From the IMG/VR virus record IMGVR_UViG_3300025138_000015: a stretch of 64,000 bases of DNA. The stretch is one strand, 5' to 3'. This DNA is from a virus. Each line of letters begins with the position of its first letter. Within the stretch, counting starts at the first letter, position 1. Below the pieces are notes generated by a model, which ran no database searches, was not told the origin of the DNA, and was given only the letters and a program-made list of their open reading frames with translations. The position numbers were made by a program, and so were the translations under genes. Positions 1 to 64,000 of the stretch are shown here, piece after piece.

Positions 1-8766: not shown

Positions 8767-9693
8767 TTATTTAGTAAAGATGAACTCACTTAATTTGGAT
8801 AAAGTTTCACCATATTGACCATGTGTATTCTGTCCTAAGAGATTGCAAAACTCTATTTGTTTTAACTCTATGTTATCAGAGTTAAGAATAGTATCAACTC
8901 TATTTGTCATAGAACAAAATTCATACACTAGTGATTCAGATTTCTCTCCAATTTGTTTTTTAATTTCTTCTCTTGTGATTTTTTCTGCATCAAAATTATA
9001 ATACTCTGTTCCATAGATTGAATGAAACCAACATGCCTTTATAACATCTTCACTGAACTCATGCTCTTGAGCAATCTTTCCAGTGGTGAGTAAGTGTTCG
9101 AAAAAAGTTCCTCCACTGTGTTCTGCATTCTTTGTTTGTTGATAGAGATAATCTAAACATGGTGTGGTGTAATTTAGGTCAAAGTATTTAAACACTAACA
9201 CTCTTCTGATATTACCGAATGTTTTACTTAGAGGTCTTGCGGCATGTAATAAACTAGAATTAAATATGAATACTCTTCCCTCTTTTGGTAATACTGATTT
9301 TATAATTTCATCATTCTCAAATATAACAGTCTCACCACCCCAATTGATATCCCATTCTTCATTCAAATATATGATTGCTGTCTTTTGAGGAATATTTGAA
9401 TTTTTAGAATCTACATGTGCCGCTGCATCATTACCAAAACAATAACCATTAATGTATGCTCGTTGAATACCCCAACCATCCATGTCTAATTCTTGGTGTA
9501 TTTTTTCTAAAATTGGTGACCACATTTCAACAGACCTCATATCAAAATAAGTATCAAATCCGGCATCACATATGTTGTGATTCCAATGTAAGAATTCTTT
9601 TGTGTCGACATTCGAAGGCCAACCATAGTGAAAGGGTAGAGATTGTTGTGACACTCCTCTGACCAAGTCATTTGAAACCTGTTTAACAATCAT
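8767..9693 (-). CDS. 2OG-Fe(II) oxygenase fused to a DUF6817-like HD-type domain
   Basis: HVD...YLNEEW..NWGGET...H...R; C-terminal HSGGTFFEHL...FHSIYGTE. Confidence 0.8.
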   Translation of the reverse strand: MIVKQVSNDLVRGVSQQSLPFHYGWPSNVDTKEFLHWNHNICDAGFDTYFDMRSVEMWSPILEKIHQELDMDGWGIQRAYINGYCFGNDAAAHVDSKNSNIPQKTAIIYLNEEWDINWGGETVIFENDEIIKSVLPKEGRVFIFNSSLLHAARPLSKTFGNIRRVLVFKYFDLNYTTPCLDYLYQQTKNAEHSGGTFFEHLLTTGKIAQEHEFSEDVIKACWFHSIYGTEYYNFDAEKITREEIKKQIGEKSESLVYEFCSMTNRVDTILNSDNIELKQIEFCNLLGQNTHGQYGETLSKLSEFIFTK

Positions 9694-10271
9694 TAACTGA
9701 ATCTCTTCATATCTCTTAGAGTTTCTTTATCACTTTGTATGTTCTGATAATTAGCATGTGCCTGAAGTGTAATCTCTGGAATCTCATACTGTGGAAAAGA
9801 TGTAATTAGTTTGTGAATTAGACCTGCAACATCTTGGTGTTTAACACTCGGTAGATTATCATCATTAAGTAATCCTAAATTAAGTGTGGTCATTTTGTAT
9901 CTCTTCTTAGAGTTGTACTGGTAATTATTTGCAAGGTGATTGAGTTGTGCTTTCTCACTTGCATACACATAACCTTTTGATATGTTTGGTTGACTTGCAC
10001 GACTGGAGATATTGATAATGAATTTTGTTTTCTCACCTTCCCAGGCTTCGTGTGCAATCGATAGAATCTCTGATTGGTCTTGATGTGCAAGATTGATTAG
10101 AACATCACAAGGTTTGTATCCTCTGAACACCCAACAATCTGCCCCATTCATTGTAATATCTTCACAACGAATTGGTGATACCTCTATTGTATTACCTTGA
10201 TAAGGTGTTGCTTCAAGTGTGTCTTTAATAATCTTTGCAAGACCACTAGTTCCTGTTATTGCTATTCTCAT
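9693..10271 (-). CDS. Short-chain dehydrogenase/reductase-like protein
   Basis: IAITGTSGLA, IINISS, YASEK (YxxxK). Confidence 0.75.
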   Translation of the reverse strand: MRIAITGTSGLAKIIKDTLEATPYQGNTIEVSPIRCEDITMNGADCWVFRGYKPCDVLINLAHQDQSEILSIAHEAWEGEKTKFIINISSRASQPNISKGYVYASEKAQLNHLANNYQYNSKKRYKMTTLNLGLLNDDNLPSVKHQDVAGLIHKLITSFPQYEIPEITLQAHANYQNIQSDKETLRDMKRFS

Positions 10272-11181
10272 AATACTCCTTAACTATATCAAATGATTGT
10301 TTACCAAATAGTGAACCATCAACACTACATTTATTACAAGGGGACATACTTCTATTTCCCTTTATTAATTTCTTACGAATCTTTGTCATAGGTTTACTAA
10401 ACCACACATCATGTAATGTGGAATGCATCAAGTTACCTACGACATGTTCTCTGCCCCAATCGTTAGAACAAAACAATACATCTCCGTTCCAATCAACAAA
10501 CATCTTGTAGAAAGGATAGTGACACACTTTGCCCTTTAGATTCTCTATGGTGTCGTCTTCTATTCCAACCCAATCCATAACTCCACTTCTATTGTTTAGA
10601 ATAAGTCCGTGGGTTTCGAAATCACCCCAATGCATACGATACTTGTATTTGTTTTCTGGAATATATTTCATGACTTCATCAAAGTGTTCCATTTGTTCCA
10701 CTCCGTCATAAAGATTAATGTAAAGTAAATCCAATCCACTAAACTCGAACAACTCTTCTGCATATTCTCTAGTAAGTTTATCACCGTTAGTATTACATTC
10801 TATTGTTGCATAAGGAACTGTACTTCTAAATGTATGTACGATTTCTCTGAATCTTGGGTTGAGTAGATTCTCTCCGTAACCACTTAAAGATATCTTACCT
10901 CTGAATCCATTCTCATGTAATTCCTTTCCAATGAGTTCTGCACCCTTAGGTGTCATGTGTAAGTTTCTATTTGGAAAGACTTCAGGATTTGCACGAGGAC
11001 AAAACGAACATGTTCTGTTGCACAACTCTGTAGTGTTAACTTCGACTGTAAGAATAGAACTGAGTTCATTCAGTTGGTCTTGGTCTTGTCGACTCCAATG
11101 TCTCTTTTCTTGTTCTCTTCTATGTTCCAAGAAATCATATTGGTCTACTGCCTGAATAGGAATGTTTCTTTTATCCGACAT
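10246..11181 (-). CDS. Radical SAM/SPASM-domain protein
   Basis: CNRTCSFC; SPASM/Twitch C..P...VDWNGDV.FC...GN...C.KC. Confidence 0.92.
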   Translation of the reverse strand: MSDKRNIPIQAVDQYDFLEHRREQEKRHWSRQDQDQLNELSSILTVEVNTTELCNRTCSFCPRANPEVFPNRNLHMTPKGAELIGKELHENGFRGKISLSGYGENLLNPRFREIVHTFRSTVPYATIECNTNGDKLTREYAEELFEFSGLDLLYINLYDGVEQMEHFDEVMKYIPENKYKYRMHWGDFETHGLILNNRSGVMDWVGIEDDTIENLKGKVCHYPFYKMFVDWNGDVLFCSNDWGREHVVGNLMHSTLHDVWFSKPMTKIRKKLIKGNRSMSPCNKCSVDGSLFGKQSFDIVKEYYENSNNRN

Positions 11182-11620
11182 GTACTTCTATGTACCTTTC
11201 AGTATCTAGTCCTGATTCTTTAACAAATTGAAATTCAACAACATCTTCGTCTTCTAAATTACACCAATCTTGTGGTAGTAAAATAAATTGTGGGTCGTCT
11301 TCTTGATTGATGAGACAAGACCTAGGGTCTCCATTCTCTTTGTAGTTGTAGAGTTGAACTTCTAATGCCTCTAATGTATTACCTATTCGTGGACAAGGAT
11401 AAGAGATTGCACTAATGTAAAAGTTCTCTTTCTTTTTACTGTCCAACTTTTTAAATAGATATACGGATTGTCTGAACTGTAAACCAAGAAAGATTGTTTG
11501 GTCTTCTGGCAGATTGAACCTGAGCAGATTCTTTTCAAAGGGTCTCTCTGAATAGATTCTGCTTACTTGGTCTTTATTGAATTGTGAAACGGTATACTTT
11601 CGTTTAGAAGTATCCACCAT
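11171..11620 (-). CDS. Hypothetical protein
   Basis: Likely start 11620, overlapping the end of the upstream gene. Confidence 0.55.
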   Translation of the reverse strand: MVDTSKRKYTVSQFNKDQVSRIYSERPFEKNLLRFNLPEDQTIFLGLQFRQSVYLFKKLDSKKKENFYISAISYPCPRIGNTLEALEVQLYNYKENGDPRSCLINQEDDPQFILLPQDWCNLEDEDVVEFQFVKESGLDTERYIEVHVG

Positions 11621-12989
11621 CTCTGACATCATCATCACCATCTTTTTTCTCCTCGTCACTTCGAGTTGCTTCTGTTTCAGATGCACTGATGAAATCACCG
11701 TCTTCTTGCAATGATGCAATAAACGATTCTGTTTGTTCTTCAAACTGGTCAATCATTTCTTCTTTTGAACCACTTAGTTCGAACCCTAACTTATCACCCT
11801 CTTCTTGTACTTCTGTTTTAGAAATGTTTTCTAATTCTGACCTTGAAGGAATTGTAATCTCTTCATACTCTTCTTCTGCATCATCAATCTTTGCTTGAGC
11901 AGAGGCGAGAAGTTCTTCTTCAGTATCAAAGGTCGGAATAGTTTTCTTTTCTTCTTCTACTGGTGCAGTAATGTTTTCAGGTTCACTTACTTGTGCTTGA
12001 ATGTTTGGGGCATTACCACCTGAGATTATAGGTTTAGATGTGACTTGTCCTGTAGAAACAACTGGTTCTGAATCCTCTAAACTTTCAAGTGTGTCTTCAA
12101 ACTTTTCGTTGACATCTTCTAATGCTTGTTCTGGTGAAACACCATTATAAAACATTTCATCATCTACGAAGTCTGCATCTTCATCGAAGTCGTCTGCAAA
12201 ACCTATTTCAACATCTTCAAAGACATCAGGTTCTACCAACAATTCATCGGCAGCTGCAACTTCGTTAACTTTTTCTACTTCGTCATAGAATGATTCTACT
12301 GTATCACCTTTTGGAACAAATTGTGTATCTGCATTTGGAGTTATGGTAACAGACTCTTCTTCAAAGTCTTTGAATGCCTTCTTGGCTTCTGCAACTTGAT
12401 TTGCAGTTTCACCAATAAATGGTTCTTCAGGTCTTGCCTGTCTTACCATGTCCCATGCTTTAGACTTTGGCCTATCAGAGGCATTCATTTCAGCAGATGC
12501 TCTTGACTCGTCTAGTAAATCTTGTATTGGTTTAGATGTGACATTGTTCTGAACATTTGATAATGCTTCGAGTTGTGCCTGAAGAATTTTGTTTTGTTCT
12601 GCAACAATTTTTAATTCTTGTTGTGCAAGTTTCTTCGCCTGTCTTTCTGCAACAACCAGTTCATCCTTTTCTGCAAGACTAGATGCAATTAAGTCCCTTT
12701 GTTTTTGAACTTCTTCTTGTTCTAGTTCTTGTATTCTTTTAGTTGCAACTTGTACTTGGGTATTGTAATCTATAATACCTGCATTGACCTGTTCTCTGAT
12801 TTGAACAAGTGCGTCTAGTTCATCTAGTTTAAAGTTACCTGCTGATAACCCTTTCTGCATGATTTGATTAACTTGTTCTGCGTTAGCAGGTTTTAATCCT
12901 ACAGTAAAGGTGTTAAGTCTGTTGGTGATTCGTTCTAACTCGGAGAGTTCCACTGTTTCACTTGCAAATGTTGATTGTTCGTCTGCCAT
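11604..12989 (-). CDS. Highly acidic protein with N-terminal coiled coil and possible C-terminal HeH/Rho-N-like motif
   Basis: 461 aa, D/E-rich; ELENISKTEVQEEGDKLGFELSGSKEEMIDQF. Confidence 0.75.
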   Translation of the reverse strand: MADEQSTFASETVELSELERITNRLNTFTVGLKPANAEQVNQIMQKGLSAGNFKLDELDALVQIREQVNAGIIDYNTQVQVATKRIQELEQEEVQKQRDLIASSLAEKDELVVAERQAKKLAQQELKIVAEQNKILQAQLEALSNVQNNVTSKPIQDLLDESRASAEMNASDRPKSKAWDMVRQARPEEPFIGETANQVAEAKKAFKDFEEESVTITPNADTQFVPKGDTVESFYDEVEKVNEVAAADELLVEPDVFEDVEIGFADDFDEDADFVDDEMFYNGVSPEQALEDVNEKFEDTLESLEDSEPVVSTGQVTSKPIISGGNAPNIQAQVSEPENITAPVEEEKKTIPTFDTEEELLASAQAKIDDAEEEYEEITIPSRSELENISKTEVQEEGDKLGFELSGSKEEMIDQFEEQTESFIASLQEDGDFISASETEATRSDEEKKDGDDDVRDGGYF

Positions 12990-13098
12990 AATATATCCTA
13001 AAAATCCATGGAGTGGTACTCGACTAGAAGTTTATACATCGAAGTTAAACTAAACTCCCTTTCTTTTATGTATAGTCTCTGACCACATTAATATTTAT

Positions 13099-13617
13099 TT
13101 AAACTTGTATCTCAGGAAACGCTTCTGATGCAATTTCCTTTGTTATGTTAGGGAATGGATTCTTCTTATCCTTAACCAAGTCAATTAGTTCTGCTTCTCT
13201 ATGATGCATACCTTCTAACAGTTCAATCCACATTGTCTCTCTACGAGCCTGTGGTACCTGTTCAGTCACAAAGTATTGAAACTTTTTAAACTCAAACTTT
13301 AATCCTGTTTCAGATAGTTGTGAATCAGGTGCATCATTCTTTTTGTAAGGAGTTTGTCCTTCAGGTAATGTTGAATGAATGTTCTTATCGAACAACCACC
13401 TTAACACTTTGCTTACTGCACCGTTTCTATCATTACATATTCTTAAACCGTTTACTGCAGTTGGTATATCATCTTCTGCAATGATATTCGCTTGACATAA
13501 TACTTCGTATACATCTGCTCCGTTTTGAAGTCTCACTCTTTCAGTGATTAACTCCATCTTTGGTTTGTTAGGAGCACCCTTCGGTCTTCCTCTTCCTTTT
13601 TTCTTTTCTGTTGTCAT
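13099..13617 (-). CDS. Conserved-type hypothetical protein next to RNase H
   Basis: AT-hook-like GRGRPKG; LPEG.TPY; RRETMWIELLEGMH..EAEL...VKDK. Confidence 0.75.
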   Translation of the reverse strand: MTTEKKKGRGRPKGAPNKPKMELITERVRLQNGADVYEVLCQANIIAEDDIPTAVNGLRICNDRNGAVSKVLRWLFDKNIHSTLPEGQTPYKKNDAPDSQLSETGLKFEFKKFQYFVTEQVPQARRETMWIELLEGMHHREAELIDLVKDKKNPFPNITKEIASEAFPEIQV

Positions 13618-13620
13618 AAT

Positions 13621-14475
13621 TTAGGTCCTCACCATATTATATTGTGTAAAATCACCAATGTTGTCCATCAATTCATTCAATCTATGCTCTCTAAGATAAT
13701 CAAATACTTTACCACTCGGTGGTGTAGACTCACCAAAACAGTCAAGAATATTTTCTACGACATCATCTGGTATAAATTCTAAGTCAATCAAAGTTTGATT
13801 TCTTAAATAGTTCCGATAGTATTTATCGTCCTTTTCAATGCTAATCCTGAGGTACTTATCGACTACAGGTTTTCTTAAAGGGGTTTGTCTGATACCTTCA
13901 TCTAAACAATTGTCTGCTGATAGTATATTTGGTATACCGTCTGACTTATCTCCTCTGAGAATGTGTTCTTTTAGAAATGTATCTGCATCATCTGGTGCAA
14001 CGAACTTGTTTAGATTAGGAGACCATTGTTTTACATAGTCATACTTCTGCAACTGTTGGAAGTCCTTATCACCTGAGACGATTAGGACTGGTTCCTTTGA
14101 ATGTTTAGTTAGAACTGCAATGATATCATCAGCCTCACATCTTTCGACATACAGGTAGTGGTAGGGAAAGTTATCTCTTATCTCGTCTTTAACTTTCTGC
14201 AGTGTGTCGAAGATAAGTTTCCAATCCATATCAGATGCATCTCTTGTCTTCTTACGGTTTGCTTTGTATTGTGGAAAGTATTCTCGTCTCCAAGGATTAC
14301 TTGCATCAGTACATAGAACTATTTGTCCATACTGAGACGAGTATCGTTTACTGTAATTTCTTACAGAGTTTAGAATCATGTGTCTTAACATATCTTCGTT
14401 AATCTCACCATCATTCATTTTGAGTTGTGCCATCAGACCTGCTATTATGGTCTGAGTAAAATCTATTAGTATCAT
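13621..14475 (-). CDS. rnh: T4-like RNase H (5'-3' exonuclease)
   Basis: MILIDF, WRREYFPQYKANRK, EADDII, SGDKDFQQL, GDKSDGIPN. Confidence 0.95.
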   Translation of the reverse strand: MILIDFTQTIIAGLMAQLKMNDGEINEDMLRHMILNSVRNYSKRYSSQYGQIVLCTDASNPWRREYFPQYKANRKKTRDASDMDWKLIFDTLQKVKDEIRDNFPYHYLYVERCEADDIIAVLTKHSKEPVLIVSGDKDFQQLQKYDYVKQWSPNLNKFVAPDDADTFLKEHILRGDKSDGIPNILSADNCLDEGIRQTPLRKPVVDKYLRISIEKDDKYYRNYLRNQTLIDLEFIPDDVVENILDCFGESTPPSGKVFDYLREHRLNELMDNIGDFTQYNMVRT

Positions 14476-15182
14476 TTAATCACTTTTATTAATAATGTAT
14501 TCTTAGTAATTCTATTGTTTCCTTCTTTCTCTTTAGAACGAGGTATCTCGTCCATGAAACCTTTAGCAATAATATTACCACCTGATACCAGTCTATCAAG
14601 TAAAGTTAAATCTGTCAAGGTCTTTTCTATACATTCGTCTGCATCTATTATCTTACTACCATTCACTCTAAGACCACCATAGGATTTAAACATGGTAAGT
14701 TTCTTTGTGGATGTGTTGTATCCAAACAACAACGATGCACGAATGATATCCTCTGGATTTATGGATTTATATTTCTTCCACTCTGAAAGATAAGGAAGTT
14801 TCTTTACTAACTGTGCTGGGGTTTTAGGTTTAGGTGGTTTACGAACTGGTGTATACTCTGCAATATACTTTTCAATATCGGTTTCAAACTCTTTAAGTTT
14901 CTTTATAATCTTTGTCTTCTGACCTTTAGTAAGGAAGTTATATGCCTCATCTAATTGAGGACAACCTTCTTTGTTGGTCATCTCGTATTGCATTTCTTCT
15001 GTAAACCCTTTCATGTATGCAACAACTTTACCAGAGTAATCTAATTGTTTGAGATACTTGTACATAGAGAAAGGTATGGACTTCTTATCCATAAGAGTAT
15101 CGATTTGTGCTTCGACTTCGTCTAAGGCACCAATGGCCTTATTCTTCATTCTCTCTTGTATACTAACCGTTTGCGTGTTCAT
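14472..15182 (-). CDS. Hypothetical protein
   Basis: 236-aa ORF coupled to rnh. Confidence 0.7.
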   Translation of the reverse strand: MNTQTVSIQERMKNKAIGALDEVEAQIDTLMDKKSIPFSMYKYLKQLDYSGKVVAYMKGFTEEMQYEMTNKEGCPQLDEAYNFLTKGQKTKIIKKLKEFETDIEKYIAEYTPVRKPPKPKTPAQLVKKLPYLSEWKKYKSINPEDIIRASLLFGYNTSTKKLTMFKSYGGLRVNGSKIIDADECIEKTLTDLTLLDRLVSGGNIIAKGFMDEIPRSKEKEGNNRITKNTLLIKVIK

Positions 15183-16554
15183 CGTTTCTATTTGTTAACA
15201 TAAATTTACGAGCAGGATTTATCATCAAGTTTGCTCTCTTCATAAAGTCTCTGTTAGCAAGAAAAGGTATTTGATTCCTTTTATCTAACGAAACTTCTAT
15301 TTCATAAATTGTATTTAGAAAATTTATTTCCAATAGAACGACTGGCCTTTTTTCGGCAGGTTTTAACAACTCTACATATCGATGTAGAGGTTCTTTGTAT
15401 TTTACTCCTTCGGTAGTCCATGAGACTACTTTATTTTTCACGGTTAAATCATCCGCGTGCAAGGCACATGTCGTTGTATTATTACCAGTATCCATCTTAA
15501 CAGTTAGTTCCTGTCCTTCAACTTCTAATGTTTCTAATACACCACATTCTGTTGCACTTCGTTTCCATGAATCTCTGTCGAGGAGATTATCTAAAACAAT
15601 TTTATTAATATCACCATCAATTACTTTGTTGATACCTTCGGTACCAGGTGAATGGTTAACTTCGATAATGAATGGTGAGTCTTTATCTCTGTTCTTTGCT
15701 GGCATAAAGTCTACACCAACCCATTGTCCGTTCACCGCTTTGGCTGCCTGTAAGACTGCCTCTTGTTCAACTTCAGTAAGTTTAATCTCTTCAGGTTCAG
15801 AACCTTGTGAAACATTACTTCTAAAGTCGTCAAGTATCTTAGGTCGTTTCATCGCACCTATGATTTCTTTGTTCACAACAATACATCTAACATCGTAATC
15901 AACTTCAATGTATTCTTGTAATAGTATATCTGCATAAGGGTCAATCTTATAAACCAACTGAACGGTTGATTGTAATGACCTTTCTGTTTCAATCAATAGA
16001 ACACCAACACCTTTACTTCCTTGTAGTGTCTTTAACACCATAGGGAACTTAGACTTCAATGCCTCATGGGCAGTCTCTATTGATTCTTTATCTGCATTTG
16101 GTATCAGTACGGTCTTAGGTTGATTCATACCAATCTCTTGCAGTCTAAGATAACATCTAAACTTATCTGCACATACTTCAATTGTTTCTCTGAAGTTGCA
16201 AACAGGAATACCATATCTTTCTAATTGAGATACTAAATCCAGATATGAATCTTTTTTACCAACTGCACCACGAATGATTACAACTGTATCTTCATCGATT
16301 TCAAATCCAAATGAATCATCTTCTTTGTGTATAGTTATGGTACCTTTATCTTCATCACGCATGATGAATGCACCATTGACACGACAATCATATACTTCGT
16401 GTCCTAGTTTCTCTGCAAGTTTAACTAACTTTGCACTCGTCGCTTTAGGGTTTGACTTCTTCGGTTTTTCTGCGAGTACAACCAGACGATAAGGATTTTT
16501 AGCATCCTTATTCTCCGTTATTGTTTGCAACTCATTAAAACTTTTAATCATCAA
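15163..16554 (-). CDS. rimK: RimK-family ATP-grasp ligase fused to a RimB-like (putative aspartyl/Zn protease) domain
   Basis: ADKF, FPMVLKTLQGSKGVGV, QEYIE, DVR, DFRSNVSQG, VGVD, EVNHSPG; C-terminal VKMDTGN...LHA...EKRPVV...L.NRDF. Confidence 0.88.
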   Translation of the reverse strand: MMIKSFNELQTITENKDAKNPYRLVVLAEKPKKSNPKATSAKLVKLAEKLGHEVYDCRVNGAFIMRDEDKGTITIHKEDDSFGFEIDEDTVVIIRGAVGKKDSYLDLVSQLERYGIPVCNFRETIEVCADKFRCYLRLQEIGMNQPKTVLIPNADKESIETAHEALKSKFPMVLKTLQGSKGVGVLLIETERSLQSTVQLVYKIDPYADILLQEYIEVDYDVRCIVVNKEIIGAMKRPKILDDFRSNVSQGSEPEEIKLTEVEQEAVLQAAKAVNGQWVGVDFMPAKNRDKDSPFIIEVNHSPGTEGINKVIDGDINKIVLDNLLDRDSWKRSATECGVLETLEVEGQELTVKMDTGNNTTTCALHADDLTVKNKVVSWTTEGVKYKEPLHRYVELLKPAEKRPVVLLEINFLNTIYEIEVSLDKRNQIPFLANRDFMKRANLMINPARKFMLTNRNDEHANG

Positions 16555-16897
16555 TTCTACTTTCCTTTTCTTTATGTAATTCTACAAAATATTCTGCATC
16601 TACTACAGCAAGTGGTTTCTTACCATTCTTTTTAATTACTACAAGAGGTTCATAACTTTTGCAATTAGACTCTGCTTGTTCCATTGCTGACCAGATATTA
16701 ACTTTCTCCTGATTCTTACATTCTACACTATAAGGGAAGATTTGTCTAGTCTGTTTTCCCATGATGATATCTTCACCACTAGAACCCATAGGTCTTGATT
16801 CTAAATCTTCTTCGTCTGCATTTAGATGTTCGACTAACATCTTTGCAACCCATTGTTGTAATCTTCTGCCTTTAGCTTTGGCTGACGAGGTCTTCAT
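16544..16897 (-). CDS. PD-(D/E)XK nuclease, Holliday-junction-resolvase-like
   Basis: SAKAKGRRLQ, GEDII, SVECKNQE. Confidence 0.7.
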   Translation of the reverse strand: MKTSSAKAKGRRLQQWVAKMLVEHLNADEEDLESRPMGSSGEDIIMGKQTRQIFPYSVECKNQEKVNIWSAMEQAESNCKSYEPLVVIKKNGKKPLAVVDAEYFVELHKEKESRIDD

Positions 16898-17204
16898 TAA
16901 ATTGTATACTCACTCCACATCCACAAGAAGATACTTCTTTTGGATTTATAATTTTAAAATATTCATTAAGACCGTCTTTAACCCAATCTAAAGTTGAACC
17001 ACTCAAATAAGGTACAGACATCTCATCTAACACTACATTAAATTTACCATAGTCAACAAGTTTATCAGACATGTTAATATAATCTGATGCGTCTTCAATA
17101 TAATATTCGTAACCTGCACACCCACCACCTTTAACTCCGAGTCGGATAAAACCGACCTTCTTCTTAATGAGTTGTTGTATTGCTGTATCAGTTACCTCTA
17201 TCAT
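16872..17204 (-). CDS. iscA: Fe-S cluster A-type carrier (IscA/SufA/HesB)
   Basis: IRLGVKGGGCAGYEY, G.TLD, NP...SCGCG.S. Confidence 0.92.
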   Translation of the reverse strand: MIEVTDTAIQQLIKKKVGFIRLGVKGGGCAGYEYYIEDASDYINMSDKLVDYGKFNVVLDEMSVPYLSGSTLDWVKDGLNEYFKIINPKEVSSCGCGVSIQFNEDLVSQS

Positions 17205-17213
17205 ACCACCTAT

Positions 17214-17834
17214 TTATTCGTTTGAGTCCTGTTCCTCGAATAAACTTACTTTCTTAGGTTTAATCATTGTGTAAGGTATATGAATGTCTTGGTCTTCAGG
17301 CACATACAAATAATTAATCTGACTGTTCTGACATGTTGTGATTGCATCTTCGATTGTCTCGACCAATGCCTCACCACCTAGATTGAATGATGTATTAAAT
17401 ATCATTGGACAACCTGTGATGTTATAGAATGCTTCTATGAGTTCGTAATAGTTTTTGTTCTGTTCTTTTGTGACTGTTTGTATTCTACAAGTACCGTCTG
17501 CATGAACTAAACTAGGAACATCTCTGTATGCTTTCTCTCTTGCTTGTATCGCAAAGGACATCCAAGGTGATTCTTTTAATTGTTTCATGTCGAAGTAATC
17601 GTTTGCATGTTCTAACATAACTGAACCTGCAAATGGTCTATAGTCTTCTCTTTGTTTAACTGTATTCACAATTTGTTTTGCCATAGGATTTCTAGGGTCA
17701 AATAATATACTACGATTACCTAATGCACGAGGACCCCATTCGGATTCTCCTTGAAAGATTGCAACGATTTGTGCTCTGTCAATCAGTAAGTCAACGACTG
17801 TATCTAAGTCTCTTATAATTTTAGTCTTTATCAT
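17214..17834 (-). CDS. Carbamoyltransferase, C-terminal (YrdC-like) domain as a separate gene
   Basis: QGESEWGPRALGNRSILFDPR, RPFAGS, HADGTCRIQTV, NTSFN..GE; own GGAG SD before ATG 17834. Confidence 0.9.
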   Translation of the reverse strand: MIKTKIIRDLDTVVDLLIDRAQIVAIFQGESEWGPRALGNRSILFDPRNPMAKQIVNTVKQREDYRPFAGSVMLEHANDYFDMKQLKESPWMSFAIQAREKAYRDVPSLVHADGTCRIQTVTKEQNKNYYELIEAFYNITGCPMIFNTSFNLGGEALVETIEDAITTCQNSQINYLYVPEDQDIHIPYTMIKPKKVSLFEEQDSNE

Positions 17835-18996
17835 TTTGTTCTCCTGGAGGATTTGCAACCAGTGTTCGTTCAAACCAGAGGGCTGCACCTGCAGCGGTAC
17901 CTCCGTCATGTGGCATAGGGTCTACAAAGAACTGGTGTTCTGGAAAGGCATCGAGATACTTATAGTTGTTCGTGCAATTGAGAGAGTATCCACCACTGAG
18001 AACAATGTTCTTACAATCTGGATTCGCATCGACTGCCATCTGAATTGTTTTAATTGATTCTGCTAGTGTTTTCTCTTCGAGTTCTTGTGCAACTGAGAAG
18101 TTATTAAATACACCTGTCTCACTAATTGATTTGGCGTATGAGGCAAGACCCATAACTTTACCTGCACCTGTACCGATTTCGTCACAACCTAATGCAACTG
18201 ACATCTGACTGAAGTTCATACCACTTGAAGGTGCTGATGTGAATTCTAATTCGACACCATCTTTGTTTACGACTAGGGGTTCCATACAATGAAATGCATC
18301 GAACGCCATGTTAGGGAACTGCCAACCTATATCGGACACCATACGATGATTAGATAATTTCTGGTACTGGAGTTCTGGTTCCATACCAGGTTTGCATAAG
18401 TAGACTGAATCAGTCTCTTGATAAGAAGGATACTCATCGTGATACCTCATGGCACCACCACCATCCCAAACGATTGCGATTGCATCTTCGTTGTTCTTAT
18501 AGTAAGGACTTAAATGATACCCACACTCTGCATGATAGAAGTGATGTTCAGGTTCACAATGATAGTTTTCTAAATTCCAATGATAACCTGCTAACATATC
18601 TGCAATCTCAAAGTCTCTATCACCTAGGTTATCTGATAGGTCGACATACTTGCCGTATGTCTCCATTAAAAATTCTATTCGTTCTCTTGTCAACTGTTCT
18701 GCACTGACATCTTTTGCAAACTGTTCTGCGAGAAGTCTATCTTCAATCAGTTGTGGGTCATCGATTGACCATACGAGATTTGCCCTATGGAAGGTTGCAA
18801 AGATTAAATGGTCTGGTTCTTGTATGTTCGACTGGTCAATACACTGAAGGCCTTTATCGTGTTGAGCATCCAGTTTATCGGGGTCCCAAAATTTATGTCT
18901 ACGAAATCTTGCCTCGTCATGACAATACTTTAGTTCTCCGTTTTCAACTTCTGCTACCGATGTGTCGTGTGAAATATTTATTCCAATGATTCTCAT
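17821..18996 (-). CDS. Carbamoyltransferase, N-terminal (Kae1-like) domain
   Basis: IGINISHDTS, EHHFYHA, WDGGG, GKVMGLASY, LSGGYSLNC..N, DGGTAAGAA. Confidence 0.9.
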   Translation of the reverse strand: MRIIGINISHDTSVAEVENGELKYCHDEARFRRHKFWDPDKLDAQHDKGLQCIDQSNIQEPDHLIFATFHRANLVWSIDDPQLIEDRLLAEQFAKDVSAEQLTRERIEFLMETYGKYVDLSDNLGDRDFEIADMLAGYHWNLENYHCEPEHHFYHAECGYHLSPYYKNNEDAIAIVWDGGGAMRYHDEYPSYQETDSVYLCKPGMEPELQYQKLSNHRMVSDIGWQFPNMAFDAFHCMEPLVVNKDGVELEFTSAPSSGMNFSQMSVALGCDEIGTGAGKVMGLASYAKSISETGVFNNFSVAQELEEKTLAESIKTIQMAVDANPDCKNIVLSGGYSLNCTNNYKYLDAFPEHQFFVDPMPHDGGTAAGAALWFERTLVANPPGEQNDKD

Positions 18997-19201
18997 AATA
19001 TAATCCTGTGTGTGTTATTACTTATTGTTATTATTACTATAATTCTTTTCTATCTGGTCTAATGTCACCAATTTATCATCAATGAATAATTCAACTGTTC
19101 GTTGACTACCTGATTTTTCTCCTGCAAAGAAGCCCCAAAGAAAGGAACCACCTGCACATGCAGATATAAAAATAAAATGTATAATATATAAATCCATATA
19201 A

Positions 19202-19702
19202 CTATTTAGACATGTTCTCAATGTAGTTAATATTCAGACACACTCGTCTATAGGCATCATCTGTATTTGAAGTAGAGGCATGAGGTATATGACCATTAAA
19301 TATAACCATACGATTGGCAACTGACCTTACTTTCTCATCTTTAAACAATGTATCACCATCGTTATCATTTAAATAAAGTATTGCAGTTGTGTAATCATTC
19401 TTCGTATTAGGTAAATCGGTATGAAACTCATGTTCGACTCGTGACTCTGTTCTAGGTACAAGATTTAATTTCATTCTTAATAGTGAAAAGACATTGAGTT
19501 GTTTCAGTATAGGTTCAAAGTGTTCAAACATCCGAGACTTGACCTGACCTTCACTGTACAACATATGAGTATACTGAGGCGAAGGTGAATCATGGTAGGT
19601 GTTAATACCCTCATGGAAATACCAAGGGAAGTCCTCATCAAAGACATCTTTGACTAGGTCATTAAAATATTGTTTGTGCAAAAAATCATTTACGATTTGC
19701 AT
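19202..19702 (-). CDS. 2OG-Fe(II) oxygenase
   Basis: FHTD, TAILYLNDNDG.T, NRMVIF...H, R..LNINY. Confidence 0.85.
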   Translation of the reverse strand: MQIVNDFLHKQYFNDLVKDVFDEDFPWYFHEGINTYHDSPSPQYTHMLYSEGQVKSRMFEHFEPILKQLNVFSLLRMKLNLVPRTESRVEHEFHTDLPNTKNDYTTAILYLNDNDGDTLFKDEKVRSVANRMVIFNGHIPHASTSNTDDAYRRVCLNINYIENMSK

Positions 19703-19877
19703 ACACACTCTTTAGTTTATCAACACACCAGTATACACCGTCTACGATACCGTCCCACACTACGAAGCGTTTCGACCATACATAGACTACGATTCCGACC
19801 CATACTAACACCGAACCGAAATATTTAATTGTCCATATAAGGACATTAAAGGGCATAAAAAATAAAAACTCTAACAT
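19686..19877 (-). CDS. Small membrane protein
   Basis: GGAG SD before ATG 19877; hydrophobic. Confidence 0.5.
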   Translation of the reverse strand: MLEFLFFMPFNVLIWTIKYFGSVLVWVGIVVYVWSKRFVVWDGIVDGVYWCVDKLKSVYANRK

Positions 19878-19962
19878 AGTATACTCCCTACGAAGGCCAC
19901 CCATAAAGGTAGGGTGACTAGACCAGTAAATTCTATTATATATCTGTGGAACAATTCTTCCA

Positions 19963-20250
19963 TTATAATACCTCAAATAAATTACGAAGTAGAAGAGCAA
20001 CCCCTACACCATTTAATAACACAAGGGCTCTATCTTTCCATAGTAGACCTACGACTAACCATCCTGTGACACCTACTGTAGACAATATCAAATCATATAA
20101 CTGATACTCTGGTATACCTCTCATAGACATAGACACCATAATGAATATAGATGCAATCCATTTAACATACCATGAGTAGTCATACTTAGGAGTAGCCGAC
20201 TTAAATATTCGTTTACTATTCTCTAACTCTTTTCTATCATACTTATCCAA
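19963..20250 (-). CDS. Membrane protein (DUF6552-like)
   Basis: WYVKWIAS...GWLVVGLLWKDRALVLLN. Confidence 0.65.
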   Translation of the reverse strand: MDKYDRKELENSKRIFKSATPKYDYSWYVKWIASIFIMVSMSMRGIPEYQLYDLILSTVGVTGWLVVGLLWKDRALVLLNGVGVALLLRNLFEVL

Positions 20251-20354
20251 GATACCCTCCGTCTAACAACACAGCCATTATAACAACGGCACTCAAAACA
20301 TACAAGGTGTATTTAATTAAAAACCATATACATTTACCTATGAGAATGAATATA

Positions 20355-20573
20355 TTATCTAACACTGAACCACCTACGAATAGTATAGACTCTCGTATAT
20401 GCAACGAAGGTCATTAATGCAGTAATCAGTGTACCTATGTGAAAAGTATTTGTCATGTCCCACACATCTATGCATATAAACAATAGAAATAAATTCAATG
20501 GATAATTAATTAACAGACCAGTACCAACAGTGGTAGCAGTCTCTTTGTGTAATTGTCTTGATGCTTTACTCAT
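20355..20573 (-). CDS. Two-TM membrane protein
   Basis: HKE....GTGLLIN...R.YTIRRWF. Confidence 0.6.
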   Translation of the reverse strand: MSKASRQLHKETATTVGTGLLINYPLNLFLLFICIDVWDMTNTFHIGTLITALMTFVAYTRVYTIRRWFSVR

Positions 20574-20880
20574 ATAAAATCTCTGGTGGTAAAAAAGTTT
20601 ACCGGAAAAAAATTCTTCATTCACGCTTAGATAGGTGCTTTACTCTCTACCACCACGATATACGGTCCCTTAATCACTGTTTGCTCAGATATACCTCTAA
20701 GACTTCACAGGAGACTCTCTCCTTAATTCAATGACATGACCCTTTGTCTCGTATTGTCTTGCAAGTTTCAACCCTTCCTTTAAAGGTAGAGGTTCCACTG
20801 TACGACAAGTCAATGGTTCTGTTCTATTCTTAGGCATACTGTATAAACTTACAGTAGTCCACTCGTACTTTGAACCATCC

Positions 20881-20909
20881 ATTATAACATATTCCTCATG
20901 CTTTGGCAA
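20881..20909 (-). promoter_or_regulatory. Sigma70-type promoter preceded by a TCTCCGAAGGCG box
   Basis: TTGCCA-17-TATAAT. Confidence 0.7.
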
Positions 20910-20954
20910 CGCCTTCGGAGATGCAGTAACCATACGGCTCTCCGACTATATAAT

Positions 20955-21027
20955 TGGAGCGGAGACATAGACTTGAACTATGAACTCAAACATGGAATGA
21001 TTGCGTGTTGCATTACACCATCTCCGC
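20955..21027 (-). tRNA. tRNA-Gly(UCC), atypical
   Basis: Cloverleaf with GCGGAGA/TCTCCGC acceptor, TTCAAGT T-loop, anticodon loop AUUCCAU, encoded CCA. Confidence 0.8.
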
Positions 21028-21181
21028 TGAATAGGTGAGTATCTCTCTCATGTACTCTTGGCATTCTCAGTATACCTCTCTAGTGACTTACCTCTCTGCA
21101 ATCCACGAACACATTCACTAGTTGATTTCGCTTCTTATACATCTATTATACACCTATTGAGCGTATAATACAAGTGGTTTT

Positions 21182-21397
21182 TTAATGAAATACTGATTTA
21201 TTTCCGTTAACCACTAAGTAATCTATCTGAATCTGACCTCGAATTTCGATATCAGTACGCAATTTAACATTCTCACACATGACATTCCAATCATGGTTAC
21301 CACCTGCATGTATCAACTGCATCTCTCTTGCACTCAAAGGTATCTCTACCGCTTGTGAAGTTGCAAGGTGGACACCAATCAAACCATTCTCTATCAT
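21182..21397 (-). CDS. Hypothetical protein
   Basis: 71-aa ORF coupled (ATGA) to a 32-aa ORF at 21394-21492. Confidence 0.6.
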   Translation of the reverse strand: MIENGLIGVHLATSQAVEIPLSAREMQLIHAGGNHDWNVMCENVKLRTDIEIRGQIQIDYLVVNGNKSVFH

Positions 21398-21498
21398 GAT
21401 ATTAAACCTATGATGAGTGGTACTATGAACAAGGATAACCCTTGAAGGAAGTCAGTATCTAATAATCCGTTTTTCTTTATTGCTTTTATCATGGTACT

Positions 21499-21528
21499 AG
21501 TATATCAAAAAGTGAACAGCATTGTCAA
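21499..21528 (-). promoter_or_regulatory. Early promoter (CACTTTTT family)
   Basis: TTGACA-18-TATACT, closely similar to 7282-7320. Confidence 0.8.
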
Positions 21529-21568
21529 CGCCATGTATATCACTAGAATGGACTAGACAATAGGGGGT

Positions 21569-21597
21569 ATGGTACAGGTGTTTTAAGCAAATGGCAA
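21569..21597 (-). promoter_or_regulatory. Sigma70-type promoter preceded by a TCTCCGAAGGCG box
   Basis: TTGCCA-17-TACCAT; same upstream box as 20881-20909. Confidence 0.55.
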
Positions 21598-21898
21598 CGC
21601 CTTCGGAGACCTATCAACCACAGGGGTTAGGAGGGTGTCTCTCATGCTCTCTGAGACATCTATTCGCGTCTCTGAGATGCAGTGGGAGTAGGGGTTCCCG
21701 AGTGCTTTGACCCCATGCGTAAAATGTGTTTTGTATCTCTTAACACGCTCAGTGAAACCAGTAAACTCCACCGTAGGCGAAACCATGATATATTTGATTA
21801 TTTTCTCACACTTTGACACACTTCTGCACACATTATATTCGATTACAGAATGGACTCTGAGAAATTATATTCCAACATGCATTCCTACTGCATTCCTT

Positions 21899-21973
21899 TG
21901 GCGTCCCTACTAGGATTCGAACCTAGACTAAGAGTTTAGAAGACTCTGGTGCTATCCATTACACTATAAGGAC
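21899..21973 (-). tRNA. tRNA-Arg(UCU)
   Basis: Cloverleaf, AGAGT-CTTCTAA-ACTCT anticodon arm, GTTCGAATC, CCA. Confidence 0.93.
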
Positions 21974-21983
21974 TATAAGAGAA

Positions 21984-22631
21984 TTACTTTGAGTTGAATC
22001 TATTCGTTATTCTCTTCATTCTATCATGCATATTCATATGTGATATGAAGTCGGTGGTTTCACTCTCTATTTGTTCTTTGATGAGTGGGTGGTTATCATG
22101 GTATATGTCCATTGCCATTGATATACGAGGGGTATTACTCATGTGTGAGTTGACTCCGTGTTCTACCATACTACCTATCAGGTGCATGACTCCTTGTGAA
22201 TTACGCTCGTAGGTTTCGTTGTAGTGTGTACCTGTTGTTTCAGGTCCTGATATGAATGTGTTTGATGCGTAGAAGTTGTTGTAGTCTGTAGGTATATTCT
22301 CTTCCGCGTGGAAGTGTGGTGGTATATTCTCTGTCTGACGGAGTATATTGACCCAACATTGAACATATAGTACCTCTTCGTCTTGGAATTCGGGAAGCGT
22401 AAAGAGTCTCTTCGGTATATCGAATATCTCTAGGTCTGGATTGTTTAACCAATTGTATACTGGAAATTGATTTGTTGTACCTGTGTACGATGACTTTTGG
22501 TTATTCGGTATCGAAAGTACCATACGCTCGTCGCGTAATAGTATCTTCGATAGTCGATTGCACTCTTCTGGTGTGAAGAGGTTGTATTGTGACCTATGTG
22601 TGTAGGGGTCGTATTCTTTTATAAAACCCAT
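21984..22631 (-). CDS. Putative 2OG-Fe(II) oxygenase (TIGR02466-like)
   Basis: CWVNIL, HFH, EHGV, RISMAMD. Confidence 0.75.
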   Translation of the reverse strand: MGFIKEYDPYTHRSQYNLFTPEECNRLSKILLRDERMVLSIPNNQKSSYTGTTNQFPVYNWLNNPDLEIFDIPKRLFTLPEFQDEEVLYVQCWVNILRQTENIPPHFHAEENIPTDYNNFYASNTFISGPETTGTHYNETYERNSQGVMHLIGSMVEHGVNSHMSNTPRISMAMDIYHDNHPLIKEQIESETTDFISHMNMHDRMKRITNRFNSK

Positions 22632-23539
22632 AGTCGTAGATAAAGGTCTTGCATCATACCTTCTCCTTTGACTGATAGAAATCTACAATGACGATTAAGT
22701 CTTTTCCACTCATGTCCGAAGTATACAAATGCTGATTCCATTTGTTCTATTCCTTCTGGACCTGGTGCTCCATCCCATATTCCAGGGAAGTAAGGTAATA
22801 CTTTCTCATCCCATACATCATTGAATTCTGTATTTCTATTCTCGTCATTAATATACCAAGGTGCATATGTTCCAGGAGGTGGTGCAAGTTTCATACCTGT
22901 GAAGTTGTCACTGATATATGCACCTAATCCTTTCTCTTGTTCTTCTGGTGTATATGTCTCTTTAGTGAGTTCTGAACAGTCATTACCATTGAATCTAATT
23001 AAGTCTGTCTGAATACTAGGTGTGTCTTCCCACCATGAGGAGGTGACTCCTAGATATGGTGATTTAGTATCTCTGATTGATACCATTTGTTCACCTGTCA
23101 ATTTGATGTGAGTCGGTAGTTCTGATATCTCACCTGCCATAGGGATTCTTTCAATGTAGAACTTCTGACATAGTTCAAGTGGTAAGAAATTGATGTCGTT
23201 GATAACAATCATGTCTTCTGAAGACCAATCACCGTTTTTAAACAAGTCTAACTTATAGAACTCATCGTTGGTGATATCATCTCTCTTAGTAAGAGGTTTA
23301 ATAGTCATACCAAAGTTTGTTTCGAGTCCTTCTGCATTATCAGTATAACAGATAACATTAAGTTTAAGAAAAGGTAATATAACATCTACTCTATGACGAA
23401 GTAGTAGTTTCTGTATTGCGTTGACCTTATCGATTGAATCTTGGTCATGTGTAGTCTTTAATAAAACTACATTTAAATTGGTTTGATTTGTTAAACCTTG
23501 ACTATGTTGTTCTTCTATTGATTGTGTTGTGTCATTCAT
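22619..23539 (-). CDS. Hypothetical protein, possibly a divergent GT-A glycosyltransferase-like fold
   Basis: ICYTD...YKLDLF resembles small phage GTs, but the DxD is degenerate (NDIN). Confidence 0.4.
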   Translation of the reverse strand: MNDTTQSIEEQHSQGLTNQTNLNVVLLKTTHDQDSIDKVNAIQKLLLRHRVDVILPFLKLNVICYTDNAEGLETNFGMTIKPLTKRDDITNDEFYKLDLFKNGDWSSEDMIVINDINFLPLELCQKFYIERIPMAGEISELPTHIKLTGEQMVSIRDTKSPYLGVTSSWWEDTPSIQTDLIRFNGNDCSELTKETYTPEEQEKGLGAYISDNFTGMKLAPPPGTYAPWYINDENRNTEFNDVWDEKVLPYFPGIWDGAPGPEGIEQMESAFVYFGHEWKRLNRHCRFLSVKGEGMMQDLYLRLWVL

Positions 23540-23571
23540 TATTATTCAATTTCTCCATGTTATATGAATAT

Positions 23572-23925
23572 TTATCTTCTCATACGAGCAAGGTCTTTTG
23601 CATATTGACCTTTCTCACCTATTTCCTCTTCAAAGACTGGCACAAGATTACTCTTATGCATGACTGCAATACCTAGGAGTTTTCTTTCACCTGTATATTG
23701 CATAGGTTCTTGTTTACACATATGTGACAAGTCACCTGTAGTCCCTGTATATGAGGGATAGTCCTCGATTCTCAATTCAGATACAATTTTATTGTATTGT
23801 CTTTGTTGAGATTCTAATAACTCATTGTATTTAGTTCGTTTGGATTTAACAGAAAAGGCCTTTGTCTTTCTTTTCTTACCATGTGGTCCGTATTTAATAC
23901 TTGACCCTAAATTAATAAAACCCAT
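23572..23925 (-). CDS. Conserved-type hypothetical protein
   Basis: YTGERKLLGIAVMHKSNLVPVF...A.MRR; own TTGACA-17-TATACT promoter at 23932-23960. Confidence 0.75.
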   Translation of the reverse strand: MGFINLGSSIKYGPHGKKRKTKAFSVKSKRTKYNELLESQQRQYNKIVSELRIEDYPSYTGTTGDLSHMCKQEPMQYTGERKLLGIAVMHKSNLVPVFEEEIGEKGQYAKDLARMRR

Positions 23926-24223
23926 ACACTAAGTATACTCGGTGTATGGGGTTTTGTCAAGTGTTTTATGAAACTAATTTTACTACTTTGTGTAGTCGTC
24001 CTGATTTCATTAACTTGTTAAATCTGCCTAATGGTCGTCTATAAGTTATCTTTGAAAGATATCTAGTGATGAACGAGGCAGACAATGATGCTCTATATGA
24101 CATTGTTATCTCCTGTTGTGTTGAAACTCTCCGACATCTGCACTTCGATTTCTCTACTTAGTCTTGTGTCTTACTTGTTTCAGTTATGTGTCATTTGTGT
24201 GACACTAGTATTTATAAGGAAAG

Positions 24224-24313
24224 TGGCGGAAGATGAAGGATTCGAACCTTCGATACCGATAAAGGTATGCTGGTTTTCAAGACCAGTGCATTCAACCACT
24301 CTGCCAATCTTCC
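24224..24313 (-). tRNA. tRNA-Ser(UGA)
   Basis: 90 nt, long variable arm, CTTGAAA loop, GTTCGAATC, CCA. Confidence 0.95.
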
Positions 24314-24320
24314 TTATAAG

Positions 24321-24396
24321 TGGTGGAGCTAGAGGGAATCGAACCCACGACCTACTGATTGCAAACCAGTCGCTCTCCCAACTGAGCTATAGCCCC
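24321..24396 (-). tRNA. tRNA-Ala(UGC)
   Basis: GGGGCTA acceptor with G3:U70, TTTGCAA loop, CCA. Confidence 0.95.
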
Positions 24397-24404
24397 TTAA
24401 TTGT

Positions 24405-24572
24405 TTATTCTTTTGTCTTCTTAGTCTTTGTTGTTCTTGACTTATAGACCTTTTTGTATGCTTCGTTAACATCAGGTGTTGATTTGTCGTCTGCAACATA
24501 ACGACCTTTCTCGTCTCTTGCTCTAACAGTTTCGTAACCTAACCATGTTGTTAATTTATCCCAAAATGCCAT
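24405..24572 (-). CDS. Small hypothetical protein (55 aa, not in ORF track)
   Basis: RARDEKGRYVADDKSTPDVNEAY motif. Confidence 0.6.
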   Translation of the reverse strand: MAFWDKLTTWLGYETVRARDEKGRYVADDKSTPDVNEAYKKVYKSRTTKTKKTKE

Positions 24573-24795
24573 TTTCTTTTTCCTCAGTTGTGAATACTAT
24601 GTTAGCTAATCCTAACTTTCTTCGTCTATCAAACTCAATGTTGATTTTTCTTTTTAATCTACCAGTTGTATTGGCATTGTTAAACTTTTCAATCAATGTT
24701 TTAATTGATTGTTGTTTCATATATTGGTGAGTAGTGGTTTTCTTACCTGTTCCTCTCTCTACTGTGACCTGTGTCGGTCCAAATTTTACTGGCAT
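24556..24795 (-). CDS. Hypothetical protein
   Basis: 79-aa basic ORF. Confidence 0.65.
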   Translation of the reverse strand: MPVKFGPTQVTVERGTGKKTTTHQYMKQQSIKTLIEKFNNANTTGRLKRKINIEFDRRRKLGLANIVFTTEEKENGILG

Positions 24796-24796
24796 A

Positions 24797-24943
24797 TTAT
24801 TTCCTGTTTTCTTGATACCATTTCAGTGAACACTCAGGTCCACAAAAAATGATAGCTTCATTGTTTTCATTTGGTGCAGTGTGATACTTTACCTCTTCTA
24901 TAGGTACCATTGTATCACAAACTTCACATTTATAATAGTGCAT
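24797..24943 (-). CDS. Small TRASH/YHS-like metal-binding protein (48 aa, not in ORF track)
   Basis: CEVC...FCGPEC. Confidence 0.55.
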   Translation of the reverse strand: MHYYKCEVCDTMVPIEEVKYHTAPNENNEAIIFCGPECSLKWYQENRK

Positions 24944-25577
24944 TATATGTTAAACTTTCAGTTTCTTCTAACATATCATCATTAGCAGCTTGTATGACTT
25001 CATCTGGTAATGGGTCATGTGATAACTCATTCTGAAACCATACTGCAAGAACTGTTCTTATTCCTGTTTTCACTGTTGAGACACCATGCCATACAGATGT
25101 AGAATGATTAAATAATACTGCATCACCTTGATTTGCATTAAATGTAATATCATCTACAATTAAATTGCCACCTGTGTAATCATCATCTAAAAAAATGACT
25201 GCAGTTGCAGTATCGAATGTGTCTGCATTGTCGTTATGAAACGGCATGCTAGAACCTGTTGGATATTCCATTACTTGCATGTATGAAATAAACTCAAAAT
25301 CTTTATGCTCTGGTATAGTAGGCATTATCTTATCTGCAAAATACATGTAATCTTCTTCAGAAGAGGGTGTTATGTTCCAACATAATCTACCTAGTTTATC
25401 TATATACTTGAAACTGTCCTTCTCATCATCATTTACAACTTGCACTTCTTGTTCTTCTAGGTACTCAACTTCAGTTTTTTCTTTCTGTTTAAACTTATGC
25501 ATTATAAGACGACAAGTATCCTTTTTCATTGACTTAGGCGTATACATAAGTATTCTTGGCTCAGTAGAACTTGTCAT
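24930..25577 (-). CDS. 2OG-Fe(II) oxygenase (prolyl-4-hydroxylase-like)
   Basis: FHND, FLDDDYTGG.L, WHGV, R. Confidence 0.85.
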   Translation of the reverse strand: MTSSTEPRILMYTPKSMKKDTCRLIMHKFKQKEKTEVEYLEEQEVQVVNDDEKDSFKYIDKLGRLCWNITPSSEEDYMYFADKIMPTIPEHKDFEFISYMQVMEYPTGSSMPFHNDNADTFDTATAVIFLDDDYTGGNLIVDDITFNANQGDAVLFNHSTSVWHGVSTVKTGIRTVLAVWFQNELSHDPLPDEVIQAANDDMLEETESLTYNALL

Positions 25578-25578
25578 T

Positions 25579-26262
25579 TTATCTGGTCTCCGGATGTAAG
25601 AATCTAACTTGTGAACATCTCCAAGAATCCTTCAGTTTAGAGTAGTCATCTACCCATGCACCGTGTATTCTATTGCCTGGAAATATAACACATCTATTGA
25701 ATTTTGCAGGTATAACTCTGTTAGTAGTAAATCGGTCATTTACAGGATACATGAGATTAAACCTTTCATCATTTGTTACCCATTCACCCTCATATACGGC
25801 AGTTCCACCATCTTCTAGTTTGTCTAAGTAGACAATCATGTTCAGTGTAGAACGAGTATCTGGTGTGGACAACTCCTCGTCTGTATGTGGGTAATGTTGT
25901 ATCTTAGGGTTATCAATGTTAATTGACTGAAACAAATTGAACTCATAAAAGTGTGACCAATGATAGTCACCTTTCCAGAAATGTTTTCTACAAAAGTGCA
26001 ACACTCTATCCATATCTGAATAATACTTTCTTGTAGGGTGTGATATGTTATCGTTGATTCTGCAATCATAGTAATCTACACCATTTGCACTATTTCTTTC
26101 TGCATTGTATTTCCACAATGGGAAATCTCTTTGCATTATATGGTCATGTAGGTCTTCTGGATTCTCATAGAAGTTATCAATCGTTAAACAGAAACCATCG
26201 AATGTTGGATTCCAGTTGTCTGCAAACGAATAGAGTTCATCCATGTCATAGACTTTACTCAT
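25579..26262 (-). CDS. 2OG-Fe(II) oxygenase-like (DUF6445-like)
   Basis: IDNFYENP, PHTD, VYL....GGT, FNRCVIF.G..IHG. Confidence 0.75.
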   Translation of the reverse strand: MSKVYDMDELYSFADNWNPTFDGFCLTIDNFYENPEDLHDHIMQRDFPLWKYNAERNSANGVDYYDCRINDNISHPTRKYYSDMDRVLHFCRKHFWKGDYHWSHFYEFNLFQSINIDNPKIQHYPHTDEELSTPDTRSTLNMIVYLDKLEDGGTAVYEGEWVTNDERFNLMYPVNDRFTTNRVIPAKFNRCVIFPGNRIHGAWVDDYSKLKDSWRCSQVRFLHPETR

Positions 26263-27155
26263 AGTAATAATCCACCTTTAGGTCTGTTATCACTCTTCTC
26301 ACTCGCACCAAGAGGGTCAAGTAAAACTCTTTCTCTTCTCGATAAATCTAAATTCTTTTCTACAGGCATATCTTCTCTTTCAACAACTTGTTGTTCTTGT
26401 ACTGGTTGTTCTAAGAAACCATATTCTAAATCATCGGTTGATTCACCTTGATTGGGAACTCCGACTGGATGATGTAGATTGAATGAGATAGATATTCTCT
26501 CATATTCTGGTTCTGTATTTCTTATTGGTGGGACTTCATGCATTAACATACTTGGCCATAATAAGAACTCGTTTGTTCTAGGGAAAAATTCTATCATATC
26601 ATGATAACAAGGTCCACCTATAAATTTTGCATTGTCATATTCAGGTTTACTCCAGTCGTTAGTAGGTAAATTAAGTGCATGAGCAAATGCTGGATTAGGA
26701 TTTCTAAACTGTATTGGTTGAGTATCTTCATCTTGAATTGATGGATACCATGTGCCTGACATATAAGAATTTATGTGATTATGTGATGGATGACTATGTT
26801 CTTTATTATAGACATTGACCCATGCAAATAAGTGTAAATCATTTCTTTTGATATGACCAACTGATTGACCATAACAAACTTGTATGAATTGTATGTAAGT
26901 GTCTTTGATTTGTTCTGCAAATTCTTTATACCATGGTAATAGTATTAGTTTCTGTCTCAGTTCTTCGTTAAAATAACTAGTATAGTTCTTAGATTCATCA
27001 TCGTTATGCAGTTCTTTTGCCTCTGCAACTAAACTCCTACAATCACTTTGAACCTGTTCTAAATCCATATCTCTGAGTATTCCTCTTAATATGGGTGTAG
27101 AAAAGATATCTATCTGTTCACAATCACTTGCAGCTTTCCAATCACTTGTTTGCAT
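26259..27155 (-). CDS. Putative 2OG-Fe(II) oxygenase (TIGR02466-like)
   Basis: AWVN, HNH..S.MSG.WY, LWPS.L.HEV, RISISFN. Confidence 0.85.
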   Translation of the reverse strand: MQTSDWKAASDCEQIDIFSTPILRGILRDMDLEQVQSDCRSLVAEAKELHNDDESKNYTSYFNEELRQKLILLPWYKEFAEQIKDTYIQFIQVCYGQSVGHIKRNDLHLFAWVNVYNKEHSHPSHNHINSYMSGTWYPSIQDEDTQPIQFRNPNPAFAHALNLPTNDWSKPEYDNAKFIGGPCYHDMIEFFPRTNEFLLWPSMLMHEVPPIRNTEPEYERISISFNLHHPVGVPNQGESTDDLEYGFLEQPVQEQQVVEREDMPVEKNLDLSRRERVLLDPLGASEKSDNRPKGGLLL

Positions 27156-27157
27156 AA

Positions 27158-27691
27158 TTAATCCTTTTTTTCTACTTGAACACCAACACCTTTTTCACCG
27201 TTAGGCATAGTGACATCACGATAATATATCACGACCTCACCTAGTTGTTTGATGTATCGTTTTAGTTCTTGCATATCTTCTGCCATGACTTTGTAATCAC
27301 CAACAGTAGATGCAACGAAGACGACTTCTCCGTTATTTAACTCTTTCATTTCATCTAAGAATCTATCTAAGTATGTATAACCCTCAGGCCAATCTGGATT
27401 TTCTCTTTCTGATAAATCACATGCCTTAGGTCTTTTGAGTTGTTCTACACCTTTATCATCAAATCTTTTAGGTTCAAATGATAGTGTTCTCTTACATGGG
27501 TTTACTATTCGTGCCTCTGATACGACATACCATTTTGGTGCAGTCAAATTGACTGGTCTTGGTAAATCAGGTTGCATGATGTCAATCACAACAGGTTTAG
27601 ATACTATCTCTACTTGTTTTGTCCCCAATAGAGAACAACCACTAGTCGTTAGTAGTAGGATTGCCAATACTATATAATTTCTTAGTATCAT
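27158..27691 (-). CDS. Outer-membrane lipoprotein, probable o-spanin
   Basis: Lipobox LLTTSGC; Pro-rich linker; overlaps the upstream TM coiled-coil gene. Confidence 0.7.
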   Translation of the reverse strand: MILRNYIVLAILLLTTSGCSLLGTKQVEIVSKPVVIDIMQPDLPRPVNLTAPKWYVVSEARIVNPCKRTLSFEPKRFDDKGVEQLKRPKACDLSERENPDWPEGYTYLDRFLDEMKELNNGEVVFVASTVGDYKVMAEDMQELKRYIKQLGEVVIYYRDVTMPNGEKGVGVQVEKKD

Positions 27692-28025
27692 CTTCGAGTC
27701 CCTCCATCACTGCCTCTGAGGCATTGTTAAATCTTAGTTCTATCATACCTGGTTTTTTCATTGCAAGTAAGTCTAAATTGTGTCTACTGAATATTGAAAG
27801 ATACTCTGCCTTCTCTTGTTCGATTTGTGCATTTACTCTTGTCATGTTCATCAGTGCCTTACCTTGTTTTTCGTAAGACTCTTTCATCGCCGTCATGGTG
27901 GCTTTCTGTTCTTCTACTGCAGTTTCTAACTTAAAGTTGTTTGCAGTGAGTGTTTGATTTTCTTGGTATAACCAGTAAGATGCTAATCCTAGTACCAGTA
28001 ATATACCTATAAGTGCTTGTTGCAT
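27642..28025 (-). CDS. Probable i-spanin
   Basis: N-terminal TM helix, then coiled coil; KPG.IE..N motif. Confidence 0.7.
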   Translation of the reverse strand: MQQALIGILLVLGLASYWLYQENQTLTANNFKLETAVEEQKATMTAMKESYEKQGKALMNMTRVNAQIEQEKAEYLSIFSRHNLDLLAMKKPGMIELRFNNASEAVMEGLEDDTKKLYSIGNPTTND

Positions 28026-28267
28026 TATTTCTCCTCTATTTTATAGTCTAGTCCTTTTGAAGACCTGACTTCTATCATCTTCTTACTTTCCCAATCACGA
28101 AACTTTAGATGTTTTTCTTTTTGAATGATTACCTTTCTGGCAACATAATGTGATTTGTACATTTGACCAGTGGTTTCAGATTGTCTGTATAGTGTGATTT
28201 CATATTCAGTGTGAAACAAACTTCTGAGAAAATTCATCAGTTTGTCCATGAATGTTTTGTTGTCCAT
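28025..28267 (-). CDS. Hypothetical protein
   Basis: 80-aa ORF with GAGG SD; TAAATA upstream. Confidence 0.65.
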   Translation of the reverse strand: MDNKTFMDKLMNFLRSLFHTEYEITLYRQSETTGQMYKSHYVARKVIIQKEKHLKFRDWESKKMIEVRSSKGLDYKIEEK

Positions 28268-28301
28268 AATATATCCTCGATATACCTTTATTTAGTATGC
28301 G

Positions 28302-28335
28302 AAAAAAGGTGGGTTTCTTTAAAGTCTAAACCCAC
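28302..28335 (-). terminator. Rho-independent terminator
   Basis: GTGGGTTT...AAACCCAC stem followed by CTTTTTT. Confidence 0.7.
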
Positions 28336-28410
28336 ACACCGAAAAATCGACTCGCAATTTCAGTTATATTATTTTAAGTCGTTATAACTGGACGCAATGC
28401 TCAAGAACGA

Positions 28411-28908
28411 CTATTTTCTTAATTTTTTAAGTTCATTGATTGTGTTCTCAGCACTAGTATGAACAATACCAATACCACCATTCTCAACCCAACTATCAAT
28501 GTTCTTTTGTCTATCATCAACTAGAATACTACCTTCAAAGGCATACATTCCTTTCTGACTGCCAGTGAATGTGCAAGTGACCGCAATTGTAGGGTCAACG
28601 AACTCTCTAATCCACTCGTTTTTATCATAAACACATAACTCTCTGTTGACTTCACCAGCCGCAGTTAATATCTCCCACGGTACCTTTGTGTGTCTAACAT
28701 ATGCAAGTAAATCATACATATCTACCATCGGTGGTAGATTTCTGAATAATCTCTTGTTGGTTAACTCTTCTTTTCTTGCATCATAAATCGCATGACCATG
28801 TGCATCTGGTGTAATATTGACTCCTGCCAACTTAGATGCACCAGCCTGGAAATCGGCCAACACACCATCCATATCAAGGAAAATTCTTTTTATCTCAATC
28901 TTTTTCAT
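28411..28908 (-). CDS. HAD-family 5'(3')-deoxyribonucleotidase-like protein
   Basis: IFLDMDGVLADF, ILTA, K, ILVDD, W...GG.GI. Confidence 0.85.
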   Translation of the reverse strand: MKKIEIKRIFLDMDGVLADFQAGASKLAGVNITPDAHGHAIYDARKEELTNKRLFRNLPPMVDMYDLLAYVRHTKVPWEILTAAGEVNRELCVYDKNEWIREFVDPTIAVTCTFTGSQKGMYAFEGSILVDDRQKNIDSWVENGGIGIVHTSAENTINELKKLRK

Positions 28909-28927
28909 ACTTATATTATACCAGAAA

Positions 28928-29254
28928 TCATACCGCTTTGGCAAGCGTTTTCAGTGTTTTTTCTAGTGCATATGCCTCTGATTCATCTATTGTTCCGTTC
29001 TCTAAAACTTGACGGACATGCACCATTTCGTGTGCAAGGGTGATGAATCTTTCGTTGTCATATTTGATGTAAATGTCTAAGTGAACCTTAGAGTCATCTT
29101 TTTTGTGTGGGTATTCTATCAATCCAGACTGCCTGAACTGAGGTGGTAATCGTTTGATGTATAAAACAGACTTAGGTATGTCTGTTATGCCTAACTGTTC
29201 TGCAATATAGACTGCATTAGTTAACATCCAACTGTCTTTACAATAAATCTCCAT
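28928..29254 (-). CDS. Putative zinc metallopeptidase
   Basis: TLAHEMVHVRQ...E.EAY. Confidence 0.75.
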   Translation of the reverse strand: MEIYCKDSWMLTNAVYIAEQLGITDIPKSVLYIKRLPPQFRQSGLIEYPHKKDDSKVHLDIYIKYDNERFITLAHEMVHVRQVLENGTIDESEAYALEKTLKTLAKAV

Positions 29255-29383
29255 CGTCTTCTATCTCATCACTATAAGTATCTCCACAGAACGGACAAAA
29301 CCTTAATTCATTGTCTCCGTCATGTTCGATTTCACATTCACTCATACAGTTATTACAAAACATCATTTCTTTTTCATTTCTCA

Positions 29384-29668
29384 TTATAATAAATCCTCAT
29401 CAAAAGTTGTTCCGTCTATCGCTTTTTGTGTTTTGACCATAATCCTATCGAATGCCTCTGGAAAACCTGTCACTTTTCCATTAACTGTTAAGTATGGTGG
29501 TTTTGCCTCTACAGAGGACTTTTCTACATCTAATCCTACTATGTATGTTCTACATGTTTGATATTCTCTATCAACCATTTTCATAAGATGCTCATATCTT
29601 TGACAAATCAATTTGGTTTCACCGACTTGGTCTACAGTTGCAGGAAGATATAACAAATACTCGTTCAT
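29384..29668 (-). CDS. Hypothetical protein, possibly degenerate glutaredoxin fold
   Basis: PPYLTVNGKVTGF parallels the Grx PQI.IDGE.IGGF segment; no CxxC. Confidence 0.5.
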   Translation of the reverse strand: MNEYLLYLPATVDQVGETKLICQRYEHLMKMVDREYQTCRTYIVGLDVEKSSVEAKPPYLTVNGKVTGFPEAFDRIMVKTQKAIDGTTFDEDLL

Positions 29669-29907
29669 TATTCTACCAATAGTTTTCTATTGTTGTGCCA
29701 TTCTTGTAGGTTATCAAAACCACCTATTGCTTCACCATCAATTCTAATTTGTGGGAAAGTTCTTGCAGTTGGAAATTCTTCGAAGAGTTGTTCTCTTGTA
29801 AAATCCTCATCTAACATTTTGTAGGTGTACTCGTATCCATGTTGTTCACATAGATTTTTTGCCTTTACACAGTAAGGGCATGCTGGTTTACTGAATATTT
29901 CTATCAT
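29668..29907 (-). CDS. Glutaredoxin (NrdC-like)
   Basis: CPYC, RTFPQI, IGGF. Confidence 0.93.
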   Translation of the reverse strand: MIEIFSKPACPYCVKAKNLCEQHGYEYTYKMLDEDFTREQLFEEFPTARTFPQIRIDGEAIGGFDNLQEWHNNRKLLVE

Positions 29908-30070
29908 AATAAGTGTTCACTCCTTGTTTTCTTAGCAGTATATATTGTTCCTGTCTTACGACCATAATATGGGGTTTTTTCTACACCTTTAGTGCCTTCT
30001 GCAAAAAAGATTAATGACACTAGTGACACTAGTGCAACCCATAAAATTCCTATTAATAATATTGCGTCTA

Positions 30071-31168
30071 TCATAATTTAAAGTCCTCGAATGTAGAATC
30101 ATCTACATCTTGTTTTATGCCACCAATGAGATAAGATTCAATCTCAGTCTCTTGTGGAGCATTCTGTAATCCTCTACTATTGAACCAATGTTGTGTCCAT
30201 GGTAAAGGGTTGTTTGTTGAAGAGATATCGTATATGGGATTTAATCCTATTGCACGAAGTCTCTTGTTTGCAATAAATTCTACATAGTTTCCTAGTAGTT
30301 GTGTTGATAGTCCAATCATTGAACCATCTTTGAATAGAAACTCTGCCCATTCTTTTTCTTGTTCTACTGCATCTTCATATAATTTGTATACTTCTGGTTC
30401 ACAATCTTTCATGACCTTGTTCATCAACTTATCGTTTTCTTGTTTCTGATAACACTTCAGTATATGTTGTGATATTGCAAGGTGTTGTGATTCGTCTCTT
30501 GCAATAAGAGAGATAATCTTTGCACTGCCTTCCATCTGTTTTAACTCACCGAATCCGAATGAACACGCAAATGATACAAAGAATCTAATACCTTCTAGTA
30601 TGTTTACTGATATAAGTGCCAGATATAATGCTTTGTACAGGTCATAATCCTCAACTTTGAGTCCTAGTAATCTCCTTCTACCTAGTTGGATAAATTCATC
30701 ATACTTCTCCGTGACCATTTCTGCTCTCTTGACAATTGCAGGTTCATCTAATATGGTATCGAAGACATCACTAGGGTCTGCATAAATGTTCTTAATGATG
30801 TGTGTATATGAACGACTATGAATAGTCTCCATGAAGTCCCATGTAATAATACAAGACTCTAGTTCAGGCAAGGTCACGAATGGTAAGAATGCTATGCTTG
30901 GTGCCCTCCCTTGAACTGAGTCGAGTAAAGTCTGATATCTTAGATTAGAGGTGAATATGTGTTTTTGTGCATCAGATAGATTCTGATAATCACTTCTGTC
31001 TTTCTGTAAAGATACCTCTTCTGGTCTCCAGAAGAAACTAAGTTGTCTTTGTGTTAGTTTATCAAATATAGGATACTTGAACTCGTCAAATCTTTGCGTG
31101 TTCAATTCTTCACCGAAGAACATTTTGTTCTTCTTAAAGTCTACATTGTTTTTGTTAAATACCGTCAT
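30071..31168 (-). CDS. nrdB: Class Ia ribonucleotide reductase beta subunit
   Basis: FFWRPEEV, DSVQGR, ETIHSRSY, EGIRFFVSF, DESQH, APQETEIESY. Confidence 0.97.
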   Translation of the reverse strand: MTVFNKNNVDFKKNKMFFGEELNTQRFDEFKYPIFDKLTQRQLSFFWRPEEVSLQKDRSDYQNLSDAQKHIFTSNLRYQTLLDSVQGRAPSIAFLPFVTLPELESCIITWDFMETIHSRSYTHIIKNIYADPSDVFDTILDEPAIVKRAEMVTEKYDEFIQLGRRRLLGLKVEDYDLYKALYLALISVNILEGIRFFVSFACSFGFGELKQMEGSAKIISLIARDESQHLAISQHILKCYQKQENDKLMNKVMKDCEPEVYKLYEDAVEQEKEWAEFLFKDGSMIGLSTQLLGNYVEFIANKRLRAIGLNPIYDISSTNNPLPWTQHWFNSRGLQNAPQETEIESYLIGGIKQDVDDSTFEDFKL

Positions 31169-32124
31169 TAAATTAAATCCTCTTCCACCTTTCCTGTCAA
31201 ATATGAATAGTTGTTCACATACAAATGTTTGTCTGGTGTGTTATCCCACACTTTAGTACACCAGTTATCAAGACTATGTTCACCTTGTATTGGTTCATCA
31301 GACCATCTGCTCTCTCTTCCATCCCATTCAGTCACCAGATTTCTACTATGTGGGTTAGTACCTGGTTTATTGTATGAATAACCATCTAAACTACACAATT
31401 TACTTCTCATGTTAACAAAATGTAAGAACATGTGATAACTGTAATCACCACAAAAGGTATTTCTCCAATGTGGTATATTAGGTCCTTGATATAGTAAGAC
31501 ATCACCTACTTCAAGTTCTACTGCAATACCGTCATGTATATCTTGTGTGACTTGTTTAATCCAATGTTGCCCTTGTTGGTCATTGTGATTTGAATAATTA
31601 TGTTTGTTATTTAACCATATCTTCCAAGGTGTATTATCATCTGATTTATATTTTAAAGGAAATGTACAACTAATTTCACAAGATGGTCTATCTGTATGTG
31701 ATGACAATGATGCACCTCTGATATATCTTCTACTGAATGAATAGGTCTCTTGTAGTTTTATATCTAAGACAGGATTAAGTGCATTCTTCATCCAACGATG
31801 TAGACCTACTGCAGGTGGAAAATTGTATGCACCATGAGATTTGTTTCTCTGTTCTTTTGGTGTAGAATGTGTTAACTCATCTTCTTTCATGAAGTGTGCA
31901 TTGTATTGTCTTTCATCATTCTCAATGCATTCCCACGAATCATTGACCATGTCTATGATTTCTTTTGGTATGAAATTCTTTAGAACAACATATCTGTTGT
32001 TAACAAAATCTAAAGTTGTCTGACTTGTTTTACCTGTCCATTTGATTTTGTCGGCATCTTGCCTATTCTCTTTTACTGAAACATCAAAGTCGTATAACTT
32101 ATCTTTTTTAGATTGCACATGCAT
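31168..32124 (-). CDS. 2OG-Fe(II) oxygenase between nrdA and nrdB
   Basis: TYSFSR.Y, HTDRPSCEIS, GDVLLYQG...HWR, FLHFV. Confidence 0.82.
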   Translation of the reverse strand: MHVQSKKDKLYDFDVSVKENRQDADKIKWTGKTSQTTLDFVNNRYVVLKNFIPKEIIDMVNDSWECIENDERQYNAHFMKEDELTHSTPKEQRNKSHGAYNFPPAVGLHRWMKNALNPVLDIKLQETYSFSRRYIRGASLSSHTDRPSCEISCTFPLKYKSDDNTPWKIWLNNKHNYSNHNDQQGQHWIKQVTQDIHDGIAVELEVGDVLLYQGPNIPHWRNTFCGDYSYHMFLHFVNMRSKLCSLDGYSYNKPGTNPHSRNLVTEWDGRESRWSDEPIQGEHSLDNWCTKVWDNTPDKHLYVNNYSYLTGKVEEDLI

Positions 32125-34423
32125 CGCAGTCTTCCTCGTCTGTATTTGGGGAAGATATCATTGGTGGGACATAATCATTCATTGCTGAGTTTTCATCTTT
32201 CACCACATCTTCAGTTTTACCATCCATAGTATTCTGATAGTAAGATGTCTTCCATCCGTATTTGTATGTATTTAGTAAGTCCTTTGCCATTACTGATATA
32301 GGAACTTCACCGTTTTCGTAGTTCTCTGGATTGTATGACCAGTTACCACTTATTGCCTGGTCAAAGAACTTCTGCATTACTGCAACTACTTTTATATAAC
32401 CTTCATTTGAAGGCATATCCCATAATAGGGTGTAAAAGTTCTTTAACATTTGGTATTGTGGTACAACTTGTTTCAGTGTACCTTTCTTACTCTTCTTAAC
32501 TGACAAGTGGTCTCTAGGTGGTTCAATACCATTTGTTGCATTCGATACAACACTAGATGATTCACTAGGCATTTGTGCAGTAAGTGTAGAGTGTCTAAGA
32601 CCGTGAACTTTAATTCTTGTTCTTAGTTTTTCCCAATCCAACTTGTATATAGGTTTAACTAAAGTGTCCACATCTTTTTTATAGTGGTCAATAGGCAGTT
32701 TTCCCGCTGCATATTTTGTTGAAGTGAATCCGTCACACTGACCTTTCTCTGATGCAATCTGATTAGATGCACATAGTAAATGATATTGAAATGTTTCTGT
32801 CAATTCATGTACTAATTCTAATGATTCTTCTGAACCATATTCAACCTTATTCTTTGCAAGAAAATGAGCAAGACCAATATAACCAATACCAAGACTTCTT
32901 CTCGCCTTAGTTGATTTCTCGGCTGCCCTTACAGGATACTCTTGGTAATCTATCAGTTCTTCAAGTCCTCTCACTGCTAAATCACACAAGTTGCTCATCT
33001 CATCTAGTTTAATTATGCCAACATTGACCGCACTGAGAATACAAAGTGCAATCTCACCTTTACCATCGATATGTTGAATAGGGTCTGTTGGTAAAGTAAT
33101 TTCTTGACAAAGATTACTCATGTATACTTTGTCAAGAAAACTACTATGTGTATTGCAGTGGTCTATATTCATAATATAGATTCTGCCTGTCTCAGCTCTT
33201 TCTTTTAATAAATCTGTAAATAAGTCTCTTGCACTTACTTTTGTTTTTGGTATAGATGTTGCTCTCTCATATCTTTCATAGAGTTCATCAAACTCTGGTG
33301 TACCAAAGGCCTCATATAAACCAGGTACATTATGAGGAGAGAATAGTGTTATTTCTGAATTAGATAAAAATCTCTTATAGAATATCTCTGACAACTGAAT
33401 AGAGTAATCTAGTTTTCGTACTCTGTTATCTTCTGTTCCCTTATTGTTCTTTAATACTAGAATGTCTTCTATTTCTTGGTGCCAGACTGGGAAATGAACT
33501 GTTGCACTGCCTCCTCGAACACCATTTTGTGTGCAACTTCTAACTGTTGCTTCAAATTTTTTAAGGAAAGGGATAACTCCTGTATGTTGGACTTCACCAC
33601 CTCTAATCTTTGAACCAAGGCCTCTAATTCTTCCTGCGTTAATTCCGATTCCTGCCCTTTGTGCAACATAGCGTCCAATGGCCATATCACTGCTGAATAG
33701 AGAATCGAGCGTGTCGTCTGAGTCGACAAGAACACATGATGCAAATTGTCTAAGTGGTGTTCTAACTCCTGCCATAATCGGCGTTGGGATAGATATTTTA
33801 AATGTTGAGATTGCGTCGTAGTATCTTTTGACATAGTCTAACCTTTTATCATCGTCATAGTTTTGAAATAGAGTCATTGAAATTAACATATACATGAATT
33901 GAGGTGTCTCATAGACTAGATTAACTGACCTATCTTGTACAAGATATTTGTCAACAACCTGTTGCAATCCCGCATATGTAAAATCGAAGTCTCTGTTGTG
34001 TCTGATGTAGGAGTTTACTTTATCAAACTCTTCATCACTGTAATGATTTAGGATTTCTTTGTCGTAAACCCCATAATCAATATTTCTTTCTACTATCTCT
34101 TTAAGTTGTGGATAGATTGTTGAATCTTTCCACTTTGTATTGAATACTTGTTTCTGAATACCGAATAGTAATAGTCTCGCTGCTACAAATTGATAGTTTG
34201 GTGAATCAAGTGAGATTAAATCACTTGCACTTTTTACTAAAATTTGTTGAATATCTTTTGTGGTAATACCGTCATAAAATTGTAGACCACTATTCATTTC
34301 TACTAATGATTCTGATACACCTGCAAGGTCTTTACATGCCTTATGTACCATTCTATGTATTTTATCTAGGTCTATCTCAACTTTCGCACCATCGGACTTA
34401 ACTACTTTTATTTCTGAATTCAC
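32108..34423 (-). CDS. nrdA: Class Ia ribonucleotide reductase alpha subunit with ATP cone
   Basis: ATP cone, PTPIMAG, SCVL, SNLCQEI, MPSESSS, KTSYY, C-terminal CDAC. Confidence 0.97.
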   Translation of the reverse strand: MNSEIKVVKSDGAKVEIDLDKIHRMVHKACKDLAGVSESLVEMNSGLQFYDGITTKDIQQILVKSASDLISLDSPNYQFVAARLLLFGIQKQVFNTKWKDSTIYPQLKEIVERNIDYGVYDKEILNHYSDEEFDKVNSYIRHNRDFDFTYAGLQQVVDKYLVQDRSVNLVYETPQFMYMLISMTLFQNYDDDKRLDYVKRYYDAISTFKISIPTPIMAGVRTPLRQFASCVLVDSDDTLDSLFSSDMAIGRYVAQRAGIGINAGRIRGLGSKIRGGEVQHTGVIPFLKKFEATVRSCTQNGVRGGSATVHFPVWHQEIEDILVLKNNKGTEDNRVRKLDYSIQLSEIFYKRFLSNSEITLFSPHNVPGLYEAFGTPEFDELYERYERATSIPKTKVSARDLFTDLLKERAETGRIYIMNIDHCNTHSSFLDKVYMSNLCQEITLPTDPIQHIDGKGEIALCILSAVNVGIIKLDEMSNLCDLAVRGLEELIDYQEYPVRAAEKSTKARRSLGIGYIGLAHFLAKNKVEYGSEESLELVHELTETFQYHLLCASNQIASEKGQCDGFTSTKYAAGKLPIDHYKKDVDTLVKPIYKLDWEKLRTRIKVHGLRHSTLTAQMPSESSSVVSNATNGIEPPRDHLSVKKSKKGTLKQVVPQYQMLKNFYTLLWDMPSNEGYIKVVAVMQKFFDQAISGNWSYNPENYENGEVPISVMAKDLLNTYKYGWKTSYYQNTMDGKTEDVVKDENSAMNDYVPPMISSPNTDEEDCDACAI

Positions 34424-35463
34424 TTCTTCTTATACTCCTTAAATTTCAATTTCGCTGAGAGACCATTATATGTATTAGAAGTAATTATATCAGCTATATC
34501 TAGTGCTGTCAATCCACTTTGTATCATGTCGTTAATATCTTTTAGTCCGTTTACTCTTCTGTCTGACCAGAGGCATACTGACCAACCTAAATCAATAACT
34601 TCGTCTATCTTTTTTAATATCTCTGTATTTCTTGGTTCATTGTCATAAATGAGTATTGCTTTTTCTTTTATACTATCATCTATCTTCTTGAAATCACTAC
34701 CTGCAACTGCTATAGAGTTGGGTAGGAATAGACTGTCTATCGGTCCCTCAGTGACATAGATAGTCTTTGATTTGTCCACATTATTATAGTTGAAGATGAG
34801 TGGAACATCATCTTGGAATCTCATAGTTAAATAACGAAGTGGTGAATCATTGATTGCACGACCTGTTACCCCTAATAACTCCCCACTCTCACTAACGAAT
34901 GGCAGAATGACTCTTGGGTCATTTCCAAGAACTCTCTCTCTATACTTAGTGTGTAGATGAGATAGAACTTGTGCGTTGTCTACAAACCAGAGTTTCTTAA
35001 TTACTTCATCTGGTATGTTTCTTGCCTGTAAATAGTCTCTACTTACAATTCTATCATATGCACCATGACAAACTGCTTTGAGATTTTCTACAGACATTGA
35101 CTCAACATTTTTATTTAGTAAATCTGGATTGGGAGTAAACTTGAATGCATTCGATGAAGGCATTTTTTGTTGTCGTTTCGGACCTTTTCCACTTTCTTTT
35201 AACCATTCTTTAATATACTCTTTGTGTATCACAGGAAAATTATCTTTCAAAAAGTTCACTGATGAAGTGGACTTGCCACAATTGTGGCATTTGAAGATAA
35301 AACTTTGCTCTAACGCAAAATGATATCCTCGTGCTTTATGTTGATTTTTTGATGAGTCACCACAATACGGACATCGGTGATTCAATGTATTATCGTTCTT
35401 CCATTTGGCCAAGTCAAGATTTGACACGACCATTGAAAGGTATTTCCTTTCTAACCATAGCAT
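34420..35463 (-). CDS. 61: DNA primase gp61
   Basis: CPYCGDS, FKCHNCG, VTEGPIDSLF, DNEPRN, KDINDM. Confidence 0.96.
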   Translation of the reverse strand: MLWLERKYLSMVVSNLDLAKWKNDNTLNHRCPYCGDSSKNQHKARGYHFALEQSFIFKCHNCGKSTSSVNFLKDNFPVIHKEYIKEWLKESGKGPKRQQKMPSSNAFKFTPNPDLLNKNVESMSVENLKAVCHGAYDRIVSRDYLQARNIPDEVIKKLWFVDNAQVLSHLHTKYRERVLGNDPRVILPFVSESGELLGVTGRAINDSPLRYLTMRFQDDVPLIFNYNNVDKSKTIYVTEGPIDSLFLPNSIAVAGSDFKKIDDSIKEKAILIYDNEPRNTEILKKIDEVIDLGWSVCLWSDRRVNGLKDINDMIQSGLTALDIADIITSNTYNGLSAKLKFKEYKKK

Positions 35464-35506
35464 AACTACTATTATACTATGATTAGTCTGGAATTACAAG
35501 TGGTTT

Positions 35507-35719
35507 TTAGCCGTCTATAAGTGTTTGTACTTCGGCGATTTGAGCTGTGTTTGTAGTCACTGAAGCGTCGTATGCAACTTTTTCTGGTGCATCTGCCGCC
35601 ATTGAATCGTAACCACTAGGTTTTGCAGGTGCTCCTGCTCCTTCAAACCATGCTTTTCTACCTGCTAAGTCATCCATTCCTGGAATCGTAGGTGTAGAGT
35701 ATCCTTCTGGTGCTGCCAT
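35507..35719 (-). CDS. Small late protein
   Basis: AGGAG SD; TAAATA at about 35752-35757. Confidence 0.6.
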   Translation of the reverse strand: MAAPEGYSTPTIPGMDDLAGRKAWFEGAGAPAKPSGYDSMAADAPEKVAYDASVTTNTAQIAEVQTLIDG

Positions 35720-35750
35720 GTTGTTCTCCTAAATGTTAAATTTAACAGTT

Positions 35751-36935
35751 TTATTTAGGCTTTTTCATGTTTAGAATCTTATCTTTTGGTACTTGTAAAA
35801 CATATCTATTCTCTACAGTTTTTGGTTTAATTGTACCTGTCTTAGGGTGTGCTATAAGACCAATTGATGTGATTAAGAGTAGAATGGCCAAAGGGTCAAA
35901 CACAAATATAATAGCAAATATAACCCATCGTATTGCGTTATCGAGATAATCTCTGGCAGTTTCCTGACCGTATATGACTTCAGCGACATATTTAATAGGT
36001 CCAACTTCTCTCTCAAAATTTAGTATCTCCTGTTCAAATGGGAATCTTTCTTCCTTGTATACACTTATTGTATCATATAAGTCATCTATCTGCAACTGGT
36101 ATTCTGTGGTTCTATTGATAATATCATCTGCATCTCCTGTAGATGATATCTGAAGTCTCTTAATCTCATCATTGGCATTGTCTATAGTTGTTTGTGCTTG
36201 TGTTCTATACTTGTCTATGTTTGATTGTTGTTGTGATATATCAGTTCTTATTTGTTGTCTTTGTTCTGATTGTTGTTCAAACAATGTATTTGCCTGTACA
36301 ACATAGTCGATTGTCTGCTTCTCATCACCTTGGAAGAGACCTCCTTCATCGGTGGTGATAACCTCAACACCTTTGTTTCTTAATTCATTGACTGCAGTAT
36401 CTAAGGAAGTCATCTGAGTTCTAAGACTTTCTATCTGAACTTGTGCATAGTCTATATCTCCTTGAACTCTTTCCCATGCACCATCTCTGATGACCTCTTG
36501 TTGTCGAATTGATTCTGACACATCTATCTTGGAAGTTCCAAGGGAATTCATTCTTTCCTCTAAAAGGGAAATCGAGTTGCCGGTTCGGAGTATTTTACCA
36601 TCTATTTTCTGAAGTTCTGATTGTGCAACTGATGTTTTATATGATGTATCTGAACTTGCCTTTGCAAGGTAACCAAATATACCAAGTGATGTGATTAACA
36701 TCAATATGAATACTGAGAATGTGAGATAGTATTTCATGTAGTTTAGTCTATCCCAATATAGATGTAGATAGGCAGCCGTCACAATCTTACCAAATTCCAA
36801 AGCACCTGCCATAACAACAACACCTAAGAAAGCACCTGCAAATATAGTAGCAAGACCAATCACGGAGAAATACGCAGCTATGCCTGCGATTGACATAGAG
36901 GTAAATAGGGCGAGGTAATTCAAAAATTTATTCAT
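35751..36935 (-). CDS. Membrane protein with long periplasmic coiled coil
   Basis: N-terminal TMs, LE.GK, GIFGYL, EVGPIKY, FVFDPLA. Confidence 0.75.
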   Translation of the reverse strand: MNKFLNYLALFTSMSIAGIAAYFSVIGLATIFAGAFLGVVVMAGALEFGKIVTAAYLHLYWDRLNYMKYYLTFSVFILMLITSLGIFGYLAKASSDTSYKTSVAQSELQKIDGKILRTGNSISLLEERMNSLGTSKIDVSESIRQQEVIRDGAWERVQGDIDYAQVQIESLRTQMTSLDTAVNELRNKGVEVITTDEGGLFQGDEKQTIDYVVQANTLFEQQSEQRQQIRTDISQQQSNIDKYRTQAQTTIDNANDEIKRLQISSTGDADDIINRTTEYQLQIDDLYDTISVYKEERFPFEQEILNFEREVGPIKYVAEVIYGQETARDYLDNAIRWVIFAIIFVFDPLAILLLITSIGLIAHPKTGTIKPKTVENRYVLQVPKDKILNMKKPK

Positions 36936-36938
36936 AAT

Positions 36939-37703
36939 TTACTTGGAGTATTTCTTAATGAGGTCAAACAGTTTTGATGGTTCATACTTGTTTTTCTTCC
37001 TCACTATGGGTACATTGGTAGATACCGATGAACCTGTTGCATTTATAGGTGCGTCCTCTTCAAGTTTTGTGTATTTGAAATACTTCATAACTTGGTCTGC
37101 AATTTGATATGCACACATTTTATCGGAAGGATAATGAACTCCTGCATCAATTCTTCCTTGTGCAGATTTATCTGCATTTAAATGTAAATTTGTTTTGTGT
37201 TCTGGATAGATTGAACTGTAATAATGTGCAACTACCTTTGCCTGTAGGGCATGATTAGACGGATATGAAGGTGAATCAGTTGTATCAGTCTCCATGTAGT
37301 CATATTTGATGCCTAGTTTCTCTGCAACTTGTCTTGGTCTAGGTCTTTGAAACTCAATCTTATAGTGTCTACCAATATGTTTAGCTGCATCTATAATCTT
37401 TTCTATATCATCTAGTTCCCACGACAGGTCATTATTAGACATATACTCTTTCATATAATATGATGTATCATGGTCTGTATTGATGTATGCTTTCTTCTGT
37501 TCGTCTGATAAGTTCTGCATGTTTTTTACCATGCCTTCTATCTCTCTTTTTGTTTGTGTTGATGAGTTTGCAGGTGGTGGTGTGACATCAATGTCTTCCA
37601 TCCAACCATCTCTGAATAGTTTCTTTGCTTCTTTTGGTTTAAACTCTTTGGTTATTTTACCATATTGAAGATTGTCTATTTCTAATACTTCTTTAATATA
37701 CAT
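36939..37703 (-). CDS. PAP2-family phosphatase
   Basis: K...QRPRP, SYPSNHA, GRIDAGVHYPSD. Confidence 0.85.
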   Translation of the reverse strand: MYIKEVLEIDNLQYGKITKEFKPKEAKKLFRDGWMEDIDVTPPPANSSTQTKREIEGMVKNMQNLSDEQKKAYINTDHDTSYYMKEYMSNNDLSWELDDIEKIIDAAKHIGRHYKIEFQRPRPRQVAEKLGIKYDYMETDTTDSPSYPSNHALQAKVVAHYYSSIYPEHKTNLHLNADKSAQGRIDAGVHYPSDKMCAYQIADQVMKYFKYTKLEEDAPINATGSSVSTNVPIVRKKNKYEPSKLFDLIKKYSK

Positions 37704-38268
37704 CGTCTTGTGTCACCAATACTCTATGCTCATCGATATAACCAATATAACATGTTATACCAAATATGAGACTATGTTCTTGTAATATATGAACAGGTGT
37801 TTTTTCGGGATATACGATAAAATCTCCTTGTTCATCAAAATTCTGTTTGAGTTGTCTTTTTAGACCGTATGTTTCTCCTAAGTTCAGAGTTCCTACTTTA
37901 TGTGCCTCTGATAACATCTCTGCCTCTAAAACATTTTCATCTTTAAGATGTCTATAGAACTTTTCACATAGTTCTTCCATCTGTTCTGCATTTAGGTTTT
38001 GTTGTTCTTTTAGAAGTGCAAGTGCAATTGCGTAAGAGGCAAATGCAGTCTTACCGAATGGTACTTTTTGTATGATTCTTTTGATATTGAATACAAGTCT
38101 AGTCAACATATCCAATGCATCTTTTTCTGCGGCAGTGTTTAACCCTTTAGACTTGATACGATTACCATTCTTATCTATGAGTCCTAGTTTAAATGCGTCA
38201 AAGTCTTTCCACTTTGTCACAAGCATTTTTAGAACCTTGAATACTACTAGTGTGTTTATTATACCCAT
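37693..38268 (-). CDS. Conserved-type late hypothetical protein
   Basis: AFKLGLIDKNG, RLVFNIKR, YAIALALLKE; TATAAATA 5 nt before the ATG. Confidence 0.75.
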   Translation of the reverse strand: MGIINTLVVFKVLKMLVTKWKDFDAFKLGLIDKNGNRIKSKGLNTAAEKDALDMLTRLVFNIKRIIQKVPFGKTAFASYAIALALLKEQQNLNAEQMEELCEKFYRHLKDENVLEAEMLSEAHKVGTLNLGETYGLKRQLKQNFDEQGDFIVYPEKTPVHILQEHSLIFGITCYIGYIDEHRVLVTQDDVY

Positions 38269-38286
38269 ACTTCTATTTATATAATC

Positions 38287-38362
38287 TGGAGCTACTGGTC
38301 AGAATCGAACTGACTACCTGCTGATTACAAATCAGCTGCTCTACCGAATGAGCTACAGTAGC
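38287..38362 (-). tRNA. tRNA-Thr(UGU)
   Basis: Cloverleaf, TTTGTAA loop, GTTCGATTC, CCA. Confidence 0.93.
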
Positions 38363-38734
38363 TTATAATTCCCTTAATCTTTCTGCAAGTTCAAAATCAA
38401 TATTTATATCAGTATTCCAACTTTCATCGATATATCCTAGATACAATAACATTGTTTTGACACTTGGCCAATATGAGTCTTCTTTGATTTTAAACTTTAA
38501 CATTCTCATACATGCCTCAAAACCAAAGACATTGAATAGTGTTATAAGGTGGTTTAACATGAGTCTTTCTCTCATCTCACCATTTTCGTGATAACGATGT
38601 AATAATCGTTTTAGATATCTGAATCTTCGTAAGTCTTCTTCGAAGTCCTCAATGTCGGTGCATTGAGGGTCATCGTAGTTTTGCAGTGCGAATGCACTGA
38701 AGTTTTTTGCGGTTAGTTTGTCAAATAGACCCAT
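38363..38734 (-). CDS. Conserved-type T4-like hypothetical protein
   Basis: YDDPQC...F.EDL.RF.YLKRLL..Y...G...ERLMLNH...NVFG. Confidence 0.8.
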   Translation of the reverse strand: MGLFDKLTAKNFSAFALQNYDDPQCTDIEDFEEDLRRFRYLKRLLHRYHENGEMRERLMLNHLITLFNVFGFEACMRMLKFKIKEDSYWPSVKTMLLYLGYIDESWNTDINIDFELAERLREL

Positions 38735-38778
38735 AATATAATAAATTGTTGTTTACACTATTATATAGTGTAAGAGGA

Positions 38779-39249
38779 TTATACTTTTAAACCCTTTTTA
38801 GAAGCTGCTTGTTTCAGACCTTTAGACCATTTGAATTTCTTGCTTATTTTGTTTTTAGACTTTTTGAGAAACTTCATGGCCATTTGTTTTGCTTTATCTA
38901 ACATACCTTCTGATATAAGACCGTCTTCTAATGCTGAAGAAACTAACCAGGATATAAAGTCGTTATGGTTATCATATTCATCTGTAGAATCACCATTTTC
39001 TGAATAGGCCTCTCCGTGGAAATTTGTTATAACATCTCCTGCATCACCATGAACCATATAATAACCTATTTCTTGGCCTTGGTGATTTACATCAAAACCC
39101 CACTCTTCATTTTCTTCATCTTGGTGAAACATGTTTATATCAACCTTAATGCCCATTACAGTGGTTGAAGTTTTACCTTTGCCTTTGAATATAGACATAC
39201 CTATATTCTCGTAGAAAGTTCTGATGTCTTCGAGAAGTTGTCTTGTCAC
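38779..39249 (-). CDS. Hypothetical protein (possible head-internal)
   Basis: GTG start; LLE and ISE motifs; basic tail. Confidence 0.6.
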   Translation of the reverse strand: MTRQLLEDIRTFYENIGMSIFKGKGKTSTTVMGIKVDINMFHQDEENEEWGFDVNHQGQEIGYYMVHGDAGDVITNFHGEAYSENGDSTDEYDNHNDFISWLVSSALEDGLISEGMLDKAKQMAMKFLKKSKNKISKKFKWSKGLKQAASKKGLKV

Positions 39250-39250
39250 T

Positions 39251-39637
39251 TTAGATAGAACCGTATACCTTGTATGAACCGTTTTCTAACATTTCATACT
39301 TAACTTTAAGTGAAACAATCTTCTCTTCTTTTTCTATTTCGTCATATGGTGTATCTACTGATTTACCCATGATTTCACCATAACGAGAGAAGTTTAAATC
39401 AAATTCACCTGACTCAGAAAACTCCATATCTTCGTTTGAAACTGGATTCAAACCGATTTGTGAAAGTTTTGACTTCATCTGTTCAACGGCTGCCTGTGGA
39501 TTCATGTATTCTGACACTGCAACATGTCCTAAGACTGCGTTTACTCTCGCAACAACATCTGCATCGTCTAATTCATAAGGTGCTTGACCATTTTCAAGTC
39601 CTGAATCTTCGAATAAAAAGTTTTTAAATGTTTTCAT
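39251..39637 (-). CDS. Probable head-internal protein
   Basis: N-terminus MKTFKNFLFE resembles the T4 capsid-targeting sequence. Confidence 0.65.
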   Translation of the reverse strand: MKTFKNFLFEDSGLENGQAPYELDDADVVARVNAVLGHVAVSEYMNPQAAVEQMKSKLSQIGLNPVSNEDMEFSESGEFDLNFSRYGEIMGKSVDTPYDEIEKEEKIVSLKVKYEMLENGSYKVYGSI

Positions 39638-39645
39638 AATTTTCC

Positions 39646-39873
39646 CTATTGATTATCGTAATAGTTTTTATTTAACTCACCACGAATTATTGTTTCACCA
39701 ATTTTTCTACACTTAATGTAGACTCTTTCAGTATTACCACCAATTGATGTAAATGTTCTAATACCGTTTGCAATTGTACCATTCGAATCGGAGTATGTAT
39801 CTGCATCTGATTTAGTTGCAGTATTTTCATACTCCCATATGTTATTCGAACCTGCTACAGTGACATAAGCCAT
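39646..39873 (-). CDS. Small virion-type protein
   Basis: MAY..V.GS..IWEYENTAT; in the late block. Confidence 0.6.
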   Translation of the reverse strand: MAYVTVAGSNNIWEYENTATKSDADTYSDSNGTIANGIRTFTSIGGNTERVYIKCRKIGETIIRGELNKNYYDNQ

Positions 39874-39882
39874 TTAATTGAC

Positions 39883-40437
39883 TTACGCTACTACAGTAAT
39901 TGTACCAGCTGCTGTACCAATACCTGCTACTGAGGTAATTGTTGATACAGTTGAAGTACCTTTGTCTTTAATTGTTCCACCAGCAAGTGCAAGTGGGTTA
40001 GCACCAATTGAAAGTACATCGTTAGCATCAGTTGCGGCATTTGCAGCTGCAATTCCTAATGCGAATGTAAGTTCGTTAGTACCTGAACCTGATAAGTATG
40101 TTAATACATGATTTGCATTTACACTATTAACTACTGTAAGTGTAGGTGAACCAGTCACATCGACTGCTTCGTTGAATACTACTTTAAGCGATAGTGTTCC
40201 ACCTGCTGATTTATCAAATGCTGTAGTAATCCAATCAATATCAGTGATGTTTGCAGCTCCAAGTGCAGTTGTAAGTGCTGAACTTGACCATGCAACTAAT
40301 GTTTCAGTCAATGTTCTTGCTCCCACGATTTTCTTTAATTCCCAGCCATATGGTTTGGCTTGAGTGTTTGTTTTTTCAGCATCGGTTAACCAATTTGGTT
40401 TTGATTCGCTTCCGCTTGTATGTCCCCATAGTGCCAT
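39883..40437 (-). CDS. Probable virion structural protein, Ig-like beta-rich
   Basis: MALWG start; FNEAVDVTGSP.L, YLSGSGTNELTF. Confidence 0.7.
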   Translation of the reverse strand: MALWGHTSGSESKPNWLTDAEKTNTQAKPYGWELKKIVGARTLTETLVAWSSSALTTALGAANITDIDWITTAFDKSAGGTLSLKVVFNEAVDVTGSPTLTVVNSVNANHVLTYLSGSGTNELTFALGIAAANAATDANDVLSIGANPLALAGGTIKDKGTSTVSTITSVAGIGTAAGTITVVA

Positions 40438-40462
40438 GTTTTTCTCCAGTTTTTAAATTCTA

Positions 40463-41035
40463 TTATGATGCAACTTTTAATATAGCATCATATGTTTTTT
40501 TGAAAGATTTAGCATCTTTTGCTAATAATCTAATGTATTTATCCCTTATTGGTGCTTTAACCTTCATTAAAGTGTCATGAACTAACGCTGCATCTTTGCC
40601 TTTTACCTTAGTTTTCTTATTATCTTTAGTTTGGATTTCACCATCTCTCTTTGTATCAGTAAATTTCTTTAACTGAACGAAGATGTTATTGTCTGCCCAA
40701 GCAGCCGAACCACTGGACTTATCATTCCATGCATCGAGAGCCCTTTGCATGACTTCATCTTCTGAAGCTTCTGAGTATTTCCCACCTGCCATTTTAGATA
40801 TTTTATCTAACTTTGCTTCGAGGTCTTTCTCATTCTTTGCTTGTGCAACTGCACGAGCAATCTTCTTGTTTCCTGCATCAGACATCATTGAGAAATCTGA
40901 TTGTCTTTCCATAACTTTTCTAACTTCTGTAGCTTTCTCTTTGACATAACCAAGTTTTCTAATCTTCTCTTTGAAGACTTTGTATCTTGCATCTGTTGTT
41001 AGAACTGTTTCTATGTCTGCCTTAGTTGGTTTCAT
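40463..41035 (-). CDS. Hypothetical late protein
   Basis: Lys-rich 190-aa ORF. Confidence 0.65.
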   Translation of the reverse strand: MKPTKADIETVLTTDARYKVFKEKIRKLGYVKEKATEVRKVMERQSDFSMMSDAGNKKIARAVAQAKNEKDLEAKLDKISKMAGGKYSEASEDEVMQRALDAWNDKSSGSAAWADNNIFVQLKKFTDTKRDGEIQTKDNKKTKVKGKDAALVHDTLMKVKAPIRDKYIRLLAKDAKSFKKTYDAILKVAS

Positions 41036-41361
41036 TACTCTTCTAAGTCCACTTTACCATCCCATTTGCCTTGTTCAATTTCTCGTATCAAGTCATAACA
41101 TGTTCTTTCAACTTGTTGTAGGCCTTTAAATATATTAGATGGTCCGTCTGCACGATTGTTATATTGAAACTTCTCGTGGTCTTTGTTAATCTTCTCAATA
41201 GTCTTTAAAATCTTTTTATAACCATTGATTTCTAATTTTCTATCGAACTCAGAACCTTTCTTTTCTGCAGGACTTTTCCCATGAAAGTTTATTCTTTCAA
41301 TGATTTCTTCTTTGCCATCATTGTGTTCTTTAATTACTTGTACTAGACTTTTATATTCCAT
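41035..41361 (-). CDS. Hypothetical late protein
   Basis: Start moved to 41361 (MEYKSLVQVIKE). Confidence 0.6.
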   Translation of the reverse strand: MEYKSLVQVIKEHNDGKEEIIERINFHGKSPAEKKGSEFDRKLEINGYKKILKTIEKINKDHEKFQYNNRADGPSNIFKGLQQVERTCYDLIREIEQGKWDGKVDLEE

Positions 41362-41362
41362 G

Positions 41363-43438
41363 TTATTTCTCGTCAAAATGTGTAATTGTTGAAGGGTCAC
41401 CAAATGATGATTTACCTCTTGCAATTGCATCAAAGTCTCTGAGTTTCTTCTTAGTTCCACTCATAACGATTACTGTATCGTCTCTACCTTTGTCCATAGT
41501 AATCTTTAAACCCATCATTTTTGCAGACTGAACAAATTTTTGTTCTTCGGGTCTCTGCATCTTCTTAACTCTGTAAGTAATCATTTCTTCATTGATTGAT
41601 TCTTTAATACCAAGTTTCTTCATCTCAGCTTCGATTTCTTTATTGATTGCTTTTAGAGCATTCAATGAAGGATTTTTAACCTTTGACTTGTTTTGTGCTT
41701 TGTCGATTGCTTCCATCTCTTTTGCTTTCTTCAATAATAAGTTTGAGTATTTTAGGTACTTGCCTTCTTCGATAGAGGCATCTTGCCACATTTGTCTGTA
41801 AGAATCCATAACATTTTTGTATGCACCTTTACTTCTCTTTTCTTTTCTATCGATTGCTATTGCCGCCTGTTGTGCTACTGATACTGCTTCTTGTGTCATA
41901 ACTTTTGGTTTTAACATTTTCATAACTTCTTTGTGTTGTTTAGTCATGTCGTTTTTACCGGCATCGATTGCTAGTTCAAATTGACTTAATCCGTCATCGT
42001 TGATGTCTAGTTTGATTAACTGTTGTCCTTTAAAGTAGTCTAATGCTTTCTGAGCATCTCTTTTGTTTCTGAATTTGTATTCAACATATTCTACTTTTTC
42101 TGATATATTTTCTTCAGTCATACCCAGCAACTTAAATAAGTCTTTCTTAAATCCACCAGCCATTGGTTTTGGAGATGAGATTTGTGTATAATCATTCTTT
42201 GAGTCTGAGACATATGCATCATGTTTCTTCATGATTTTGTCTATGTCTTTTTTGAACTGTTTGTATAATCTTGTTGAGAGACCCATTTTTTCTTCTGTAA
42301 TCTCTTCTGATATGTTATCACCTTGTTTTAGAAGTTTTGCAGCTTTAATTCTGTCATGATAGAAGAACTCATGGTCTTTCTTAGTCTTGTCATCTCTTAC
42401 AGTGTAAGATTGTCTTGACATCTTAGTGACTTTACCCATGTACTTTGCACCATCTTTTTGGTAATAATCAATTTCTGTTCCAACTTTGATTGACTTAGGT
42501 GTCTCTGTTCCCATACCATGTTTTGCAAGTTTTCTATAGTTTTCTTGAATTGGTGAATTGAATGTTTCTTCTGCAAGTTTATCCCAACCACCACCGTGGT
42601 CTTCTGCAGTCTTTAGTTTACTTAATGCAACATATAAAGGTTGTAAGTCTACACCATTTTTATAGTCATCTGTTTTACTATATGTTGGGTCAATCATAAG
42701 ACCGACTTTGTATGCACTTGAACCTTCCATTGGTGTTGAGTAAACTGGTTTTTGTTTGATTTTGTTTTTCTTACAGTATGCATCAATCATATCTGTTGCT
42801 TTAATGAAGTCTTTCTTATTCTCTTCTGAAGTGATTCTGTCTCCTTTACCACCTCTGAATTGAATGTAGAAGTCTACACATCTAGGAAATTGTTGTGAAA
42901 GGTAAGGAGAGAATTTCTCAGAAACATCTTCTTTGATTTTACCCTTAACTATATCTTCTAAGTCACGAGATAACCAATCAAAAAAGTCGTCTGGGTCATC
43001 GGTTTTAACTTCACCGTTATCCATTGCCCACTGCATTAAGTCGTCTTCTGCTTTTCTGGCTGCTGGTGACATGAAAGATAGGTCTCCAGATTTGTATGCT
43101 TTTGTAAGTTCTCTTTTGTGTTTCTTGAAGATATCTTTCATCTTCATTCTCTCTATAATAGTTTCTTCGTTTGCATACTGTAATGCATTCTGAACTTCTT
43201 TTGATTTGAGAATCTTATCACCGTAGAACTTTTTGATTTCTTGTCTTGCTATAGTATCTGCACCAGACATGTCAAGTGCAACTTCTACTGCCTTTTTAAC
43301 TTTTGCATCTGATACTTTGTTTTTTCTGAAGTAATTTGCAACTTCTTGACCAGTAAGTTTCATCTTACCGTAAGGACCTAATGGATTTACTTTACCATCT
43401 TTGTCTAAAACTTTCTTTGCTTCATGAAATAGATTCAT
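41363..43438 (-). CDS. Large modular Lys/Glu-rich probable head-internal protein
   Basis: Start MNLFHE at 43438 with GGAG SD; repeated [ILV]-x-E linkers. Confidence 0.7.
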   Translation of the reverse strand: MNLFHEAKKVLDKDGKVNPLGPYGKMKLTGQEVANYFRKNKVSDAKVKKAVEVALDMSGADTIARQEIKKFYGDKILKSKEVQNALQYANEETIIERMKMKDIFKKHKRELTKAYKSGDLSFMSPAARKAEDDLMQWAMDNGEVKTDDPDDFFDWLSRDLEDIVKGKIKEDVSEKFSPYLSQQFPRCVDFYIQFRGGKGDRITSEENKKDFIKATDMIDAYCKKNKIKQKPVYSTPMEGSSAYKVGLMIDPTYSKTDDYKNGVDLQPLYVALSKLKTAEDHGGGWDKLAEETFNSPIQENYRKLAKHGMGTETPKSIKVGTEIDYYQKDGAKYMGKVTKMSRQSYTVRDDKTKKDHEFFYHDRIKAAKLLKQGDNISEEITEEKMGLSTRLYKQFKKDIDKIMKKHDAYVSDSKNDYTQISSPKPMAGGFKKDLFKLLGMTEENISEKVEYVEYKFRNKRDAQKALDYFKGQQLIKLDINDDGLSQFELAIDAGKNDMTKQHKEVMKMLKPKVMTQEAVSVAQQAAIAIDRKEKRSKGAYKNVMDSYRQMWQDASIEEGKYLKYSNLLLKKAKEMEAIDKAQNKSKVKNPSLNALKAINKEIEAEMKKLGIKESINEEMITYRVKKMQRPEEQKFVQSAKMMGLKITMDKGRDDTVIVMSGTKKKLRDFDAIARGKSSFGDPSTITHFDEK

Positions 43439-43439
43439 T

Positions 43440-44258
43440 CTACTCTCCAAATATTGCGTATGATAGTATATCGTCTTGCATGATGATTTCTGCCATTTCT
43501 TCTCTGAATGCAGTGTCACCATCAAATTTGAAGTTAGAGTGTTGTTTGTTTGTCATAACGATAGTTCCATCGTATGCCATTACTTCTAATTTTTGTAATT
43601 GTTTTATTACTACTTCACCTTGTTTTTTAGAATCTTTGAAACCTGCTTTGACTTCATCTTTGATGACTTTTTGTAGTTCCTTTACTATTTTATTGAGTTT
43701 AGGTGATTTATAAACAAATGCTTTTTCTTCACCATGTTTATTGGTAAGAGCATCTACTTGTTTGTAATAATCTCTTGATGATTCTGAAACTACTTCTTCT
43801 GATTGAAGTTTAGCAATTTGGTCTTTCATCTTTTTGAACTCAGAACTACCGTGTTTCACATCCATTAACTTATTATATAAGTCAATGATTTGTTCCTGCT
43901 TCTTAGGATTTAGTTTTTCAGTCGTTAGATTTTTTTTTTCGGCGTTATCACCGAGTTTAATAAATTTCTTTGACGGTTTTGCTTCGTCTATCTCGTTAGA
44001 GTTTTTTAAGTCTTTTAGGTTTCCACGATATTTAATCTTGCCTTCAACAGAGATTTCTTCGTTTTTACCTTTGTAGTTTTTGTCTACATAGTCAAAGAAT
44101 TTCTTTTTCTCTTCGTCTGATTTGAATTCAGCGGGTGAAGTCACACCAAATTTTTTAAGTGCTGACTTGAAAAAGTCTTGATATTCTTTAGAACCTTCTA
44201 AAACTGATTTAGATGCTTCTAATAGGTCACTTGATAACCCTAGTGTTGTAAATTTCAT
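43440..44258 (-). CDS. Probable head-internal protein
   Basis: YQDFFKSALKKFGV.SPAEF...KKKFFDYVD module; [ILV]xE linkers. Confidence 0.65.
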   Translation of the reverse strand: MKFTTLGLSSDLLEASKSVLEGSKEYQDFFKSALKKFGVTSPAEFKSDEEKKKFFDYVDKNYKGKNEEISVEGKIKYRGNLKDLKNSNEIDEAKPSKKFIKLGDNAEKKNLTTEKLNPKKQEQIIDLYNKLMDVKHGSSEFKKMKDQIAKLQSEEVVSESSRDYYKQVDALTNKHGEEKAFVYKSPKLNKIVKELQKVIKDEVKAGFKDSKKQGEVVIKQLQKLEVMAYDGTIVMTNKQHSNFKFDGDTAFREEMAEIIMQDDILSYAIFGE

Positions 44259-44830
44259 TGTTCTAATTCCCCTTTATCGAAATAATTGAATAATTTTTCT
44301 TTGCCTTCTTCATCCAGTCTAAGGGACTTAGATAAACGACCTAACATGTTCTTTTCAGTGAGTTTTGTTATTGTTCTTTCAACAGAAAGTTTCTCTTCTT
44401 TAACTTCTACTACTGTTTCTTCTGGTAGAGGTTTGACACCTGCATCTTTAAACATTTTCTGTAGTTTACTGTCTGTTGGTAATGTAATCTTCTTTTCTTT
44501 ACCTAATTGAACAACAAGACTTGTAAATCCTTTTGGATTTTGCTTCTGCATTTGTTGTACAACTTTAACACCAGTCATACTTAGCATCTTTGCAACACCA
44601 TATTGAGCGTCTTTATCACCTTTAAGATTGAATAACTTATCAATCATTGAACCAGAAGATGCTTCTAAAATAACTTCTTGTGTATCTTCTACAAAAAAGG
44701 TTGCAAGTTCCTCATCTATTTGGTCACTTAGAATATCATCCGCAGTTTTTGCCACACTGCCTTCTTTTAAGGCAACATGCATACGAACTTCTTCTAGTTT
44801 ATCTTTCCAGTTTTCTGACTTATAACTCAT
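44255..44830 (-). CDS. Late hypothetical protein
   Basis: TATAAATA 5 nt before the ATG. Confidence 0.7.
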   Translation of the reverse strand: MSYKSENWKDKLEEVRMHVALKEGSVAKTADDILSDQIDEELATFFVEDTQEVILEASSGSMIDKLFNLKGDKDAQYGVAKMLSMTGVKVVQQMQKQNPKGFTSLVVQLGKEKKITLPTDSKLQKMFKDAGVKPLPEETVVEVKEEKLSVERTITKLTEKNMLGRLSKSLRLDEEGKEKLFNYFDKGELEQ

Positions 44831-44862
44831 AGTATTATTTATAATATATTTTAGTTCGATGC

Positions 44863-45144
44863 CTACTCTTCTATGCGAATAACTAGGTTATCTCCCCCTT
44901 TGATTAATCTATGGTAACTATTCTTCATGATGTAATAATCCTTTCCGACTGTCAAATCTTCAGGTAAAGCATCATCTTTCTGTAGTTTCCACCCATTTCC
45001 ACTTAACACATGAACACTTCGATTTTGTTTATCTCTATGCCAAACAAGTTTATCACCTTCTACCGTATGTTCAAAAGTTCTAACTTTGAACATTTTCCCT
45101 GTTCCGTGTTGTTCTAAAATCTCTTCTTTATATGGTTTAGTCAT
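44863..45144 (-). CDS. Cupin-like hypothetical protein
   Basis: LVWHRD...W.LQ.D..LP...YHRLIKG. Confidence 0.7.
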   Translation of the reverse strand: MTKPYKEEILEQHGTGKMFKVRTFEHTVEGDKLVWHRDKQNRSVHVLSGNGWKLQKDDALPEDLTVGKDYYIMKNSYHRLIKGGDNLVIRIEE

Positions 45145-45394
45145 CTAATCCAGGATAAAAATTATTGTTCTTTTCTTTGTAACCATAAAAACTGCCTTCT
45201 TTTACAGGTGTGGGTATTAGTCCTTGTACCCAATTGTCTGCGACATCTTCTGCATATGATTCACTATGAGCATGAACTTCTCGTGTTTCCACAAATTTTT
45301 TATCTTCATAAAGGTCTACTTCAAATCCTTTTTCTTGTTTAAAGACTTCTGCATATCTATTTTCGTATGCATATGTATGATATAGTTTTGTCAT
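45137..45394 (-). CDS. Hypothetical protein
   Basis: HSESYAEDVADNWV.G motif. Confidence 0.65.
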   Translation of the reverse strand: MTKLYHTYAYENRYAEVFKQEKGFEVDLYEDKKFVETREVHAHSESYAEDVADNWVQGLIPTPVKEGSFYGYKEKNNNFYPGLDD

Positions 45395-45412
45395 GATACA
45401 GGTATATAGGTT

Positions 45413-45943
45413 TTACCAGAAAAAGTCTCCACCACCACTTAAACCTAGTTGTTTTGCGTAGTGTGGTAGTCTGCAAGCCCAATATCCTGCTGTTGTTTTG
45501 TCTGTTTTATTTTTGCAATCATGTCTTGCCGCAAATGAGTCAGCAGCTTTTTTGTTATTGATTTTGACTTTAAGACCTGTTGTATCACCCCATGTGATTT
45601 TCTTTATTTTGTCTCCGTCTTTTACATAGACATAATATTTTTTAGGACCACCAACTTTAGGTGAGTTGAGTTCTGGTTCTTTTTCATCTTCTTCAAACAT
45701 AGGGCAGTCTAAAGGCACTAATTCACCTTCATATACTTCAAATGACCCTACATCAGTTTCTAAGATGTTTTTATCAACTTCTGTTAGTGTATATTTGTTT
45801 TCTGATACTAATCTTCTTGCCTCGTTGATGCATTCGAAATACATCATAGAACCGAGTCTAAATGGATTGTCTAAAAGATTAGTTTTATTGGATTGCATTG
45901 CATCTAGGGTTTCCTCGATTGCAACCTCTTTCAATGTTTTCAT
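45413..45943 (-). CDS. Probable head-internal protein
   Basis: MKTLKEVAIEE; GGPKKYYVYV, SFAARH.C, AGYWAC. Confidence 0.7.
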   Translation of the reverse strand: MKTLKEVAIEETLDAMQSNKTNLLDNPFRLGSMMYFECINEARRLVSENKYTLTEVDKNILETDVGSFEVYEGELVPLDCPMFEEDEKEPELNSPKVGGPKKYYVYVKDGDKIKKITWGDTTGLKVKINNKKAADSFAARHDCKNKTDKTTAGYWACRLPHYAKQLGLSGGGDFFW

Positions 45944-45945
45944 AA

Positions 45946-47328
45946 TTATTTGTCTATTACTTCAAATTCTTCATTTGCAGGATAACCTTTTAATGGATTA
46001 CCAAACACATCTTTAAAGTTTTTCTTTGCTCTCACTTGTTGTTCGTGAAATGCTTTTTCGGTTTCTTTAATATATGCTTCTTCTGACTGACCTGGTGTGT
46101 CTGCTTGATATTTCTTTCTGATATCATCTGTTCCTAATTCACAAACACCATCATCAGATACATTACCTTTACCTGGCATCATTTCTTCACCAAACTTTAA
46201 GAATAGTTTACCTTTCTCTTGTGACTTATCAGTCACTTTATGACCAACCATTGAACCGATAGTGTTAATCATACCAAGGCCTTTCTCGGGATTTTTCTCA
46301 TACTCTTTTTCTAATCTTTCTCCAACTTTTTTAGTAATCAATTTAATGATATCTATAGCTGAAGTGACTAGTTTACCTTCATTGACTTCACTGATAGGTA
46401 CACAATTTGGTACTTGTTTACCATTTTTTGTTTTGAATCCTTTCTGAACATAACCATCCCAGCATGCTTCTTCTAGTTTCTCCTCATTCTTATTCTTATT
46501 TTTTCTATCATAGTCTTTAATCGACTTCTTTGCAGACTTCATCATTGCTTTTTGATGTGCCTTTTGTTGAGACTGATTTCTTTTTCTCATTACATCTGAA
46601 TGTCTTTCTTCTATAGATTCACCTCTAACTTTATCTGCAAGGTCTTTGTCTGCCTTACCCCATGTGCCAGAACCTTTAGTGATAAAAGAATTTACTCTTG
46701 CATGTCCCCATTGCTCAGGAGTTGTGCCAGGTCTATGACCAGTTCTCCATGCAGCGACACCTCTTTTGTATACTTGTTTGAGTATACCCATAGATATGCC
46801 TGTTTTGTCGGCTTTCTTTTTGAGTGACTTATCGGCAGCACCTTCTTCTTCTAATTCGACTTCTTCTCGTTGTGCTTCTCTCTGTTTTTGCATCAACTCG
46901 TTTTCTTTTTCTTTGTCGTCTTCTGCCTTTTGTTTGTCGTTTTCTTTTTCGTGTTTCTGTTTTAACTTTTCGACTTCTCTTTCGTGTTTGTCTTTTTGTC
47001 TATCTTGTTCGTCTGCTTGGTTTGCTTTCAGTCTTGCAGCGGCAACTGCATCTTCACCGAACATTTTTTTGAATTTCTTTGTGTGTTTTGAGGGTTTTGT
47101 TTTTGCTTGTGCATCACCTGGAGCAGGTTCATATGCACTAGAATCATCATCGTCTTTCTTTGCACCCTTTTCGAAGTGCCTTGCTCTATCTTGTTTAGTA
47201 GACTTTGCAAGTTTATCATCACCTTTCTTATCGAAGTATTTCTTAGGTTGAGTTCCGTCGCGAGTTTTCACATCTTTATCTTGTGCTACTTTCTTTGCCT
47301 CGGCGATATTTTGGTCTAATATATCCAT
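45946..47328 (-). CDS. Modular probable head-internal protein
   Basis: LKQVYKRGVAAW..GHRPG.TP.QW..ARVNSF and CWDGY...G.K...VPNCV modules separated by E-linkers. Confidence 0.72.
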   Translation of the reverse strand: MDILDQNIAEAKKVAQDKDVKTRDGTQPKKYFDKKGDDKLAKSTKQDRARHFEKGAKKDDDDSSAYEPAPGDAQAKTKPSKHTKKFKKMFGEDAVAAARLKANQADEQDRQKDKHEREVEKLKQKHEKENDKQKAEDDKEKENELMQKQREAQREEVELEEEGAADKSLKKKADKTGISMGILKQVYKRGVAAWRTGHRPGTTPEQWGHARVNSFITKGSGTWGKADKDLADKVRGESIEERHSDVMRKRNQSQQKAHQKAMMKSAKKSIKDYDRKNKNKNEEKLEEACWDGYVQKGFKTKNGKQVPNCVPISEVNEGKLVTSAIDIIKLITKKVGERLEKEYEKNPEKGLGMINTIGSMVGHKVTDKSQEKGKLFLKFGEEMMPGKGNVSDDGVCELGTDDIRKKYQADTPGQSEEAYIKETEKAFHEQQVRAKKNFKDVFGNPLKGYPANEEFEVIDK

Positions 47329-47337
47329 AATAACTAT

Positions 47338-48624
47338 TTATCCTTTTTTCTTCAGTAATAATTCGTATTCTCTCCAAGAAGTTGCCTTCTTGTTACCAGG
47401 AAATTTAGATGACCAACCTTGTAGATAACTATAAAGTTTTGATGCCTTTGCATCTAAGGATTTTATATCATCATCGTTTGAGACTTCTATAAAGTCTTTC
47501 TTAAAGATTCCTCTGAATTGTTTTAGATTCTTTTGAGCTGAATCCCAATCACCTTTTACAATTTCAGGTGGTAATTTTCTTGCTCTCTTTTCATTTCGTT
47601 TTTGTGCATTGTCTAATGATGCACTGACATATATCATTTTGTACTCATACCCTAATTCATCTAACATCTTCTTATAGTTTACAATTTTAGATGATTTAGC
47701 ACTGGTAGTATCAAATATAAGACCAAGTCTGCCGTTAATGTATCTATCCATTGCATTACCTGTAATCTTTTTTGCCTTGGCACGAATACCATCTCTGACA
47801 TTTGAATCAATATTTCTTAAATCTAGGGATAATCCTGCTTTCTTTAGACCTGATTCAAAAGCAGTATCAGTATTGACAAGTTTTAACCCTAATGCTTTCA
47901 GACCGAGTTTTCTAACAACAGTAGATTTACCTGAACCTGGACCTCCCATTAAGAACACTGCTTTGAATGTTCCTGGGTCATAGACTCCCTCGTCTATTAA
48001 GTCTTCTATCATATAGTCTGGTAGTGTTGACTCAACAATACCCATACCTTTACGAATATCTTTGTATAGATTCTCTATATCTTTTTTGTTTCTTGTAGGA
48101 ACTCCTTTAGAGAATGCTTCGAAATCACCTTGTTCTGCCAAGGCACGGAGTTTTGATGCACTCATTCCTGAAACATCATCGGCATCTGGGTCTCTTTCTC
48201 CTGCAGATACTATTTGTATATCATCGAACTTATAATATCCATGTCTTGCTTTGACACCATTGTATTTCTTTAACAACATCTCAAACTCTTTGACTCTATC
48301 TGAACCAACGACCATTTTTACTCTGTTGTAATTTTGTTTCTGTAGTTCATTACATATATCGAATACAGTTCTTGCAGCGACATTTGCAACTATTCTACCA
48401 AAGAATTTTTGAAGGTACTTAATCTTGTCTTTATGTGATAGTGGATTTTTCTTAGGGTCATTTGAGTGTGATGTGAATAACATTACTTGATACCCACCAC
48501 TTGATTCTTTTTTAAGTTTGTCTACTAACTTTGCATGACCTGTAGTTGGTGGATTGAAACGACCAAAGGTGAATACTACGCCTTTATCTTTTCCTTCTTT
48601 TAAAAATGAACTTAATTTTTTCAT
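47338..48624 (-). CDS. HIGH-superfamily nucleotidyltransferase (cytidyltransferase-like) fused to a P-loop kinase (zeta/Pnk/AAA_33-like)
   Basis: FTFGRFNPPTTGH, VVGSDRV, SAGERDPD, MSASKLR; GGPGSGKS, N.D, IFDTT, RN..R.R. Confidence 0.88.
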   Translation of the reverse strand: MKKLSSFLKEGKDKGVVFTFGRFNPPTTGHAKLVDKLKKESSGGYQVMLFTSHSNDPKKNPLSHKDKIKYLQKFFGRIVANVAARTVFDICNELQKQNYNRVKMVVGSDRVKEFEMLLKKYNGVKARHGYYKFDDIQIVSAGERDPDADDVSGMSASKLRALAEQGDFEAFSKGVPTRNKKDIENLYKDIRKGMGIVESTLPDYMIEDLIDEGVYDPGTFKAVFLMGGPGSGKSTVVRKLGLKALGLKLVNTDTAFESGLKKAGLSLDLRNIDSNVRDGIRAKAKKITGNAMDRYINGRLGLIFDTTSAKSSKIVNYKKMLDELGYEYKMIYVSASLDNAQKRNEKRARKLPPEIVKGDWDSAQKNLKQFRGIFKKDFIEVSNDDDIKSLDAKASKLYSYLQGWSSKFPGNKKATSWREYELLLKKKG

Positions 48625-49826
48625 TACTTATCCCAATTCTTTTGTGCAGTGAAGTTATTATATGCAAACTCCATTCTATCTACTAATTTAACTGCACTTC
48701 CTGTTTTGTCTATTGCAACATAACCTTCAGGATTTACAACTTCAAAACCTGTTGCAGTCTTTTTGAAAGTTCCTATACTCTTTACTCTATTTAGGGCAAC
48801 AATGATTATCTGTTTTGCAATAACAAGGCCTTCCATAAACTTAGTTAGATTGGTAATGAACTTGTTTAATGCACGAAGTTCGTTATATAATTGTTCACCA
48901 ATCTCTCTCTTAATCTCTTTAGTCTTTTCCATTTTAACTTTTCCAACTACTTTATCTCTCCAATAGTTCTCAAAGTGTTTCATGTATCCTGCATATGTTG
49001 GTTTAAAAGTACCACCTCTAATTTGTGCATTACAGTATGTCTTGTAAGATGCACCTGCACCCTTTTGATTTATTGTTGACTGTAATTCCATAAACTTCTG
49101 TAAGTCTTTCTTAGTGATACCATGAAATGATTTACCAACTCCTGATAAGACCTGTGTAAGTTTAAGTGTTTCTTTTGCAGTCATTGTGGAGTTTCCAGAC
49201 ACATCTTTATATGTTGCATCATCTACCCATACATCTGATGAACTACCTAGACTTGATGTATTTGCACCAAAACTGGCACCTAAATCTTCGATTGTAGAAC
49301 CACTGTATGTAGTATGAAATACAATTCCCATTTTAGAACTTGCAATAGTTTTACCTAACTTAGAGTTTACATCTACTGCATACATGATTGTATTTGGTTG
49401 AAATGTAATGAATGATTTACCATCTATCTTAGTCGTTTTCTTATCGTTGGTGTACATCAAATCACCTTGCATGATTGTATTCCAAGATAACTTAGATAGA
49501 TATTTAAATGATGTTAGAAACTTTTCTTTTAATTGACCTGAGAGTTCAGATGCATCGTTGATTTCTTGTTCTGAAGTATAGAACAATGGTGTCTTATTGA
49601 ATAGTGATTTCTTTGCAACGAAGAATTGACTTGTCTCTGGATGTTTTCCACAAAAGATTGCAGGTGCACCATCCCATTTAACAGTCATGTTTACAGAACT
49701 GTTAGAATTTCCTTTCAACATGTCTCTTAAACCTTGTAGAAAGTTTATTGCACCACGACCACCATCAATCCCTTGATTGATAATCTCGTCTTCTAAGTGT
49801 TCTAAATGTAGATTTTTTGCGCCCAT
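48624..49826 (-). CDS. Conserved phage protein (DUF6267-like) with ATP-dependent ligase-type motifs
   Basis: TVKWDG, QGDL, FQPN, PEGYV, VKLVDR in ligase motif order. Confidence 0.7.
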   Translation of the reverse strand: MGAKNLHLEHLEDEIINQGIDGGRGAINFLQGLRDMLKGNSNSSVNMTVKWDGAPAIFCGKHPETSQFFVAKKSLFNKTPLFYTSEQEINDASELSGQLKEKFLTSFKYLSKLSWNTIMQGDLMYTNDKKTTKIDGKSFITFQPNTIMYAVDVNSKLGKTIASSKMGIVFHTTYSGSTIEDLGASFGANTSSLGSSSDVWVDDATYKDVSGNSTMTAKETLKLTQVLSGVGKSFHGITKKDLQKFMELQSTINQKGAGASYKTYCNAQIRGGTFKPTYAGYMKHFENYWRDKVVGKVKMEKTKEIKREIGEQLYNELRALNKFITNLTKFMEGLVIAKQIIIVALNRVKSIGTFKKTATGFEVVNPEGYVAIDKTGSAVKLVDRMEFAYNNFTAQKNWDK

Positions 49827-49888
49827 AATAGTAGATTATACACCTTTTTAATGTGTTTGTCTACTATTTATGTGTTTTGGAAGTTGTG

Positions 49889-50347
49889 TTAGTCTACTGG
49901 TTGTGCAATAGCATCATATGATGTTATATCTGTTGCATCTGTTTCTTTAGCAGCCCATGTAGTTTTCTTGCTGTTTAATGCATCTAAGTCTGCTTGTAGA
50001 TTACCAGCAGTCCATTTCTTTGAACTATCATCACCTTTAACAGTGTGTTCTTTAAATGAGGTAACTGATGAGTGTGTACCATTCATAACTTTACAATAAG
50101 TTATTAGGTCTGCAACTTCAGTTCTAATTTGTGCATCGGTAATTCCACTTCTATCACCATCGACACCCATGTCACTGACTACAGCATCTCCATGTGCCAA
50201 GGCAGCTGTATGAAACTGGTCTACAGTCACATCTGCAGCTAATGATTCAAAGAATGCAAGTTTTACATTGTTTTCAGCCAACTCAGTTGTCTTTTTGTCA
50301 ATAGCAGGTTGAATTGTGTTGTCTATTTCGTCTTGATATACGCCCAT
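49889..50347 (-). CDS. Late hypothetical protein
   Basis: GAGG SD; TAAATA upstream. Confidence 0.65.
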   Translation of the reverse strand: MGVYQDEIDNTIQPAIDKKTTELAENNVKLAFFESLAADVTVDQFHTAALAHGDAVVSDMGVDGDRSGITDAQIRTEVADLITYCKVMNGTHSSVTSFKEHTVKGDDSSKKWTAGNLQADLDALNSKKTTWAAKETDATDITSYDAIAQPVD

Positions 50348-50586
50348 TTGATTCCTCTAACTAGGTTTTTATAGAAGTATTTAGGTTTTAGAAAGCGGAG
50401 TGGAGTGCAATTTAGTCTCTATTTTAGAAATTTTTTTATTAATTTCTTTGGATTTGATATCATCCGAGTCCTGTTTTGCTGTGCGGAGTTCTTTCTTCAA
50501 AGCTATCTTCTTTGATATCATATTGATTACTTCTTCGCTTTTTAAATTCTTTGCCATAATACTAAATACATAATGTATATATCTAT

Positions 50587-51141
50587 TTATGTATTTTTGA
50601 TGTCTATCACATCACTTTCTACAAAACATTTTGCAATGTCTTTATTTGGTATTTGAACTTTGTATGATGTATCACTCTTAGAAATGATAACTGCACAAGA
50701 CATAAACACCTTTTTGATGCATTTCTTGTATAAAAATAGTTGAACTAAGTCTAAACAATCTTTCTCCATCGACATTTCACCTAGAATTGGGTGATTGTGA
50801 GTGTGAGTTCCTTTTGAAACTTCGTATGTAATAAGACCTAATCCATCTTTTAACTTTTCATATGCCTCTTCTAATCCTTCAGTCTTTGAAGTGGTCTTCA
50901 CAAAAGAACAAACTTCAATAGGACCGAATGAACCATGTTTCTTTGATTTCGTCTCTGCAATCCCTACTGCATCAGCACCTTTCTGACTAGTTGCATCTGG
51001 ATGAATGACTCTATCAATCCAATTACCATACTGACCACTATTCCTTTCATTCAAGTCTTCATCAATCCATACTCTAGGATTATCTGTAAACCTTTTAATG
51101 TAATCTTCGTATGTTTCTATTCTTCTATCGTTGGTGCCCAT
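50587..51141 (-). CDS. Hypothetical protein
   Basis: 184-aa ORF overlapping the ParB-like gene. Confidence 0.6.
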   Translation of the reverse strand: MGTNDRRIETYEDYIKRFTDNPRVWIDEDLNERNSGQYGNWIDRVIHPDATSQKGADAVGIAETKSKKHGSFGPIEVCSFVKTTSKTEGLEEAYEKLKDGLGLITYEVSKGTHTHNHPILGEMSMEKDCLDLVQLFLYKKCIKKVFMSCAVIISKSDTSYKVQIPNKDIAKCFVESDVIDIKNT

Positions 51142-52235
51142 AGTGTCTCCAAATAAGTTTTATCTTTCTTCTTCAACTTGAACAATGTATTCATCACATT
51201 GTAATCTAATGTTGCAAGTTTGTTCTTTTGTAGAGTATCCTTTGTCAAATAACCCATAGAGTGTTTCTTAGAATAGTTAATATATGCCATGGATATTGCC
51301 TCTGTATTTAAGAAAGGAACATCTTTCACATCGAAGTTATCAAACACTTCGTCTTCTGCTTTCTCAATCAATCTTGCAAGACAAAGTAAATCTTCAATGA
51401 TAATCTCATCTGGTTTTGTATATGCAGTTTGCATTATCTTTGATGCAGTAATGAAAGAATCGGCACTATAATACTTGTAGAACTTATCTCCTTTTTTTGG
51501 TGTCACTAGTAATGCTTTGAAGATATCTTGTAATTTATCAATTCTTGGTGCATCTGGATAAAAATATCCATGTTTAACATCAATGTTTGCTTTTCCGAGA
51601 GTCGTTAAAACTGATTGTGCATCTTCATATTCAGAAGTGTTCTTAGGGAAACACAACCATGCTTTGTAAATGTTAATGAACTGAACTTCATTTGAAACAG
51701 AATTCTTCACCACAAATCTTTGTGCCTCAATTTCTTTCTCTTCTTGTAAAGTTAAACCCTCTTCATGTTCAGTTGGTAATACTGAATACTCAGTTTCACC
51801 TACAAGAAATAACATAATGATTCTATGACCACCATCAGCAACTCTCCAGTTATATTGACCATAACTTCTGAAAGTCATTAAAGGTTCTGCCAATGTGCCA
51901 TCAAAACCACCGACTTTGATAACATTCTCAAAACATTTTAATAAATCTGTAATTCTTTGATAACTTAGGTCTAAAAACATATCTGTTAACTTTACTGTAG
52001 GACAACTAGCCCAAGCTTCACTCATAACACCTGTACCGTGATAATCTTGTAAGAAAGTTAAAATCTTCTTTTTGTTTTTGAACAACTCAAAGATTTCTGT
52101 ATAAGGAACTTTTTCATCTCCCTTTACATGTTTGTATTCGAAACAGAGATTCTTAAACTCAGTTTGCAACTGATAAATCTCACCTAATAATGGATTTAAC
52201 CTGTTTTTTATTTCTTTATCGTTTAACACAAACAA
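51117..52235 (-). CDS. ParB/Srx-like domain protein
   Basis: LDLSYQR...VADGGHR...EAQRF. Confidence 0.65.
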   Translation of the reverse strand: MFVLNDKEIKNRLNPLLGEIYQLQTEFKNLCFEYKHVKGDEKVPYTEIFELFKNKKKILTFLQDYHGTGVMSEAWASCPTVKLTDMFLDLSYQRITDLLKCFENVIKVGGFDGTLAEPLMTFRSYGQYNWRVADGGHRIIMLFLVGETEYSVLPTEHEEGLTLQEEKEIEAQRFVVKNSVSNEVQFINIYKAWLCFPKNTSEYEDAQSVLTTLGKANIDVKHGYFYPDAPRIDKLQDIFKALLVTPKKGDKFYKYYSADSFITASKIMQTAYTKPDEIIIEDLLCLARLIEKAEDEVFDNFDVKDVPFLNTEAISMAYINYSKKHSMGYLTKDTLQKNKLATLDYNVMNTLFKLKKKDKTYLETLWAPTIEE

Positions 52236-52429
52236 TTATCCTCTATTAAATTGAAATCGACTAACTCTAGTACCTCACTGAAACTAATAACAGAACTGTC
52301 AAATTCTCTTAAAGCCAGATGAACAAGAGTTTCAACTTCCTGTACTGTAAAACTACCGCCGAGTCTGTACTCTAATCTGATAGTCTCGTTAACATCTTCT
52401 GCGATGCTTTCTGCATAATTCTTTTCCAT
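52223..52429 (-). CDS. Hypothetical protein
   Basis: ATG coupled to the upstream stop. Confidence 0.55.
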   Translation of the reverse strand: MEKNYAESIAEDVNETIRLEYRLGGSFTVQEVETLVHLALREFDSSVISFSEVLELVDFNLIEDNCLC

Positions 52430-52953
52430 TATGCTACCTCTGTTTCTAAATTTTCGAACCACTTGCCAAGGGATTTTTCACCCACGACTTTAGTGCCATC
52501 TACCATGACATACTCGACATTATAACTACCACCTAGGTTGCCTTTATCGACATGCTCGTAAGTCCATACTTGAACCTTAGAGAGAATCTCACTTCTCATG
52601 TAACCGTAGTCACCATTCTCGGTGACTTTCTTAGAAGTCCACTGACCTTTCTCATTCTTCTCTAAGATATAAGGAGATTCCCAAGCTTCAATGTGGTCTG
52701 ACAAATTCTCTTCGTCAATAAGTTCCCAATCAAGGACATATTCCATTGACGCAGGATTCTCATAAGAGTGAATGAATGCAGTCTCATTGACAAGACCTTC
52801 AAGGTACTCTGTATTGATGAAATCAATATCAGTAATCAGATACGAAGACCCACCTTTGAACTTCCAATATGACTCAGAAACACCATGCACATAATCTTCA
52901 TTATGAGCTGCATAGTTCTCTTTGTATTGGGTTTGAATTATTAAGTTTAACAT
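52429..52953 (-). CDS. Hypothetical early protein
   Basis: TQYKENYAAH...YWKFKGG; AGGAG SD. Confidence 0.7.
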   Translation of the reverse strand: MLNLIIQTQYKENYAAHNEDYVHGVSESYWKFKGGSSYLITDIDFINTEYLEGLVNETAFIHSYENPASMEYVLDWELIDEENLSDHIEAWESPYILEKNEKGQWTSKKVTENGDYGYMRSEILSKVQVWTYEHVDKGNLGGSYNVEYVMVDGTKVVGEKSLGKWFENLETEVA

Positions 52954-52979
52954 ATTTTCTCCTTCTTCATTATATACAT

Positions 52980-53009
52980 AGTATAACAAAAAAAGAGGCG
53001 TAATGGCAA
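52980..53009 (-). promoter_or_regulatory. Early promoter
   Basis: TTGCCA-18-TATACT with T-tract spacer. Confidence 0.7.
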
Positions 53010-53012
53010 CGC

Positions 53013-54299
53013 TTATCTACCTACTTGTCCGAGATATTTGTGTTTGGTTTCTTCCCATGACATCATTGCAATATCATCGTAGAAGAGAGTATCATCTAGT
53101 CGTTGTCTCTCTGAATTCATCAGATTATTGATTCTTTTGGCAGCGTATTTCTCTTTCCATAGAGTGGTAAGACCCTCTGTAGAGAAGTCTTGTGAACGAA
53201 CTAGTTGGTCTTCTTTAATCTCACCTCTTAGAAACTCTCTGGAGTTATCATATAAGGCAGACCAGTAGATACCTCTTTGGTGGTCTGAACGAATAATGTT
53301 CTTAGGTATTTCTAGTTTAGGGAATAGAAAACTTCTGAATCGATTTCTATGGTCTCTTTTCCAAGGTTGACCGTTCTCTCGTGTTGCTACATAAAGTGAG
53401 AAGAATCTATCGTTGTAGTTCTTTTCTCCGTACTTCAGCATCTCGCGTTCGGTGTCTTTGGTCAATTCGTATGTCATAGAACCATTTGAGTATCCACATT
53501 TCTTCCAATGTTTGAGTCTATCGTATTGTGATAAACCACCTGTCTTGGATTTACCATATAAAGATGTAGTTGTGACACTGACTAGTTTATTACCATAGTT
53601 TTCTTCCCACTGTTTCTGTATATCTTCTGATAGACATAGAAGTGCAAGTAGTTTTCCACCTGTGTAGTTATACCCTAGTGGTTGTAGTGGTACAATTGTA
53701 GAACCAATACATGAATGATTTAGAATACCACTGTTGGTTTTGAAATCTCTTTCCCAACCGATATGATTATCACGAGGAGTCAAGTCAATGAAATCACCTG
53801 TGATACAGATAACTCCAAGATATTTTCCTGTTGGTTTATCTCTGACAACATAGTGTAGATTTCTACCGATGTTAGAAGAGTTCTTCATTGTGGATGTAAA
53901 TGTTCTGATACAATTCCAGATTTCTGACCATGAACCTGCAGAGAAGTTATCGTCTCCTTCTTTTGAGGTGTATATCAATTCTGGTTCTAGTTTTTCAAAG
54001 TCTTCATATGAATTAGGCATCCATATATTACTCTTCACTTCGTTGATGAGTTTTACATGTTTCTCATTTACGAATTGTTTCTCTGAACCGAATAGAGTTC
54101 CTATCTCATGTGTAGGATATTTACGGTGTATCTCTTGATACTTCAAGTACAAAGTGTATTCTTCTACTGACATTTGAGATACAAAAGATAAGTCTTCTGT
54201 AATTCTATCTCTCATCATAGACCTGCCTATTGCATCAGGTTCTACATAGTTTTCTTTATACTCTTCGTATTGTTTCTGTATTAGTTTATCATCAAACAT
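53013..54299 (-). CDS. DUF4338 (DruA-like) domain protein, paralog 1
   Basis: GRNL.Y.V.D..TGKYLG, PRD..IGW, IVPLQPLGYNYTGGKLLAL, TTTSLYGK..SQY. Confidence 0.75.
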   Translation of the reverse strand: MFDDKLIQKQYEEYKENYVEPDAIGRSMMRDRITEDLSFVSQMSVEEYTLYLKYQEIHRKYPTHEIGTLFGSEKQFVNEKHVKLINEVKSNIWMPNSYEDFEKLEPELIYTSKEGDDNFSAGSWSEIWNCIRTFTSTMKNSSNIGRNLHYVVRDKPTGKYLGVICITGDFIDLTPRDNHIGWERDFKTNSGILNHSCIGSTIVPLQPLGYNYTGGKLLALLCLSEDIQKQWEENYGNKLVSVTTTSLYGKSKTGGLSQYDRLKHWKKCGYSNGSMTYELTKDTEREMLKYGEKNYNDRFFSLYVATRENGQPWKRDHRNRFRSFLFPKLEIPKNIIRSDHQRGIYWSALYDNSREFLRGEIKEDQLVRSQDFSTEGLTTLWKEKYAAKRINNLMNSERQRLDDTLFYDDIAMMSWEETKHKYLGQVGR

Positions 54300-55683
54300 T
54301 GAAATCCTGGTATTTTTCAGCACCTCGGTTTCTATCAAATACTGGTACATCATCACTGATATTTGTGCCACTATCTACTAGTTCCTCTTGTGCATCTTGT
54401 TCACAATCGTATAACTTCATACGACTTCTATCGATACCAATGACGAATCTTTTGAAGACTGTTGGGTCATTGTATCTATTCTTTAACTGTTTGACTACCA
54501 TTTGGTCTAACTCTTCTAGTTCTTCTGAAGAGATTAGTGCAAACATAAAGTCTGCAGTTGCAGGTAAACCAAATGATTCTGAAGTATCTTCAAGACCAAT
54601 ATCAGTAGAACCAAAACCACTTCTTGTAGTCTGAGTTGCACTCATAATTGGTACATCAAATTCTACTGCAAGTCCTCTAAGTTCTTCTGCAATACTCTTC
54701 ACTAATGTGTATGAGTTTGCACCTGCACCTGGTCTTATTCTATGTGAAGAACAGATGTTTAGATAGTCAATGAATATCATATCAGGTTTGAAATCTTTTT
54801 TGATTTCTAGTTCTTGTAATAGATGTCTAAAATGACCGACATGTGCCGATGCAGTAGGATATTCTTTGATGATAAGTCTGCCTTTAGTTTTTTGTGCAAT
54901 CTTTTCAATCTTTTTATCATACTGTTTCTTAGATAAATCAGGTAAATCTTTCATAGGAATGTTCAATGTATTTGCATCGATTCTCTCTGCAATTCTTTCT
55001 TCTGACATTTCAAGTGTAATGTATAGTATGTTCTTGTTCATCATCAAACCAGCAGATGCCATATGACACATGAATAAGGACTTACCAACACCAGTACCTG
55101 CAAGACATATATTAAGTGTTTTGTTTGGAAGACCACCTTTAGTAATCTTGTTAAAGTATTCTAAGTCAAACGGAATCTTCTCTTCTTCTGTATGATAGAA
55201 TTCAAATCTTGCTTCTGCATCTTCAATCTGGTCATGACCAATATTTTGGTCAAATGATACAGATAATGCATCTTTCAAAAGTTCAGGTATTTCACCAGTA
55301 GACCTTTGAGATTTCTTATCGATAACCTCAATAGAATCCATGACTGCAATATAGATTGCTCTATCTTTGCACCACTTCTCAGTCTCTTCAACGAGCCAAT
55401 CCATTGGAGTTGTCTCTTTGTCGAATTGACTGATTACGGTTTTAGACATTTTCAATTCATTCTCGTTAATAGAAGTATTGTTGTCTAAGTTTATGAGAAG
55501 TGCTTCCGTAGTAGGTGGTTTAGTATACTTCAAGAAATACTCTTGTATCTCTTTAAATACTACCTTCTCGTCACTCTCGGTGAAATACTCTGATTTTAGG
55601 AAAGGTAAAACCTTCCTAGTAAAGGGTTCATTCTGAATCAGATTCTTCAGGATTGTCTGTTCTAATCTCGCTATTGCTTCCAT
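54292..55683 (-). CDS. 41: Replicative helicase gp41
   Basis: [42 protein letters not shown]. Confidence 0.97.
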
Positions 55684-56686
55684 ATTTAAACTCTGTGTTA
55701 ACTGCTTGTTCTAGTGATTCCATAACTTCTTCTGTGAAGTATTTTTCAGGATTATTGTTAATGGTTTTACCAAATTCGGTTTTGCCATTCGGTAATTTAA
55801 CTCTCGTTGATGATTTCTCAAAAACACCATGTTTGAGTGCAAGGTCTAGTAGACCATAATACCTATCAAGACCAGTGTCATATGATAATCTCACATCAAC
55901 AACTTTGTTCTCAACAGTAAGTCTGGACTTTGCATTCTTACAGTGAATAATATTACCGATAATATCTGTTCCGTCTTTTTCCTTTCTCTTAGAGAGATAG
56001 ATAATTGATGATGCAGCGTATTTAAGACCACTACCACCACCCATTTCTTTTTGTGGGAACATAGAACCAATTACATCGTAAGTATGGTTAGTGACAATCA
56101 TAGGAACTTTTGCTCTTCCGAGTTTTAAAGTTAACACTCTGAATGCACCTTTTACAATTTGGGCACGAGTCATATCTTTTGTCTCTTTGCCCTCTGCAGT
56201 ATCTTCGATTTCTTTAGTAGTTGATAACATACCAAGTGAATCTAATACAAACATCATAGGTGGTCGTTCTGACTCATCTGTTTCTAAATATTTGTCTAAG
56301 ATACTTATTGATTGAGTTCTGAACTGTTGAACAGTCACAACTGGTACAATAACGATTCTCTTTGAATCTATGCCTCTGTCTTCAATCATTTCTCTTGTGA
56401 TTGCAGATTCAGATTCAAAGTAAATTACTGCAGCGTCTGGATTATCTGAAAGGAATTGTTTCACTATTCCTAATGCAAAGAAAGTTTTTCCTGTTGCTGA
56501 TTCACCTGCAATTGCAGTAATTTTATTTTTGGGAAGTCCACCGTGTAGTGAACCGGAAAGGAGTGCATTGAATATATAACTGCCTGTGTCTACAAACGAG
56601 TCTACATCTCCTGCTTGAACTCCGTCAGCAACAATACCTGCGTACTCATTGCCTGTTGATTTGATTAAGTCTTTCAAAAAACTCAT
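55628..56686 (-). CDS. uvsX: RecA-like recombinase UvsX
   Basis: [30 protein letters not shown]. Confidence 0.95.
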
Positions 56687-56931
56687 AACTATACACCTCT
56701 CATAATGTTTTTAATCATAACTCTATTATAGAGGTATCTATGAGATTTGTAAAGGGGTTTTTTAGTCTTTTTTCTGGTATGTTTTTGCGAGTTCTTTGAT
56801 AGAACCGTCACATTTTACATGTTCTTCCATCATCGCTTTGATTTGAGAAATCTGAACTTCCATGTATAAGAATCCGGCATATAATCCACCGATTAGAAAC
56901 ATATAAACCAAATCTATCGAAGAGAATTCCA

Positions 56932-57369
56932 TTAATCGTCTAAAACAACTGTTGCATTAGCAAGTAATATTTCTCTGTTTGCCATGTGTTGTTCTTCTAC
57001 TAAGTCTTTGTTCTCACCTGTATATGGTACTGCATGATGGTCTGTAATCATTTGTTCGTTTACATTGACTTTAATGCCTTCTTCATGAACAAATAGTTCA
57101 CCAAGTATTCTTCCGAATTTACCTTTATCATGTGAGATTAGAGTAATTGATTCTGCAGATTCTAATAATTCTTTAAGATGTTTTTTAGATGCCTTACCGA
57201 ATTTCTTTTCTACTAAGTCTCTTGTTCTGGATTCAGGAGTATCTATGCCCAGCATCCTTACTCTTTGTTTTTTATAAACCATTCCGAAACCAAGGTCAAT
57301 ATCTACATCTACTGTATCACCGTCAACCACTTTTGCAATAGTCACATTGTATTCATATGTGTTTTTCAT
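56932..57369 (-). CDS. Thermonuclease (SNase) family protein
   Basis: VVDGDTVD, RMLGIDTPESRT, GKFGRILG. Confidence 0.88.
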   Translation of the reverse strand: MKNTYEYNVTIAKVVDGDTVDVDIDLGFGMVYKKQRVRMLGIDTPESRTRDLVEKKFGKASKKHLKELLESAESITLISHDKGKFGRILGELFVHEEGIKVNVNEQMITDHHAVPYTGENKDLVEEQHMANREILLANATVVLDD

Positions 57370-57373
57370 AAGG

Positions 57374-57796
57374 TTATTTAGGATAATTGTGTCTTCGGTG
57401 TGAAGTCTTCTCTTCCCAATCTTCTATTGCTTTTTTGATGGAGTCTTCTGCAAGGACTGAGCAGTGTAATTTGATTGCAGGTAATTCAAGGATTTCTGCA
57501 ATCTCTTTATCTTTAATAAGTTTTGCTTCGTCAATCGTTTTCCCTGTAAGTAAGTCAACGAACAACGAACTCGATGCAATAGCACTTCCGCATCCGTATG
57601 TTTTGAATTTGACATCTATGATTCTCTCATTGTCGTCTAATTTTAATTGAAGTTTCATTACATCACCACATGCAGGAGCTCCTGTCATGCCTGTTGCAAC
57701 CATTGGGTCTTTTGGGTCGAATCTACCCACTGAATGTTTTTCAGGATTCCTTAAAACATCCTCGAATCTATCGACTACTTTTTTACTATATGCCAT
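57374..57796 (-). CDS. iscU: Fe-S cluster scaffold IscU
   Basis: GAPACGDVMKL, FKTYGCGSAIASSS, LPAIKLHCSVLAED. Confidence 0.93.
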   Translation of the reverse strand: MAYSKKVVDRFEDVLRNPEKHSVGRFDPKDPMVATGMTGAPACGDVMKLQLKLDDNERIIDVKFKTYGCGSAIASSSLFVDLLTGKTIDEAKLIKDKEIAEILELPAIKLHCSVLAEDSIKKAIEDWEEKTSHRRHNYPK

Positions 57797-57804
57797 GGTT
57801 ATAT

Positions 57805-60321
57805 TTATCCAAAGAAACTATCAAGACTTGCAACTGGTTCTACATTCCAGTCAATAAGATTGATAATACCTTTGAGTGGTTCAATGAATGCCTTATCAAA
57901 CTGTAAGTCATAATCAACATACTTCTGTATGTCAAACTCACGAGGCAGAACCGATAAGAATGAGATAACATTCTCTTTTATTGGGTTTGGTGTTGTAAGA
58001 TATGTAAAGTGGAGTTTATCTCCGTTCTTTATCAACTCATATCTTTTATCTAAGTTTAGTTTCTCTAAGTGGTGATTGTAAAGTAAGGCACCTCGGACAT
58101 GTATGGGTGTACCCTTTGAGTAGATGTTTGAGTTGTCATGATATTGTTTAATATTATTACACCCTCTTGGTGAGGCAATCTCTTCTACAGGTAGATTTCT
58201 GAATTCCTTTCTTGTTGTTTCAACAAATTCCCACAATTCATTCTCTGTTTTAGTCATTACAATATTCAATGCTTCAGTAAGTTTCTTTCTGACCCATTGT
58301 GGAGTTGAAGACTTTGCAGTTTCAATACCCATCATTTTTAATTTAGGTTCTCTAAGTCTTACACCCTCATTGTCATATACATTTAGAATGTATCTTTTCT
58401 TTGCAGTCCAGATACCTCTATCTGCAATTACTTCACGACCCATTTCCATTTTCTGTTGAAATGAATTTGTGTAATCTTTAAGGTCTTCAAAACCCTCTCT
58501 TAATGCCTTCTCAATTTCAACTTCAATCTTACATAAGAAGTCAACAACTTTACTCTTATCTTTTTGTTGTTCTGGTGTGAAGATTTGATTTACTAAATCA
58601 TCAAGTGTGATATAGATTGAATCAGTGTCCATTGCAACGATGTAATCTTTGTTTGTCTTTAGAACTTTGTTTAGATAATCATTTGCAGTTTTCTCTGACC
58701 ACTTAATTACTAATTGACCTGCAGTAGTGACTGACTCTGCAAGTTGTGGGTCAAAGAATGCAAACCATTGATTAGCAAGAACACCATATGCACTGTTTAA
58801 AGAAATCTTTCTGACCTGTTGGTTGTTGTATGCTCGTTTAATTCTAACTTCGAGTTTTTTCTTTTCAATAGGGTCGTCACATACTTGTAGTTCTTTCTGA
58901 TAACCAATCATCTTCTGTTTGTATTCCTTTCTCTCATCGTATAATGTTTCCATGAGTTCTGGAAGAAAACCTTGTTTGTCTCTTTTGAATTTAACACCGT
59001 TTGGTGTGACTGTTAGATTCTGTCTTTTCAATTCAGATAAGTCAATCGTCTTGTCTAACATGCCTGCAATCTTGGTGTCCATAAGACCAGTCTTTACCAT
59101 TTTCTCTGGTGAAATATTAAACTGCATGATTAGATGTGGATAAAGAGAGTTCAAGTCAAACGACATAACCCAATTATGACCACCGACTTGTGGTTCTTTT
59201 ACATATGCACCTTCAATACGATGATTCTTTCCGTCTCGTCTTAATGCCTGAGGTGGTGTTTGTATGCCTTGTTTCTTCAGATGATTATAGATGATTGTTT
59301 CCCAATACTTAACCATACCGAATGTGTCATTGTAATTACACTTGGCAGAATATGCCATAACGATTGTTAGTTCTAAGAATCCAAGTTTCTCTTCTAGTTC
59401 TTCAACAAGAACTGCATCTTTAACATTATATGCAAGGAACTTTGAGTAGTCTTGTTTGTAAAGTGTGTGTAGATTGCCATACTCTGAGTAATCAATCTTA
59501 CCTGTATTGAGTTCTACTTGTGAAATGTGTTCTAGTTTATATGACTCTTGTGTTTGTGGGGTATGTTTACGATACAAGTCTAAGTAATCTACAATACTGA
59601 TACCATAAAGATTGAATGTCTGTTGTTTCTGACCAAAGTTAGACATGTATTCTCTGACATCTGACATACCCCATGGTGATAATTTCTTATGTTCATCTTG
59701 ACCAAAAACTTTATCAATTCTATTACAAAGATATGTGATATCAAATGAATCTACATTCCAACCTGTGATAATATCAAAAGAGGCCTTTCTCCAGAATTTG
59801 ATGAACTCTGTTAGAAGTTGTGCCTCGTCTACACAATTATAGTAAACACAATTGGCAGGTTTTTCATCCCAAGGACCTAGACCGAAGACATGTGTATTAT
59901 GACCGAAAGGTTTGATTGCAATTGCATTGACTTTCTCACCTGCAATCATTGGTTCTGGAAAACCATCTTCACATTCACACTCAATATCAAGTGTTGCAAT
60001 TCTTACTTTCTTTGTGTCGTATTCGAAATCTGTTGGGAACTTATCTGAAATATAAGTGTAAACATATCTATCATAACCATGTATTTCCATACCTGCAGTT
60101 TGATGATATTTTTCTCTGAACTTTCTGGCACCACCCATTGAGTTGAGTTCTACAACTTCAAGTGGTCTGCCGTCTAGTGATTTGTAAGGTGTGTCACCTT
60201 TTCTGGAAGGAACAAAATGTTTAGGTCTATAATCGACCTTCATTTTTACCCTTTTATTGCCTTGATAACCTGTGACTAGTATTTTGTCGCGAGTACGACA
60301 TACATTTGTATAAAAATCCAT
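57805..60321 (-). CDS. 43: Family B DNA polymerase gp43
   Basis: DIECE, GWN..FD, YN.KD, SFDLNSLYP, K..LNSAYG, DTDS. Confidence 0.98.
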   Translation of the reverse strand: MDFYTNVCRTRDKILVTGYQGNKRVKMKVDYRPKHFVPSRKGDTPYKSLDGRPLEVVELNSMGGARKFREKYHQTAGMEIHGYDRYVYTYISDKFPTDFEYDTKKVRIATLDIECECEDGFPEPMIAGEKVNAIAIKPFGHNTHVFGLGPWDEKPANCVYYNCVDEAQLLTEFIKFWRKASFDIITGWNVDSFDITYLCNRIDKVFGQDEHKKLSPWGMSDVREYMSNFGQKQQTFNLYGISIVDYLDLYRKHTPQTQESYKLEHISQVELNTGKIDYSEYGNLHTLYKQDYSKFLAYNVKDAVLVEELEEKLGFLELTIVMAYSAKCNYNDTFGMVKYWETIIYNHLKKQGIQTPPQALRRDGKNHRIEGAYVKEPQVGGHNWVMSFDLNSLYPHLIMQFNISPEKMVKTGLMDTKIAGMLDKTIDLSELKRQNLTVTPNGVKFKRDKQGFLPELMETLYDERKEYKQKMIGYQKELQVCDDPIEKKKLEVRIKRAYNNQQVRKISLNSAYGVLANQWFAFFDPQLAESVTTAGQLVIKWSEKTANDYLNKVLKTNKDYIVAMDTDSIYITLDDLVNQIFTPEQQKDKSKVVDFLCKIEVEIEKALREGFEDLKDYTNSFQQKMEMGREVIADRGIWTAKKRYILNVYDNEGVRLREPKLKMMGIETAKSSTPQWVRKKLTEALNIVMTKTENELWEFVETTRKEFRNLPVEEIASPRGCNNIKQYHDNSNIYSKGTPIHVRGALLYNHHLEKLNLDKRYELIKNGDKLHFTYLTTPNPIKENVISFLSVLPREFDIQKYVDYDLQFDKAFIEPLKGIINLIDWNVEPVASLDSFFG

Positions 60322-60327
60322 ACTGTA

Positions 60328-60356
60328 AGTATACTACAGTAGGTCTATTCTGTCAA
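60328..60356 (-). promoter_or_regulatory. Sigma70-type promoter for gp43
   Basis: TTGACA-17-TATACT; ATG 6 nt downstream. Confidence 0.8.
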
Positions 60357-60575
60357 TGTGGTTTGTGGTTTGTTGTGAATTAAATCGTAGCATGCCTCAT
60401 ACTTTTCTTTTGCAGTTGCATACCTTTCGATTTGAGTGTCAAGTGCCTGTGCAACATCTGGATGTTCACCGATACCTGCTGGATTGTTTTGATATACATC
60501 AATATTGGCCATTGCAATGTCCATTTCACCTTGATACTGACTCATCAGTGCTTTTAATAAAGATTCTCTACTCAT
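60345..60575 (-). CDS. Conserved-type hypothetical protein
   Basis: ANI.VY..NP.GIGEHPD motif. Confidence 0.75.
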   Translation of the reverse strand: MSRESLLKALMSQYQGEMDIAMANIDVYQNNPAGIGEHPDVAQALDTQIERYATAKEKYEACYDLIHNKPQTTLTE

Positions 60576-60880
60576 TACTTGTTGCCTCTCTGACCTCTTA
60601 CTTGATTACCTGTTTCTACTTTGTAGTTTTGTTCTAGTTGAGGTTTTGCATCGAAAACTGATTGAACTTTATCATGTCTAATTTCAAAAACATATTCTTT
60701 TGCAAAGGGTATATAAGGTGCAAGTTGAACTTCCATTCTATTGTCGTCTAAAGAAACTAGACATTGTTGACAATCTCTTAATTCGTATTTTCCTTTCCAC
60801 CATAGATTTTTAAAGAAACCAATTAAGATTTCTCCTGTATCTAATCTAAGACACTTAACTTCGTCTCTTATATTACGCAC
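60575..60880 (-). CDS. Hypothetical protein
   Basis: LRLDTGE.LIG...PYIPFA. Confidence 0.65.
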   Translation of the reverse strand: MRNIRDEVKCLRLDTGEILIGFFKNLWWKGKYELRDCQQCLVSLDDNRMEVQLAPYIPFAKEYVFEIRHDKVQSVFDAKPQLEQNYKVETGNQVRGQRGNK

Positions 60881-61328
60881 TTCTTACCATCTCCTGTAGT
60901 TCAACACTTCTTCTTCCTACTTGTCCGAACCATTTAGAGTCTTGCATTTCAACAGCAACTTTCTCCCAATCACATGAGACAACACCTTTCCACATGTTAT
61001 TAAACTTACTGAATCTTGTTCCACCTAAGTTGAATGTCATGTTAACTAATACATGTTGTATGTTTTCTGGTAATGCATAGAAGTCTTCACCACCCTTTGA
61101 TTCAAATAAATGAATAGTTTCATCTAAATGTTTATCAAAGTCATAGTCATAGACATCGTCTACTCTTTCTTGTGAGACTGGTGTGCCAACAGGTTGACCA
61201 TGTTCATCATCACTATCTTTGATTAAGTGTCCGACACCAAAGGTTAAATAACCTAGTGAATCTTTGTAGACTTCAAGGACTTCTCCTTCATGTCTTTTAA
61301 TTTCTGCCATCAATTTTTCTCTGTTCAT
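60873..61328 (-). CDS. T4-type lysozyme (GH24) endolysin
   Basis: HEG....YKDSLGYLTFGVGH (E-x8-D-x5-T), NM.FNLG, M.DSKW..QV..R. Confidence 0.92.
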   Translation of the reverse strand: MNREKLMAEIKRHEGEVLEVYKDSLGYLTFGVGHLIKDSDDEHGQPVGTPVSQERVDDVYDYDFDKHLDETIHLFESKGGEDFYALPENIQHVLVNMTFNLGGTRFSKFNNMWKGVVSCDWEKVAVEMQDSKWFGQVGRRSVELQEMVRSA

Positions 61329-61330
61329 TA

Positions 61331-61540
61331 TTAACTCCTTGTTAAGTCTAATTCTATTTCATCGTCTTCGTTTTCTCTGGCAGTTTCTATTGCCTCAAAT
61401 TCACGATATTTAGTTTGTAATCTATTTTTCTCAGCAAACCAGGCATCTGTACCAGGTTCTTCAAATTCACCAAATATGTATATGGTATCTCCGTTAGTTA
61501 TCACTATCGGATATTGTGTTGGTCTTTCAAAATCAGACAT
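61331..61540 (-). CDS. Hypothetical protein
   Basis: 69-aa ORF in the operon. Confidence 0.55.
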   Translation of the reverse strand: MSDFERPTQYPIVITNGDTIYIFGEFEEPGTDAWFAEKNRLQTKYREFEAIETARENEDDEIELDLTRS

Positions 61541-61826
61541 CTTTTTCCTCTTTCTGTATTTGTTCTTGCATAATCTCTACAAGAATGTTTCCCATAAGAT
61601 TATTTAGGTCGTTATTATTTAGTAGATTATCAAGTTCTTCTCCACTATCTGGCAACCTTCTAATCGTTCTTTCAAAGTTTATATTTGGTTTTCCGTCTTC
61701 GAATCCTACTTTACCATACTGATAGACAAGACCTTTAAAGTCTCCTTCTATAATTTCTATAGCAGCGTCCTGTTCGTGGGGGTTCTCTACTACTCTAAAT
61801 GTTTTACCGAATAATGTCAATGTCAT
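61533..61826 (-). CDS. Hypothetical protein
   Basis: I..G.FKG.VYQYGKV...F.R...MGNIL motif. Confidence 0.65.
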   Translation of the reverse strand: MTLTLFGKTFRVVENPHEQDAAIEIIEGDFKGLVYQYGKVGFEDGKPNINFERTIRRLPDSGEELDNLLNNNDLNNLMGNILVEIMQEQIQKEEKDV

Positions 61827-62934
61827 CTGGATTCTCATTCCATACTTCAAGTGTATCTCGAAGTCTACCATCAGAACAGAGAGTGTTGTATCTATTAGAT
61901 GCTTTCTTTCTCCACCATTCTGTTAAATTATTTATTGAGTATCTATCATGGTTGGATTTCTTTATCAGTGTATCAGTTTTACCTAATATAACATCTTTAG
62001 AATTCTCATAACCTAAATCAGATACATAAAATCTTTTTCTTTCATTCAATCTTCTTGCATCATCTACTAATTCTACAAAAGATTTTCTATCATCTGCATT
62101 AAGGGACTTCTTAATAATAGATATCATTTTAGATTGAACTTTCATCTTTCTACTTGATGCTCCTTCCCAAACAATCGGACCACCATTCTTTTCTACAAAG
62201 AATTTCTCTAAGTCTTTAAAGTAATTGTCATTCATAAGTGGTGCAAAATTGCTATCAGTTAGACCTTGACCTTTCATAAAAGGTTTTAAACCGTCATACT
62301 GTGACATACTCTTAGTTGAGCCATATAGTGAGGTAGTTTCAAAGTGACATAGATTCATGTCATACTTCTCATCTATAATTTGTTTCACCTCATGTGAACA
62401 ACACATCAATGCAAGTAGTTTACCACCAAGATAATTGAATCCAAATGGTTGAGTAGGAACTATAATCATTCCCATGATTGCATGTTTGTTAAATACAGGC
62501 ATTGCCTCTGCACCTAACACTTCATTAAAATACCTATTTCTAGGAGCAATGTTCATCATTGGTGAACCTAGTCTTATGAAACCCACAATCTTATTTGTAT
62601 TTGTTTCATAGACCATTAAAATTAATTTTCTACCAGGATTTGAGGCCTCAATTGCATGTGATGTAATAATCTCTAAGTAGTTGTGAAAGATTTCGTGGTC
62701 TGCAACACCAACTCTAAAGTTCATATCTTCTGGATGCATGTTGAAGTCTGAAAAGAAATCGTCTGATAGATTAAAACCAAAAAGAGGAGATGGCATTTTT
62801 GCCACCCTCTCTAGTTTGATTTTTCTTAAATAGTCTGCCATATTACCAAAATTCTGGTAATACTCGGTGATTTTATCAGAAGCAAACTTAGCGTCTTCCT
62901 CTGATAAGACTAAATCACATTTGAAATCAGGCAT
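61804..62934 (-). CDS. DUF4338 (DruA-like) domain protein, paralog 2
   Basis: PGRKL, GFIRLGSP...PRN, IVPTQPFGFNYLGGKLLAL, ETTSLYG..SQYDG. Confidence 0.75.
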   Translation of the reverse strand: MPDFKCDLVLSEEDAKFASDKITEYYQNFGNMADYLRKIKLERVAKMPSPLFGFNLSDDFFSDFNMHPEDMNFRVGVADHEIFHNYLEIITSHAIEASNPGRKLILMVYETNTNKIVGFIRLGSPMMNIAPRNRYFNEVLGAEAMPVFNKHAIMGMIIVPTQPFGFNYLGGKLLALMCCSHEVKQIIDEKYDMNLCHFETTSLYGSTKSMSQYDGLKPFMKGQGLTDSNFAPLMNDNYFKDLEKFFVEKNGGPIVWEGASSRKMKVQSKMISIIKKSLNADDRKSFVELVDDARRLNERKRFYVSDLGYENSKDVILGKTDTLIKKSNHDRYSINNLTEWWRKKASNRYNTLCSDGRLRDTLEVWNENPDDIDIIR

Positions 62935-62935
62935 T

Positions 62936-63457
62936 CTATAAGTTTGCTAATACATTCTCAGGTGATGATACTTCATATGGGTCTGTATCAATGTTGTCAC
63001 CGTATCCTGCTTCTGCAAACATTCTTTCAATAACACCATCATTTACTACCATTGCATATCTCCAACTTCTAATACCGAAACCGAGATTTGCTTTCTTAAC
63101 TGAAGCACCTATTAGTTGAGTGAATTCACCATTTCCGTCTGGTAATGGTCTCACATTCTCTACACCTTGTCCTTCAAACCATGCATTCATTACGAATGAA
63201 TCGTTTACTGATAGACAATATATTTCATCAACACCCTTTGCTTGGAATTGTGAGAACTGAGTCTCAAAACCAGGTAGTTGGAATGATGAACATGTTGGTG
63301 TAAATGCACCAGGTAATGCAAAGATTACCACTCTTTTACCTGCAAATTGTTCTTTAGTGTTTAACATAACAAAGTCACCATTGACTCTGATAGGCATAAC
63401 CACTTCAGGTATTTGAGTTTGTCCTTCGACTATTTCTAGTCCAATCTTATTATTCAT
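62936..63457 (-). CDS. Peroxiredoxin (Prx5/redoxin family)
   Basis: LPGAFTPTCS, SVND.FVM.AW, DGNGEF, RSWRY. Confidence 0.93.
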   Translation of the reverse strand: MNNKIGLEIVEGQTQIPEVVMPIRVNGDFVMLNTKEQFAGKRVVIFALPGAFTPTCSSFQLPGFETQFSQFQAKGVDEIYCLSVNDSFVMNAWFEGQGVENVRPLPDGNGEFTQLIGASVKKANLGFGIRSWRYAMVVNDGVIERMFAEAGYGDNIDTDPYEVSSPENVLANL

Positions 63458-63526
63458 TTACTTCTCCATAATATAAAAAGATACACCCATTATAAACCAA
63501 ATAGGTGTATCTGTAAAGGTAGTTTT

Positions 63527-63964
63527 TTAAGAAATTTTAATTTCTTGGGGTTTGTCTTCCTCAGGCACAATTCTCTCTAAACTTACAATCAAAATACCAT
63601 TCTTCATATCTGCACCCTTAACGATTATATCGTCTGCAAGTGTGAATGACCTTTTGAATGAACGAGAAGCAAGTCCTTGGTGGACATACTCTTTTGATTC
63701 CGTATCCTTTTGTTTACCTTCAATTGCAAGAACTTCTTTCTCTTTTGAGATTGTGATGTCTTTCTTATCAAATCCAGCTAATGCAAGTTCGATACTGAAG
63801 TTCTCTGCATCGTGTTTTACAATATTGTAAGGTGGATAGTTTGTATTAGTCGGTGACTGATTAGCCCTTTCTAATAGTTGAAGAGTTCTGTCGAACCCGA
63901 TTGCGAATGGGAATGATTTCCCGAAATTGAAGACATCGAAGTCTCCGAGCTGTTTACTTGTCAT
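63527..63964 (-). CDS. Small heat shock protein Hsp20 (IbpA-like)
   Basis: YPPYNI, IELALAGF, GLA.RSF.R.F.L, NGIL...LER.VPEE.KP..I. Confidence 0.95.
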   Translation of the reverse strand: MTSKQLGDFDVFNFGKSFPFAIGFDRTLQLLERANQSPTNTNYPPYNIVKHDAENFSIELALAGFDKKDITISKEKEVLAIEGKQKDTESKEYVHQGLASRSFKRSFTLADDIIVKGADMKNGILIVSLERIVPEEDKPQEIKIS

Positions 63965-64000
63965 AGTTTTCTCCTTTATTAAGCAAGTTATGTTATGTAA

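Follow-up and report, generated by a model that had tools for sequence, protein, structure and literature searches.

Among the closest described counterparts of the phage protein considered here, a member of the family DUF6267, is NgrRnl, the Rnl5-type RNA ligase of Naegleria gruberi (PDB 5cot and 6vt1). NgrRnl is its best structural match, with a VIA Z of 8.2–8.5 (the best value, 8.5, is "middling" on the tool's own scale) and an rmsd of 3.8 over about 183 residues, which cover the whole NgrRnl domain 143–339. Both proteins lack an OB domain. NgrRnl has an N-terminal accessory domain, whereas DUF6267 has a helical bundle in which an N-terminal helix joins 130 residues inserted between motifs IIIa and IV, and the two are only about 10% identical with no sequence relation detected. 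The same fold is found in T4 Rnl1 (gp63) and in the ligase domain of fungal Trl1 (Z 6.6–7.8). Rnl1 and DUF6267 both belong to T4-type phages and share motifs IV and V (EGYVA...K), which align to Rnl1 residues 223–243 (E227, G228, and K240) with identical spacing. In contrast to Rnl1, DUF6267 has no C-terminal tRNA-specificity domain and has one Lys in motif V instead of two, and the comparison of whole profiles is not significant. Rnl1 is also not packaged, whereas most DUF6267 members bear a packaging-type leader.

The protein encoded next to DUF6267 has likenesses to two other systems. As in NadR, a HIGH-type transferase, closest to NadM and archaeal NMNAT, is followed by a P-loop kinase. 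Unlike NadR, this fusion has no HTH domain, has TxGH in place of HxGH, carries a capsid-targeting leader and a putative cleavable linker, and has a kinase that resembles Pnk, PSTK, and zeta toxin more than the ribosylnicotinamide kinase family of NadR. T4 Pnk (PseT) aligns with the kinase by BLASTP (E 1e-5, 163 residues, including the P-loop, both Asp residues, and KRNxKR) and by VIA (Z 13.2, rmsd 2.8, 145 of 152 residues), but only the kinase half of Pnk (T4 residues 3–149) is matched, and the HAD phosphatase domain is absent from the fusion. The kinase also differs in having Phe at the position of Pnk Arg38, in its NTDTAF motif, which is closer to DNDTF of zeta toxin, and in being fused to a transferase. 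The T4 internal proteins have been described as a diverse set with only the leader in common (PMC3012670). IPI, IPII, IPIII, and Alt share with the fusion a ten-residue leader ending in [LI]-x-E (MKTYQEFIAE in T4 and MKKLSSFLKE here). In T4 the leader is carried by small inhibitors and an ADP-ribosyltransferase, whereas here the cargo would be nucleotide-handling enzymes, sometimes joined in one polypeptide.

The window, the whole 64,000-nt stretch of DNA that was analysed, comes from a marine T4-like myovirus. A first-pass annotation had proposed a ligase-fold gene coupled to a nucleotidyltransferase-kinase gene, and the pair is present on the minus strand at 48624–49826 (400 aa) and 47338–48624 (428 aa). 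The second gene is translationally coupled to the first, whose stop overlaps its start in TAATG. The genes and expression signals of the locus are as follows.

45413–45943, minus strand: 176-aa protein with the N-terminus MKTLKEVAIEE; other phages have this domain joined to a transferase-DUF5824 protein
45946–47328, minus strand: DUF5824 protein, Lys/Glu-rich, with the N-terminus MDILDQNIAE (Pfam DUF5824, 2.2e-16)
47338–48624, minus strand: fusion of an NMNAT-like transferase and a P-loop kinase, 428 aa (Pfam matches; Foldseek match to NadR)
48624–49826, minus strand: DUF6267 protein, 400 aa, predicted RNA-ligase-like covalent nucleotidyltransferase without a capsid-targeting leader (PF19782 match and AF2 model)
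49835–49863, minus strand: sigma70-type promoter-like site, TAGACA-17-TATAAT (11 of 12 consensus matches, the best site in 7.5 kb)
49865–49872, minus strand: CATAAATA, T4-type late-promoter-like box (direct reading of the sequence, consensus match only)

The DUF5824 gene at 45946–47328 is a member of the same conserved block as the DUF6267-transferase pair. The sigma70-type promoter and the late element described earlier were both located upstream of the pair, as consensus matches only. The 7.5-kb region has no excess of promoter-like sites in general (18 found against 27 expected). The ATG lies only 8 nt past the -10 box, so an mRNA started from this site would be near-leaderless.

The product of 48624–49826 matches Pfam DUF6267 (PF19782) over residues 5–396 with an E-value of 1.9e-100 and 337 bits, against a cut-off of 27. 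At 50% identity the family forms more than 2,500 clusters; it is found in almost all cyanomyoviruses and also in pelagimyoviruses and related phages. A literature search on DUF6267, DUF5824, and "cytitidyltransferase" found no publication, and DUF6267 has no published function; a protein atlas search returned unnamed viral clusters only. Sequence profiles gave no significant link between DUF6267 and any ligase family. Searches of PDB sequences with phmmer and with the family profile returned spurious coiled-coil matches only. By hhalign, the family showed no significant similarity to single sequences of T4 Rnl1 or Rnl2 or to a 36-member Rnl1 alignment; the aligned part was confined to the motif IV–V segment, with an E-value of 0.004 in one comparison. 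The window protein did not match Pfam RNA_lig_T4_1 or RNA_ligase, and RNA_lig_T4_1 was weakly matched by four of 101 relatives (best 6e-4).

The link to ligases comes from structure. The AF2 model of the DUF6267 protein is confident (pLDDT 92.5, pTM 0.88), and in a search of 48,161 chains the best nine matches were RNA ligases without exception. By VIA, 47 of the 50 best matches were ligase NTase domains; the Naegleria enzyme was followed by REL1 and T4 Rnl1 and Rnl2, and RNA ligases scored Z 6.6–8.5 against 6.2 or less for DNA ligases. In a viral structure library, the first named outgroup beyond the DUF6267 members was again RNA ligases. These results agree with the ligase fold suggested from the sequence, for which the AlphaFold comparison had been proposed. 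The Foldseek comparison proposed at the same time was successful for the partner fusion, which retrieved NadR, but the whole DUF6267 model had no PDB match at E ≤0.001, the top rows being unrelated helical adhesins. No OB domain or motif VI is seen in the model, PF01068 is not matched, and the protein ends 16 residues past motif V with a single helix. The accessory module of DUF6267 is an inserted bundle, formed by residues 217–345 with the N-terminal helix 11–38, and not a domain appended at the N- or C-terminus. The active-site motifs and the insertion are listed below, with conservation among 101 DUF6267 representatives, mostly 35–50% identical to the query.

49668–49679, minus strand: motif I, KWDG, residues 50–53, with Lys50 as the presumed nucleotidyl acceptor (K50 100/101, D52 100/101, G53 101/101)
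49458–49469, minus strand: motif III, QGDL, residues 120–123 (D122 101/101)
49392–49403, minus strand: motif IIIa, FQPN, residues 142–145, with the aromatic Phe142 (F142 99/101)
48792–49178, minus strand: helical insertion, residues 217–345, between motifs IIIa and IV (DSSP on the model)
48675–48728, minus strand: motifs IV, EGYV (367–370), and V, VKLVDR (379–384) (E367 100/101, G368 101/101, K380 101/101)

All of the ligase motifs read from the sequence in the first-pass annotation are present in the correct order, and their near-invariance in the 101 representatives indicates more than a chance resemblance. Motif residues sit on strands 118–125, 137–142, 368–372, and 378–382 of the model. 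Motif III has Asp122 where Glu is usual. Other polar residues are also conserved, namely H7, H10, K73, H171, N266, and K338, of which N266 and K338 lie within the helical insertion and are nearly invariant. As modelled, DUF6267 shares with ATP-dependent RNA ligases the adenylyltransferase fold and active-site residues that are close to invariant.

The protein encoded by 47338–48624 is an NMNAT-type adenylyltransferase fused to a Pnk/PSTK/zeta-type kinase, in the layout of NadR, which is also its best match in the whole-protein Foldseek search. The HIGH transferase and P-loop kinase motifs noted earlier are found at residues 21–30 (GRFNPPTTGH) and 227–234 (GGPGSGKS), and profiles and structures agree with both assignments. 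Pfam matches are to CTP_transf_like (7.4e-8, above the cut-off), AAA_33 (1e-11), and Zeta_toxin (1.4e-8). The parts of the fusion are as follows.

48595–48624, minus strand: capsid-targeting-like leader MKKLSSFLKE with an L-x-E protease-type site (likeness to T4 ipII/ipIII MKTYQEFIAE)
48031–48588, minus strand: HIGH-superfamily transferase domain, GRFNPPTTGH and SGMSASKLR (VIA matches to NadM, NMNAT, and PPAT)
47980–48030, minus strand: disordered linker with the protease-type sites IVE/S, MIE/D, and IDE/G (pLDDT <50 at residues 199–209)
47392–47979, minus strand: P-loop kinase domain, GGPGSGKS, NTD, FDTT, and KRNEKRARK (VIA and BLASTP to T4 Pnk)

By VIA, the transferase domain matches NadM with Z 13.6, M. 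jannaschii NMNAT with 12.8, and PPAT with 12.4. The NMNAT signatures (H/T)xGH and SxxxxR are present as PPTTGH and SGMSASKLR, with Thr as the first residue of HxGH. The kinase domain matches PSTK (15.2), the C. thermocellum Pnkp kinase (15.1), zeta toxin (13.3), T4 Pnk, and the Pnkp1 kinase of an RNA-repair complex (12.2). Its best sequence-profile match is zeta toxin, and its neighbours include the NAD kinase AvrRxo1. The NadR kinase family AAA_28 is matched faintly (0.048), and AAA_33, zeta, PSTK, and Pnk score better. A CoA synthase, that is, PPAT joined to dephospho-CoA kinase, was considered and rejected; the PPAT score is near that of NMNAT, but the kinase has no sequence match to CoaE.

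The N-terminus of the fusion is a close copy of the capsid-targeting leader of T4 internal proteins. It matches the leaders of ipII, ipIII, and ipI up to the gp21 site [LI]-x-E, is kept in homologues, and is disordered in the model. The capsid leader on the fusion and on most family members had been overlooked in the earlier annotation. The leader pattern is short and its counts are inflated by related sequences; it was found in 33 of 46 transferases, in 44 of 71 DUF6267 genes in the loci, and in 52–62 of the 101 DUF6267 representatives, compared with four of 78 ORFs in the window. The N-terminus MDILDQNIAE of the DUF5824 protein is plausibly a capsid-targeting leader too, judging from its sequence. 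The window copy of DUF6267 has no leader, and an in-frame TAA lies four codons upstream of its ATG. An [LI]-x-E-G site is also found before the kinase domain in stand-alone kinases. Transferase homologues have been detected in purified cyanophage virions, in at least four virion proteomes, and the genes downstream of the transferase are likewise represented (PMC9146016, PMC10665884, PMC9602691). In the S-SZBM1 virion proteome, the leader-bearing transferase is present and the leaderless DUF6267 is absent, and DUF6267 is not among the proteins listed in two cyanophage virion proteomes. The fusion is apparently packaged in the phage head and enters the cell with the DNA.

The two genes were expected to co-occur in relatives, and the transferase does lie downstream of DUF6267 in 42 of 48 loci, although gp41 is upstream in 36 of 42 (a T4-like synteny common to most loci) and the adjacency is therefore only partly independent evidence. 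The annotation had named outcomes that would refute it, and all three of these that computation could address turned out in its favour. Natural in-frame fusions of DUF6267 to the transferase also exist, and Stenotrophomonas phage DLP6 keeps the pair in a different gene context. Of the 48 loci, 33 have DUF5824 downstream, with fusion to the transferase in 16, and only 20 have the kinase alongside DUF6267. Syn9, S-SZBM1, and DLP6 lack the kinase, and in Melnitz it is unlinked. Transferase homologues occur alone in jumbo phages, so the transferase does not need DUF6267.

The reading preferred here, to which a probability of about 0.5 is given, is that DUF6267 is a ligase sealing RNA or DNA, packaged in most relatives, and that the NMNAT-kinase fusion is packaged, cleaved by protease, and injected. 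Loading into the prohead would involve both the fusion and the DUF5824 proteins encoded downstream, and there a gp21-type protease would cut them at [LI]-x-E sites to release separate enzymes. Ejected with the DNA, these enzymes would already be at work during the first minutes after infection. In most relatives DUF6267 would be packaged too; in the lineage of the window, where its leader is lost and a sigma70-type promoter is present, it would instead be synthesized in the cell at an early stage. Lys50 would form the AMP adduct, and the AMP would be passed to a 5'-phosphate end, so that nicked or broken RNA or DNA is sealed. The transferase would most likely make NAD+ or a similar dinucleotide, and in phages that have it the kinase could phosphorylate a nucleotide or provide 5'-phosphate ends. 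The enzymes may act in a single pathway or may simply be cargo packaged together. A bolder form of this proposal can be put forward only tentatively: that DUF6267 is a new family of nucleic-acid ligases, core to the most abundant marine myoviruses, which is loaded into the capsid and injected with the NMNAT-kinase as the first virion-delivered kit for sealing or repair and cofactor supply, acting before phage gene expression.

Among the other explanations, the fusion could be an injected NadR-like NAD(P) salvage enzyme (NMN to NAD+, with the kinase acting on a riboside or on NAD) that sustains or rebuilds the NAD pool. DUF6267 would then use or produce that dinucleotide; it might, for instance, be an NAD+-dependent ligase or transfer AMP to small molecules. 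A role in NAD was proposed by the authors of cyanophage proteome papers (PMC9602691). The NadR match of the whole fusion, the nearness of its transferase to NadM and archaeal NMNAT, the NCBIfam match to nadR_NMN_Atrans (5e-6), the zeta toxin and AvrRxo1 neighbours of the kinase, and the stand-alone homologues in jumbo phages are all consistent with it. However, PPAT nearly equals NMNAT, AAA_28 is faint, Thr replaces the first His of HxGH, the ligase fold has no link to NAD synthesis, and many relatives dispense with the kinase, which makes this module fairly unlikely. In the line of the annotation, the pair could instead form a cytoplasmic heal-and-seal system for RNA repair, like T4 Pnk plus Rnl1, that rescues tRNAs after cleavage by anticodon nucleases of the host, the PAP2 protein serving as the phosphatase. 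The RNA ligases nearest to DUF6267 in fold and the alignment of the kinase with T4 Pnk and with the Pnkp kinases agree with such a system, which is unlikely on several other grounds. The kinase is often absent from DUF6267 loci, the fusion has no Pnk-type phosphatase domain, and no phosphatase, 2H phosphoesterase, or Tpt1 enzyme for end healing was found in four relatives. The PAP2 ORF (36939–37703), at 25.7 bits, is below the Pfam cut-off of 27.2 and 10 kb away, and could not be upheld as a partner. Furthermore, the T4 pathway has no place for an NMNAT-like transferase, which here is the regular partner; zeta toxin, a small-molecule kinase, gives the best sequence-profile match of the kinase; and an accessory counter-defence gene would not be expected to be retained in almost all cyanomyoviruses. 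A pathway of the Trl1/Tpt1 type, with NAD+ as co-substrate, was set aside because the four relatives have neither Tpt1 nor 2H phosphoesterase.

The remaining explanations concern DUF6267 itself. One is that it serves cyanomyoviruses and pelagimyoviruses as their missing replicative DNA ligase, analogous to gp30, and lies beside the transferase only because gene order is conserved. Melnitz, S-SZBM1, and Syn9 have DUF6267 and no ATP- or NAD-dependent DNA ligase or Rnl1 (nor was an Rnl2-type RNA ligase found in Melnitz), whereas T4 has those ligases and no DUF6267. The gene comes after the polymerase-UvsX-helicase block, and the window copy lacks a packaging leader and lies behind an early-type promoter. 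DLP6, however, has a canonical ATP-dependent DNA ligase as well as the DUF6267-transferase pair, which lies away from the replication genes; because DLP6 has both, DUF6267 is not simply the replicative ligase. The capsid-targeting-like leader on over half of the family, the in-frame fusions to the transferase, the lack of the OB domain and motif VI that are features of DNA ligases, and the higher scores of RNA ligases also argue against this role, which is distinctly improbable. An internal head protein with a relic, non-catalytic ligase fold would fit the place of DUF6267 as the first gene of a cluster whose products are packaged and Lys/Glu-rich, and the deviation of motifs III and V from the ligase consensus. 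The motif residues are nevertheless kept in 99–101 of the 101 representatives, together with the six other conserved polar residues, and such conservation at 35–50% identity is not expected of a relic site, so this explanation is very improbable indeed.

Overall, the ligase-type active site predicted in DUF6267 is a lead on nucleic-acid sealing in T4-like marine phages that have no known ligase, and the same assignment is a lead on the purpose of the NMNAT-like proteins that recur in cyanophage virions. A ligase with a helical domain inside its catalytic core would be of enzymological and perhaps practical interest. The leader held in common with the T4 internal proteins suggests that these phages deliver enzymes with their DNA, which, if true, would enlarge the known repertoire of injected phage proteins. 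Enzymes for repair or cofactor supply may thus enter the cell with these abundant ocean viruses.

The window has a G+C content of 34–39%, and its minus strand holds every listed ORF of ≥150 aa between 33 and 64 kb. With Methylophilales phage Melnitz (protein identity 52%), the cyanomyoviruses and Pelagibacter phage HTVC008M as its closest isolates, the source is an uncultured marine T4-like myovirus. The two ORFs reported in the first-pass annotation are both present, overlap at TAATG and lie immediately downstream of a T4-type replication block:

57805-60321, minus strand, DNA polymerase of the replication block
55628-56686, minus strand, UvsX of the replication block
54292-55683, minus strand, gp41 helicase of the replication block
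48624-49826, minus strand, DUF6267 protein (400 aa)
47338-48624, minus strand, transferase-kinase fusion (428 aa)
45946-47328, minus strand, DUF5824 protein
45413-45943, minus strand, 176-aa ORF (ORF176 domain)

The top promoter-like site within 7.5 kb, TAGACA-17-TATAAT at 49863-49835, ends 8 nt from the DUF6267 ATG and has CATAAATA immediately upstream; both are consensus matches only. The sequence GGATAAATAGTTATT (47329-47345) abuts the DUF5824 ATG and shares bases with the stop codon of the fusion. Its word ATAAATAGT recurs upstream of the DUF6267 gene and, because it precedes both genes, may be a local late-promoter form. The same gene block contains a strong match to the uncharacterised Pfam family DUF7207 (38363-38734, minus strand, E 4.8e-41).

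Over its full length, the upstream protein of the pair belongs to Pfam DUF6267 (E 1.9e-100) and also to phrog_455, which is unannotated. DUF6267 is a very large family: each of the 8,000 candidates scored in a word-index search matched at E ≤0.001, and the family comprises 2,541 clusters at 50% identity and occurs in 403–464 phage genome records. A literature search found no paper naming it, and sequence searches against solved structures gave no match. AlphaFold2 produced a confident model from a 101-sequence alignment (pLDDT 92.5, pTM 0.88), for which Foldseek found no match in the PDB. Exhaustive structural alignment of the model placed RNA ligases at all of ranks 1–9:

Naegleria Rnl, Z 8.2
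Fungal Trl1 (three entries), Z 7.8, 7.7 and 6.9
Trypanosome REL1, Z 7.6
T4 Rnl2 (two entries), Z 7.3 and 7.1
T4 Rnl1, Z 6.6
Archaeal Rnl3, Z 6.5

A second structural comparison also returned ligase nucleotidyltransferase domains as 47 of the top 50 chains, the best being Naegleria Rnl (Z 8.5, rmsd 3.8 over 183 residues, its whole domain), with DNA ligases at Z ≤6.2. In a viral structure library, phage and giant-virus RNA ligases were the first named proteins beyond DUF6267 members. Despite the middling Z scores, the match of the predicted model to the RNA-ligase fold is convincing because two aligners and three structure libraries agree.

The ligase motifs proposed in the first-pass annotation are borne out by 101 representatives, mostly 35–50% identical to the query, in which K50, D52, G53, D122, F142, E367, G368, K380 and R384 are near-invariant; in the model these residues occupy the expected strands. 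The motif IV–V segment aligns with E227, G228 and K240 of T4 Rnl1 with identical spacing, and the Pfam Rnl1 model matched 4 of the 101 members weakly. Unlike described ligases, DUF6267 lacks an OB domain, has Asp for Glu in motif III and one Lys in motif V, and carries a helical bundle in which helix 11-38 packs with a 130-residue segment inserted after motif IIIa and before motif IV; the bundle bears conserved polar residues H7, H10, N266 and K338.

The fusion contains CTP_transf_like (residues 19-125) and AAA_33/Zeta_toxin (221-377) Pfam domains, and in the model a disordered linker connects its two domains. As a whole protein its top structural match is NadR, in which transferase and kinase come in the same order. 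Domain-wise, the transferase is closest to NadM and archaeal and bacterial NMNATs (Z 12.7–13.6), followed by PPAT (12.4), and the kinase to PSTK (15.2), the Clostridium thermocellum Pnkp kinase (15.1), zeta toxin (13.3) and T4 Pnk (13.2). Both a polynucleotide and a small nucleotide are possible kinase substrates, since the kinase half of T4 Pnk aligns with this domain (E 1e-5) whereas zeta toxin tops the PDB profile search.

Relatives also carry the two genes together. Among 48 viral loci with ≥3 kb downstream of DUF6267, the transferase lies downstream on the same strand in 42, DUF5824 in 33, the ORF176 domain in 23 and the kinase in 20. Fusions vary (transferase-kinase, transferase-DUF5824-ORF176 domain, DUF6267-transferase-DUF5824 and DUF6267-transferase-RimK-Zn protease). 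A 1325-aa metagenome protein (P0233) joins DUF6267, transferase, RimK ATP-grasp and Zn protease in a single polypeptide, and in some phages the RimK-protease enzyme may be carried in the head as well. Because most loci have a T4-like arrangement (gp41 lies upstream in 36 of 42), the adjacency counts only in part as independent evidence; in the soil Stenotrophomonas phage DLP6, the pair is retained within another gene context. The kinase lies outside the conserved core, being absent in Syn9, S-SZBM1 and DLP6, and present but unlinked in Melnitz. In jumbo phages, transferase homologues stand alone without DUF6267. Those of Escherichia phage 121Q (L090 6004-6537) and Pseudomonas phage 30-3 (L089 6001-6573) also have no leader of the kind described below, and the 121Q label 'ribonucleotide reductase A' looks like an error copied between records.

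Searches of Melnitz, S-SZBM1 and Syn9 recognised neither an ATP- or NAD-dependent DNA ligase nor Rnl1, and in Melnitz no Rnl2-type ligase either; DUF6267 is thus the only ligase-like protein found in these three phages. It could simply be their replicative ligase; DLP6, however, has a canonical DNA ligase as well as DUF6267, which argues against this explanation. The full heal-and-seal pathway suggested earlier by analogy with T4 Pnk and Rnl1 is unsupported: no 3'-end healing enzyme was found in the fusion or in four relatives, the kinase is dispensable, and the proposed PAP2 phosphatase (36939-37703, minus strand) is distant and scores 25.7 bits, just below the Pfam cut-off, with no PHROG match.

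Transferase proteins start with a conserved ten-residue leader ending in [LI]-x-E (MKKLSSFLKE in this fusion; MKTFKDITE and MKTYQRFMTE in others), resembling the starts of internal proteins in the T4 record (ipII/ipIII MKTYQEFIAE, ipI MKTFKEF, Alt MELITELFDE). In T4, the gp21 protease cleaves the leader off after targeting. The T4 leader sends proteins that are not otherwise related to the core of the prohead (PMC3012670). Of the 101 DUF6267 representatives, 52 (strict) to 62 (loose) have the same leader ahead of their conserved NxHLEHxED start, compared with only 4 of the 78 ORFs of the window. The kinase domain, whether fused or stand-alone, follows a conserved [LI]-x-E-G site. Purified virions of S-SZBM1, S-CREM2, S-SCSM1 and other phages contain the transferase homologue along with the products of the genes downstream of it (PMC9146016, PMC10665884, PMC9602691). 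The S-SZBM1 transferase carries the leader and was detected in the virion proteome, which does not list the DUF6267 homologue, a leaderless protein starting MAKNTHLEH. These observations fit a T4-type capsid-targeting pattern. The DUF6267 protein of the window also has no leader, with an in-frame TAA four codons upstream of its ATG.

Other leader-like starts were seen. A 128-aa ORF of the window (39251-39637, minus strand) begins MKTFKNFLFE, similar to T4 ipI, matches no Pfam or PHROG family and may be a small internal head protein. In Melnitz, the two genes on either side of DUF6267 (15 and 17; L001 4887-5972 and 7209-7601) start MQGFKTFLSE and MKKFSELTSELIE, so in that phage the run of candidate packaged proteins may begin ahead of DUF6267, on its upstream side.

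On the best reading, DUF6267 would be a sealing enzyme forming Lys-AMP, and its partner fusion would combine an NMNAT-type enzyme and an accessory kinase, the two sharing either a common pathway or merely a common delivery route. Most relatives would inject these enzymes, whereas in this lineage DUF6267 would be made early instead, and the enzyme set would be available at the very start of infection.
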